Shown here: piece by piece, positions 1-64,000 of the stretch | Position numbering within the stretch: position 1 is the first letter of the stretch | How the letters are laid out: each line of letters opens with the position of its first letter | From: Sphaerodactylus townsendi | Lineage: Eukaryota | Assembly: GCF_021028975.2 (NCBI RefSeq) | Contig: NC_059427.1 | Location: 124,806,001-124,870,000 of the forward strand | Direction of reading: 5' to 3' | DNA length: 64,000 nt | Made by a program: the position numbers and the translations under genes | The notes under the pieces: model-generated | Told to the model about the DNA's origin: nothing | Database searches by the model: none | The model's input: the letters and a program-made list of their open reading frames with translations, nothing else

Positions 1-729
1 AGACTGTTGCAGCTTTAACGGCCCTCACAGAATGCAGGAGCATTCCCCGTGGAAGTTACCCATCCTCCTTTCTTCAAATAAATATTTTCAGAAGTACACA
101 ATTTTCTTATTATCATCTTTGAGGAAACCACTACCATTTTATGAGTCTAACAATTTCAGGGTATAATTCCTTAAATGCAAAACTTTTAAAAACCATAATG
201 GCCTTATATCAGTACAAGATTGAGAATGATTTTCAGGCACAGGAAAAATAAACCATCCTACAGTCAGTAATAGATGTGCATAGGAGCACTGAGACTACTG
301 TGTTGTTCGTATGCCCCAGTTTGTCAACCATCTGAGCCATTTTCACTCTGTAAGCATTTCTGGACTATAATTGTTCTATGTATGAAAAAGATATAGCAGA
401 ACAAGCCGCCTCATTATTGGGGATAGGGTATGATCCTCTGCAGTGTCCATATGTGAACTGTTAAGATCAGAGAACTCTGTAGTACATTCTGCTGATACGT
501 TCAAGTGAGGTTTCTCTCCCCCACCCCCAGGTAACACTATCACTGCATACTCCATGGGTGTACTGGATCACATAATGTTGGCTTGCCAGCTATAGTTCCT
601 TCCAGTCCTCAAGCTATATACAACTGTAGCATTTTACCAGCTTCTGCTCCTGTAAGAACAGTATTCGTTATTTTCTCTCACTCTCTAAACCTTGACAGGA
701 ATTGAGGCAAAGGGCTTGAGGAATGGACT

Positions 730-735
730 TTTATT
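730..735 (-). terminator. Candidate polyadenylation signal of the 14-3-3-like gene
   Basis: TTTATT on + (AATAAA on -), about 170 nt downstream of the stop. Confidence 0.6.
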
Positions 736-901
736 TCTAGTAGGGTATTAAAAAGCTGAAGACATCTGCACCTATCTTGTTCATTTAGGGGATGGATCTG
801 GTACCTGGATGAACACAAATACTAAGAATGTATCACACAGCTACCCATCATTAGCTCCCATGATTCTGTTCACTATGGCTATTTGTTGGTTCCGGACTCT
901 A

Positions 902-1648
902 TTAGTCTTCAAACTCTCCCTCATCACTCTCCTCCTCCTGTGGTTGTTGGTCACCAGTCCACTGTAGAATGCTGTCCCTTAGGTTCTGCATGATAACGGT
1001 GGATTCCTTGTAGTACTCTAAACTAAGGGTCTCCAAGCCAGCGATGGCCATATCAAAAGCAGACCTTGCTAGTCTAGTTGCCTGTTGAGGGTTGTTGACA
1101 ACCTCATAGTAAAAGGTAGAGTAATTCAGGGCTAGTGCCAGGACCAAGGGATGAGTAGGTTCCATACACCATTGACTGATTTCCTGAGCCTCCCCATAGG
1201 CTGTCTCTGCAGACTTCACTAAAGTCTCTTTGGCATCAGGCAGGGCTACTTCAGCTAAGTAGCGATAGCTGTCTCCTTTCATTTTCAAGTAAAAGGCTCG
1301 GCTTTCATAATCTGTCTCACCGCAATGTTTCAATAGCATATTGTCTAACAGGCCAAGACTCTCCCAGCACTGAGTTTCCAGCTCTTTCTTAATGATCTCA
1401 CGGTAGGCTTGAGCTTGCTCTTTCTGCTTTCCAACAGTCTGCTCCACAGGGTACCTTAGCTGACGCCAAGAGGAGCAGTGTTGTCGTATTAGGAATGTAT
1501 AGGCCTCAGAAAGCAAGGTCCTTTCCTCATGGGTCAATGGATCCTTTCCTTCCATCACAAGCTGCTTCATGGCAGCAGCCATATCTGTGTATCTGCCACA
1601 TTGTTCTGCTAGCTGTGCTGCCTGCACCAGCTGCTTGCGACTCAGCAT
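902..1648 (-). CDS. Intronless, divergent 14-3-3 gamma-like protein (probable YWHAG-derived retrogene), 248 aa
   Basis: First ATG at 1648 (MLSRKQLVQAAQLAEQ, cf. gamma MVDREQLVQKARLAEQ); TAA at 902-904; no frameshift. Gamma-type segments: DMAAAMK, LLDN, CGETDYES, FYLKMKGDSYRYLAEVA, PTHP, LALNYS, WTGDQQ. The track start at 1795 is a TTG. Confidence 0.93.
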   Translation of the reverse strand: MLSRKQLVQAAQLAEQCGRYTDMAAAMKQLVMEGKDPLTHEERTLLSEAYTFLIRQHCSSWRQLRYPVEQTVGKQKEQAQAYREIIKKELETQCWESLGLLDNMLLKHCGETDYESRAFYLKMKGDSYRYLAEVALPDAKETLVKSAETAYGEAQEISQWCMEPTHPLVLALALNYSTFYYEVVNNPQQATRLARSAFDMAIAGLETLSLEYYKESTVIMQNLRDSILQWTGDQQPQEEESDEGEFED

Positions 1649-1743
1649 TGACAAGGAGAGACTGAAGATTTCAGACAGGCCTGTATGGATCAGGGGATGG
1701 GTTGTACAGTATGACACAGGTAACAAATGTTGACATAGGGACA

Positions 1744-1789
1744 GGAAAATTCTGGAATGTTCTAGGAAAGTTCTGGAACATTCTTGAAC
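1744..1789. promoter_or_regulatory. Heat shock element array (9 alternating nGAAn units)
   Basis: gGAAaaTTCtgGAAtgTTCt-a-gGAAagTTCtgGAAcaTTCttGAAc: 4 perfect units, a 1-nt slip, then 5 perfect units, about 100-140 bp upstream of the 14-3-3-like ATG. Confidence 0.75.
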
Positions 1790-2815
1790 AGCCAACCTAT
1801 TTCACACAAGCCGTGTGGCATTCTTTTGTCATGCTAAGTTTACAAAATTCTACTAAATGAATGATTTAGCAATCCTCCAGGGCAACTGATATGTGTAGAG
1901 TCTGAACAGAGGAGGTGAGTGTTAGGACAATCAAACGGAAATGTGGATTTAGCAGAGATGTGATTTAGCTGGACACTACAAATGACAGAATTCCAACGAT
2001 GTTGCAGATACTACACAATGACAGTATAAGAAGGCACAACACAACAAATCATTATTTGTAACCACTATAAGAAATGCAAAGCAAGGTGGTAACTTTTATT
2101 GGGCCACAAGTTATTTAAAAATTAATCAAATGAATTCACACTTATTGGTATGTAGCGATTTATAACCTTCTCCCCCTCCCCTTCTTTTTTACAAAGTTTG
2201 AAAGTGAGGGAATAATGATAAAATATAGTTCAAACAACAATAATCAGAGTACATGGAAGTAAAAAATACCAAACCACATAAAAAACCAACAACAATATAT
2301 GTGGACACCCCATCTTTAGTGATTTAAGAGAACTATGTATATAATGTAACCTGTTATGGCCTGATACCACAAACTGGTAAGAAATTAGACAAAGTAGTAC
2401 TTCCCATTTTCTTTGAGAGGGTGAAAGGGGGAGAGAGGGAGGTGGAATAGGGCAGGCAAGCAGTACAAGTCAGAAATTTAAACTAGTTTCATCCCTGGCA
2501 GTAGTCCACACTAGTGATTTATTTTATGTACATACCTCACCTTTCTCCCCAACAGAGGGAACCTAAAACAGCACACATATCCAAAGTGCATAGGATTAGC
2601 AGCCTCCAGGTGGGGCCTTTACTACTCCCGGCGGCCTTGAGCCTGGCCTTTGCAGGTATAGGGTGGGGTATAAATATAATAAAATAAGAATTAATCCATC
2701 TGATCTTCAGACTACAGAGCTTGGTTCCCTTGAAGGAAATAACAGCTTGGAAGGATGGGCTCTGCCTGAAGTAACACATCCCAGTCTAGTTCTCTCCCTT
2801 TATCAAACTCTATCC

Positions 2816-3271
2816 CAGTGGTGGCAAACCTATGGCACGGGTGCCAGAGATGGCACTCAGAGCCCTCTCTGTGGGCATGTGCAAACAAAGTTGCACCCCC
2901 CCCCCCACACACACACACACATATCTAGGCTGGCCTGGGCCACTGGGCTCAATTATTAGCATTAAACCTAAGACCTAGTTTTGGGGACGCAGTGTAGATA
3001 ACCCTGTTAAGCGCTGTTAAACCCCACTGATTTTCATACGAAGAACTAAAGCGCGATCCTTTACCTGCGAGTAAGCTCGGTTGCTTCAAAGCAAAGCCAC
3101 CGACTACCACCAAGCTTACTCCTGAGTAACGCACGCCTGGGAGCCAACCGTTTTTTTCTAAACTAAAACCTCAGTATTCAGGTTAAATTGCCGTGTTGGC
3201 ACTTTGCGATAAATAAGTGGGTTTTGTGTTGCAATTTGGGCACTCGGCCTCGAAAAGGTTCGCCATCACTG
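2816..3271. mobile_element. Non-autonomous hAT DNA transposon
   Basis: TIRs CAGTGGTGGCAAACCT...AGGTTCGCCATCACTG; perfect 8-bp TSD CTCTATCC at 2808-2815 and 3272-3279. Confidence 0.9.
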
Positions 3272-3707
3272 CTCTATCCTCTCCAGGCATCATCCCCAGT
3301 TATCCAGGAATTTCACGAACCGGAGTTGGTATTCTACATTGCACACACTTATCCAGAGATACATTATAAATTATTAATAGATGGGATTTACCCTTGCGCG
3401 CGCGTTTCAGAAATTAAGCCAGGGTTGGAGGGATCTCCAATAGCAACAGGGTTCAGAGGAACGAGGAAAGCTCTTTGGTTGCAAGTTCGAGGGCAGGATC
3501 CGAGTGCTTTCCGGAGACGACGGCGTTGGAAACAGGAGGGAGGTCTCTCCGCGAGAGGCGGATCCCGGGACTGCGAGACAGATCAATGGCGGAGAAGCGG
3601 CCATTCGGAGAGGGGCAAAATGGGGGCGTTTCTTCGGGCCTTATGTGGCGCGGGGTTATTTCCGCCCCCGGAGGCGAACTCTTAACTTGACGCGGCCGTC
3701 CTCTGGG

Positions 3708-7815
<4,108 letters not shown>

Positions 7816-7993
7816 AGCACAGTGTGCTCCATTCTCTATGGAAATGCATCTCAGTTGATTATCCAGCCATCCTGAAGAGGGTGAAGAGAATGATCCACTA
7901 GTAGGACATGTGAAATTAGTAAAAAAAATACAGATGCCCCCTTTTCTTGTTCTGGACCTTAAGAAATCATGACTCCTTACTTATGGAGAAATG

Positions 7994-7999
7994 TTTATT
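7994..7999 (-). terminator. Probable RAC3 polyadenylation signal
   Basis: First AATAAA seen on - downstream of the RAC3 stop (8745). Confidence 0.65.
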
Positions 8000-8744
8000 G
8001 TATAAAATAAGAGGTGTTCAGCTCATCACTCTACACGATGATTAAAAACTGGACCTGTTTCCATCCTAACCCTCCAAAGCTCCGCCTGCTCCATCCCCAA
8101 TACATCACAACTGACCAAAAAAAGGGGTTGGCCATCACCCTGCCATCTGGTTCCTTTTTCGTCTTGAGCTCCTGCCAAACAGCCCTGTCCTCCCCAAACT
8201 GTACAAGGTAAAGTGACTTTCGTCCTCCTCCGCATCTTTGGGAGGGCTGACGGTCAGCAAACCAGCTTTGGAGCAGCACACAGGCTGATGCCCTGGGAAG
8301 CAAAAACAGCTTTGGATGGCACAGAGCTGCTTAGCTAGTGTCTCACATAATAAAGCACTAATGGCTGTTTCGTCAACCTGTGTCTCATTTGTCTTTCCAC
8401 CCCCCACTGGGGTAGTTACCTGCTCCCACCACAGTGCTCTAGCACCAATTGAAATAGTATAAAGGGCGGCTCTTTCTATTCACGCACTACCCCCTGGCAT
8501 GGATTCATGGAGAGCATGCCCCTCCCACTGCTGCGCCCTGGGGTGGGACAGCATCGAGCTCCTCTTTCTCCCATGCGGCCCTTTTTACATTGACACAGAC
8601 GTTAAATCAAAGAGACATTTAAAAAACACTGACTTCGTACATGATGAAGGGCCCCGCCTCTCCCACTGCGGGAACACCCAGAGAACGCTCCTTCCTTGAA
8701 CACACAAGGAGAAGACACTCATAACATGCTGAACTCAGATGACC

Positions 8745-16185
<7,441 letters not shown>

Positions 16186-19100
16186 CTGCCCCGGGAGCGC
16201 GGTGGGCAGGGATGGCGGCGACCGGCTGCCTTGCTCGGCTTCCTTAGCTATGGATGCAGCCCGCAGCCGCAGTGAGCGAGCGAGGGCAGCACAAGACAGA
16301 CAGCCACGGAGAGACAGACCCGGAGCCGGGCGGGGCCGGGTGGGAGGAGGGACGGGGGGAGAGCGGCAGGCAGGCAGCCCCTCTTCGCCTCCACTCTCGG
16401 GTAGGGGCTCGTGTGAAAGGAAGCGGAGCAAAGGGAGCGGCTCCCACCTCCAGGGGTCCCACCCGTGTAGCCAACTGGATCCTGGAGCACTCAGCACTTT
16501 AGGACCCAACAGGATGCGTCGGAGTTGGGAGCAACCAGCGGTATCTTAGCAACTAACTAGCGCTCGGGCGCCTCGCGGAGCTACCACCCGCAGCAGAGGG
16601 AAAGCATCTTTAAGGCAGGCAGGGTTGTGGCACAAGGCCTCGGCTCCTTTTAGGGATCCGGGACTGAGGAGCTTCCTTTTCCCAGTAGGCAATATATCCA
16701 CCTCTTCTGCCACCAGAGCGAACCTTTTCTTAGCAGAAGGGTGCTTCATCCGTTGAGTTTCTGCCTGCCATGCAGCATTTAACAACGCAGGAGCCCTGCT
16801 GTTGGGGGGAAAGTGGCAAGGCTGCCTGCTGCTCAAGTAACTCTGTGCATGACAATTAGTTTGATGCAGCAGCGCTAGAAGGCTGAGGAAGGGGGGCAAT
16901 CTTCTGTGAAAAGGGCTGGAAAGTGATAGGTCAGCTCCCATCTCTACCCTCCAAAGCAGACTGCCAACAAATCTCATTGCCTTGGCCGCCATCAGAATGT
17001 CCACACATCCCTTGTACCTTGGCTAGCAGCTAGAGGGCCAGATTTGGGTCTGAAGTCTCCGGTGGTTGCTCTTAATCTATGAGGTTACAATTTCCACTCA
17101 TATACAAGATGCTGATTACAAGCCAATGCAGAAATGCAAATGGTAAGCAATTCAGTGGTTGAGGCCTGAGGCAGCCGCAGACACCATAATGCCAAATCAT
17201 TCTATCAAGCAGGCACCAAACTCAACACAAATTTCCCTCTCCCCATCTTGGCAAGAAGAAGGGATGCAGCAGCCACAAAACTGTCAACTCCCAAGGATGA
17301 ATTTATCAGCCTCACTAGTCTGGCCAGAGAACTTCCAGAAATAAGTCCAGATAATATGTCTAGAATTCCAGTCACTGAACTCAAACTTCACAGGTAGTTC
17401 GGGCCTTTATATCCCTGTAATTTCAGTGAATTCACTGGTTCGATATACCAGCTATCTATTCTGAACAATTAAATTCTAAAAAGTGATTCTGACTTTTGTT
17501 GATATCATTGGTTAAATAGTTATAAAATATTTTCTTCAACATAACAGCATACTGATACTGCTGTTTGTCATTTAACTTTGAACGTCTGCAAGACTGAGCC
17601 TTTACAACTAAATGAGAATCTTTCACAGCTGAAATCTGAAATATTGCTCCTTTCTACAAGGAATAATTGATCTAATTATATTGTTGTATGTGACACTTGA
17701 GGCAGATTCACTTCAAACCCATTCCATTTCCAGCATACCAATACTGAAGGAATTTCCATGTAATTCATAGATCCAGCTTTTTCATTTCCTACATCAATAA
17801 CTCAAAGACACACATTGGCTAAGAGGTGTCTTACATTAAAATAGCTTTTTCTTCTTTGTCATATAGTATCGCCAAACATAAGTGCAAAGTGCAAGAGAGG
17901 CTCAAAGTGTCATGCGTGAAAATTCCCCGCTTCCCTGACACACATTACAGAAGCCTCGAATCTGCTGATTTGCTGATAGATGCTGATTTGCTGCCCTTTT
18001 GTATCAACTCCCTAGAATGCAGGACAAGCCCAAGAGGGAACAAATTTCTGCCTTCCTACAGAAGCAGTCAAATCTCATTAGACAACTGAGTTGGATTTTT
18101 TAATACTCTGATAAAACAAAGGCCCTGGGGCACTGTCTGTATATGCATGCAAGAGGAAGAAGTGTCTTTGCTGCTGGCCAGTGGGCTGCTAGGTGCTGAT
18201 TATTCCAGACAGGCGTGAATGAACTACACTCCAATTCTTTCCAGAACCACTTACAGCAAATTCTGAAAAGAGCAAAGGTAATCATGGCCTAGTGTTACCC
18301 TTTTCCTCACTGCACTGCCTTTGCAAACAATCCTGTTCAGCCATCAGCTCTGCTGTCTGGTTTCTACCATAGAATGTGCTGCTGTTCTTTATGGGTAGGA
18401 CCCCAAATTGCTAAAGATGGCAAAGATTTGGAATTATACCTCAAGTGTCAATTTTATCTCACTTTTCCTCCAAAGAGTTCAGGGTCCTTCCCATTTTATT
18501 CTCACAACAACCCTGTGAGGTAGGCTGAAACAGTACCAGTGGGACTGGTTCCGGGCCACCAAGCAAGCTTCGTGCCAAAATGGGAGATTTGAAGCTCAGC
18601 ATCCCAGATCCTAATCTTACTGCTGCACCCACCAGCCCTCTGTATACACTACAAAATATCCCTGCAACTCTCTTGATCAGGTACTAATAATGAACCTAAA
18701 CAGATCAAAAGGATTACAAGCCACTTAAAAAACCCTACAGAACACCATAGAAGACATGTGTCACTTGAAACCGCCTTGGTTGATTGCTACCAAGGCAGAA
18801 ATCCTGTCCTCATAGTAACTTGAAGGTGAGGCAGCCACGACATAAGATTGTTGCCACTTTGACTGAGACTTTAAAAGGGTTTTTTTCTTCATCAAGGGAG
18901 AGGATAAAAGAAACATTACTCCAACTACAGAAGAAAAGCACTCAAAGCAGCCCTATCTTGGGCTAAGAGGCTACTAGTATTGTTACATTAGGAAGAGCTA
19001 TATTCGTCTAACTCCAACAGGTTTAGCAGGGTTTAATTCTTGTTTAGGATTGTGCTGTAAATGTCTGATATTTGTTTGCCCATTTCACTAACTACAAACA

Positions 19101-21159
19101 ATTAGATGAATGGCTAAATTACCTGAAATGCTGACATAACATTTCCCTATACATGTTGTATGTTCCCGACATGTTCCCTATACAACTGCTGTATAAGGGT
19201 GTTTTGGCATGGGGAGGAAGGGGCTTGCTTATTCTGGCTGCAGTCCCACTTCTCTGAGTGAGAATAAGCCAGAGGGACATTTTCGACTGAGGAAGAGTTA
19301 AAGTTGTTGCTCCTTCTCCAGTACCATGATCCCAATCGGCCCTTTCCTTGTGGCTGCTTTTATGGCCAAATTAAATGTGTCCCATTCCAGTCACAGGTAC
19401 TTCCTTTACTTGTTCTACAGTCCAACCCAGAGTCCCTGGCGGTGGGACACAGCACCACTGTGGTGCCCATCACCTCCAAAAGAGGACTTCTCAGCAGTAT
19501 GGGGAGGCAAAAAACAAAACAAGACTCCCCACTACCAAAAAGCCTTCCATTGGGATCTATGGACTTATGCCACCTTTCCAAGCATTGGGTGCTGGCATGC
19601 TGGCAGGTAAAGGCTGGGTGGATGCTGACTAACGTCAGCTCCAACCTCAGCCACACCTCCAGAATGCTCCCACTACACTGGGGAGGAACACTGCAATGGC
19701 CACCCCAAGCTGATTTGCTGTGGGGTAAGTACCCCAGGGAGAGCAAATGTGCCGGTGTGGCTCCGTGCCATCTCCATAGACAGATTGGCCCCCCGTTGAA
19801 TTGGGCCAAACAAAACAAAATTCTGTTTTCCTTTTGAAAGGCTAGTTGAATTGCTTCGGGCAAAATAGTCCAAATTTCTGAAAAACTGGGGATACATTGC
19901 TTTATCATGAAAAATGTGTTAAGAAATCATTTTCCCAAATGTGGCAGGTGAGGGAAACAATGTTTAAAAAAGTTAAATTCCATTATCTTCTAGATGCACA
20001 TTCTTTGAAACTGAAATGAACTTGGGAGAAAAAGCTGAAGGTTTCAGATATTTCCCATTAATATCTGCAAACAAAAATGAATTCGCCAATTTATATTCCT
20101 AATTCATAGGGAAGATGACTGAAGTGTACCATTGTCACATGGACATATAAAGCAGCTATATATACATGATAAAACATACAAGGAGCATAAAATATATGTA
20201 TTTAAAGACACTAAATGCAAACCGGCTCTTGAAGTTAGGCCGAAATGAGCATGTCTTTTCCCTCCTGGTTTAAAAATGAAGAGTTAGAATTTAACAGGAA
20301 GTTTGCCATCCCTGAGCTCATCTCCTCCAGGAAAGAAGGAACACAGCAAACTGTAGGAGCCAGTCCCAACCCCTAAACCACCATTCTACCTATTTAAATT
20401 CTGTCATGTGTGAAGAGCGACAAGTGACTCTTCTGAATAACAATAAAGCAGGACGTCTTATATACCTATTGAGATACTTGATCTGTAGTGTGAAGGCCCA
20501 AGAAATTACACACTGGTGCCAGCATCTTGCTCTCTATATACTTCAGAAAGCTTCAGCAATGCTGCTATGCCCAGGCACAAAAGATAAATGATATATGCAC
20601 TTTAAAAAGGCTGTGAAACAGGACAAGCAGCTTCTGCTTCAACCAGGCCCCCCACATGATCATGAAGGCTGTGTGGATCAGAGGGTTTTTTTCATGTCAA
20701 CATACATGATTGCCATGGAAGTGAAACAGTGCCACAGAAAGTCCTGCATGAGTGATGATTTGTTGATAGTGGAGATTTTCACTTGCTACTCCAATGCAGT
20801 TTTTCCAGGCACAATCCTAGCACAAGGATAAAGGTGTAAGTGTGCAGAGGAGGACATTTTTGGCCCCTACCTCATGCAAACAGATGAACTACAGGTTAGA
20901 TCCTGGAATGAATGGCTGTCACTTACAGCCTTAAAACGTGGCTTGTAGATTTGAACAAGGCTGTGCTTGGCTACAGACAGCTGCAGGTCCCTGAATGACA
21001 GGCCATGCTCAGGCAATCTCCAATGCAATGTCGCAAGGTCAAAATGAAACAGGAAGTCAAAATCTAGGCTATCCCACATGCCTCACATGCTGACCCCAAT
21101 CTTCATTCTGGGACTCCCCATTTGTGGAAGTCAGGATAAAGTCCTTCAAGACTTATGGC

Positions 21160-24100
21160 TCACTTCTTGGGGATGAAAGAACTCAAGGGGGAGCCCTGAA
21201 CATAGGTCAAGATGGCGTTCTGAAGAAAACTGGCTCGCTGAGCTTCCTCTTCCCTGATCCTGGAAATCTCTGCCTCTCGAACTCTCAGCTTCTCCAGCAG
21301 GCTTGTGATTTCACTGTCTTTGTCCAGCAGTGCCTCCCGGTGATTACTGGACAGCGCTGCATGAGAAGGAAGGAAGTGTTAACATACTCAAACTTTCCGG
21401 TTCACACAAGGAAAAATGCTCTTGAGACTAAGCAAGTTCTATGGAGCAGCAACAGGTAACATGGCTTGCAGAAAACCAAACTGATTTGCAGCGATTATAC
21501 CATAGTCTAAAGCTAAAATGACATAGTGGAAAAGTCAGGATTTGGTCCCAACTGAGACAGATCGCTCATGTCCCCGCAAGATGCTGCTGGCCCCTCCTAC
21601 AGAACAGACAGTCAGTCATGCGGCTCCTTGTGGAAGTCCTACACGAGGTAACAAGCAGAAGAAGTCCTATTGTCTTCTTAGCACTGTAGGCTGGATGTGA
21701 CATTTGTCTGCATATGGTGAACTGCAGAGTTTCCCACCATTCCCATTCGAGCACCACACATGCCCATATCCTGAATCAAACATCCTCCCCCCACCCCACC
21801 ATACACCAACACTTCTGTTTTTCTTTTCTTAAAGTGCTCATCTTAGTTTGGGACACACACAGCCACAGGGGGTCCCCACCAAGCAGTCCCCTCATTTCTT
21901 CCTGGGTTGAGACTAGCATTCAGTCATCTCTCCCTCCTTTGGTCTCAGCCTGGTTGGGGGACCAAAATTGGAGGCAAAAGGTCCAAAAACCCAAAGTCCA
22001 ACTTTGAAGTAGGATAAGTTCTTCCCTTTTCAGTTACTGAGTTCAATTCAAGTACTGATTATTCCCATAAAGCCCTTAATGGTCTTTGAGCCACATAGCT
22101 ACGGAACTGCCTCTCCTGCTACGTTCCACCATGACTGCTGTGCTCATCAGATCAAAGCCTTATGAAGGCACTATTTGGCAAACAAGTAAGACTAACAGCC
22201 ACCAGTACAGATGCTTTCCCCATATTGTGGAATGGCCTGCCCAAAGAGTTTAGGATAGCCCCGCCGCACACGCACCTCTATCATTCCACAAACTGTAAAA
22301 CAGAATTGTCCAGAAGGGCACTTCTGTAAAAGGAATAAGGCTACGGTGTAACATAATGGAGGGTGCTTTTATGGAGAATAGGAACTTAGTCTATTCCACT
22401 GTATTATCTTACTGACACTGCATTTTTTTTACTTTAGTAACTCCAATTTTTGCATTATGACACATCTGATACTTTTTTTGGCATTATTTCTAATTTTTAA
22501 AATCCTTATCTTATTGCATTATTTGTCGGATGTTTCAAGGCAACTGACTGCACTGTCTTACACTACCTTGTATTTCAATGGGGAAGGTGGGCTATAAAGC
22601 AAACAAATGACAGCACTTGGAAAAGTGAGCATCAGAAAACAACAGGCTCCAAGGTCCTGCTTGATTGTATCCCTCTTGAAAGCAGAAGCATATCGTTCCT
22701 AACCAAGTACCTTTCAGTTGCCGCTCCAGGGCTGCAATTTTCTCTCGCAGCCCTTCCTGTGCTGTCCTCTCAGCTTCCAGGCGTCCAATCTGCTCTTGCA
22801 GCTCCACTCGCACCTTGTTAACCTCGGCTACCTTTTCCTGTTCCTTGCCGCTCAGTTCCTGCCACCCAAGTACACGGGGCAAAGCAATCAGAGAAGCCTA
22901 CAGTCTGAACATGAGAAGCTCCACGGCAAGGACACAACAACTGCCACAGATACTACCCAATGAATACACAAAGGTGGAGGTACAGAGAACTCAGTAATCA
23001 ATCAGATAGAAACTGCACCTAAATGTGAGAGCCAAAAGACTTCATATTACAAAAACAATAGCAATGAACTGAAAACAACATTTGTTAGAACTCAAAACAC
23101 AAGGAAGTGTTGTCGGCACTAACTATGCCTAATAAGCTAACATCCAAATAGGCTGTGAAACAAAAAAGAGAGGGAGATTTGTTATAGTGGTGGGTTGATT
23201 TGTAAGGCAAGACCATGTTTATTTTTTCTGTAGAAATGGATACACTTCATTGAGCAGGCACTCTACCTTGTGCTTACGCTCCAACCCTGTGAAGGTTTAT
23301 CAAGCAAGCTGCTTTTTACCAGCTTGGGAGGTGTCTTAGATGCTGTTTTTTTTTTAGAGGCAGTATAGCACTATTAAAAATTGGTTGTGTTTGGTTTTTG
23401 TTATGTTTATGAGTTCTCACAACATTATCCAATTGCATTCAATTCAAATTGTGAGTGTTTTTGATGCTTAGGTATGCTTTGATTATATTACTGTTGCTTT
23501 AAGCAGGGTAAGAGTTGTAATAGGAGAGAACGACCCCCTCTCTTTTTTGTTTAGCAGACTGTTTGGATGTTAGCTCATTAGGCACAGTTAATCCCAATAA
23601 CACTTATTTGTGTTTTGAGTTATAATAAATGTTCTTTTCAATTCATTACTATTGTTTTTGTATATATGCACTCTTTTGACTTTTAACATTTATGTTCAGT
23701 TTCTACCTGTTTGATGACATGAATATTACCCAGTCACCAAGGAAGGAATCCTAATTTTCCTAATTGGTGTTGCACTTCCTTCAGCTTTTACTGGTATATG
23801 CTATGTACAGTCCAATGAAATATAAGCACGGTAAACAGTTATAATGGGAAATTGATGAACAGAAACTATTTGTGTAGCCATAACACGGATACGTGGTAAA
23901 GTCCACGTGCATATTGGCATTACGGAGCTGATATGTAATTAGATGTGTACTCTATGTCACAAAATCTGGAACCCTGTACCAACCACTGTTGTTATGATGT
24001 GGGGGTTAGAGTGTAGGACTCAAACTGGGGATAACCAGATTAAAATCTTTGCTTAAATCAGTTACCATTTGTCAGTTTAATCTACGTTTCAGGGATGCTC

Positions 24101-27100
24101 TGAGGATAAAAGGGGTGAGAGGGAGAACTACAGACATTGCCTGGAAATTTTTGGAGGAAGGTTAAAAATGTTAAAGATATATATCAAATAAATGAACATG
24201 CCCCAATTAAAAGTGTTTCAAAAGTTGCTGGCTCTTATGACTGTATAGAGAATTTGAGGCACAGTCCAGGATACCAGTCAGAGAGGCTGCCTTTCTTGTC
24301 CTGGGATTTTAATTTATCTACACTGATCTTGCAAAAACCCCTCTCAACCCCAAAAGCTTATTTTTAGAATAGTACGATTAGCAGAAATTGTACGCATTTG
24401 AAAAGTGTCATCCATGTTGGCTTTATTGGCTTTAGAATGTGCACATTGTCCCCACACACACACACTTTCAAACATGATCTCCACTCACCTGTTGAAGGTC
24501 TTCTAGCCGCCTCTTGAGTCCTTCTACCTGCATGCTCAGCTGGCTCTCCCTTCCAAGTACCTCAGCCACAGCTTGTTTCTGCTGCAGGCAGTAATTCTGT
24601 GCCTCATCGCGGGACTGGGCCATCAGACGCAGCTTGTCCTCCAGGTGCTCCAATCGCTGTTGCTGTGAACAGCACAGAGGAAAAACACAGCCCAAACCCA
24701 CAAAGTTTGAACCTCTCTCAAACTAACATGAGCATCATGGACGTTTGTGATAGGAAGGTGAAGAAAGTTGCCTTTCTGGACTTGCTTACATTACATTTCA
24801 TGACATTTTGTTTCTCCTGCATCACAGCATATTTCCTGACCTCGAGCCACCATGAAGGTTTCAAGATTGTCTAAGTATTTGAATTTAGAAATGAGACCTA
24901 AAAGCTGTATTTTCAGAACACAGTAAACAGAACTGCATTTAAATACTAAGTATGGATATCGTTGCCATATAAATGTAGATGGTAGGAAGTAATGCAAGTT
25001 AATTTTCCTATACGAACCTGAATTTCTATGCTAGGAGCAAGATGGCTTGACCATATTAGACCCATACTGAAACGAGGGAACTGGCTACCAATTTAAGCAT
25101 AAGCATAAGCATAAGCATTTTATTGTCATTGTGCACGCACAACGAAATTTACAGCAGCATTCCTCGATGCACACAATTTCAGACTCATACATCATCATCC
25201 TCCACCCATCCCTACACAGCCCCAAATACATCAATATGAAGCAGCGGAGTTTAGCATAGCCACAGCTCTAGAGTAGAAGCTGTCTCTAAACCTCTTTGTC
25301 CTAGTTCTGAGGGCCCTGTATCGTCTGCCAGATGGTAGCAGTTTAAAAAGAGAGTGTGCTGGATGAGACGGGTCCCTCAGAATATTTTGGGCTTTATTTA
25401 GGCTTCGGGCATTATAGATTTCTTCCAAGGAGGGGAGAGGGCAGCCGATAATCCTTTGTGCAGTGGTGATCACCCTTTGGAGCGCCTTCCTATTCGCCAC
25501 TGTGCAACTGGAGAACCATACACAGATGCAGTAGGTTAGGACACTCTCTATAGCACAGCGGTAAAAGGACACCAGGAGTTTTCCATCCAGTTGCTGCTTC
25601 CTTAAAAGTCTCAGATAGTACAGTCTTTGCTGGGCTTTCTTAACCAACGCGGCAGTCTGTACTCCCCAGGTCAAATCCTCTTTAATCATAACGCCCAGAA
25701 ATTTAAAACTAGCCACCCGCTCCACTTGATCTCCATTTATAGTCAAGGGATGAATTTCTGAGGTATTCCTTCTATAGTCCACTATGAGCTCCTTTGTCTT
25801 GTTAGTGTTAAGAACCAGGTTATTTTCCCTGCACCATGAGAGCAGTCGGTCCACTTCATTCCGATAGGCAGACTCATCCCCTCCAGAGATGAGCCCCACC
25901 ACCGTTGTGTCATCAGCAAATTTGATAATGGTGTTACTATGATAGACAGGAGTACAATCATATGTATAAAGGGTGAACAGTAAAGGACTCAACACACAGC
26001 CCTGTGGCGTTCCCATATTTAGAGTAAGAACTGAGGAAACCCGATTTCCCAGTCTAACCCTCTGGGAACGTCCAGACAAGAAGTCCCTAATCCACAAACA
26101 GATTGAATTTGCTACAGACTTCAGTTTAAAGAGATGATTACTGCCTTTAAAGCACTTAACAAAGTGAGGTCCACAAAATTCATGAATGCCTCTTCCACTG
26201 TGGACCTGTGCATCCTCTTAGATCTGCCCCTAAATTACTGCAAATTGCCTGTCTTTGTGGCTGGCACCAAGGGCCTCTGTTAAGAAACAGGTGATATCAG
26301 TAGCTGCACTATCAGTCCATTTCCAAGGCTGTGTGCTAAAACCTCTTCCCTATTCACTCTTAGAAGAGCCTGTATGTTTGTTTCAGAGGAAATTTGGTAA
26401 AAATTCTTCAGTTGACATCAATTTTCATGACTGATGGTGTACTTATTAAACTACTCAGGATTACTGTATTAAAAGAAAGAGTTTATTTAGAGATTTATAT
26501 CTGGTTTTTTAAGTCTCATTGGTGTTTACTTTAATTCCTGATGATAGCTGCCTTCAGCCTTAATGGTGGGATTTGAGGATTTAAAAAAATGAATAAATCT
26601 CCCTGGAATATTGAGATATCAAAGTGAAATTTGGCACAGACATACAAGTCACAGTTCTGTGTTTCAGGTTCAACTACCAGTTCAATCTGCACATCCAATT
26701 TCAAAAGGAGGAGAACAGGACAAAGTCTGCCTTGAAGATGGAAATCTAGAAAGCGCTTGTGTGCGTTTTGAACATTCCATGTTCAAATTGGAGCTCGATC
26801 TCTCAAAGGGGTTTAGCAACATTGTTATGCAATATTTCCCTTGAGCACTGAGATATAATTCTGAAATCTGGAGCATATCTTTATGACATAATTGTCTACT
26901 TGAAGGTTGAACCACAGCTCAACCTGCATATCTACAGTTGAAAAAGCCAGGAAAGTATAAAATGCACATTAATGCAATATCGCCCTTGAATGCCAAGAAA
27001 TTTGGGAATGATGGCATAATTTTCCATTTTAACTTCAAACTACAGCTCGACTCTCAGGCCCACTTTTATGGAAGTGAAAGGGGGAGGACAGACAAAATAC

Positions 27101-30100
27101 ACTGCAACAGGATATCTGAAAAAAGGCCTTGCAAACAACAAGCTACACCAATCTATAGGAATGTTGCTATACTCCAAGGGCAGGACTACAGAATACAGAA
27201 AACACAGTGGAAGTCTCATGTTCTTTTATGTTGCACAATCTTCAGTCTTGCATTTTTAATGGATCTGCCATTTTAAATGTGGAGGAGGGTAGAGAAAAGT
27301 AAAATGTCAGCTCCATGTTGGAGTGACCCATTCTTTTCCCCATAACATGTAGTATGTCTAACCACACATCCCGTTGTCATTACATTTTGTGTTTTCTTGT
27401 CCCCACTCCGAATCATCACTTGCTAATAGTCTGGACAGGGAGATCCAGTTTGGTGCAGGGGTTACACGTTCAAATTAGGACAGGGGAGAGCTGATTTGAA
27501 ATCCTTGCTCTGCCATGAAGCTTGCAGCATGATCAGTGGGGTCTGTCACTCTCTTTTAGCCCACAGGGTTGTTGTGAGAATGGAATGCAGGACAGGAGAA
27601 CTAACTACATCATCATGGGTGCAGAAGGATTGATAGAAGAGTAGAAGGGTGTGATAGAAATGTACTACATGCCATGTAGTCAGGAAGCCATGTTGTAAGC
27701 TAGGGAGGGACAGGAGGGAATGCAGTGTATTTCTGGTGGGACCTCACCATTTCTTACAGGACATGCAATTCAGTCCAAGGTAACCAGTCTCTTTGAGCTT
27801 CCCAGCCACACTCACCTCTTCCAACCTGGTTTGGCTTTTGGCTTTGATGAGCTCCTCCTCAACCTGGCCCCGTTCCATGACTGCAGCAGCCTTCACTTGG
27901 CTCAATTCCTGGTGAAAACACAAGAAGATCATCTCATGGCAACTTCAGGCCTTAGAAAGGGAGCTTGCCAGAAAAGGAACTTCTTACCCAACAGACTGCA
28001 TTTAAATGCAGCATTTTAAAGAATATCAAAGCAAAAGAGAATGGGAAGTTAATGACTTGTTCAGTCGTGGCAGGAAACAGTTCACATCTCGTAAGCTAAG
28101 GCAGGACAGTTTGTTGCCAGCCGGAAAAAAAATAAGCCATGACATTTTAAAGTCCAAGCGCATGACAGTTCATCCCATGTGGAATGTTACTCTTCAGGCC
28201 TTGGTGCCATCCATAACTGTGGAAGGAGCAGAGGCATAGCTCCAAAGGGAAAGGGGGGTGACGGACTGGGCGCATGCCCCTGTAGGGGTGTGGTGAGGGC
28301 ATTCCTGGGCGTGGCAGGGGCGTGGAGCGCACCGGGCACTTTCCCCCCATGCTACGCATCTGGGAAGGAGCCAACAGGTAACCCTGGCAAGCTCTCCTGC
28401 TATTTGCTTCTGCTGAGTCTACAGAATATGTAGGATAATTTGCTTATATTGGCACACCTATGATTATGACTAAATAAGATGGGGAGTTAAGTAGCCAGCT
28501 GTAGAAGCCCCAGACATCTCACATAGTGGATGCTTAAAAGGATTCTGAACAAGACATAATCACACCTTTCTCTTCCACTCACCTCCTCCAGCCCTATGCG
28601 GATAGTTTCCAGCCTCTGGATTCGCTCCTGCAGAGAACGCTCAGTTGTCTCCAGGTGACGCATCATTTGATCTACCTGCATTTCGAACAGCTCAGCTCAG
28701 GAGAGTACCCAGCATCACCCACACACACAATCTTCTATAAACTGCCTCTCTCATCAGCAAATGGGAGTGACCTTAGCTCAAGCCAAAGATGAACGCAGGT
28801 CTACTTAGATCTTCGGGCAGAGAAAGGAGGGGAAAAAGAAAGAAAGGCCCAAGATTTAGCAGAGCAATACCAGTGGACCAGAGTTGATCTTCTGATGCAA
28901 GAGAAGGGTCTGGATTTGAAGGATGGTCCAGCAGTTGCCTCAGGAAACAGAGACTAATTAGGAAATTCCTCACAGGGGAGCACAATCTTCCCCCTGGTAC
29001 CCTGTTTCCCCGAATATAAGACATCCCCGGAAAATAAGACGTAGTAGAGGTTTTGCTGAAGTGCGAAATATAAGGCATCCCCCAAAAGTAAGACGTAGCA
29101 AAGTTTTTGTTTGGAAGCATGCCTGACAAATAGAATACAGAAATATACGACATCCCCTGAAAATAAGACATAGCGCATCTTTGGGAGCAAAAATTAATAT
29201 AAGACACTGTCTTATATTCGGGGAAACACGGTAGTAGGCAGCAGTGGGTACAACTATGAAAGTATAAATGCAGCAGGAAAATGGGGGCCATAATAGGGGA
29301 AATCATCAAAGATACCTTCCCTTCAAGCACCTTGCTGTCCCAAGGAGCTTCCTTGGGACAACCACTTCCTTCCCTTCAGAACAGAGAAAAAAGGCTGCAG
29401 CAAAGAAGGCAGAGGAAACACAGTCATCACAAATACAAGATTATGGAGGGACGGATCATCAAAATAGACTGAGACAGCTCTGCTTCTACCAGTTTATGCA
29501 CATGAAAATGGAACTGAACTGGAGCTTCCAAGTATGGTCCTTTCTTCTCCTGAGCTGCTTACAAGACAAGACAACCTTTAATGGCCCAGGGCCCCTGAGC
29601 TGTTTGAGACCCAACTAGTCCTCTCCTTACCTCCCTCAGTCGAAGGGACTCTGCATCCTCAAGGCCCTGCTTGAACCGCCTCTTCTCCATCTCCAAGCGC
29701 TCTGGGGATAAACAGAGAAGACCACTTATATGGCTCCAGCTGTGTGTTCTTTCCTTAGGCGATCCAGGCTCTGGCTTGCCTCTATTCATGTTCCAAAATC
29801 ATGCTCACCTTCAGCCTGCGCAGCCCGCAATTTCAGCTCTGCTGTTGTGTGGGTCAGGGTCTCCTTCACATGAAAAAGCTGCTCCTGCTGCCCTTTGTAT
29901 TTTCTTTCCAGTTCATCCACCTAGGTGGAAGAACCTCCCATGAAATGGAAGCCAGCCCAACATCTAAACAGGACAGTGAGCTGCACGGACATGGCATGGC
30001 ACAAGTTTTCTGGGACCAGGCCTGGGGTCGTGGGAAGCCCCCAGAGGAAGTCGCACAGAAAAGCACGATGGGAGGATGCTCAAGGCTACTTTCATACCTC

Positions 30101-33100
30101 ATTCCTGAGCAGGAGGTTTTTGTCATTGGCAGATGAAAGGTCACGTTGAAGCCTTGCTTCTCGATCTGCAGAATCCTACCAACCAAGCCAGTAGAAGAAA
30201 TTCACTCATCGGTTTCCTTTCTGTATCTCCCCCAACCTTTCTCCACATCTTAAGTGTTGGTCATGCATCACCTTCCATGTCACCGCTCAACCAGCTCCTT
30301 TCCCAACCAAAAGCTTCCATTCCTGGACCTTCATACGTTGCCACAGATCTGCTCACTGGCAACATCACCCCCAGATGACCGCAAGCCATTCATTTACAAA
30401 ATGTACATCTCACCTTTCTTCCCAATCAGGACCACCACACCTACCTTCTTGAGCTGCTGCAGCTCCTTGGCCTGGCTCTCCACCAGTCTTGCCTGCTCCT
30501 CTTGTGTTGTACTCAGCAACTCACCCAGACTATGGATCTTCTGCTCCGACATGGCCAGGGCTGCCTCAGTCATCTGGAGCCTGCAAAGCACCAAGTGTTG
30601 TGTGAGTCACTCTGACCAATCTAAACTTTGCTATCAAAAACCCTGAGCCTGCAGCTGCATCACCATTCTATAATCTGGGTGCATTTCAAGGTCACTTACA
30701 GCAGGTGCTTGACCTTTTCAGGAAGCATGCTCCACATCAAATCTCAAGTGTGCAACAGTACACATACAGCCTCCAGTGCCTTGGTGTGGTTTTGTCTATG
30801 GCCTACTAAGCTGAGCAGACAGCAATGCAACACAGGAGCAGCAAGCAGGCAGGAACACAGATCTGATTCCACACCAAAGCAAAACCCACAAATGCATCCC
30901 ATTCAGGAGTGCTCTGCCACCTCTGCTGTCTGTTGCACCCTGAACGCAAGTTGTCCAAGCATCTTGTTTGCATGAGCAGAATGGTAAGCAAGAGCAAACC
31001 TCTCCCTTCTCTTCTAAAGTTAGGTTACATTGTTGCAATCTCACAACTGTATATTCCAGCTCACACTGTGTTCCAGAGTGTCTGCACAAACATGCCATTT
31101 CCATTCTGCCTACAAGTTTTTTCCCCTGCTCACTCCCCTGCCCCTCCAATGCGTGCTCAGTCTGTCTCACAGAGATTTGTTCCTCCTTACTTTGCTTTAA
31201 GTGAGTTCAGCATAGAATGCCGTTCAGTCAGAGCTTCCTGCAGCTGCCCGACTCGTGTTGTTGATACCCTGCATGGAGAACAGAGGCAATATGCAGAGAT
31301 GGGACCACCCATAAAGTATGTCTCACATCAAGAGCAGGACAGGGAGAAGAATATCACACACACCTGTTGAAGCGGGTTATCTCCTCTCTCTGTCTGTCAA
31401 TGGTGTCCATCAGATCCAGGAACTGAGAAGCACAGGCATGAAATGAACACCGAGAGTTTGAAAGGTGAGCCACCAGTAGTCAGATCTATTCCAGCAGTGC
31501 ACTAGGACAATCTCCACATGGGTGAGAAATAATTTTCCAAGTCACAGCAGGAAAGTTCCTCCCAGAACTCCAGTAAAATGTGGAGAATACCTTTGTTTAC
31601 TAAGGTATTAAGTTTTTCTCTTGCCCTTCTTCCAGCAAAGGTCACATGGCTCTCTTGCACATTTTAACTTCACAACAACCCTTTGAAGAAGACTAGGTAA
31701 CGGCAGAATGGCTGGCCCAAGGTCACTGTGCCTTGTGGCTGAGCAGAGATTTCAACTTGGGTCTCCATGGTCCAAATCTCAGGCACCTTCCACTACAATG
31801 CATTGATCTGTTCCTTGGTGAAATGCACAGGCTTATCTAGGGAAAATGTAGCCCGGTGCAAAATCTGTCGTGCCCCCCACCCCACCCCCACATATGGGCA
31901 GTCACCCTCTCCCACCATGACCAAACAACTTTTTTTGCACCAGGTCTTGAAGTCAGTGTACGGACCCAGGGGGAAGGAGGAGGGGTGTGGGGGTGATTTT
32001 CCGCCCTTACGTGACTAAATGGCCGCAGCCCGGGGACATTTGACCCCATATGTCCCCCTGGAACTGAAATGTTTTATCAGTCAAAAAGACAAGAATGAAC
32101 TCCAAGACGCTGCAAATCAAGTGGTAAGCTCCGAAAGCATCTTGTTGTGTATGGGAAAACACAGGAGTCTTTCAGTTAAATAAGCTGGGGGGAGGAAAGT
32201 TTAAGGAACTAACTAGCTCAGTCCAGAACAAAGTGGTCTCTTTCTCAGTAAGCAGTTCAGCCTTTCTCCAGTTGCTAGCTAGTTTAAAGGAGATATAAAC
32301 AGAACCTGCTCCCCACCCGCAAATCCTATATGTCAGGATGGCTTCCTCTGACAGCTCATGAAAGATCACAAAGATCGCAAGGGATGCAACATTCACTCAA
32401 GCACTATGGTAAATAAATCCTACTAGCAGGAACACCTCAGTGATGCAAGCTATTTCTTGGTGCCATTTCTAGAAGAAGACAGGGCAGCTCCACCACTCTG
32501 CAGTGCTTTTCTTGCTACATCCTCAACAACTTTTGCCAGGCTGAGTACAGTCACAATAACTAACCTGTTTAGCTTTCTCTTCCTTCAAGCACAGCACCTC
32601 TTTACTGAGCACACGTGTCATGTTATGATTCTTGCAGAGGATGTTCTGACGCTCTTGATTGTGTTCCATAGCTTGATCTTGGTTGTAAAGAAGCAAAAAG
32701 TGAAATCCTTTCCGATAAGTTTCCTAAACTTCATGAGTCTGCAGTTTACCCAGACAGTTTACCCACCCATGGGAAACTTAACAGTTAACATTAGCATGGT
32801 CTCCAGGCACCAAAAAGAAAGAAAACTTTTGGACAAGATCCTAGTTTTGTATTCTATTTTATCTCAAGATTGATTGGATGGTGACCTTTTGCCCACACCC
32901 TTACTAATGACCTCAGATGAAGATAAGTGAATATGAGACAGCCTGGAATCCAGAACTCTTAACATTCAGGGGGTCGCTCACCCACAGCCTTCAGGATGTC
33001 ACTGGGTACATTGTTCCCTGCCAACTCAAGTTGTCGGAGAACCCGGTTGGTATGCAGGCAATTCAGGAGGGCACGTCCCCCGAGAAGCCCAATGGTATTC

Positions 33101-36100
33101 CAACGTAGATCTAGACAAGAAACAAAGTACCATACGTGGCAATCAGTCATACATTTGATTGCACTTTTCTCAACTTCTGGACACAGGAAATGGAAATCGA
33201 TCCTTTTCGGAGAAGTTAAATGTAAGTACATTTCATGGAAGTTCTTCATTTTAGAGATGAGGCAGCACACTAAAGCAATCCTATGTACACTTATCTGCGA
33301 TCACCTCCACTGAGTCAAGAAGCGTTCAATTAGTTTGCCCCTGAACTTGTTTCCAAGTGGTTTTATGTGACTATTATAGTGCAACTGCTTTATGCTTGAC
33401 TACATTGCAAGCTGCATTGAAGACCTTTGGCTGGAAATGTCGCCGATAAACATTCTAAATAAAATAAACAACTTGAGCCAATAAAGTTGGCCACAGGCTT
33501 GGTGTGTAGTTGCATATTTCTGTGCTTCACTTGCACTTACTTGGTGCAACTGACTAAGTTGAATCCTTCAGAATCACTTCAATACAGTGGAACCTCGGTT
33601 TTCGCCGGTAATCCGTCCGGCAACACTCGGCAAAAACTGAAACCGGTGAAAACCGAAGCTACACTGTTTGCGCATGCACTACGCAAACAGAGTAGCAAAT
33701 TTACACAAAAAGCGTCAATTTACGCAAATGGCGTAGCCGAAAACCGAGGCGCCCGGCAAAAACCGAGGCAAAAAAACGGCCAGGGGCAACCAGCAAAAAC
33801 TGAAACAGACGAAAACCGAAGGCTACGATTACCAAGGTTCCACTGTATTACCTGCAAAGAGACTGTGACTGCCCCATCACCTTGCTCAGTCCTTTACTGC
33901 TGCTCTGTGGCACTTGGTGGGTACAGATCATGAACTGTGGAATCGACTCAAGTCCTTACCAAGTTCCTGTAGACTGGAATTGTTTTTCAGAGCCATGGCG
34001 AGCTCGCCTGCCCCCTGGTGGTTGATCTGATTATTGCGCAGATCCAGGCATTGTAGAATACCATTTGCTCCAAGCCCTTCACAGAACAAGGCAAAACTTT
34101 CCTCCCAGATACCCAAGTTGTTCCATTCTAAAGTGAGGCTGTGGGAAGGAATCAAAATCAAAGACAAATTCAGACAGCGACTTCAGGACTCAAAACATAG
34201 CCAGGCCACAGCAGTAATCAAGGAGGGCCTGAGTCACCCCTCTGCCATGCCTGGATCTACAGATAAGGGTCCATTCTCTCCAGTTACCAACTACATTAAA
34301 ATAGATTATCAGAGGGAGACAAGGAAGCAACCAGGGATCCTGCCTGGATCCAGCCCCAGCTGAGAATCCCCCTTACTCTGGCTTCTAACTCCCAAACCAT
34401 CAGAGAGAGGACAGAAAGCAACAAGGAACCTCTCCATCTTTCATGGACTCAGCTTGCCTGAGAAACTGCCCCATCGTAAACTTTGTATTGAACTTTAATT
34501 ACCACTCTTATTACATTTTGATTCATGAGCCAATTTGCATCAGAAAAGCAGAAGCAGCAGCTCATGCGATAGGTTGTTTGTAGGATTCCAGCTCCTGCCA
34601 CTGAGGGAAGATGTGGTGACCGTCAATGGTGACAGAGGCAACAGAGTGTGGCACCAACAGGACCACGCAGACACACAGGTACTGAATAGACAAAAGAACC
34701 TGCGCTGGCTACTTTTGTCATCACCAGCACCATTCCCCTCAGCAGCTCCATCCCTGGCAAGCTGAACTCAAGGCCTCAGTGGCTCCCCCAACACTTTGTT
34801 ATACCCTCCAATTCAGACATAACTTTCACTTTAACGGCACAAGCCAAAATTTCCCAGCAAGCCACCAGGTGAGGAGCTGCTGTTGCAAAGTAGGATAAAA
34901 ACACCAGGAATAAATAATCAAGAACAGAACCCTGACTTTCCCTGTTCAGTGCACAAAACATTAAGATTCCTTCTCATCTTAGCAAACAGCAACAAATAAT
35001 ACCATTCCCATTTAGTGGCACTCTGACTCTCCCCATCACCCCCAGGGTCCAAAAAAGAGTCTCAGCTCTTCTGCCCATTTCCCAATCTTCTCACCTCCTG
35101 ATAGACTTGTTTTGTCTGAGCAGTTTGCCCAGGGCTTCAGCTCCCACAGCTCGCAGGTTATTGCCCTGAAAGAGACAGAGCCTAGTCAGTCACCCACTGC
35201 TTGGCTGCTTAAACAGGAATATCACCTACGCAGGAAGTTTCTTCTGTTGGCAGTCCAAGGAGAGGACTGGCAGTGGCCAAAGACCAAGGTTTGGCCTTAG
35301 AAAGGGCCAGGCCCAAATGCTTGGGGCAGAACAGACTCACCTTCAGGTCCAAGGATTTCACAACTGTGTTTGTGCAAAGTCCACAAAGTAGTAACTTAGC
35401 TCCTGAAAAGAAAAAAGGGTACATTCATTCCAACTCTGGCCTCTCATTCCCCACCCACTGATAATAGGCACCAGTTTGTAATGGCAGCATAGAGATGACC
35501 ACAAGCATTTCCTGTCCTTAAGGGAGTGACTGGCTACCAATCACCCTGACAGCAGAGAAGCCTGAGCTCCACATAGCTCATTTATAGGCCACTGAAGTCA
35601 ATGGGCTTAGAAGGCTATCACTGTGCTCAGGATTGCAGCGGGTGGGTGTTGCCACTGCCCCACATCCCCTCAAGGCAATGATAGGCCTACTACTACTACT
35701 AGACATCATACTCACAGTCCCTGAGGTTAGAAACTCATGCTGAAAGCTGGTTCTTGCACCCAGTGCTAAATTTCTCGCTCACATAGTGCAGCTGCAGAAC
35801 TGCAGAGTCTGTTCAGCTCTGCTAGACAGCACACGTTTTGAGCAGTGGGAGGGTTTTTCAGGGTTCCCATCTAATCTTCTCTGGGGCTTAGTACAATTGA
35901 TAGGATGAAGTTAACAGGATTTAAAATGCCACTCACACATCCATCATCATTCTGAATATTCATCAGGCCCTTTCCCTTTGTTGTCATTCCCATCTGCAAG
36001 AATGCTCAGCCATTTCTCCTGAGTCTTATATTGCACCTCATCATACTTCATTTTATTCTTTTCCGCAGCACAAGAAAGTATTCTTATAATCAGGCTTTAC

Positions 36101-37213
36101 CCTTACAACATTCTGTTTCTGATATCAGAGCAAGAAATCAATTTTTCTTGATCTATGAACTGACCATCTTTTATCTATTCTTGCAGTCCTTACCCCAAAT
36201 ACCTGCAGAACACCAAAGAGAATGAATTATGATCTGGGGAGTTGAGCTTCATATCTCTTTTCAGTCACAAACAAACTCTGTCAACTTCCCATCTGCAATA
36301 TGAGGATAGCAATTATGGCCTAGCCCGCAGGGGTGTTGTAAGGATTACTGCAACAATATATGCATAGTGCTTGAACACTAAAAGCTCTATATTAGGATAA
36401 AGGTTCTTCTTCTTCTCCCTCAGTTGTACAACACAGTGTGGTACAGAGTCAGATATGGAAGACCCAGGTTCAAATTCCCTCTTTGCCATGGAAGCTTGTT
36501 GGGTGACCTTGGACTAGTCACACAGGCTCAGACTAAACTACTTCACAGGGTTGTTGTGATAACATGGAGATGAGAACGACGTAAGCTGCTTTTGGTCCCC
36601 ATAGGGAGAAAGATGAAATATAAGTGAAATAAATAAAATAAATAAGATTTATCAATATGACTGCTTCATGAATCCTTTTCATATCTTACAATGCAGAATT
36701 GTGCCTGGTGCAGAGCCTCATTTTTAGGGAATGTTAGGAAATCACTTTTTATCCATTATACCTTTATTCTTAATACGCTCTCTGGTGAATTGTCCAATTT
36801 AGTGAAAATATGCACGTTTACAGGTATGGGGAAATCCACTCAGGCAACCTCTTTACTTATCATAAGCATGATGACCAAGTGACGTTAAACTGAGAAAGAA
36901 GACCAGGGGATAAATGGTCACAGATTTTGGCTCCTCGCTTCTTCAGGACAGAACAAAAACCAAGGACCACTTTGCAGACAAGAGCCCCACCTTCCTCACT
37001 CAGCATGCAGTCGCTCAGCACAATCTCGGTGAACTGCAGTTCATCCTGCAACAGCTTGCCCAGAGCCCCACACGTGTCCACAGAAAGGCTCTGGGTGGCA
37101 AAATCCAAGTGGCTTCTCCCTGTTGTCTCCTGTAATCGCTGCAAGACGCTCTCCTGTGGCTCAACACCGCTCTCCTTGCACAGCCTAATGAAGGACCTTC
37201 GGAAGTCATCCAT
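21160..37213 (-). CDS. LRRC45: Leucine-rich repeat-containing protein 45 (centrosome linker), 17 coding exons, 671 aa
   Basis: Exons 36991-37213, 35341-35402, 35095-35165, 33960-34138, 32982-33110, 32565-32677, 31364-31422, 31191-31268, 30445-30580, 30098-30175, 29809-29920, 29631-29701, 28583-28675, 27816-27908, 24489-24662, 22711-22858, 21160-21356 (2016 nt, phases consistent). [16 protein letters not shown], LRRs ([17 protein letters not shown]), coiled coil ending [21 protein letters not shown]. Confidence 0.96.
22994..23718. repeat. Long imperfect inverted repeat (foldback) in LRRC45 intron 15
   Basis: Arm 22994-23176 is the reverse complement of 23534-23718 (e.g. GCTAACATCCAAA / TTTGGATGTTAGC; AAACAAAAAAGAGAGGG / CCCTCTCTTTTTTGTTT). 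Confidence 0.85.
25095..26110 (-). mobile_element. 5'-truncated Rex1/Babar non-LTR retrotransposon, RT C-terminal part
   Basis: Uninterrupted 288-codon frame ([63 protein letters not shown]); 3' UTR ends in AATAAA plus (ATGCTT)4. Confidence 0.92.
29000..29231. mobile_element. Tc1/mariner-superfamily MITE (Tc2-like)
   Basis: TIR CCCTGTTTCCCCGAATATAAGAC...GTCTTATATTCGGGGAAACACGG, flanked by TA on both sides. Confidence 0.88.
33585..33845. mobile_element. Tigger/pogo-like MITE
   Basis: TA|CAGTGGAACCTCGGT...ACCAAGGTTCCACTG|TA with internal AAAACCGA repeats. Confidence 0.88.
36435..36650 (+). mobile_element. Older Sauria-type SINE
   Basis: GGTGACCTTGGACTAGTCACAC core, (AAAT)n tail; similar decayed copies near 18480, 24000, 27440, 31660. 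Confidence 0.6.
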
Positions 37214-39581
37214 CTCTGCAGCAGGCATCAGGTCATTCATGACACCAGGCACATGAGGGGTTAAGGTAGTTCTTGCCAGGAAAAGGCAGCAGGGGGGAGC
37301 CTGCTAGACAGCAATCGTTAAAGGTTATCACCCTGGAATACAGCGTAAAGTACTCTCTCTCTCCAGCAGCAAATAAGGGCTCCAGAAACAACCGTTCCTC
37401 CAACTTCACCCCTGCACAAACACCAAAGCGACAGTTAGACCCATTTCCAAACAGCCACCGAGTATTGCTAGAAATACAGCCTCACCCTTCAACTGCCAAC
37501 TCCAGCCTATGTAACTAAGGAAAAACGGTGTATGATGGGAGTTGTAGTTGTACTTTTCCACTCCCAAACACTATTACCAGGAAATTAAGGGATACTGGGA
37601 GTTGTAGTCCAGAGCACATTTGGCATTTCTTAAGACATTCCTTTTTCACCGTTGTACATGTGACACACACCCATATTATTTAAAAAATGTTGTACGAAAA
37701 CAGAAGTCTTTCAGATTAATAGGGACAGAGAATGAACTAAAACTATGGTTATGTCTCTCCAGCAAGAAACTAATCAGGGTGTGTGTATGTGTGTTTGTGT
37801 GTTTGTGTGTGGGGGTGATCTGCTCTCAATTTACAGTTGACTTGTAGGGTTATAGAGCTTTCAAGGCCAAAGATGCTGGGAGGTAGTTTGCCACTGCCTG
37901 GTTTCCACAACCCTGGTATTCCTTGGAGGTCTCCCATCCAAGTACTAGCTAGGGTCAGGGCTGAGTATGTGTGACTGGCTCAAGTTCACTCAGAAAGCTG
38001 GCAGGGGTTGGGATTTCTAAGACCAGCACCTTAACCACTACTATGCTATGCTGGCTTCCTAATCTAGTTTTAGGTCAACATTTATCTGTTTTCTTTCTAA
38101 AATGAGCACAAGAAAGTGATTTAAGATTTGCCAGATCCAAAGTGTTAAAGCCGTGATATGCCATGCATACATTTGATTTCTGTTTTTATGAAATCATGAT
38201 ATCCTAAGGGGTGCAGCCATGCTCTGGCAGAATAACATGTCAGCCCTTTAAAACTTCTAATGAATATTGCTAGTTCGGGGTACTATCTGGTTATTCTGTA
38301 ACACTGTAAGATGCTGAAATCTGAGTTTTACAATGCAAACCAGAGCTGTTGGGCAGAGATGGCACCACTCTGGCACGCCCTGCCTGCTCTGAAGAAGCCC
38401 ACACCCGGTCCGGGTGGCAGAGGAAACTTCCAAGTTTGGTGGTGTGAAGCACCCAGCCACCTGGATAAATTGCCCTTCTGTCAGGGCATCTACCTCTTCC
38501 ACTAGCAGAATGGGTTCGCCAGTTCCAGAGGGTTGCGCCAGTTCCAGAGGGGGATTTGCCCCCCCCACCCCCCGGATTGGGCTGCCCAGCTCTGTAAAAT
38601 ATGTATGTGTGTGTGCAACCATTATAATGCTATGGCTTCTGAGGAACTAAATCAATATGGTATCAACATTCAAACAAGACACTTAAGGCTTTCTGTATGC
38701 CACAAATCCAGTCTACCTCCTATCAGTTAGTTCAGCCTAACAATTCATTTTCAGGGTGAGTTCATGCAAGAATGTTCATCATTCAGTGATTGCAAGATGT
38801 GTGAAACAGCCATTACTAATCTCATACCACCAGTTTTTATCTCATACCATGAAACACCATTCTCTTCAGTGGAGGTGGGTCATGGTTTCATATGCAAATC
38901 AAAGGGTGACAAGTCATCAATTGAAGAGACAAAGTGAAGCACACCCATACAAGGTGATCCCTAAACTAAAATGGCACCTCAGATGAATGGCACCCCAAGA
39001 CAACGAGTTTAACACCTTAATGGTGGGGGAAAAGTTCAACTGAGTTCAGTATGACTAATTCCAAGGTACAAGTGCCTAGCTTTAGGCCCGCAGCTATAAT
39101 TCTATGTACACTTACACTGGAGTAAGCAGCATTAACGTTAATAAGGGTTATTTTGGAGTAAAGAAACACAGGCCTGGGCAGTTAGGCATATTTGCTTAGA
39201 AACAGGTCCCAGTAATATAATATACAAATGGGGAAAAGTGCTTTCATATTATGATGACTAAAGACTGATGAAAAGCATAGTAAGCAGCCAAACGCTACTA
39301 ACATTTCCGTTGACATGAATAGGGCTGCTGCAGAAGTGTAGTAAACTCTTTAAGAAGGTTAAGGTCCCTTTACTCTGTTGTTATTTAGCTCCGAGCACGC
39401 CAGTTTGCTCCTCTTACTTCGCTTTGCATCACTGTAATTCTCTGTAATCTTTCAGTTCTCCGAGCATGGACCAGGGGATGATGGAACTGTAGTCCATAAC
39501 ATCTGGAGGGCAGCACACCTAGCCAGACCAGCCTCCCCGCCTTCGGTTATTAACTGAGCCAGAACACTCGAGAAAACTTAC

Positions 39582-39780
39582 ACAGGGACGTAAAGCAGCT
39601 CCCAGAATGCCAGGAGAAAAAGCCAGCCTCCTCCTCGACCGGAAACTGAAGAAGTTGGTGGGAGGGAAAATAAGGGAGGGACTACAACTCCCAGCATGCA
39701 CGACGGTGCGGCTTTGCCTGTTCAAGCTCTTCAGCGAGCCAGGATTGGAAGGCATACGAGGGGAGGAGCCATTGTGAAAT
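39582..39780. promoter_or_regulatory. LRRC45/CENPX bidirectional promoter with ZNF143/THAP11-type motifs and probable non-coding LRRC45 exon 1
   Basis: GGACTACAACTCCCAGCATGCAC at 39679-39701; second CTCCCAGAATGCC near 39599; ETS-like CCGGAAA near 39639; minus-strand donor GTAAGT at 39576-39581. Confidence 0.75.
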
Positions 39781-42700
39781 GGAGAAGCGGGATGGAAGTA
39801 GCTGCGGCTTCAAAAAGGTCGGAGATGAAGTGAGACGTGTGAAAGGAAAGAGTTATGGGCCCGGTTGTGGTGGGTTTCCTGGGCTGTGTGGCCGTGGCCT
39901 GGTAGATCTTGTTCCTAACCTTATGGGCTCCTTCCGCACATGCAGAATAATTCACTTTCAATCCACTTTCACAATTGTTTGCAAGTGGATTTTGCTACTC
40001 CGTGCTGTACAATCCAGCTGCAAAGTGCATTGAAAGTGGATTGAAGGTGCATTATTCTGTATGTGTGGAAGGGGCCATGGACCCTGTGGGAGCGAAGAGG
40101 CGGTCTGGTCATCATAGAAGTTCAGGGCTTTGGCCGACTTCAGCCAATCTTAAGAACTCTGAGAGGGTACTGATCATAGTAGGCAATAGTTAGAATCTGC
40201 TCGAACAAAGATATTTCCTGGCAAATCAGATTATGCTAATTGTTACGGTAGCAGGATGCTTGATTCAGTCCCATGAAGTTTCTGCCTTAGGTTGTTTGTC
40301 TTTATGTTGCCAGAGTATGTTGTGACAATGGCCATAATAGGGTTATGAGAGCTAGGTTCAAGTTCGGTAGAGACCAACCTTAGCTTTTAGAGACTAACAA
40401 AATTTATATCAAAAATTACTGATTTGGTTTTACTATTAGAAATACATAGATTAAATAATAATGAAATTACATAAGAACATAAGAACTAGCCTGCTGGATC
40501 AGACCAGAGTCCATCTAGTCCAGCACTCTGCTACTCACAGTGGCCCACCAGGTGCTTTTGGGAGCTCACATGCAGGGTGTGAAATCAGTGGCCTGCTGCT
40601 GCTGCTCCTGAGCACCTGGTCTGCTAAGGCATTTGCAATCTGAGATCAAGGAGGATCAAGATTGGTAGCCATAGATCGATTTCTCCTCCATAAATTATTG
40701 CAAGGTAAACTATCTTCAGTTTATTAGATTAATCATTCATATTTGGACAATATTTTTCTGTATTTAATTGAAAGGAGAAAAATAATTATTATCTTAATAA
40801 CAATTTAAATAGTTTTACTTAACCAAATCAATAACATATAGCCTATGTATTCTTGTATTTGCTTAAACATCCATGTTTATTAACTGATGTGGTTAAACAA
40901 AATACTTACAGCCCAGTTCAGGTGGGTGGGGTCAAATCCGCTTGCAGAAGTGGCACAGGGCTGTGCTGATGAGTTTGCCCCCTGCACTAGTGCAAGGGGC
41001 ACCCACACCAGTGAAGGGGGCAAAGGTGCCAGTGTCTGGCTGCCCCTCAGCTGCATGGCGGTGAAAGCTGTAAATACACATTGCCACAGAGCTGTGCTGG
41101 CATCCCAATTGGACGCTGGTGTGTGGGGAGGGCTAGCTGGGGCATTCCTGGGCATGGAGCCAATGTTAGTTGGTTTCCACCTTGAATTTGCCTGCAGAAT
41201 CCAAGGAGCTGCAGTGGCATAGTGGTTAAGAGCAAGTATACTCTAATCTGGAGGAATCAGGTTTGATTCCCAGCTCTGCCGCTTGAGCGGGTGGAGGCTT
41301 ATCTGGGGAATTCAGATTAGCTTGTACTCTCCCAACACACGCCAGCTGGATGACCTTGGGCTAGTCACAGTTCTTCGGAGCTCTCTCAGCCGCACCTATC
41401 TCACAGGGTGTTTGTTGTGAGAGGGGAAGGGAAAGGAGTTTGTAAGCCCCTTCAAGTCTCCTATAGGAGAGAAAAGGGGGATATAAATCGAGCTCTTCTT
41501 CAGTTGCACCATGGCTCAGATCTTGGACTGATGCCACCCCTTTGGGTGGTGTAAATCCATTAAACCCTGTGCAGGGCTCTATGACGGGAGCAGGTGTTGT
41601 TTTTTTCTGCCTCCCCACACTGCCAGAAAGTCCTCTGGAGGCAGTGGGGCAGCACTGCAGCATTGTCATCCCAGCCACCTGGGCTCTGGATTGGGATGTT
41701 ACACTATCTGCCAGGTCTGCACAAGAAAAACGTAAAATACTGCACAAGAAAAATGTAAAATCTCACTGATCTTTATCTTCATTTTCTTGTTTAATCATAA
41801 TCTGGAAAAGAAAAACAGGCTTTCCTGCTTGCTTTTTAAACGATTTCCCAATTTGGAATGCATGTGTCCAAGAACGAGAATATTCTTTTTATGCCATCAA
41901 AAGAAGTTACCACTGTTAAAAGTGAAATCATTACTTCAACAGACTCTAAATAAGTGGTTCTCACCCTTCCTAATGCCGCAACCCTTTAATACAGTTCCTC
42001 ATGTTGTGGTGACCCCCAACCCTAACATTTATCCATTTTACAGATGGAGAACACTGAAGCAGAGAGTCTTAGGTGACCCCTGTGAAAGGGTCGTTCGACC
42101 CCCAAAGGGGTCGCAACCCACAGGTTGAGAACTGCTGCTCTAAATTCAAATGTTTAATAAGTGACCTCCACCAGTTCACTGGTGGGACTTTCTTAAGACA
42201 TCATTGGCAAACATATATTTCTTGAATGTTACCCCTTTAGTGCTTATAATAGTTGGCTTCACAGATGGATGATTCCTAAATACCCTTGTCATAGCTGATC
42301 CCTCTTTTTTAGCACTTAAGATTTGACCCTTTTACTGGATATTTATTTATTTATTATTGAAATTTTGACAATATTTGCAAGAAAATGAGGTGGAGACAGT
42401 GTTTGTTCCACCCCCTTTTCTGGCCTTGTAGAGAATAATGGGACCTCGATTTTCCTCAAAAAAACATTTCATTTTAAAATCCATTTTAAAATTGATTTTT
42501 ATCCACCCTGTTGGTGATCCACAGTATCTGTAAAACTGTCCTGCAACACCACTTTTCAAAGGAACCTAGTTTCTTCTGTCAACTTCCTTCATTGTTCAAT
42601 TTTCATACCATGGAATACCTTTCTTTATCTTTATTAACCTTTAATAGGCATAGAACCATGGAATACCATGGCATGAATTAACTTCATCTTGGTTACCGGC

Positions 42701-45700
42701 AACACATCCTTACAATTAAGGATTTTTTCTGTTGTTTCATTTGGGCCACCAGGTATTATATTTCTTTGTTGCAGTGTTTGCATTTTGCCTTACCCATAGC
42801 TAGAGGAACTTCATTAAAATATTCCCAAACTGGGTCTCTTTTATGGCCTGCTGCCATTATAGGTTTTCTCCTCAAAGAAGAGAATATGATAAACCTCAGG
42901 CTACACATACAAAGATCCCAGACTTGTGGAGTATTCTGCTCAGAAGGGTTCATTTTTACTGCTTGTCCCTCCCTCCACACACTGCGCTCCTTGTGCAGAT
43001 CTATAAACATAGCACTTAAGAGGTAAGAAGTTGATTCTGTGCAGTGGTGGGATTCAAATAATTTAACAACTGGTTGTTTACAAGTACCATTTTAACAACC
43101 GGTTCTGCCAAAGTGATGCGAACCTGCTGAGGCCCACCACTGATTCTGTGTACATAGATTTGCAAAGAAACAATGAGGCTCAGGTCTTTTTCTCTGTATG
43201 TTCGTTTTATAACATTTTTGCTGTGAAAAGGCATGTTATCTGTACAGTTTTGAAAAATGCAGAACCAAACATCTGTGATAATCTTATAGATAGAAAAATT
43301 GCCCCAAACAAACTTACAGAAACCTTTAGAAGAGCATGACCTTATGAATAGATTAATGGCATTCATTTACCAAAAAAAATAAACATGCTACATAATTAAT
43401 AAAATTAATTATTTCATGGTGAATAACTTTTGGGCTATAATGTAAACTGGGCAAAGGAAAGGGACTTGAGAATAAAATTGCCCATTTCACTATCCCTTTG
43501 TATAAAACTATGGTACTACTCTTCTGTTTACTGCATTTCAGAAAGAATGTCAGGGAAGTAGAAAGGGTTCAGAAAAGGCAAACCAAATCAGGGAGTGGAA
43601 ACCCCTTCTTTGGGTGAGATTGTTTAATTTAGGAATAAAAACTAATCTATGTGGCATGACAAATGATTTCAGTATGCCCCAGAATTTGTCATCCCCCCCC
43701 CCCCAGAAAATTGTAAAGTTCTTTTCCAGCATCACTGTATTGAGGACAGGTGAAAAGAATAGCACCACATTGATTTGCAGAATTTACTGCCTCAGAATGT
43801 GAGGATGGTCTGTAGCTTGGGTGTTTTTAGAAGCCAACAGTATAGCTAAGGTTCAGAGCTATCATACCTCCAGATGCAAATTGCTGGGATGGGAATTGAT
43901 GGGAGGGCAGCGGGGGTCTGTTGCCTTCTTGTCTTGTTTGTTAGGTTTCCGCAAGCATCAGGCTGGCCACTTTGGAAAATAAGAGGCTGGATTTATAGCA
44001 AGGCTGCTCTAGCTCACAACTTGCGGTTCTTTGGCTATCTTGCTCTGCTCAAATAAAGTTTCTTATTGGTTATCTTCCAGACATCCAATATATTACTCAA
44101 ACATATGAAATAACCTACATAGAGATTTTTAAAAACTGAACTTTGCACTCTTCAGAAACAAATCCTTCAAGTGAGATGTAGTATATTAGTAAAATTCTTC
44201 AGAGCACTTCTAGAAGTCTGCAGCAGGTAGCGCTAGTGCCTAATCAATCTTGTATTTATCTCTTTCCAGAAGGTACACAGTATAAAAACCATACAGCTGC
44301 CTCCCTGCGCAGAGTGCATTTTTAAAAGCTACATTTTTCTGAATCACAGGGCAATGCATTTTAGGTTACCCTGATCTTGCGTAGAATAAGGCATGTCTCC
44401 TAAACCCCTTAGATTTTAAAGTCACACATTTAACTCTGTGCTGGGTTGGATTCAAACTGCCTGTAGTCATCTTTTAAATAAAATAATCCTATTAGCTTAG
44501 TACCAATAGAGATCCTCCAGGAAAACCTTTTGTTTGGCATGTACCTACCAAACATCCTGATTACAGCTATATAGCTACAGTCTTGTCAGAACCCATGCCA
44601 AGATCCTTTCGATCCTTTCGATTCGGTTAGGTCAGTTATCTACTCAAGCTAATATATTCCATTTGGACAAAGCATCTCAAAAACCTGTTGAGAGAAAGAG
44701 AGATGGTTTATGACATTTAAAGTACAGTTTAATTATTTGAGTTGGAAAGGATCTTTCAGGCCATCCAGTTCAACCTCTTCCAGAAGCATGACTCCTTTGA
44801 CACAGATCACTTTTTGAAAGCCTCCTCTGTGTATTCCCAGCAATGTAGTCCTCATGAGCCTTCCTGTTACCAGAGGAGTGGAAAACAACCCCAAAATGTA
44901 AAAACAAAAACAAAAAACATTTTTCTGACAATCCCTTAGATATCTGGTAGCTGCCCTTGTGTCCCTCTTAAGCTACAAGGGCTCAGTTCCTTCATTTTTT
45001 CTCATGCCATATGCTACAAACTTGAAATTATCTCTGTTACTCTCAATCATCGCTGCTTTGCTGATAAATGATGAGAATCCTGCTTAAATTGGGGAGAATA
45101 ATACTGAATCATCTAGTCTAGCTGAATTTTACTGATTTATTTGTTGAATTAATTTATACCCTGTCTTTCTCCATGCTGGCAGGGGCTGATGGGAATTGTA
45201 GTCCATGAACATCTGGAGTGCCATAGGTTCGCCACCACTGCCCTAGTCTGAGTCTCTTAACCACTACACTACACTGGCTGAAGAGTATTAAATCAAGTTC
45301 TTGCTTTTATCTTGCATATAGCACTTATGTAACACAACACAAAGCTGTGTTTTCCTTTGACATGCATTGACCTATATCCTACTATATCCACTAAGCAAAG
45401 TTGGAAGCCTTCATATAATTTGATGAACCTCACTTCACCTTCAGTAAAGGTTGTTTTTCCAGAGGAAGAGCAACTGAAATTGGAGGGAAAAAATTTAGGC
45501 TTGTGGAAGGTTTCAAACCTGGTTGGGTGGATTGGTAGGATATTGGCCATTATTTATACAATACACAATGCACATTCTGCCTTCTTTAGCCAAGTGTTAG
45601 GTTGTTAGTTTATACTGCAGTTTTCTAGCTCACGTATTCAATAACACAAGTGGCATTTCGCTCACCTTCAGTCTTTTAATGGGGCTTTTAACCCTATTAT

Positions 45701-48700
45701 GTAAGCTGCCCTGGGACTTTGGTGTGGGATGGGGTATAAATGGAATAAATAAATGTTTTAGGCTCAGTTGATGCTGCTTATTAAACGCATTCTGATCCTT
45801 GTCAGATTAACAGTTGCTAATTCAGAAGTGGTAATTTGCGAGAACTCTAGTCTTTCACCTTCAAAACTACATTTTATTTCTCTCAAGTGTGTAACAGTTT
45901 TATTTTTGTACCTATGTACAAAGCTTATGCTAAAATTTTATCTCACTTCACTGGATTTTCTTTTCTTGAAAGCATCTATAGCTAGCATCACTCGGGATTG
46001 TCCAAGTGGAAATTCATTTTAAAATTGCATTTATCCCTGCCTTTCTGCTTTTATCAGGACCACAAAGGCAGCTAATGAATTTAAAATATACATAACAAAA
46101 CATTAAAACAAAATAAAAGCACATCATTAAAACCAAACTAAAATCCACATGTGAAAACATAAAAATAATAAAACAGGGTAGGAAGGAAGGATAACTGAAG
46201 GAACTCCAGATGAATCAAAGAGGTCTTTACAGGTGGATGATGGTAACAGGCAAGGCTGGGGAAGGAGTTCCAAAGTTTTGGTGCCACAACCAAGAAGATC
46301 CTCTTCCAGTTTGCTACTCACCTAATCTCAAAAATCAGGGCACCCAGAAGGACCTTGGGAAATGACCTTATCAGTCAGGGAGTTTCATAAGGGAGTAAGC
46401 GGTGCCTTCAGGAGAAATGAGAACCTAGAAATAGAGAACCTTGATTAACTGGAGGATACCAATTCTAATAAGCCAGAATATGAACCAAAGGCATGCTTTA
46501 TTTTTTTTGTAGGTATTTCCATCCTGGTTCTATATTTTAACAAGGAATTAAAAAACTGAGTATTAAAGAGTGCTTCTCCCTAACTTTCATGAGCCAGAAC
46601 TTGTTTAGATGCAGGAAGTGCTATGTTCAGTTGGCAATTCTCCCTGTATGTATATACACACATACACAAATACAAACGGCAAGAAGAGTATAGGGTGAGA
46701 TGGGGGAGCACTATCTGATCAAAGCTGATGCCACCATAATTCTGCTGGTCTCCAAGGTGCCACAAGACTCTTTGGCTATAGCAGACTAAGTGGTTACCCC
46801 TCTGGAATGTCCCAGCATGGTCTTCAGCAGACAAGGCTGTTGGTTGGAAGGACGAAGTATGGCTGATTCACAAGCGTTCAGATCTCAGCAACAGAAAAAG
46901 GGGTGGAGAATAAGGGCAGTGATGTGGTCTCTCTGTGGGGATGGAAGGCTGGCTGCCATGAGTTGTCCTCATCGCTGTCTTTCTCCTTGTGAATAAGATG
47001 CAAAATGTGTAAGGCAATATGTTTTATTGGGTCCATTTCTTTTGATGCGTTCCTACGCCAGCATAAGTCGATCTCATAAAAGAGATCGCTTTACCTATTC
47101 TATATTGCTTTGAAATGGAAAGACAAGGAGATTCACTTTTTCTCCATTAACACCCGTTGACTTGATTTCCTTTCTGTGCAGGAAACTGTGAACAAGCTGC
47201 TCCAGCACCACTTCAAAGATGACAAAACACAAGGTAATTGCTTTCCCTTCTGTCTCAGTACAGAGGCCAATTCCTGCTAGAGGTCTTGCCAGATTTCTCA
47301 GCAGAGAGAAATCAGGCTCTGGAACATAGGTGTCGAACTCGTGGTCCTCCAGATGTTATGGACTGCAGTTCCCATCATCCCCTGCCAGCATGATGGGAAC
47401 TGTAGTCCATAACATCTGGAGGGCCGTGAGTTTGACACCTATGCTCTGAAATCATGCTCTGGAACATCTGAGATAATCAAGATCCATGGTGGCTGCCTGA
47501 TGATTCTTTGTGTGGGGCAGACAACTGTGGTGTGGTGAGAGGGGCTGATGAGTGCTTGTCTCCAGGTGACTCTGTGTTTTCCTCTTCCAGTCAGTGATGA
47601 TGCCCTGTTGCTGGTGGCAGAATTGCTGAAAGTGTTTGTTCGAGGTAAGTCGTCAGGAGAACACATTCTGATGTGTGGAGTGGCCTTCATTAGATGGATG
47701 ATCTGGAGTCTATAGAAGCATGGAATGTAGTGTCGAATTTGCTGTACTATGGGATTTTTCTTTTATATTTTGTAGTTTTCCCGGTCATCTAAAAGGCTGT
47801 AACCAGCTAAATTTTGAAATTAAAGCTTCCAAGCCTTCCAAAACCTTTTTCCCTTCTGTTCCTTTGCCATGCCTCCTTTGGCTTACATACACCTTCCCAT
47901 CCCAGTTCCTGGAGAAATAGCATTAGGTTTAGATCTATCAGTAATAAATAAGTATGTTACTGCTACCTTTATATTATATTCCAATTGCAGAATTTGGTTT
48001 TGGTTTTTGGTGCAGAATTTGCGCAGCTTAAGTGGAATACAGGAAGTAAATGTTAACTATATTTTTACCAGACTCTACAAGGCACAGATGTGTTTACACC
48101 CACTTTTAACTCTCTGGGGTCCTTACAGGGTAATCCTTCACACGGGTGGTGCTGCGCCACCGTTCCAGGCCCATGAACTGGTTTTTTGCTCTGCTGTCCC
48201 AGTACTGACAGTGGTGTGGCAAACTGCTTAGGAGGCAGCTCAACCGCACTCTTGCTGTGACATCCCTGGCTGTGGCAAAGCTGTGTCCCCACCACCACCA
48301 CCACCACTGGGATTACACTGCCAATGCTAGGTGGTTACCAGTGCAATCTTGAGCAGAGTTGCATCCTTCTACACTTATTAGAATAGGGTTGCCAACCCCC
48401 TAGGTGGTACCTGTAGATCTCCTACTATTACAGGTGATCTCCAGATGACCAATATCAGTTCCCCTGGAGAAAATGGCTGCTTTGAAGGGTGGACTCTGTA
48501 CTCTGCTGAAGTCCCCTCTGCTCTCCAAGACCCACCTTCCACAGGCTCTACCCTCCCCCCGCCCCAAATCTCCAGGTGTTTCCCAACCTAGTGTTGGCAA
48601 TCCTAGTTTGGGATTGCATCAAATAAAAGGAGCATGGTATTTAAGCTGGTATTGTGCTTCCTGGTCGCTAAATGAAATGATGAGTGAGGAGTAGTAACGG

Positions 48701-49193
48701 GTGAGAATCCAGCAATCCTTACCGAGAATAAGCTCCAATATTTATATTCTGAATCACTGTCTTTTTTGCAGCAGGCAAGCAAAAATCTCTGTACAAATAA
48801 CTGCCCTTTCAGAAGCCATCAGGGCTTCCTCAAGGCCATGTCTCCGCCATGTCCCCTCGCAGTTGCATTCCCCACTTATGTCCGTCTCTGTTCTGCAGAG
48901 GCTGCAGCCCGAGGAGCCCGCCAGGCTCAGGCAGAGGACCTGACCAAAGTGGATGTGGAGCACGTGGAAAAAGTGCTGCCCCAGCTGGTATGTCAAGCAC
49001 AGTTCAGATTCCTCAATTAACAGGATAAGGATGTGAGCAAAGCCATCTTAATCCCCTTCCTTCTGAGGGATGTTTGGTTGGTTAGTAATGTCTTTACTGG
49101 GAACATGAAGTCAAGAAAATATTACACAATTTGGGGAGAGTGCCTTGTTGAAGTAAAAATCATCCTCCATTTCCGCAGCTTCTGGACTTCTAG
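39779..49193 (+). CDS. CENPX: Centromere protein X (MHF2/STRA13), 5 exons, 82 aa
   Basis: Exons 39779-39817, 47182-47233, 47591-47644, 48899-48987, 49179-49193. [73 protein letters not shown]. Confidence 0.96.
39926..40076. mobile_element. Palindromic PIF/Harbinger-like MITE
   Basis: GGCTCCTTCCGCACATGCAGAATAA...TTATTCTGTATGTGTGGAAGGGGCC with 3-bp TSD ATG. Confidence 0.8.
40472..40695 (-). mobile_element. CR1 LINE 3' end
   Basis: CATAAGAACATAAGAA tail plus CTGCTGGATCAGACCAGAGTCCATCTAGTCCAG, typical of squamate CR1 3' ends. Confidence 0.75.
41205..41501 (+). mobile_element. Squam3/Sauria-type SINE nested in an older GC-rich repeat (about 40908-41698)
   Basis: Near full-length SINE with CTCTTCTTC tail; flanks start CAGCCCAGTTC and end GGATTGGGATG. 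Confidence 0.85.
41952..42137. mobile_element. SPIN/URR1-type non-autonomous hAT element
   Basis: GTGGTTCTCA...CCCTTTAATACAGTTCCTCATGTTGTGGTGACCCCCAACC...GGGTCGCAACCCACAGGTTGAGAACTGCTG; 8-bp TSD CTCTAAAT on both sides. Confidence 0.88.
42740..43010 (-). mobile_element. hAT transposase 5' remnant (BED zinc finger)
   Basis: MAAGHKRDPVWEYFNEVPLAMGKAKCKHCNKEI*: VW-YF plus CxxC BED signature, truncated. Confidence 0.7.
43042..43142. mobile_element. hAT MITE, same family as 14668
   Basis: CAGTGGTGGG...CCCACCACTG; TSD ATTCTGTG. Confidence 0.9.
47325..47443. mobile_element. Palindromic hAT MITE in CENPX intron 2
   Basis: CATAGGTGTCGAACTC...GAGTTTGACACCTATG; TSD CTCTGGAA/CTCTGAAA. Confidence 0.88.
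48384..48605. mobile_element. hAT-like MITE with TAGGGTTGCCA ends
   Basis: TAGGGTTGCCAAC...GTTGGCAATCCTA; no clean TSD seen. Confidence 0.75.
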
Positions 49194-49706
49194 AGAGTGG
49201 ACAACACGGTGCAATATTCCTGTCAGCACAGAAATGTCGCCTGGGCTCTGGATGAAGTGGACCACAAACTTAAAAAAAAATAACATGGAATCTGTTGCAA
49301 AGGCGCTACAGTTTTGGCAGCTCTTCTTCCCTCTTCTGAAGCTGCTGCCCTCTCTCCATCTTTTTCCAAGGTGCCCAGTACTTTTAGAGTGATGCTTTGA
49401 AAGAGCTTAGAGTCTGTCTTTTCACAACAGAAGGTCTGGAGCAGAGGATACCTGGCCCAAGCTGCCTGTTCCCATTCACAGCCAGGCAGAGTCTACACTT
49501 TCTTTTCCGATGGGAAAAACAGGTGCCTTTCTGTAGGGGTGTGTGGAAAGAGTGAGTATTCCTGGAAGACTTCCCCACACCATGGGCTCTCATCACCTCA
49601 GCAGGCATTTAAAAGGCCAACCCCAGGCCTCTCTGCTGTCTGAGCTCTTAAACAGGAGCTAGCCCCAGGTCTATGCCAATAGCAGGTACCTGATCTTTGT
49701 TTTATA

Positions 49707-49712
49707 AATAAA
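49707..49712 (+). terminator. Probable CENPX polyadenylation signal (second at 49851-49856)
   Basis: AATAAA about 510 nt after the stop. Confidence 0.6.
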
Positions 49713-52700
49713 CAGTGCCTGTCCCTCAATCCTTTCCAGCATTCCACTGGGGCCATGACATCAAAGACTGCTTGGAACCTTTTAACCATTTGATATTTCT
49801 CTCAGAAGCTGCTTCCCTCTGCTATAAATTTGTTCTCACAAAGAAACTTCAATAAATCAAAAATAGTCTCCCTCCCTTGTGCGGGCTTCTTGTTGCAATT
49901 AATCATAGAAAGTCAAGTAGCTTCAAAGAGTTTTTTTGGCCTCTCCCCACCCCCTCTTTGTAGGACGAAAGAAAAACTTTCAAAAAAGGGGCAGAATAAC
50001 AAACAGCATGTGTGAGGATCCCACATCACGCAAGGCCTAGCCCCTCTGTCAGCAGGGAGTGTGGGGGTGGGGAGGGGGGGTGGGAGCTATGAAATAGTAA
50101 ACCTTACACATGGAGGGCAGGGCGTAGCTTAATGAGTCTGGTTCCATGGAGAAATAAAACCGAGGCCCAGAGAGGGAGAAGCAGCTGCCTGTGGCACTAC
50201 TGGATGTCACATCAAATCCAGGAAAGCAACAATACTGCTCCGGTGGTGGTGGATGCGCGCTTGCAGTTAAGTATCCCAAGAGGCTAGCTCCTGCATGGTT
50301 GCAGTGAGCACAGACAAAAGATCCCTAATACAGCTAGCAGAGGCTGGGATACTGTTGCTTTTCAGTGCAGATGTGATTTTGGTCGCATGCAAACAGATCC
50401 ACCCACAGAAAGGCCTGTTTCCTCCTCTTGCATGATGTATTTTGTCTGCTCCTTTGACAGCCCCACAGCCGCATCTGAAGCAGAGTTACATTTTTAAAGC
50501 TCACTGGCTTCAACATAAGGGTATCAGTCAGCTTAAGATGGACAGTCAACAACAGGGAAAGTGCGCCCAGTGCACGTCCTGCGCCCTCTAAGCCCCCTGT
50601 AATGCCCTGTCCTGTCCCGTCCTGCCCCTGCCACACCTCCACAGGGGTGCGCGCCTGGTGCGTTGCACACACCCCATCCCCTTTGTGCTACGCCTTTGGT
50701 CAACAATGGCTTGATGTTTTTTTATCACTGAGTTGGAAGGGTCACCTAGTCCAACCCCTTGTCAATTCAGGAGCTGTATGAAGTGCCATTAAGTGTAAAA
50801 AACAGTATGATTTACCTAAGCTTCCAGTGAGAGCTATCTCATCAACCACCATACTGATCATGCAGGTGCTTTGTATAAAATAGGCTAAGTTAACATAGGA
50901 ATATGTATATACATAGGTATATGTATATATAACATAGGTATAAGTATAAAATAGGCTACACAAAGTTAACTTGATTCCTGTTAAACAGGTACTTTGTATG
51001 TACTATGCAACAGTGAATACAGATTTAAGCACCCATGTGTTCATACCGAAGACGAATTTAAAACGGATGGGGTTTCTGTTTTAATACATTTACACCCTTG
51101 ATTTTAATTTAGGTTTTCTTGTTTAGATTCAGTTTTTCTTTGGCAAAACCAAATGGCAGTCCCAAGCTTGGCACTGAGAAAGAGAGGAGCATTAGGATGT
51201 CGCTGTCCTTCAAAAGTTGAACAGACCTAAACGTTCTGCATTCCCTGAATGGCAGAGAAGAAGTGGGCACTTCTGGTTCACTAGTAGCAGGCTTGTCCTT
51301 TGAGGGCTAAACAACGCAGTGAGGTTTCTAAGTTGGGTCCAAAATAGCCCAGACCTGACTTTCTTTTCTCACAGCAGGTTCAGGGAACAATATTTTGATG
51401 GCCTGAAGGACCTGATTTCACTTGGATCAATAGTGTGGAGGGGTTCCTCCCTTTCCCTCGTTGCTATATTTCAGCTCTGGAAAATGGCACAGGGGGAATA
51501 AGGCCCTCCTCCCTTAATACAACAGTTCCAAGCTGACTCAGGCCTCTGCAGGCTTTTAAGATGCCATTCTCCTAAGCCAGGAACCCAGGGCCACCTTGTT
51601 AGAAATTGTCTTGCATAGTTTGGCTGGCAGTGACCATGCCACGCTGAGTTTTGCTGGACATGCTCCATTATAGAGGAAATGAGCTTAGTCAAATAAGAAC
51701 ACGGTGAATGAGGTAATTAGCAGCTTGAAGGCAGGTGAGGTTGCTTATCAGCCGTCTCATCCAGACACAACATACTAGCCATACTCTGTACAAGTTAGTC
51801 ACTCTAAACCTTCATTTGAAAACAATTAGGATTTTCATTCTGGGAATCTAGCAATGATCCTACCGCAGTCTCTCTAAACTCAGCAGGCTTCCTCTTTACC
51901 CCCATCTGTGGCTAAACAGAAACTGTTACAAGATCTATTAATATCTCCAGTCTGGAAGAAAGACAGAGCTGAGCTTCCTCATTGGCACACAGGCCCCATT
52001 CTCCTCTACAAGGCCAGAAATTCACAGTAGTCTGTCTAAAGCCTAATTCACCTTTTCCCCTGGAAGAACCAACAGGAAGCACTGCACATGCAAATGTAAA
52101 AGCGTAGAAACAACTGTCAGTCAGGAAAAAGGCAGGCTACTGTGATCTGCAACTTTAAAAAAGAATAATATACTGTCTGTGTGTCAGGATGAGAATCAGT
52201 GGGATAAGGAAGAGAAACAGAAGATCTCTTGGCCCAAAGTTGAGATGTAGCTTGGGAGAAGACACCTCAGGTAAAGGCAAGCAACTCAATGCAAGTCCAG
52301 CAGTGTATGAGTTAATGCTTCAGAACAGAACTAAAGAATTAAGGGATCATTCAAAACTGGGAGTAGGTAGCTGTGTCTACAGGGCACAAATTGTAGTAGT
52401 GCTGCGTTTTGTTTTCATTTTTAAAGGAATATCTTCTAACTAATGTATATTGTGCTTAAAATAAAAGCCATTTGTCAGTCTTTAAAATGTAACATAATGT
52501 TCAAAACCCAGAAACAAGACAGTTTGGAATTTTTAATGTGGGGCCTATGCTGCCACAAAGACCATGGGAACCCACACCTACCCTGTTTCCCTCCACCACT
52601 TGAAATAAAAATAAAGCCATAAAACAGAATTCTGAGTTGTTTAAACACACATCCCTTTCAACAAGAGACACATGTATATAATCCTTCCTAATAGCAGTGT

Positions 52701-54589
52701 GCATGTTCCATCTGAACAGCATTTCAGTGGCTGCTTATGTGCTTAATTTCACAGTATAAAGACATAAAAGATCACAGGGAAAAAACCAAAAAGCTGCTTT
52801 AGTGTCAATGTTAATGGATCCAAAGGAAACCATTGCGAACTATTGGCACAGAATGCAGACTGAGGAGACATTTGCCAAGCTCCTAGACAGAGACATGGAG
52901 GTTTTCCACACAGGATTTCCTGTGGTTTCCCCATTGCTACTGTAGCTGCCAATTCAGTACACTGGCAGTGGGGCTTCCAAATCATGGGCTTCCCCTCATT
53001 CTCTCTTCCTTGGCCCACCACACCTGCTAGGCCCCCAGAGTTTTCTTTAATTGGGTAACACTAGATTACTATAGCATTATAATGATCTATTGCAACAATG
53101 TACTAGTTCACAACTTTCATTTTTTTTAAAAGCTAAGCTCCTCTAATTGTAGTTATTTCCCATTCTAACTCCACAATGAAAAGGGGTGAAGACTTACTGA
53201 GTTTTGAAATGAAAGATGGGCGCTAGTACACTGTTGCAACACATTATTTTAGCGTTATAATGGCAATTACCCCAGCACTAGTGTAACCTTTCAAAAAAGA
53301 ACAGTTCAGCGTATAGGAGGTTTTACAAAGAATGCAGATGACAAACCTAGAGGTGCATGAAAAGCACTATCCTCCTGTGAGGAAGCAGGAAACTCACTCT
53401 CAAACTCACGCAAGCCAGGGCAAACAAGACTCATCTAATAGTTACACAGATGACATTCTGCTAGGTGAAGATTGTAAGATTAGAATGGACATGGTCTAGT
53501 CTAGCATAACTGGGATTTAGCTTCTACCTTGACTTTTGTAGCGCACTACACACACATCCACTACCAGATGGCAGCATTGTGTGTGCAATGAACCCAGCTG
53601 TTGTCTTACACTCTCCTGTGGTAGCTCCTTTTTGGGGTGACATTAAAGACCTATTTTCTTGGTTCTTTAACTGCTTGCTGCGCTCAGCAGCTTCCTCTAC
53701 CTTTTTCTTCCCACATCTCCTGCGATTTTCTTCAAAGCAGTTGGGAGCATTTGGAAGTAATTAGACCTGAAGGGAAATGTTGGCCAGTCTGGGAGACAAT
53801 GACAAGTGCCAGGAACCCTTGGTGCCCCTTCCAGCCACTTTGAAGTTCAGTCTGATGGTACAATGCTCTATTTTTTGTTTGTTTGTTTGAAGGGGTGGGG
53901 GCAGGAGAAAAAATGGGCCATGTCAAGCTTTCTGAATAGGGAGTAGATTACTGTGAACTGATAAAGAATCTGACCGGCAAGTGGGCACAGTATTCAAAAA
54001 GGGAGAACGTTGGCCATCCTGCTTCATTACCTGCAAAAGTCATGTACATTTCACAGCAGCCACTGGTAGATGGGTACATGTTACTAAAATAATTTGATCA
54101 TCTAGCTCCAACGTCTTCAACTCATAAGTCTCAGGACTCTTGCGGGGGTTATGGAGTCCTACAGTCTCAGGCTCCTACAGATCCATTTTTTTCCCTGTTC
54201 CTTTTTGGAAGAACCCGATGCTAGTGCACCCATATAGAAAGAAAGCATACCATGCTATCTACTACTTTTTACATGCACGGAAACTAGTAGGGCAGCGAGC
54301 AAAGGTAAATTAGCAACAGATATGTTTCTTTCTAGCATAGGCAAGAAAGAGACCACTTCCTACCAAAGCTTTCCATTGCGTGCTGTCTCTTCATCTGGCT
54401 TGGCCTGCCCCTCCAACAGTTGGTTCTCCAATGTTGTGTGCATGCTGCACATTCCTCTCCCCAGTGAGGTCACAATGGTGTCCCCTCCTCTTCCTCTTGT
54501 TCAGGAGTGCTTTTCCATAAAGGTAACAAGGCCATACTATAACAGAATGGCTCAGGATGGCATTCATAGGAGAAAGGGACTGTATTCTA

Positions 54590-55660
54590 TTTCTTTACAT
54601 TTATTAATTTACCACAGTTTCATGGTGGGTTACAATAAAAAACATACAGCATTAAAAGACAGTAAAAACACAATAAAATACCATCCTAAAAGTCAAGCAC
54701 AATCTAAAATCTTCCGCACCCACGCACCCGCAAAAGAGGGAGGGGTGTATGGACATCTTGGGGGGCCTCCTTGCAGCAGGGGGAGTAGGTAAACATCAGG
54801 GTGAAGAGGATGGTCTTCACCAGGTGTCGAAACTCCAAAACAGTAGGCGCCTGGTGAACCTCTGGAGGAAGCACATTCCACTCTGCAGTGGCATACCCGG
54901 CCTAAATGGTGCCCGGGGGCATGACCAGTTCCCCGCGCCCCCCGCTCAGCTCCCCCTGCCCCCACACCCCCACTAATGGGAGCCAGCAGGGAGGCATCCC
55001 AGCCACCCTGCAGGCCGGAGCACTGCAGGGGGTGGCCCAGGTGGGTGGTGGGGCCATCCACCACCGAGTCCCTCGGCAGGCCAGCTCCTGCCCTCCCCGG
55101 GGCCTGGGGAGGGCAGAAGGCAGCCTGCAGGGAGGGTGGGGCACTGTGGCATGCACCTGGGGACATGAGATACCCCATGTCCCCATTAATGGTACACCAC
55201 TGCCACAGTCCAGGGGCCAGTGCAGAAAAGGCCCTCCGGTCTGACCTCATCTCCTTACCTGTGAATGGGGCAGGATAGCCAAGCAGGCCTCCCCCTCTTA
55301 TCTCAGCATCTGGGCAGAAATACATGGGTGGATGCGCTCTCTCAGGTACTCAGAACCAAAGCCATTAAAGGTGAAGTGAAGTACTGGTCAACAGATGAGC
55401 TGTTGTATTTTGCATCAGCTTGAGCTTTCAAACTGTCCTCAAAGGCAGCCCCACATATCGTGCATTGCAATAATCCAATATGTCGGTTACCAAAGCATGG
55501 ATCACTGTGTCCAGGTCATCCTGGCCCAGGAAAAAGAAGAGTTGGCACACCAGCTGGAGATGTTGATGGACCCTCCTGGTAATCGCTGCCACCTGGGTTT
55601 CCAGAGACAGTGTCCCATCCAGGATGATGCAAGATCCCACACCCAGTATTTCTGGGGTAG
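54590..55660 (-). mobile_element. Degraded L2 LINE 3' part with nested DNA element
   Basis: Remnant peptides LDTVIHALVTDILDYCNARYVGLP and RAFSALAPGLW; other L2 pieces near 22060-22330, 46020-46410, 57310-57470. Confidence 0.75.
54886..55202. mobile_element. GC-rich hAT-like element nested in the L2
   Basis: TIRs CAGTGGCATACC...GGTACACCACTG; related fragments near 31837-32060 and 50567-50697; TSD degenerate. Confidence 0.7.
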
Positions 55661-56362
55661 AACCATCTCTTTCTGTAGACTGTACTACTCTGATTCAGGA
55701 TGTATTATGTTGTTGCTGCACTGTCTGCTGAGATAAAACTATTTTTTCTGCGTTATATATTCTGTATCATGTTATATATTATATGTCTATTCAGATTCCT
55801 TTAGTCCTAATCCCAGTACATTGCTTATTGGGTGTCTCTTCATGTGGATTATATTGACTCATACTATGTAATCTGATTTGAGTCACAGTCAGAAGGCAGA
55901 CTATAAACATGGTAAGTATGTAAGTGTGACAAGTTCTTTGTTTGCAAAGGTTAAAGACCACTGATCTAACCAGTGTCATGTGCCACAAAATAAGATAAAG
56001 TGATGTCTAGAACACTTACACACCCACCCATGCATAGAAGAGCCAGCCCTCTTACAATTATAGCCCAGTTTATCCTGGCTTAAAGAATTTTCTTCAGCCT
56101 TGCATCTCTTTACTAAGGGGCCATTACCTCCTCTCCCTCTGTCATCATTTGAGGACAATGGTAGTAAGTGCTGTGTTGTTTTTAAGACACGTCAATCATT
56201 GATCTTCCTGAGAAAGCCCTTAAGCTGGTCAACAACTAAAAAAAATATAGATGCCATATTTTGTATTTGTCCTAACCTGGATAGTCCAAGATAGCCTGAC
56301 CTTGTCAAATCTTTGAAACTAAGCAGGGTCAGCCCTGATTCATATTTGTATGGAAGAGCACT

Positions 56363-56654
56363 AAGAGGAAGAGTTGGATTTATATCCACTCTTTCTCTCC
56401 TATAGGAGACTCAAAGGGGCTTGCAATCTCCTTTCTCTTCCCCCCTCACAACAAACACCCTGTGAGGTAGGTGGCTGAGAGAGCTCAGAAGAACTGTGAC
56501 TAGCCCAAGGTCACCCAGCTGGCATGTGTTGGAGTGTACAGGCTAATCTGAATTCCCCAGATAAGCCTCTACAGCTAAGGCAGCAGAGCGGGGAATCAAA
56601 CCCAGTCCCTCCAGATTAGAGTACACCTGCTCTTAACCACTATGCCACTGCTGC
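56363..56654 (-). mobile_element. Squam3/Sauria-type SINE inserted in a 5S-derived SINE
   Basis: Reverse copy closely similar to 41205-41501. Confidence 0.87.
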
Positions 56655-59600
56655 AAAGGAATTTCTGGGTCATGAGGCAGAGACAGGCAATGGCAAACCA
56701 TTTCTGGCCATCTCTTGCTTTGAAAAAACCCTGTGGAGTCACCGTAAGTCAGTTGTGACTTGATGGCAATATTTTTAGAAATGTGACATGGGCAAGAACA
56801 GTAGTGCATTCATTTGGCTAAGCACTGCCCTGTGTTTAACCCAGGGAACTGTTGAGCCAGCTATATGCATGTTGCAGGTTAGAGCACCTCACACATCCAC
56901 AAAGAGCGCTTCTTATTTAGACAGATGGGTGATCAGATGATGCAACCCACTTTAATGTAACATGTACAGTGGCCCGGAGAATCAAATGAAGGCAAGGATC
57001 TAGTGCCAAAGGCTACAGTTGAGGTTCCTGGACCAGCACAAAATAAGCCAAAGCAAAAGCTTGGTATGATGTCTATTTTCCTATCAATATTTGCACATTT
57101 GATTTCCTGGCACAGATACCTCAAGAGAAGAATGTCAATCAAAATTCAATTACTATTTTTTAAAAAATAGGAACAAGAACAAAAGACTACTGTTAATATA
57201 TAGATACTGGTGTTGTTGTAAGGGCAGATTATGTATTACAGTAAAAGGATATCCGATTTAAGCATTAGAATTATGGAAGAATATTGAAATTGTATGATTC
57301 TAGTAGATTATTGACAGGCTGTTCTTGGCCAAGGTCAGGGCTTTTTTGTCCCTGGCCCCAGCCTGCCTGATGAAAAGCTCTGTTGAACAAGACAAGAGCC
57401 CTACAGGATTTAGCACAGTTTCATAGGGCCTGCAAGATGAAGCTGTTCTGCCAAGTTTATGGTTGAAGGCAACGATGGTATTCCATCTATTTGGCCTCCC
57501 TCCTTCCTTGTTCTCTTCCCTTCCCTTCCCACTGTCTCTCCCCCACCCCCCCGCCCCACCAGTACAAGTGAGTGAGCTTGGGGATGGTTTATTTAATTAC
57601 TCTCCCCTTAATTGGCTTTCATGATGCTTGAACTGCTGAAAATGTACAAATTTTATTGGATTTTATGTATTTTATCATATTGTATGACACACTGAGCTCA
57701 TATGAGGAAGAGCATCTCATAAATCAAATAAATTAATTAATCCATTGTTGATTCTGAGAGAAGCACGGGGTGAAATTTGATAGACTTGGGATCTCAAGGA
57801 CTTGACAAAATTTATAAAAACACTTCAATGAAATGCTGATAAGTTAACATGAAATATGTTGGTTTTATACATATGTGACAGGAATACTCTACTCGGACCA
57901 TACACTTATCATCAGTGTCAGGCTTACGTTACCACTTTTAAAAACAATCGCATTGTGAGGTTCCTCCCTTGTTGATGTTGCTCCCTGGCCCTCTGCCTCC
58001 ATGCCACTTCCACTCTCTGAGTTATCTTTAGACTGCAGAAGGGTAGGAGGAGGAGAAGGATTGTACTGCCTAAGTCTGCATTCTCTTTTATGGAGCATTG
58101 ACCTCTTCTGGGCACTACACTGACTGCTCCCTCTCTCCTCCCTGGTTTGGCTGTGGAACCACCATTTCAGCTTCCCCCCCTGCCAAGTTTACAGGTTTGA
58201 GCCCCCCCTCCTGGGGTTTGGCTGGGGGCGGGGTGGGGGTGAGCCCTCCCCTGAGACAATCAGTGCCAAGCCATATTGACAAAGGGATTTAGTTACAACA
58301 GCAGCTGAGGCACAGGACTGCCCTACCTTCCTGCTCTATCCATAGGCATAACCAGCAAAATTCCAACTTTGCATGAAATAAAGCCCTCCAGGTTTGCCAT
58401 AGCTTCACCCTGAAAGGGCAGTTCAAGTCTAGATACCTGGCTGCCAGCAAAAAATGGCAAATAGCCAGGAGTGAGCTGATTAAAGTTAGTTCCTCACCAG
58501 TAGGGGGTGCTGAGATGGTGGTGCTGCATCTGGCAGCATGCCCCAGCCGGGGGGGGGGGGGGAGGCGCTGCAGCCACATGCTCACAGAATCACCCCTCCG
58601 CATGGGTAAGTGCTCCAGGGAGGGCGAATCCACAGGCGCGGTTATGCCCCGCTTCCATCGGTAGATTAGTGGGGGGCCCTCTGCATGGGGCTCTCAGTGT
58701 CATTTAAGTATAGATTTTTTTAATTGTAATTTTAAAGTACAAGTGGGTCATACTTAGATAAGGCAATATTTATAGGGAAATTGGGAAGGATATGTGAGAT
58801 ATAGCAGGAGAGGATTCTTGTGGAAGCAGGAGAAGGGATAATAGAGGATTAGGAGAATATCTGTTTGTATTGTAATTTAAAAAAATGTAAATAAACAGTT
58901 TGTGTTGTGAATCAGAAGTTAAATGTTAAAGTTGTATTTCAGCTATCTAAAGATCATTTGTTGAAACCAAATGCGTTTTACAAGTTGAATCTAAAGAGCA
59001 GAAATTAACTATGCACATGAATGCAGTCACTTCCCATAAACTGATTTATGTGATTTTATTAATAATTTCTTCTGAATGTTTGAGTTTTTAAGCAGTGTGC
59101 TAAGAAAGCAAGGTATATAAAACCCTAGGTGGCATACCTGTGGGTTTTCTTTGGGGTCATGACTATGGGCAGTGTTCTGAATTGCCTCAAAATGTGCTTG
59201 TACTCACAAGAAATGATTCACAGGATATAAGTTTGAAGTGAGATGAAGTTAGCTACTACTCTAAACTCTGTACATTGTCCCTCATGAAATTCCACACAAC
59301 CCCACCTCCATAGATAGTGGCAATGGAGGCCTCTCCCTATGATGTTACTGGCGCCTCTCAGTGATGTAACTGGGCCTCTGGCTCAGCCCCAGCCCCCAGC
59401 CCAGAAATGGGAAAGTCTACACCTCTGCCTGCCCCTATGACCTGAGCGATTATCTGGACCATGGGTTGGAGTACCACTCCCCATCACCTGCTCCATCCTT
59501 GCTGGCTCTCCCCCTTTCTTCCATAGGCTATTTTCTAGGAGGCCTCCAGCCAGACACCTCCCCCCCCCCCGTTCTTCCATGGCTGTGTTCTGCCCAGGCT

Positions 59601-61128
59601 GTAACGGTGTTGCTTCTGCTGGCCAATGGCCTTTGAGGCTCGCTCTACCCCAGAATTATGTAGTGTCAGCATTATGTAGTGTCATCCTCAGTGTTAGGAG
59701 ATCACATCATCAAATCAACCTGCATCCAGAACTCTGGACTCAAGAGACTGGTGGCAAGGACCATATCCAGTTGCTGCAGTTACCTGCCATCAAGGATCCC
59801 ATCCTGGGAGCTCTAACTGAGTCAACAATGGCTGCCCAAGATATGAAATAGTTGTGTGAGTCCTCTCCAGCTCCTGCAGATTTGAGAAGTCCACAACTTT
59901 GCCATAGGTGCTTCAGCCAAGGACTAGCCAGGTGCTGGCCACGGACACTCATAAAAATGTTGCTACCAACAGTGTAGTTGCAAGACATTCAAAATTAATA
60001 ATGTATACACCAAGTAACTGAAGAAAGCACTTTCAGCAGCAGAAAGAGGCTAACTCATGGTGCAGATATTACTCTGGGTAAGAACCAGAAATTGATTAGT
60101 ATCTGTATGGGTAGATCCCTTTTTTGGGATACTAGAACAATCACTGTAAAGATCCTCAGAGGAATGCATTATTTTGTGTTCGGTAATATATTATACACAA
60201 TTGTAATGTAAAAACAAAGCATGATTTGATTTGTCACAGGAAGTGTCTGCAATTCAAACATTAGATGTGTCTGTACCTCTAAACATACAATTCCAGTGAG
60301 TAATCTGCTGTTTCTCCTTCTCACAGCTTCCTGCAGAACTCATTTGGCCATGAGGTCGAGATTCCTTGTTGGTACAGGGGAAAACTAATGCTCTCTCAAT
60401 GACCCTCTGGCAGACCTGATTGGAGGGACTGATAGAGCGGGAATCTGATGGGGAGTGCACACAAGTACACACACACAATAGTGAATATGACGACATGCTT
60501 CTGTCATCTGTGCATTCACTCACTGCCCAATCCTTATCAAAGGATAGTAACAAATGGCAATGACAGCTGCAGCTCCCTCTCTTCACTGCCATAACCATCA
60601 AGGGATAAGATCGGAGGGGAGGGGGAAGGCTGTGGCTTTGTGGTATAACATCTACTTGGTGTGTACAAGGTCCCAGGTTCAATCTCTGGCATACCCAGTT
60701 AAAAAGGAGTACATACTAGCCGACATGAAAGACCTCTGCCTGAGACCTGGAGAGCTGCTTCTGGTTAGTAGGGAAGATGGACTTCGATGTACTAAGTCAA
60801 ACCATTGGTTTAAGGCTAGTTTGTGTGTTGATGTGAGCAGATAAGTGAACAAGCGTTGGCAAAGTAGTGGAGCATTAGCTGGTGACTTCCACTTGCTCTC
60901 CCTCTTATGGACAGCGATGGGAAAAAGTAGACGTTTATTGGCTGCGTTTGATAGAAAGGGGAGGCCTACTGCTGGTCTAAAGGTCTCGTGGTTCAAAAAA
61001 ATCTGGACCTGGTCCTACCTTCTGGGCTTGGATTGGGCACTGGGGAGAATGTCGTCTACTGACAGGAACGCAAGGGCCAGGGACACTGTAGCAACAGATA
61101 ATGCAGCTATTGCAAGAATAATGTAGTC

Positions 61129-61263
61129 CATAGGTGTCAAACTCGCGGCCCTCCAGATGTTATGGACTACAGTTCCCACCATCCCCTGCCACCATCATGT
61201 TGGCAGGGGATGATGGGCACTGTAGTCCGTAACATCTGGGGGGCCGCGAGTTTGACACTTGTG
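61129..61263. mobile_element. Palindromic hAT MITE, same family as 47325
   Basis: CATAGGTGTCAAACTCGCGG...CCGCGAGTTTGACACTTGTG; perfect TSD ATGTAGTC. Confidence 0.9.
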
Positions 61264-62326
61264 ATGTAGTCAGTGATAAGGAGGGGGTTGAGGCTAGGAC
61301 CACTGTCTTGGAAGCTGACTTAACAAAAAAAAACCCCACAAGCATAATCCTCCTAAATCTGGAAAAGAGTTTGGGAGCTTAAAGAGAAAAACTGCAAACT
61401 GGAAAAGAATGAAAGCAATCTCAAATAAAGAATGAAACAGACCACAATATAGAAGAAACATTCATTAGTCTGAAGAGCAACCTGGAATCTAAGAACAAGA
61501 AACTTTAAAAGTGAACTTAAACAAGAGACTACAGTGGGTCAAGCATCCTAGGACAGCTCCAATTACATAGCTTCCTCCCAAATCCGTTGGGAGTTGTCCA
61601 ACAAAGAGCAGGAAGGATGGGAGGAAAATGTACTTGCTACAATTTCAAGAATGCAGATTATAAAGACAATCCACTAAAAAACAAAAATCAGGGACATGGA
61701 AAAATGGTACCACTTAATGTGCATAATTTTGGCTGCTATAATTTTCCTATACTGTACGTGCAATACTGCAGAATTGCAGGTGTTATGTCACCAGACACCC
61801 AAGAGAACCACTATGGACTGAAAAACTTAAACCTATCCCTGTTTACCCCTTCCCACCTCTGTTTCTTGGCTCATAAATAAAATTTTCGATTTTCAGTTCT
61901 TTGAACATTAATAACAATTAATTAACCAACCCACCCACCCTTGCACTGAGAAATGAGAGAATCCAGGGCCCATGAGGCACAAAACCAATGGACGATAAGA
62001 ACCAAACTTCCAGCATGGAAATTATACATCAACTGAATGTGTTTAACCTCATCATGTGTGATCGGCTCATTTGGCAGATTTAAACACCCCTTCTGTATAA
62101 CCAACACCAGGGCTGTAAAGTTCCCAACATGTATACAATGAAGGTGACAAACTATTTTCACGATTTTTGTACTTGTTTATTTCACTAGATTGCAAACCCA
62201 CAACTACTTCTCTCCAGTCTACCTCAACAGCCCAAATCTACACCTAAAGCTTGGCGCTGCAGATAAGGCTTCTTTCAACCATTCTTAATGCAAAAGAATT
62301 GGCAACAGGAAATGAGGTATTGCAAT

Positions 62327-62332
62327 TTTATT
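62327..62332 (-). terminator. Probable ASPSCR1 polyadenylation signal
   Basis: AATAAA on -, about 120 nt after the stop. Confidence 0.65.
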
Positions 62333-62452
62333 TTGAAAAAATCAATTTGTCACATCTTTATGCTTGTTCTTAGATGCAGCTCGTGGGAATGAGATGGTGC
62401 AAGAGGACCAGATAGTAAAGGAATCTCTCTGAGGAAAGGTATCACAAGCCCT

Positions 62453-63270
62453 TCATCTCTTCCCACCTGAAACACAAGTACAGACAAGTACAGGCTCTGT
62501 AATATTCTCTTGCAGTGGGGTTTTCATACTGTTTAGCTTCCAAGAGTATCCCCAACATCATATACTGTCAAACTGAAATCTAGACCATACTTTCAAGTAT
62601 TGCTGGGCACCAATGGGTGAGACCACAGCTGTAGTCTTTACATGGAGTAACATATATACCATTTTAGACAGAGATATTGAAAAAAAGAAAAAAATCAGTC
62701 AGTCAGTTATAATGAATTCCCCCCTCCCTACCAAATAATATTAAGCCAAAGCAAAACCTATCCTTCAGGGGAATTTCCCCCCTTGATTTTCTAGAACATG
62801 TTCTCCCTTTCCCACATTTAATCTCTACTTTGGCAACTTCCAGTTCCTCAGAGAAAGGAATGAAAGTCAGCCCATAAAATCTACGGAAAACAATACTCCT
62901 CTGACCCCACTGGGCCTATCATATAGCAGCCTGTTTTTCCTGTACTTTTCATGTCTTTGAACAAAGCAGGGTATAGTTCAAAAACTCCTATGTGCAGCAC
63001 CAGACTGCAACTCAGGTTCCCTCTTTCCTAGGGAAGTCTTTGCTAGGTGAGCATCTCACACGTCAGCAGATACCTGGCAGCTTCAGCCACTTTGGCACTT
63101 TTCCAGATGCAGTTCTCCTTGCTGGTGGCTGTGGCACTTCAAGGGCTGCTGCTGCTGGCGCTTTGTGCTCCGTAGCTGCACTTTCCTCAACTTCATCTGG
63201 CACAGGCAGGGGATCAAAACCAGATTCTGGACTTGATGGAGAAGTAGGAGCTGCTGATTTGGACAAATAT
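62453..63270 (-). CDS. ASPSCR1: ASPSCR1/TUG, last two coding exons (partial; gene continues beyond the window)
   Basis: Exon 63074-63270 (YLSKSAAP...SGKVPKWLKLP) and terminal exon 62453-62466 giving GGKR*, cf. human GKVPKWLKLPASKR; expected neighbour of CENPX. Confidence 0.88.
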
Positions 63271-63547
63271 CTGGCAGGAAAATGTAAACATTAGGTATTT
63301 GTGTCGGTCTTCATTGGCCGCTCCTCTGTTTTCCATTGAAAACTCCAAGGTCTATACACTGTATATGAGAACACTTTCCAGGCCCTTCTGAATTTTGGCA
63401 GTTTGGGAGCTTCTCTCCATTCAGAGGGGATTTACAAAGTTGTGAGATTGCATACGCAAGCAAGCTTTGTCAATTTCTGGAAGACTCTTCAAAATTAAAC
63501 AAACCCAATAATCCATACAGAAGGCATGACTGGTAATGTCTACTTAC

Positions 63548-63616
63548 CCTGGCCACTAAGAGGTTAGAAACACAGGGGGAGCCTACAGGTTGGCAGGTCC
63601 GATCTCAGATAGTGAT
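63548..63616 (-). pseudogene. Frameshifted ASPSCR1-like exon (third-from-last exon homologue)
   Basis: 69 nt between TTTTTCAG and GTAAGT; 5' frame HYLRSDL, 3' frame SPCVSNLLVAR; the 5' frame runs into TAA. Confidence 0.62.
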
Positions 63617-63864
63617 CTGAAAAACACACACTCACCAATTTAAGTTCATGCTTTGTAAATAAAGCAAGAAACTCTCCTGCCGCATCTGCATCAGAGTGAA
63701 GCCTGAGGATGTTCCTCTGTTTTTGAAGTGACTAATGACCTCCCAAGCCAGACTAAACCCCCTCAGCCCCTCCAAAGCTGGGAATTCCTCATCTAAACTT
63801 CTGATAGTATGGATGTTAGAACACCCAACAGTCTGTCTCAAACCCTATTCCATGGGCTGATCAA

Positions 63865-64000
63865 ATCAAGATTATGTTTGGAGAGGAAACGTCTGAGGGG
63901 GATATGATTGAAGTCTATAAAATGATGCATGGGGTAGAAAACGTTGACAGAGAGAAATTTCTCTCTCTTTCTCACAATACTAAAACCAGAGGACACACAT
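63865..64000 (+). mobile_element. CR1 LINE ORF2 3' fragment, runs off the window
   Basis: Encodes LERKRLRGDMIEVYKMMHGVENVDREKFLSLSHNTKTRGH, a CR1 C-terminal motif. Confidence 0.85.

Follow-up and report, generated by a model that had tools for sequence, protein, structure and literature searches.

The window, by which we mean the whole stretch of 64,000 nucleotides that was analysed, is vertebrate DNA in which exons of DCXR-like, RAC, LRR and CENP-X type were recognised (Pfam matches in 7 of the 100 open reading frames scanned), in the gene order of human 17q25.3, where no 14-3-3 gene is known. Head to head with the DCXR-like gene lies an open reading frame for a divergent 14-3-3 protein (Table 1). 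The PF00244 model matches this frame at 237 bits (cut-off 33.2) over model positions 2-223 of 223, which places the protein in the 14-3-3 family; its closest solved relatives are 14-3-3 gamma (E 4e-77), and it is the same as P0032 (Sphaerodactylus townsendi, UniRef) over all 248 residues. The P0032 gene model adds a 19-residue N-terminal extension via a 116-nt intron (1681-1821, minus strand), with its ATG at 1819-1821, and this extension is absent from the other family members.

A CpG island lies at the start of the DCXR-like gene (observed/expected CpG of about 1 over 3250-4000), and between it and the 14-3-3-like gene stands a high-copy interspersed repeat at 2816-3276, present again from about 5958, whose contig depth is in the millions in runs X2 and X3 and which is transcribed in X6; X2 and X3 behave like genomic DNA. 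The DCXR intron holds a tandem repeat of 12-15 nt units (4281-4362), and the X3 contig is broken at 4297-4354. Further along, a LINE-type reverse transcriptase fragment (25234-26217, minus strand) and a BED zinc finger (42759-43091, minus strand) are likely of transposon origin.

Table 1. Features of the window and of the 14-3-3-like protein that it encodes (residues in zeta numbering).
Feature	Position	Strand	Evidence or remark
Divergent 14-3-3 coding region, gamma-derived, intronless	902-1648	minus	248 aa + TAA; PF00244 E 2.5e-70; orthologues
3' UTR	723-901	minus	Read ends heap at 723-725, just past AATAAA at 730-735
5' part of main exon with likely splice acceptor AG (1681-1682)	1649-1682	minus	Read starts or ends at positions 1683 and 1693; P0032 model splices here
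Probable small upstream exon; donor GT 1795-1796; 5' boundary approximate	1797-1900	minus	Depth about 9 in bin 1801-2000, 21 reads over 1892
Helix 1-2 dimer face: K9A, A16C, E17G, D20T; LAE motif, R18, D21 kept	1583-1621	minus	Alignment and modelled interface residues
Helix 3 groove face: N42T, V46E, K49T, N50F, G53R, R56C; R60, S58 kept	1463-1531	minus	6/8 invariant groove sites changed
Helix 5 groove floor kept: F117, K120, M121, D124, R127, Y128, E131	1250-1294	minus	0/7 changed in the window
Helix 7: I166L, R167V, G169A, V176T; L172, N173, E180 kept	1103-1150	minus	Alignment
Helix 9: S210Y, D213E, L216V, L220N, N224S, L227Q; I217, D223, W228 kept	959-1015	minus	Alignment, codons
DCXR-like neighbour gene, head to head; end approximate	3708-6300	plus	adh_short match; spliced contig in run X1
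RAC3-like exons	about 8800-10440	minus	
LRR exon, LRRC45-like	32962-33300	minus	
CENP-X exon	48688-49017	plus	

Transcription of the 14-3-3-like gene

Run X6, which is unstranded, comes from a related organism and was about 6% read, has a depth of 260-360 over 801-1600, falls to 0 in 201-600 and in 2001-2400, and covers the DCXR exons at about 10; the 14-3-3-like gene stands at roughly 180 RPKM in it. The ratio is reversed in run X1, where one 121-base piece at depth 2.7 compares with DCXR at 17, and these opposite ratios suggest that expression differs by sample. RNA support consists of the one run X6 and the one low-depth fragment in X1, and the joint at acceptor 1681-1682 is not among the read junctions listed. 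A promoter shared with DCXR was considered and is rejected for now, X6 reads being 0 at 2001-2400 and 3401-3600 with no exon near the CpG island in that run. With its frame, its site rates (see below) and its RNA in X6, the window copy has the properties of an intact, constrained and transcribed retrogene.

A squamate-wide family

A first search returned 10 further sequences at 72-92% identity, all of them named squamates, followed by a drop to 50%; a profile search and a search seeded with the python sequence recovered these ten again, with no hit in the gap from 53% to 72%. Cluster look-ups contributed 12 more members, for a family total of 23 sequences with orthologues at 71-92% identity, which at 50% clustering forms one top representative far above all others. 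Variation and rate counts were made on 19 of the 23; the four set aside were a truncated form, a fragment, a one-residue variant and the longer twin of the window protein; 17 rows were used for the comparisons with diverged 14-3-3s and of kept and diagnostic sites, and 16 family rows entered the tree. The family spans geckos, a cordylid, skinks, an amphisbaenian, lacertids, monitors and other anguimorphs, anoles, a boa and a python, and its members are labelled in databases just as 'gamma-like' or similar. Protein searches, which were word-based and lossy enough to miss full-length amniote gamma clusters as well, found no member from colubroid snakes, gekkonids or eublepharids, agamids, tuatara or non-squamates, and the missing colubroid, gekkonid, eublepharid and agamid copies could be lineage losses or a product of the lossy search. 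There is no stop or frameshift in the 19 full-length family sequences, as drawn from protein databases that show unbroken copies only. The gene is a conserved, transcribed, squamate-wide paralogue, which is beyond what one sequence could show the earlier reader.

Residue changes in the groove

Residue numbers are those of zeta, although the zeta record in the alignment, P0012, itself has T42. On the minus strand, the helix 3 changes fall at codons 1517-1519 (N42T), 1505-1507 (V46E), 1496-1498 (K49T, ACA), 1493-1495 (N50F), 1484-1486 (G53R) and 1475-1477 (R56C, TGC), and two helix 9 changes at 983-985 (L220N) and 971-973 (N224S). The sequence-only reading had named these same substitutions; the frame does translate into the helix 3, 7 and 9 segments that it quoted, and the zeta alignment and codon read-out show the substitutions to be correct together with both of the codon coordinates that it gave, those of K49T and R56C. 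The alignment likewise bears out its statements that the K120, R127, Y128, N173, W228 and S58 equivalents are kept and that the changed positions are normally near-invariant: among 54 canonical sequences K49, N50, G53, R56, L220 and N224 are present in all, N42 in 53 and V46 in 51. Its list can be extended by I166L, G169A, V176T, D213E, L216V and L227Q in the groove and by A16C, E17G, D20T, K85I and E87K in the dimer region.

The hydrophobic face of the groove comprises L172, V176, L216, I217, L220, L227 and W228. Neither this face nor the backbone asparagine pair is intact, with N173, L172, I217 and W228 kept and N224S, V176T, L216V, L220N and L227Q changed. The pocket K49-R56-R127-Y128, which binds the phosphate in canonical 14-3-3 proteins (PMC8455551, PMC10847541), reads T-C-R-Y in the window and so departs from the canonical one.

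Across the family, R56C is found in 19 of 19 sequences. K49T occurs in 4 of the 19 (K or R stands at 49 in 15, K49 itself in 14), position 53 is R in 3 and Q in 16, and N224S is seen in 4; K49T and G53R, tried as family hallmarks, were rejected on these counts, and the alignment identifies K49T, G53R and N224S as recent lineage-specific states, not family features. Y128F is present in 9 members and K120I in 1. G53, L220 and L227 are absent from all 19 and V176 is kept in only 2, while R127, R60 and N173 are each present in 19. All 17 rows compared retain R60, F117, M121, D124, R127, E131, L172, N173, E180, D223 and W228 with their neighbours changing, and C56, L166, A169 and E213 are fixed in the family. 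Two new cysteines, A16C (C17, 1598-1600) and R56C (1475-1477, both minus strand), are invariant in 19 of 19, and the boa and the python add a third beside C58.

K49 has been lost in geckos and in anoles, and both times a basic residue has been gained at one turn's distance (R53 and K46), a coincidence with a chance probability of about 0.2. This pairing gives suggestive support, and no more, to the earlier proposal that G53R might partly replace the lost charge.

Constraint on the groove

The groove was defined as 32 positions of our own choosing, for which published work confirms K49, R56, R127 and Y128 and gamma N178 and V181. Within the window protein, 14 of 31 groove sites are changed against 26 of 96 other invariant sites (p=0.05) and 58 of 98 variable sites; when scored by family majority the figures are 12/31 and 28/96 (p=0.22). 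At ultra-conserved sites the groove has 8/24 changed against 2/25 (p=0.03), and for losses common to 17 of 17 family rows 5/24 against 2/25 (p=0.19). Within the protein, groove enrichment is weak to marginal (p 0.03-0.25).

Comparison with nature is sharper. From the best-scoring 150 sequences against the family profile, which are not a random sample, 149 diverged 14-3-3 representatives were examined and 10 were dropped for coverage; the 139 that remain have a median of 1 groove change, with 13 or more in 2, R56 kept in 135, and K49 and R56 both absent in 1. When 60 of the 139 are matched for change at non-groove invariant sites, the median is 2 groove changes and a single one reaches the 14 of the window protein, which is strong evidence from sequence comparison that change in this groove exceeds natural 14-3-3 divergence.

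The changes are also unevenly placed: 6 of 8 groove sites on helix 3, 5 of 9 on helix 9, 3 of 7 on helix 7 and 0 of 7 on helix 5, or 11/17 on helices 3 and 9 against 3/14 on helices 5 and 7 (p=0.03), an asymmetry that we saw only in hindsight. Counted on an assumed squamate topology, the number of steps per site is 0.48 for non-groove invariant sites, 0.58 for the 19 kept groove sites and 1.46 for variable sites; the 13 rewritten groove sites, at 1.62, behave like variable surface sites (p=0.76), and of the 19 canonical-kept groove sites 14 have no step on that tree. Constraint appears to have been lifted from the helix 3/9 rim, with the helix 5/7 floor kept, and the surface-like rate of the rewritten sites fits relaxation better than a new pocket. 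The description of the groove as selectively rewritten holds up against other natural 14-3-3s, but only weakly within the protein itself, and the pattern is better explained if the helix 3/9 side no longer has the protection that the groove enjoys in other 14-3-3s than by a directed rewrite.

Simulation of a neutral copy, without indels, left a stop-free frame in 22%, 6% and <1% of cases at 0.05, 0.1 and 0.2 substitutions per site. Neither a disabled frame nor neutral evolution, the marks of a processed pseudogene, is what the family displays: its frames are open and its site classes differ three-fold in rate. Substitutions spread as in neutral decay, which the sequence-only reading had named as an outcome that would speak against it, are likewise not seen, core sites being three-fold slower than variable ones and the frames stop-free.

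Predicted fold and dimer

The AlphaFold2 model has nine helices at a pLDDT of 84.7 (three of five models >81, two about 60), and Foldseek places it against gamma at TM 0.88 and 55% identity, with the gamma structures PDB 3UZD, 2B05 and 4O46 as the best sequence and fold matches. An unfolded protein, another outcome named beforehand as contrary, is thus not what is predicted. The homodimer prediction scores 0.72 against 0.07 for the best control, with at least 96% contact agreement between runs and pLDDT of at least 91, although 14-3-3 dimers have already been solved and the pass may be memory. Among solved homodimers, 21 of 30 microbial ones and 17 of 29 eukaryotic ones passed the mark for a dimer; of the corresponding monomers, 0 of 23 and 0 of 30 did so, and of eukaryotic homodimers without an older solved relative just 1 of 7; the score is best taken as likeness to solved 14-3-3s, not as binding. 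On these models, fold and homodimer are predicted to be like those of a normal nine-helix 14-3-3. Dimers of 14-3-3 proteins form through helices 1, 3 and 4. C17 (A16C) lies inside the modelled dimer interface. Three inter-subunit salt bridges are described for zeta (PMC8455551), among which R18-E89 is kept here and the other two are lost (Q at 5; T, I, A or S at 85).

Origin from YWHAG

In a tree of 40 rows the family is one clade (100/100) that groups with gamma (91/81, not starred), and the main squamate groups are recovered within it; the outgroup is not monophyletic, a long stem can be misplaced, and the position within gamma is left open. The family stem carries 1.28 changes per column, compared with 0.005-0.24 in the crown. 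Scored at diagnostic sites, the family majority agrees with amniote gamma rather than fish gamma by 6:0 (1 neither), and rather than mammalian eta by 10:1 (12 neither). Gecko gamma (P0100) exists as a separate, intact protein whose sequence equals that of turtle and bird gamma over 218 residues; the family majority matches it at 121 of 202 residues, well away from the near-identity of a YWHAG orthologue. Since members are 82-95% identical to their own majority, most of the change from gamma must have come early.

Eight mis-started gamma and eta records (P0102, P0104-P0106, P0108-P0111) share a single break immediately ahead of residue 30, which points to an exon boundary in the parent that the window frame reads through. 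YWHAG is a two-exon gene. The coding region of the window copy is uninterrupted and lacks the parent intron, as far as the indirectly placed boundary indicates. Taken together, the gamma affinity, the separate intact gecko gamma and the missing exon boundary argue for retroposition before the squamate radiation, and it is likely, from sequence, that the gene arose by retroposition of YWHAG. A repeat scan around the copy made no target-site duplication or poly(A) relic evident. An ancient gamma/eta ohnologue was also considered and is disfavoured by the 6:0 score for amniote over fish gamma and by the missing intron.

Discussion

The reading that we favour, while giving it somewhat less than an even chance, is that an old YWHAG retrogene has become a phospho-blind 14-3-3 dimer, which engages few partners, and these independently of phosphorylation, via the kept helix 5/7 floor. 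Canonical phosphopeptide binding is probably lost or much weakened, and the earlier forecast of lost or changed phospho-ligand specificity is well founded as a prediction, R56 being missing from every family sequence counted and R56/R57 mutants of canonical isoforms losing their phospho-clients (PMC8988012, PMC2442201, PMC10926215). R56A/R60A zeta loses clients and keeps its dimer (PMC2442201, PMC10926215), and R57E gamma loses phospho-recognition and still binds an O-GlcNAc client (PMC8988012). Either R57E or K50E is described as disrupting phospho-recognition, and O-GlcNAc binding as needing N178 and V181 (PMC8988012; bioRxiv 10.64898/2026.01.18.700201). It is the near-invariance of the helix 5/7 floor that leads us to favour a phospho-blind dimer with few phosphorylation-independent partners.

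In the course of events that we propose, YWHAG would have retroposed beside DCXR before the squamate radiation, and a burst of change would have cost it R56 and reshaped the helix 3/9 rim. Canonical phosphopeptide binding would then have been lost, leaving R60, K120, R127, N173, E180 and W228 to a phosphorylation-independent ligand, and the protein would presumably act in a tissue-restricted way. Testis expression is a general prior for retrogenes, and testis is named here solely as such. Helix 5/7 residues form internal hydrogen-bond networks, and those that are kept may be retained for the fold instead of a ligand. Judging from the alignment, weak phospho-binding is possible for the proteins that retain K49 (14/19), R127 and R60. 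An additional (eighth) 14-3-3 isoform with altered ligand chemistry, that is, a reader which ignores phosphate and recognises another mark (O-GlcNAc, or an unphosphorylated acidic motif) through the helix 5/7 floor and has its own cysteine-containing dimer face, strikes us as unlikely; if real, it would be the first vertebrate 14-3-3 to separate phosphorylation-independent from phosphorylation-dependent functions.

The protein might also be a natural dominant negative, pairing with canonical 14-3-3s into half-blind heterodimers and so, wherever it is abundant, weakening the binding of clients that need two sites. Engineered R56A/R60A zeta binds no clients, still dimerises and is dominant-negative (PMC2442201); here the LAE motif, R18, D21, S58, Y82 and E89 are all kept, the sole surviving bridge R18-E89 is an epsilon-like pattern linked to heterodimer preference (PMC8455551, PMC11480210), and abundance in X6 is high. 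However, the interface has changes fixed on either side (A16C, E17G, I65V, K85T, E87K) that could equally insulate the protein from canonical partners, the self-dimer models well, and the invariant exposed R127, N173 and E180 are left unexplained, and we regard this role as rather unlikely. We think it improbable that the groove is dead and that the protein persists as a chaperone or structural dimer which works through its outer surface, independently of phosphorylation. Such a role would suit the surface-like drift of the rewritten sites, the loss of K49, K120, Y128 and N224 each in some lineages, and the groove-independent chaperone activity of 14-3-3 (PMC8455551), but it sits poorly with the 14 of 19 canonical-kept groove sites unchanged on the squamate tree and with the basic residue gained near both K49 losses (chance about 0.2).

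A weak or narrowed phosphopeptide reader, using K49 (or R53/K46), R127, Y128 and R60, could draw on the K or R at position 49 in 15 of 19 sequences and on the constancy of R127, R60 and N173, and the loss-of-function mutants in the papers cited all reverse a charge or combine two substitutions, R56C by itself not being among them. It appears quite improbable nevertheless: R56 is retained by 135 of 139 diverged natural 14-3-3s, geckos and anoles have neither K49 nor R56, a state found in 1 of 139, and G53, L220 and L227 are gone from the whole family with V176 nearly so (kept in 2). A decaying processed pseudogene is the reading that we hold to be highly improbable. The gene is intronless, change is about as frequent in its groove as at other sites, intronless human zeta pseudogenes with near-intact frames exist (PMC11049341), and databases hide broken copies; against this stand a frame open across six deep squamate lineages, the three-fold lower rate at core sites, the rarity of intact frames in neutral simulation, and abundant RNA with a poly(A) signal.

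A conserved, abundant vertebrate paralogue without R56, catalogued automatically as 'gamma-like', is the natural counterpart of mutants that were engineered to be phospho-blind. Through it one can test what selection keeps in a 14-3-3 that is unable to read phosphoserine, and whether lineages tune 14-3-3 signalling by a pseudo-reader subunit, as with pseudokinases. We found no published description of the squamate paralogue in the literature searched, subscription papers and supplements lying outside it; two lizard gland proteomes have sigma as the only 14-3-3 in their main text, and the ESM Atlas returned generic 14-3-3 clusters only.

Comparison with known 14-3-3 proteins

The paralogue is a 14-3-3 by sequence and predicted fold, but without the canonical phosphate pocket it is classed neither as a canonical phospho-reader nor as YWHAG. 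It shares with 14-3-3 gamma the parent lineage and the kept helix 5/7 groove floor and core, but is only about 55-60% identical to it, whereas amniote gamma is invariant; it has lost gamma R57 (zeta R56) in all members, has no coding intron, lies beside DCXR and has an altered dimer face. The engineered zeta R56A/R60A, gamma R57E and Drosophila epsilon K50E/R57E resemble it in the loss of the helix 3 arginine, and these mutants keep fold and dimer, as is predicted here (PMC2442201, PMC8988012, bioRxiv 10.64898/2026.01.18.700201). Unlike them, the paralogue is natural and long conserved, with R56 replaced by C, R60 kept and about a dozen more groove changes. The human YWHAZ processed pseudogenes are also intronless 14-3-3 copies, but these are 78-97% similar copies that are called pseudogenes (PMC11049341), whereas the squamate copy is old, constrained and strongly transcribed.

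Among natural proteins, Cryptosporidium Cp14a and Cp14b and Plasmodium Pf14-3-3II are divergent 14-3-3s that either do not bind consensus phosphopeptides or are missing conserved binding residues (PMC3154893, bioRxiv 10.1101/2020.01.14.906479), and the dimer face of Cp14a is likewise remodelled and contains a cysteine (PMC3154893). They differ in being protist proteins with <30% identity, and Cp14a keeps the Arg-Arg-Tyr triad, whereas the squamate paralogue has lost a triad residue. Atypical binding is described for T. brucei 14-3-3 as well (PMC3006207). These natural precedents are protist proteins, and the squamate paralogue is a vertebrate gamma derivative. Elsewhere in the diverged set, the unrelated P0183 (JGI/MMETSP, 321 residues), a 14-3-3 with an extra N-terminal region, has R56C and L227Q independently among 12 groove changes, and the other natural 14-3-3s P0201 and P0221 have 14-15 groove changes with R56 kept.

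Follow-up and report, generated by a model that had tools for sequence, protein, structure and literature searches.

The question raised by this locus is whether an uninterrupted 14-3-3 reading frame lying behind a heat-shock element (HSE) in the genome of the gecko Sphaerodactylus townsendi is a working gene and, if it is, where the gene came from, what its protein may still do and what switches it on. By the textbook count vertebrates have seven 14-3-3 isoforms, in all of which the phosphopeptide groove is practically unchanged, and the original prediction, made from the letters of the window alone (the window being the whole stretch of 64 kb analysed here), had proposed at this place an HSE-driven retrocopy with an altered groove. 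We describe below a functional gene common to all sampled squamates, and we consider what its sequence suggests about its origin, its protein and its control. The gene and its transcript are laid out as follows (window coordinates):

902-1648, minus strand: coding sequence of the paralogue derived from 14-3-3 gamma; 248 codons, followed by the stop at 902-904 (from translation, Pfam and RNA depth).
724-901, minus strand: 3' UTR, with AATAAA at 735-730 and cleavage after CA at about 724.
1649-1693, minus strand: 5' UTR of the main transcript, with a start-site cluster at about 1683-1693 in a conserved CCATACAGGCC block.
1797-1950, minus strand: minor upstream exon or alternative start, with ATG at 1821-1819, donor GT at 1796-1795 and acceptor AG at 1682-1681.

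Translation of the window gives, at 902-1648 on the minus strand, a stop-free frame of 248 amino acids, and no splice joint inside the gene is listed in the RNA reads; the intact, intronless 14-3-3 frame of the original prediction is therefore borne out. The Pfam 14-3-3 profile (PF00244) matches it with an E value of 2.5e-70 over positions 2-223 of 223, and the best match among solved structures (PDB phmmer) is 14-3-3 gamma (262 bits, E 4e-77, residues 1-238), followed by eta (248 bits), zeta (225), beta (222), theta (212) and sigma (209). Over all of its 248 residues the gecko frame agrees (100% identity) with the C-terminal part of the S. townsendi entry P0233, an annotated isoform of 267 amino acids named "uncharacterized protein". 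The gene model itself is not new, as genome pipelines already list it under the name "14-3-3 protein gamma-like"; in the full-text literature we found no paper describing the gene, its age, its groove changes or its HSE. The gap-poor alignment with solved gamma structures suggests that the nine-helix cup fold is kept, and the squamate paralogue is, as far as its sequence can tell, a member of the 14-3-3 family by descent and fold, not a canonical phospho-reader. The start codon (1646-1655) has a weak Kozak context, with T at -3 and either C or T at +4, conserved as TGTCAATGyTGAG in eight orthologous loci (L001-L008) and the window, and two in-frame methionines, Met23 and Met27, lie downstream of it; given this weak context and these methionines, leaky scanning could conceivably yield a form without helix A and the part of the dimer interface that this helix provides.

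For the transcript, reads from three RNA runs carrying the same species label (X6, X7 and X8) and one DNA-like run were examined over positions 1-4500 of the window, with a mapping threshold of 95%. Depth over 751-1650 is about 290x in X6 (both orientations summed), which corresponds by our own arithmetic to some 150-200 reads per kilobase per million reads; it is about 1x or less in X7 (three bins) and 0 in X8, the reads of these two runs being more divergent from the window than those of X6, so that some may miss the threshold. The gene is thus not silent in every condition, the outcome that the original prediction had named as fatal to itself. Since the runs carry no tissue or treatment labels, this on/off pattern could be purely tissue-specific. 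The main mRNA is unspliced, about 0.97 kb long, and starts 50-60 nt downstream of the HSE. Depth in X6 falls from about 207x (bin 751-900) to about 15x (bin 601-750), with molecule ends clustered at 723-725; the mRNA thus ends at the predicted poly(A) site, behind a CA and some 11 nt past the first letter of AATAAA. On the other side, depth in X6 thins out to 24 per orientation at 1683 and 14 at 1693, molecule ends being clustered there too, and the bin 1651-1800 averages 17x. The upstream exon is covered about 12x in the same run (about 4% of the gene body); its translation, MPHGLCEIG, is the N-terminus of P0233, and this minor exon with its ATG at 1821 explains the isoform of 267 amino acids. 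The predicted intron of 116 nt (1681-1796), whose joint does not occur among the splice joints listed for the reads, would hold the whole HSE array.

The original prediction had also placed the gene next to DCXR, and this neighbour is indeed there:

3708-3770, plus strand: first coding exon of DCXR (from translation), divergent from the 14-3-3 gene and about 2 kb away from it.

The DCXR exon 1 region, which served as a control, has a low depth of 1-7x in all three RNA runs. Between the two genes, at 2700-3300, lies an interspersed repeat, high-copy and transcribed (DNA-contig word depth up to millions, RNA depth 90-600x in all three RNA runs), which shows many variant letters and loose ends and contains a short (CA)n run at about 2890-2930.

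The synteny check proposed at the time was made within squamates. The order RAC3, DCXR, 14-3-3 gene, RFNG is kept in all eight squamate loci compared (an adh_short gene occupying the DCXR position in the orthologous loci), with DCXR upstream and divergent, RFNG downstream on the opposite strand, a single-exon gene model in 8/8 and no other 14-3-3 gene near the DCXR-RFNG interval. Intact orthologues were found in 20 squamate sequences, from geckos to snakes: geckos (Euleptes, Sphaerodactylus), lacertids (three species of Podarcis, Zootoca, Lacerta), the amphisbaenian Rhineura, the cordylid Hemicordylus, skinks (Lerista, Tiliqua and two from Logan contigs), anguimorphs (Varanus, Elgaria), snakes (Candoia, Python) and two species of Anolis. 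Among annotated proteins and Logan contigs, those 72-92% identical to the gecko frame come from squamates only. A profile made from ten squamate copies gives 489-524 bits for squamate proteins and 286 for the next protein, a fish gamma-1, with a gap between them. Sequence and profile searches of annotated proteins returned no orthologue outside squamates, and no cluster intermediate between the paralogue and canonical 14-3-3s appears in representatives clustered at 50% identity, a level which would hide one. A young gecko-specific copy can be rejected with orthologues extending from Gekkota to snakes; the "lineage" of the lineage-specific retrocopy originally proposed is the whole of Squamata and not the gecko alone, and the RNA-based origin in that proposal fits the data (see below).

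Is the gene under selection? All nine coding sequences available as DNA are intact, and their 36 pairs give a median dN/dS of 0.118 (Nei-Gojobori, NG86; range 0.077-0.218), values to be taken as approximate because several dS exceed 1 and are saturated. The comparison among orthologues suggested by the original prediction thus turned up constraint and no disrupted copy. Three variants carried by about half of the X6 reads fall in the coding sequence; two are synonymous and one, G110R, affects a position that varies between species. Anolis has the longest branch and the highest dN/dS (0.14-0.22), together with a decayed HSE. Intact frames in 20 squamate sequences, a dN/dS of about 0.12 and strong transcription make this a functional gene, not a pseudogene, and on the same grounds the idea of a processed pseudogene was discarded. 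Purifying selection and transcription are also what one looks for in a retrogene.

As for its origin, we think that a spliced mRNA of YWHAG (14-3-3 gamma) was probably inserted into the DCXR-RFNG interval at some time before the last ancestor that geckos share with lizards and snakes, thereby creating a squamate-wide eighth 14-3-3 gene, and that a burst of change would have followed, and then purifying selection. The RNA-based route from gamma is proposed because the parental intron is missing, the locus is unrelated and the proteins fall inside gamma+eta and outside eta. In the canonical gamma gene (seahorse gamma-1, L009) there is one phase-0 intron of 1.16 kb between codons 29|30, and the window frame runs through this site uninterrupted. 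The squamate gene therefore lacks the parental intron; this evidence is modest, as only one intron is at stake, and a loss of the intron by a non-RNA route is possible. At precisely the junction of the parental exons 1 and 2 there is an extra codon, Leu30 (1559-1561, minus strand), the sole indel relative to 14-3-3 gamma in the first 70 residues, which may have been left by the use of another splice site in the mRNA that was copied. The new locus, as expected of a retrogene, is the same DCXR-RFNG interval in 8/8 squamate loci. In a maximum-likelihood tree, a kind of analysis which the original prediction had called for, the squamate proteins are monophyletic (100/100); they belong to gamma+eta, a clade with 98/93 support, but not to the clade of eta proper (100/100), and stand on a stem of 1.1 substitutions per site, with tips of 0.03-0.25.

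Such a long stem could also mean age and not acceleration. One could then think of an ancient vertebrate 14-3-3 paralogue, duplicated at the DNA level, later deprived of its intron and retained by squamates alone, and the lack of retroposition scars would suit this idea: neither a poly(A) tract remnant nor a target-site duplication is seen at the locus, and no A-rich tract follows the cleavage site. However, the split of Gekkota from other squamates is dated to about 200 My ago in published timetrees, and after roughly that time the scars are expected to be gone, so their absence weighs little against a retrocopy. Against great age speak the nesting in gamma+eta at 98/93, the gamma-type residues that the clade shares, a locus unrelated to any 14-3-3 gene and the lack of a copy among annotated non-squamate proteins; we give this scenario very little credence indeed. 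An RNA-mediated copy of YWHAG, fixed before Gekkota separated from the other squamates, quickly changed and then frozen, is what the sequences indicate.

What would such a protein have kept of the 14-3-3 chemistry? The phosphate quartet K49/R56/R127/Y128 (zeta numbering), that is K50/R57/R132/Y133 in gamma numbering, is not complete in the squamate copies. Arg57 is replaced by Cys in 20/20 sequences and Arg132 is invariant in all of them; Lys50 is retained in most lineages and is Thr only in three sphaerodactylid sequences and both anoles (P0009, P0243), with Arg in one skink; Tyr133 has become Phe in lacertids and skinks. In the window protein K50 is T and R57 is C, with R132 and Y133 retained. 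Each squamate lineage thus misses one or two of the four ligands, not always the same ones. The original prediction that key phosphate-binding residues had been lost is therefore right for the gecko as regards both residues, and for the whole clade as regards R57 only; the loss of K50, confined to sphaerodactylids and Anolis, had to be abandoned as a feature of the clade. The change of Lys50 to Thr, with the next residue becoming Phe, arose independently in sphaerodactylid geckos and anoles, as a parallel change.

The changes extend well beyond the quartet. A set of 16 canonical 14-3-3s (from fish, with gamma, eta and zeta, and from amphioxus, insects and a brachiopod) has 135 invariant columns, and at 39 of these no fewer than nine of ten squamate copies carry a replacement; most of these replacements are fixed among squamates, and they are concentrated in three helices:

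Helix C: N43T, V47E, N51F/L, V52L, V53I, G54Q/R, A55E, R57C.
Helix G: I171L, R172A, G174A, V181I/T.
Helix I: L221V, L225H/N/R, L230I, T231V, L232Q.

Acidic residues have thus appeared at V47 and A55, beside the phosphate pocket. With residue lists for groove and dimer interface that we take to be those of the 14-3-3 zeta literature, groove positions are about as variable among squamates as the rest of the fold (1.81 versus 1.73 states, permutation p 0.38); the exceptional constraint on the groove is, to judge from the alignment, lost, without decay. We do not claim that the replaced positions are enriched in the groove, as our count by hand (10 of about 25 versus 29 of 110) is mild. The zeta dimer interface presumably rests on the salt bridges R18-E89 and D21-K85 and on S58, and of these residues (zeta numbering, from the assumed list) the alignment has R18, D21, E89 and S58 kept and K85 changed to T, I, A or S. 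Cysteines at window codons 17, 58, 94 and 109 are invariant in 10/10 aligned squamate copies; canonical 14-3-3s have no cysteine at two of these places, C17 and C58 (the latter being the former Arg57), and the remodelled pocket might be redox-sensitive.

With one or two of the four ligands gone from every lineage, dependence on phosphoserine would be weak or absent; residual phosphopeptide binding is possible, as K50, R132 and often Y133 survive in most lineages. The anti-aggregation activity of 14-3-3 proteins is independent of the phospho-binding groove and of the C-terminal tail, and is linked to the dimer interface (PMC6678932). The squamate paralogue may therefore act as a client-holding, chaperone-like protein or as an adaptor of altered specificity, alone or dimerised with ordinary 14-3-3s, and it is a function of one of these two kinds that we infer from our comparisons.

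What drives the gene is a separate matter, for which two more features are needed:

1745-1788, no strand assigned: HSE array in two blocks, with five units at 1766-1788 (block 1) and four at 1745-1762 (block 2).
1694-1744, minus strand: core promoter, a conserved stretch that separates the HSE from the start site (alignments A1 and A4).

HSEs are inverted nGAAn repeats bound by HSF (PMC11570959), and the array, with its runs of five and four such units, goes beyond the three in a row that are asked of an HSF-regulated gene; it begins 50 nt and ends 107 nt upstream of where the start sites cluster. Its GAAnnTTCnnGAAnnTTC occurs twice in the 64 kb window (1745-1762 and 1766-1783) and in none of 100 shuffles. 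The array consists of tandem 21-nt copies (1743-1763 and 1764-1784, 86% alike), which gives 5+4 perfect nGAAn units with a 1-nt phase slip between the blocks. One continuous HSE of nine units can thus be rejected: of the nine-unit HSE originally seen directly upstream of the gene, the nGAAn array is real and its continuity is not, a 21-nt local duplication having produced the 5+4 arrangement. The slip at the duplication junction also creates TTCCTAGAA at 1760-1768, a site of the form TTCnnnGAA (STAT/BCL6-type) which other squamates, with their single-copy HSE, do not have.

Ancestrally the element is a single HSE of four units, at -109 to -116 from the ATG, found at the same place in other squamates, as the original prediction required. 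Four perfect units are present in 7/11 promoters (the gecko, Podarcis lilfordi, P. muralis, Hemicordylus, Elgaria, Lerista and another skink); Varanus has three, Candoia three perfect and one imperfect, and in Python and Anolis sagrei the element is degenerate, with two perfect units and imperfect ones. For skinks and Podarcis muralis we used Logan contigs with 120-870 nt upstream of the ATG, which look genomic and served only for the promoter comparison. In each 20 kb squamate locus that has an HSE, it is unique. Its distance from DCXR ranges from 1.3 to 5.4 kb across loci, whereas that from the ATG is fixed, and for this reason we assign it to the 14-3-3 gene; the genes of Python and Anolis, intact despite a degenerate HSE, tell us that it is not indispensable. 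The best conserved block of the promoter is formed by the HSE and the TGTCCCTrTGACATCAC that follows it, and the sequence further upstream cannot be aligned. A CRE-like TGACATCA (alignment A4, columns about 88-96) stands beside the HSE in 10/11 squamate promoters (exact TGACGTCA in Varanus) and reads TGTCAACA in this gecko (1735-1728), the lineage with the duplicated HSE. We saw no TATA box in the promoter.

Three readings of this promoter have to be compared. The best overall explanation, to which we give an even chance, is a squamate retrogene with stress expression driven by HSF through the HSE and with weakened phospho-dependence. The gene, its origin, its selection, its transcript, the conservation of its HSE and its residue changes enter this explanation as results; control by HSF, induction by stress and the biochemical activity are its interpretive part. 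The unspliced mRNA of about 0.97 kb would be made from a TATA-less promoter with a four-unit HSE (doubled in the gecko) and a CRE-like motif, and an HSF-family factor on the HSE would produce the on/off expression, heat or another proteotoxic stress being the likeliest trigger. The stress reading fits in that classical inducible heat-shock genes are built in the same way, an HSE being followed by a gene free of introns. Retrogenes are, on the other hand, biased to testis expression, and the HSE and the CRE-like site could be read by developmental HSF programmes and not by heat, in a retrogene specific to the germ line or to another tissue; HSF1 and HSF2, perhaps with CREM-type factors, would then act in spermatogenic cells at normal temperature. 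The all-or-none expression between libraries of one study is usual for tissue-restricted retrogenes, the TGACATCA/TGACGTCA motif lies beside the HSE in 10/11 promoters, and HSF1 and HSF2 are known to act jointly in spermatogenesis at physiological temperature (PMC11570959). Yet this gecko has lost the CRE-like site while doubling its HSE, and a perfect proximal HSE of four units would normally answer HSF1 under stress too, which is also why the two readings do not exclude each other. We regard the germ-line reading, tentatively, as a real possibility that falls short of an even chance.

It may finally be asked whether the HSE is the driver at all. The nGAAn block might serve a STAT/BCL6-type or other factor, or DCXR, with the protein being simply a divergent phospho-binding 14-3-3; the TTCCTAGAA created at the duplication junction, the K50, R132 and Y133 kept in several lineages, and Python and Anolis, which retain the gene with a decayed HSE, could be quoted in favour of this. 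TTCnnnGAA is found only in the duplicated gecko version, however, and what is conserved is inverted GAA/TTC in 5-nt phase; the HSE keeps its distance from the ATG while its distance from DCXR varies four-fold; and R57 is lost in 20/20 sequences, with acidic residues in place of V47 and A55 beside the pocket. We therefore consider this last reading improbable, and the HSF-driven squamate retrogene is the one with which we go on.

Taken to its full extent, this explanation would describe a dedicated heat-shock 14-3-3 of squamates: an intron-free, HSF-driven gene for a protein that no longer reads phosphoserine, working as an ATP-independent holdase or as a stress modulator of 14-3-3 dimers, serving thermal tolerance since the squamate ancestor, with the dosage of its HSE tuned between lineages. 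So complete a picture is speculative and, in our opinion, rather unlikely to hold in every part. If it were true, the paralogue would have contributed to thermal tolerance in ectotherms ever since that ancestor, and HSE dosage would have been doubled in sphaerodactylid geckos and left to decay in pythons and anoles. Whatever its fate, an eighth isoform kept by selection across all sampled squamates despite the loss of a phosphate-binding arginine is a natural experiment on what the 14-3-3 scaffold can do without full phospho-recognition. The natural HSE variants (doubled, intact, decayed) make the regulatory hypothesis directly testable, the gene may be a marker or an effector of thermal stress in ectotherms, and it offers an example of a retrocopy that has acquired the layout of a heat-shock gene.

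Several known systems can be set beside it. With 14-3-3 gamma (YWHAG), its presumed parent, the squamate paralogue shares about 55% identity, a full-length 14-3-3 domain, the gamma-type LALNYS and AAAMK motifs and the residues R132, N178, E185 and W233; it differs in having no intron, another locus, an HSE promoter and on/off expression, that of gamma being broad. The known "odd" isoform of vertebrates, sigma (SFN), may be likened to it in that its expression can be induced and is limited to certain tissues, and in that some of its residues are peculiar to the isoform; it has all four phosphate ligands intact, is present across vertebrates and is more distant from the squamate paralogue than gamma is (209 versus 262 bits). 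Mammalian processed 14-3-3 pseudogenes and retrocopies are likewise intronless and sit at unrelated loci, but they are mostly young and decaying, unlike the squamate gene, which is intact in 20 sequences, has a dN/dS of about 0.12 and is highly expressed. Inducible heat-shock genes of the HSPA1A type resemble it in being intron-free with a proximal nGAAn array some 50-110 nt upstream of the start; in the squamate gene, by comparison, no TATA box is seen, and its protein does not belong to an HSP family. A further parallel is the 14-3-3 zeta of Drosophila, which, in the account of Yano et al. 2006 given in PMC6678932, is linked to the heat-shock response and prevents aggregation independently of both ATP and the phospho-binding groove. 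The Drosophila protein is the ordinary housekeeping isoform with an intact groove, whereas in squamates a putative activity of this kind would belong to an extra, dedicated paralogue whose groove has been rewritten.

Follow-up and report, generated by a model that had tools for sequence, protein, structure and literature searches.

A nine-unit heat shock element flanked by divergent RNA starts, next to a 14-3-3 gamma-like gene of the gecko Sphaerodactylus townsendi

In a stretch of 64,000 nucleotides of the genome of Sphaerodactylus townsendi (here called the window) we have found, at 1744-1789, an array of nine alternating GAA/TTC units that is, by its sequence, a canonical heat shock element (HSE), located upstream of an intronless gene for a 14-3-3 gamma-like protein. 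The explanation that we prefer, and to which we give somewhat better than even chances, is that its two blocks (4 + 5 units) likely bind trimers of heat shock factors (HSF) that activate this gene, probably in male germ cells and not solely in response to heat shock. It draws on the sequence and on analogy with known HSF targets.

Structure and conservation of the element

In the parts of PMC11059408 and PMC12366260 that deal with its definition, an HSE is formed by inverted nGAAn pentamers, at least three of them contiguous. The pattern scan located GAA at 1745, 1755, 1766, 1776 and 1786 and TTC at 1750, 1760, 1771 and 1781, i.e., the nine units already described in the first-pass annotation, which turn out to form a perfect block of four and a perfect block of five separated by one extra base at 1764. 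Both blocks thus contain at least three contiguous inverted nGAAn units, and all four minus-strand units read AGAAY. The same scan of the 64-kb window found no other perfect array of at least three GAA/TTC units. The suggestion that the array could hold about three HSF trimers agrees with the arithmetic of nine units but not with their phase, as the slip divides them into four and five. The features of this region are as follows.

1744 to 1763, no strand: HSE block A, four in-phase inverted nGAAn units (pattern scan)
1765 to 1789, no strand: HSE block B, five in-phase inverted nGAAn units, one base (1764) out of the phase of block A (pattern scan)
1743 to 1784, no strand: 21-nt tandem duplication accounting for the slip (direct-repeat comparison)
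1760 to 1768, no strand: TTCN3GAA (GAS/BCL6-type) word TTCTAGGAA at the block junction (pattern scan)

In 120 Markov-simulated sequences of 64 kb (order 2 in 60, order 4 in 60) no slip-tolerant array exceeded four units, and an estimate assuming independence gives about 1e-9 per window for nine units. This last figure exaggerates the rarity, as 1743-1763 recurs directly as 1764-1784, a repeat of 21 nt with 18 of 21 positions identical. The fair null is a single four-unit array, duplicated once, plus one unit, and one four-unit array appeared in the simulations at 0.02-0.03 per 64 kb. None of the three positions at which the copies differ lies within a GAA/TTC core (chance P = 0.06).

The junction between the blocks had been annotated as an embedded STAT/BCL6-type site. 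The word TTCTAGGAA is indeed there, once in the window (0.87 exact 9-mers expected), together with a total of 19 TTCN3GAA words in the 64 kb. Since any 1-nt slip at a TTC-to-GAA junction makes TTCN3GAA, the word is an automatic product of the slip, neither beyond chance nor independent of the HSE. Judged from the sequence, it is most likely a by-product, and the annotation holds for the presence of the word but not for a separate signal.

The element shows neither the many similar copies of a repeat family nor the simple unit of a microsatellite. No second match to it was found within the 64-kb window, and a single record covers it in each of the contig sets X10 and X12, which argues against its belonging to a repeat family (this test covered whole-run contig sets of two organisms at 80% likeness). 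These two organisms are more distant relatives, about 9-10% diverged, and the region is found at equal length in both. The X10 contig spans 1540-2114 with 56 substitutions and 8 gap letters, and that of X12 spans 1203-2054 with 79 substitutions and 8 gap letters. All gap letters fall at 1888-1948, so that the element is without indels in both (P = 0.6 by chance alone). Among the X10 substitutions listed, 16 are found in the 99 nt at 1645-1743 and none at 1744-1748, which leaves unit 1 unchanged, followed by a spacer change at 1749. There are 38 further X10 changes in 1750-2114, from which about 2.5 hits in the cores would be expected if randomly placed; beyond 1750 their density is lower, though not significantly so (P = 0.12). 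X10 also carries changes in two words with TGAC, at 1712 and 1731.

Transcription on both sides of the element

RNA was aligned to positions 1201-2400 from the runs X16 and X17, unstranded short reads from a single study of a close relative (organism C) that shares 76-79% of sampled words with the window. In total we examined four of 18 runs (X10, X12, X16 and X17), leaving out X1-X9, X11 and X13-X15 (X11 and X13-X15 had small shares) and the RNA run X18. The features of the minus-strand gene are the following.

902 to 1648, minus: coding sequence of the 14-3-3 gamma-like protein, 248 codons without interruption, the phosphopeptide groove being altered (open reading frame, Pfam, alignment)
1683 to 1707, minus: approximate RNA 5'-end cluster of the 14-3-3-like gene (X16 depth and end pile-ups, which are not cap mapping)
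730 to 735, minus: predicted poly(A) signal of the 14-3-3-like gene (from sequence, outside the RNA-aligned 1201-2400)
1681 to 1796, minus: intron implied by the protein model P0032, which would enclose the whole HSE (model without RNA support)

The two runs, at similar read numbers, gave 1428 reads in X16 versus 4 in X17, a 344-fold difference. The depth in X16 was about 400 at 1441-1520 and descended to 116 at 1645, 49 at 1677, 20 at 1690 and 4 at 1705, with pile-ups of read ends at 1683 and 1693, and it was 0 at every listed place in 1708-1749 and in the 1721-1760 bin. The fall to 0 by 1708 indicates that the 14-3-3-like RNA starts at about 1683-1707 and that the element lies outside the transcript, being untranscribed in X16 at those places. 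The element is therefore about 40-100 nt upstream of the RNA 5' ends, a proximal-promoter position such as is usual for canonical HSEs, the location being taken from a single RNA run, made on a close relative, and not from cap mapping. As the first-pass annotation had remarked, the interval from the element to the minus-strand ATG (1648) contains no TATA-like word. The short leader contains no upstream ATG, and the promoter that bears the element is CpG-poor.

A public protein model, P0032 (267 aa, labelled Sphaerodactylus townsendi), contains the 248-residue protein letter for letter and adds 19 residues by way of a predicted intron spanning the HSE. We reject this intron as the main form: X16 reads pass unspliced through 1690-1705 and no such joint was listed. 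Seven X16 molecules end at 1683, 3 nt from the P0032 acceptor, and a minor spliced form of the P0032 type with very short overhangs may exist. An N-terminal extension through the element, where the frame stays open to 1801 (0.09 by chance), was also rejected, as all 19 related proteins checked start at the Met equivalent to 1648 and no RNA covers the extension. Three X16 reads have a joint on the opposite strand at 1201-1244, probably a library artefact.

On the other side of the element a second RNA begins and runs towards a plus-strand gene, from 3708 onward, which we take to be DCXR.

about 1797 to 1914, plus: divergent first exon, its 5' edge approximate, spliced into DCXR exons 2 and 3 (X16 reads)
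1915 to 1920, plus: consensus 5' splice donor GTGAGT of the divergent exon (sequence and spliced reads)
3708 to 3756, plus: DCXR-like coding exon 1 with the ATG (3708), in a CpG-rich stretch, skipped by the divergent transcript
3848 to 3945, plus: DCXR exon 2, acceptor used by the divergent exon (X16 spliced reads)
4530 to 4684, plus: DCXR exon 3, acceptor used by the divergent exon (X16 spliced reads)

The depth over the divergent exon in X16 was 10-20, about 20-21-fold weaker than that of the 14-3-3-like RNA. Ten reads were spliced from 1914, seven into exon 3 (4530) and three into exon 2 (3848/3849), and the splice signals place the exon on the plus strand. In X17 no reads of the divergent exon were found, i.e., the two RNAs co-occur in one of the two runs. 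In X16 the element fills about half of the untranscribed gap of ~90 nt between both starts. The DCXR exon with the ATG, in which the Gly-rich motif also starts, is missing from the divergent transcript, and through exon 4 this transcript has no in-frame start, only short ORFs; with the ATG exon skipped and no such start, DCXR protein is probably not made from it. It had been proposed that the element could also act on DCXR, with an ATG about 1.9 kb away. The distance is right (ATG at 3708) and an RNA beginning beside the element does splice into DCXR, but probably without giving DCXR protein. X12 lacks 7 nt at 1916, a deletion after which the divergent exon would nevertheless have a GT donor, and in organism C the ATG of a short ORF at 1891 is lost (T>C at 1892).

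The 14-3-3 gamma-like protein and its clade

The product belongs to the 14-3-3 family (PF00244, E 4.5e-70) and its predicted fold is all-helical (pLDDT 90.4). The closest solved structure is 14-3-3 gamma, with a PDB sequence match of E 4e-77 and, for the predicted model, a TM of 0.91, rmsd 1.3 and about 55% identity. Two word-based, non-exhaustive searches retrieved ten relatives at 72-92% identity, all labelled as squamates (gecko, lacertid, cordylid, varanid, anguid, skink, boa, python and anole), the next matches being at 53% or less. Cluster members add one amphisbaenian and two unlabelled sequences, and no agamid or colubroid relative appeared in these searches. Among their named hits the gene would seem so far to be found only in lizards and snakes. 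A metagenome scan with the squamate alignment, covering 27 of 64 parts, gave 17 loci that were all generic 14-3-3s (35-49% identity) and none squamate. In a tree of 36 proteins the 19 gamma-like proteins formed one clade on a long branch, with support 100/100.

We compared residues between the 19 members of the clade and 17 canonical 14-3-3s, using zeta numbering assigned by alignment. R56 is Cys in 19/19 of the clade versus Arg in 17/17 of the canonical proteins. The positions N50, G53, G169, L220, L227, A16 and E87, invariant in the 17, are altered in all 19, with G169 replaced by Ala and A16 by Cys throughout. R167, Arg in 16 of the 17, is replaced in every member. K49 is Thr in 4/19, including the protein of the window, and Y128 is Phe in 9/19 and His in the contig of one relative. 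R60, R127, N173, E180 and W228 are retained in 19/19. The canonical phosphopeptide pocket, with K49, R56, R127 and Y128 intact, is thus not present. In the relevant parts of the sources, R56, R127 and Y128 are given as phosphate contacts and the double change R56A/R60A abolishes binding (PMC10926215), and K49E is treated as binding-dead (PMC3006207). As the part of the source in question concerns the double mutant, and R60 and R127 are kept here, weakened or altered binding is a prediction: modelling and sequence suggest that the protein would keep the fold and bind phosphopeptides poorly or with changed specificity.

The clade-wide changes of the groove and the dimer face (R56C, A16C, G169A, E87K/R, L227Q/H) may be of more interest than the motif itself. 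In X10 none of the substitutions listed falls in the 139 coding bases 1506-1644, and many of those at 1250-1505 change the amino acid (Y128 among others); constraint looks stronger on the N-terminal dimer helices than on the groove.

The protein resembles vertebrate 14-3-3 gamma (YWHAG) in its fold, its best PDB match and the five retained residues, but differs from it in the groove residues changed in the whole clade and in lacking a coding intron. Canonical 14-3-3 gamma has a coding intron. With its uninterrupted coding sequence, the gene is likely an old retrocopy of 14-3-3 gamma. No papers on this squamate paralog were found in the open-access literature (subscription journals and most supplements lay outside this scope). 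A term search of the main texts of PMC3594293, PMC4795608 and 10.1101/2025.11.07.687289 found no mention of 14-3-3, YWHA, DCXR or HSF, and PMC12860763, in its one supplement, gave no match.

Proposed mechanism and comparison with known systems

According to part of PMC12366260, genes other than HSP genes are under the control of HSF1 and HSF2 in the mouse testis in the absence of stress, and discontiguous HSEs are tolerated by HSF2. HSF5 is described as recognising typical HSEs (part of PMC11417359) and as preferring a single triplet (part of PMC11059408). Four matches to the HSF5 heptamer, as given in that part of PMC11417359, are found in the element versus 0.25 expected per 46 nt, although they depend on the HSE itself. 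Our locus is like the mouse testis targets of HSF1 and HSF2 (Y-linked multicopy genes) and like HSF5 targets in being an HSE-bearing non-HSP gene with on/off, sample-specific expression; unlike the mouse testis targets, it is a reptile gene and apparently single-copy. The element itself is like the canonical HSE of HSF1, HSF2 and HSF4, with promoter-proximal inverted nGAAn pentamers, and departs from it in that its two blocks are offset one base by the 21-nt duplication, its target is not a heat-shock protein gene, and it is known here from sequence.

The following sequence of events appears the most plausible. A four-unit HSE would have been duplicated with a period of 21 nt, about two helical turns, which would leave both blocks on the same side of the DNA. 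The promoter, without a TATA box and poor in CpG, would have paired core promoters with HSF1 or HSF2, possibly HSF5, bound between them, and trimers on both blocks would drive transcription toward the 14-3-3-like gene, the direction favoured in X16 about 20:1 over the reverse RNA. A consensus splice donor lying about 120 nt downstream would explain the survival of the latter, which would be a non-productive by-product; the element likely switches both RNAs on together. The typical spacing of the starts of divergent promoters resembles that of this locus. In having starts about 90-110 nt apart, a factor site between them and strong directionality, it is like divergent promoters with upstream antisense RNA, at which, in the part of PMC5557961 that treats them, divergent pairs of core promoters are where factors act, and genes with high expression show strong directionality. 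It differs from the usual case in that the antisense RNA is stable enough to be detected by ordinary RNA-seq and is spliced into the neighbouring DCXR.

Intronless copies are often testis-specific. By analogy (intronless copy, CpG-poor promoter, on/off pattern) the setting is probably the male germ line. A tissue programme accounts for the expression pattern no less well than a heat-shock response would.

Alternative explanations

That the element is a functional HSF site for the 14-3-3-like gene would be quite probable, this weight being divided between the germ-line setting and its main rival, a classical stress switch, which we consider unlikely. In the stress switch HSF1 would induce the gene in somatic tissue on heat or proteotoxic stress, X16 would come from a stressed or stress-prone sample, and the product would be a phosphorylation-independent, chaperone-like protein. 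Nine units close to the start are the arrangement expected of strongly inducible genes, and the 344-fold difference between X16 and X17 fits induction as well as tissue specificity. Chaperone activity has been attributed to 14-3-3 proteins. HSF1 prefers long contiguous HSEs (part of PMC12366260), which speaks for the switch. Against it, the slip breaks the contiguity into 4 + 5, and no paper linking a lizard 14-3-3 to an HSE was found in the open-access literature. The array could also be an incidental 21-nt duplication of a chance four-unit word in a promoter driven by other factors, as the direct repeat is real and four-unit arrays arise at the simulated frequency given above. This requires a rare four-unit array, its duplication, a ninth unit in phase and the landing of all this in the 90-nt gap between starts, in a region old enough to be kept at equal length in the two genomes about 9-10% diverged, and we regard it as improbable.

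If the element were selected for an effect on DCXR, whether an increase or some other regulation, it would work by way of the alternative first exon or of the CpG-island promoter at a distance of 1.9 kb. This reading can appeal to the ten reads spliced from 1914 and to the GT donor that would remain in X12. With a divergent exon about 21-fold weaker than the 14-3-3-like RNA, the ATG exon skipped and no in-frame ATG through exon 4, it is very improbable, while transcriptional interference with DCXR is possible. Still less credible is a composite switch in which STAT or BCL6-family proteins at TTCTAGGAA would compete or cooperate with HSF: the exact word occurs once in the window and the slip length is kept in both relatives, but the word is forced by the slip, and its single copy has to be set against 0.87 expected and 19 words of the TTCN3GAA type.

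Coming back to HSF control of the 14-3-3-like gene, the HSE class is well known, but the open-access literature gave us no case in which a long HSE goes together with a squamate 14-3-3 whose groove has been rebuilt and with a divergent RNA spliced into DCXR. A broader proposal, possible but tentative and in its entirety rather doubtful, is that squamates carry an eighth, lineage-specific, gamma-derived 14-3-3 in which the phospho-pocket was lost and a new groove fixed, under a long HSE, i.e., an HSF-switched phosphorylation-independent chaperone or modulator of 14-3-3 dimers (in the germ line, or on heat in ectotherms), the same element also firing the DCXR-spliced non-coding RNA. If HSF drives the promoter, the heat-shock transcription system would be tied in lizards and snakes to a 14-3-3 paralog with a rebuilt and then conserved groove. 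This would provide a concrete gene for temperature coping in the germ cells, or in tissues, of ectotherms, and nature would have supplied a 14-3-3 for which activity independent of normal phosphopeptide binding is predicted. What is unusual here is the wiring and not the class of motif, which is familiar from textbooks. Independently of this, one public gene model that places the HSE in an intron (P0032) is corrected, and X16 reveals an alternative first exon of DCXR.

Other features of the region

The ordinary DCXR start is covered by a CpG-rich stretch at 3001-4200 (observed/expected 0.8-1.1), apart from the HSE promoter. Between both promoters, 2810-3280 resembles by eye what we presume to be a squamate interspersed repeat. 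A tandem repeat of 12-15 nt occupies 4281-4362, in the DCXR intron between exons 2 and 3. Farther along, the ORF pieces at 8988-9200 and 10137-10391, on the minus strand and tail-to-tail with DCXR, read like exons of what is presumably a Rac-family GTPase.
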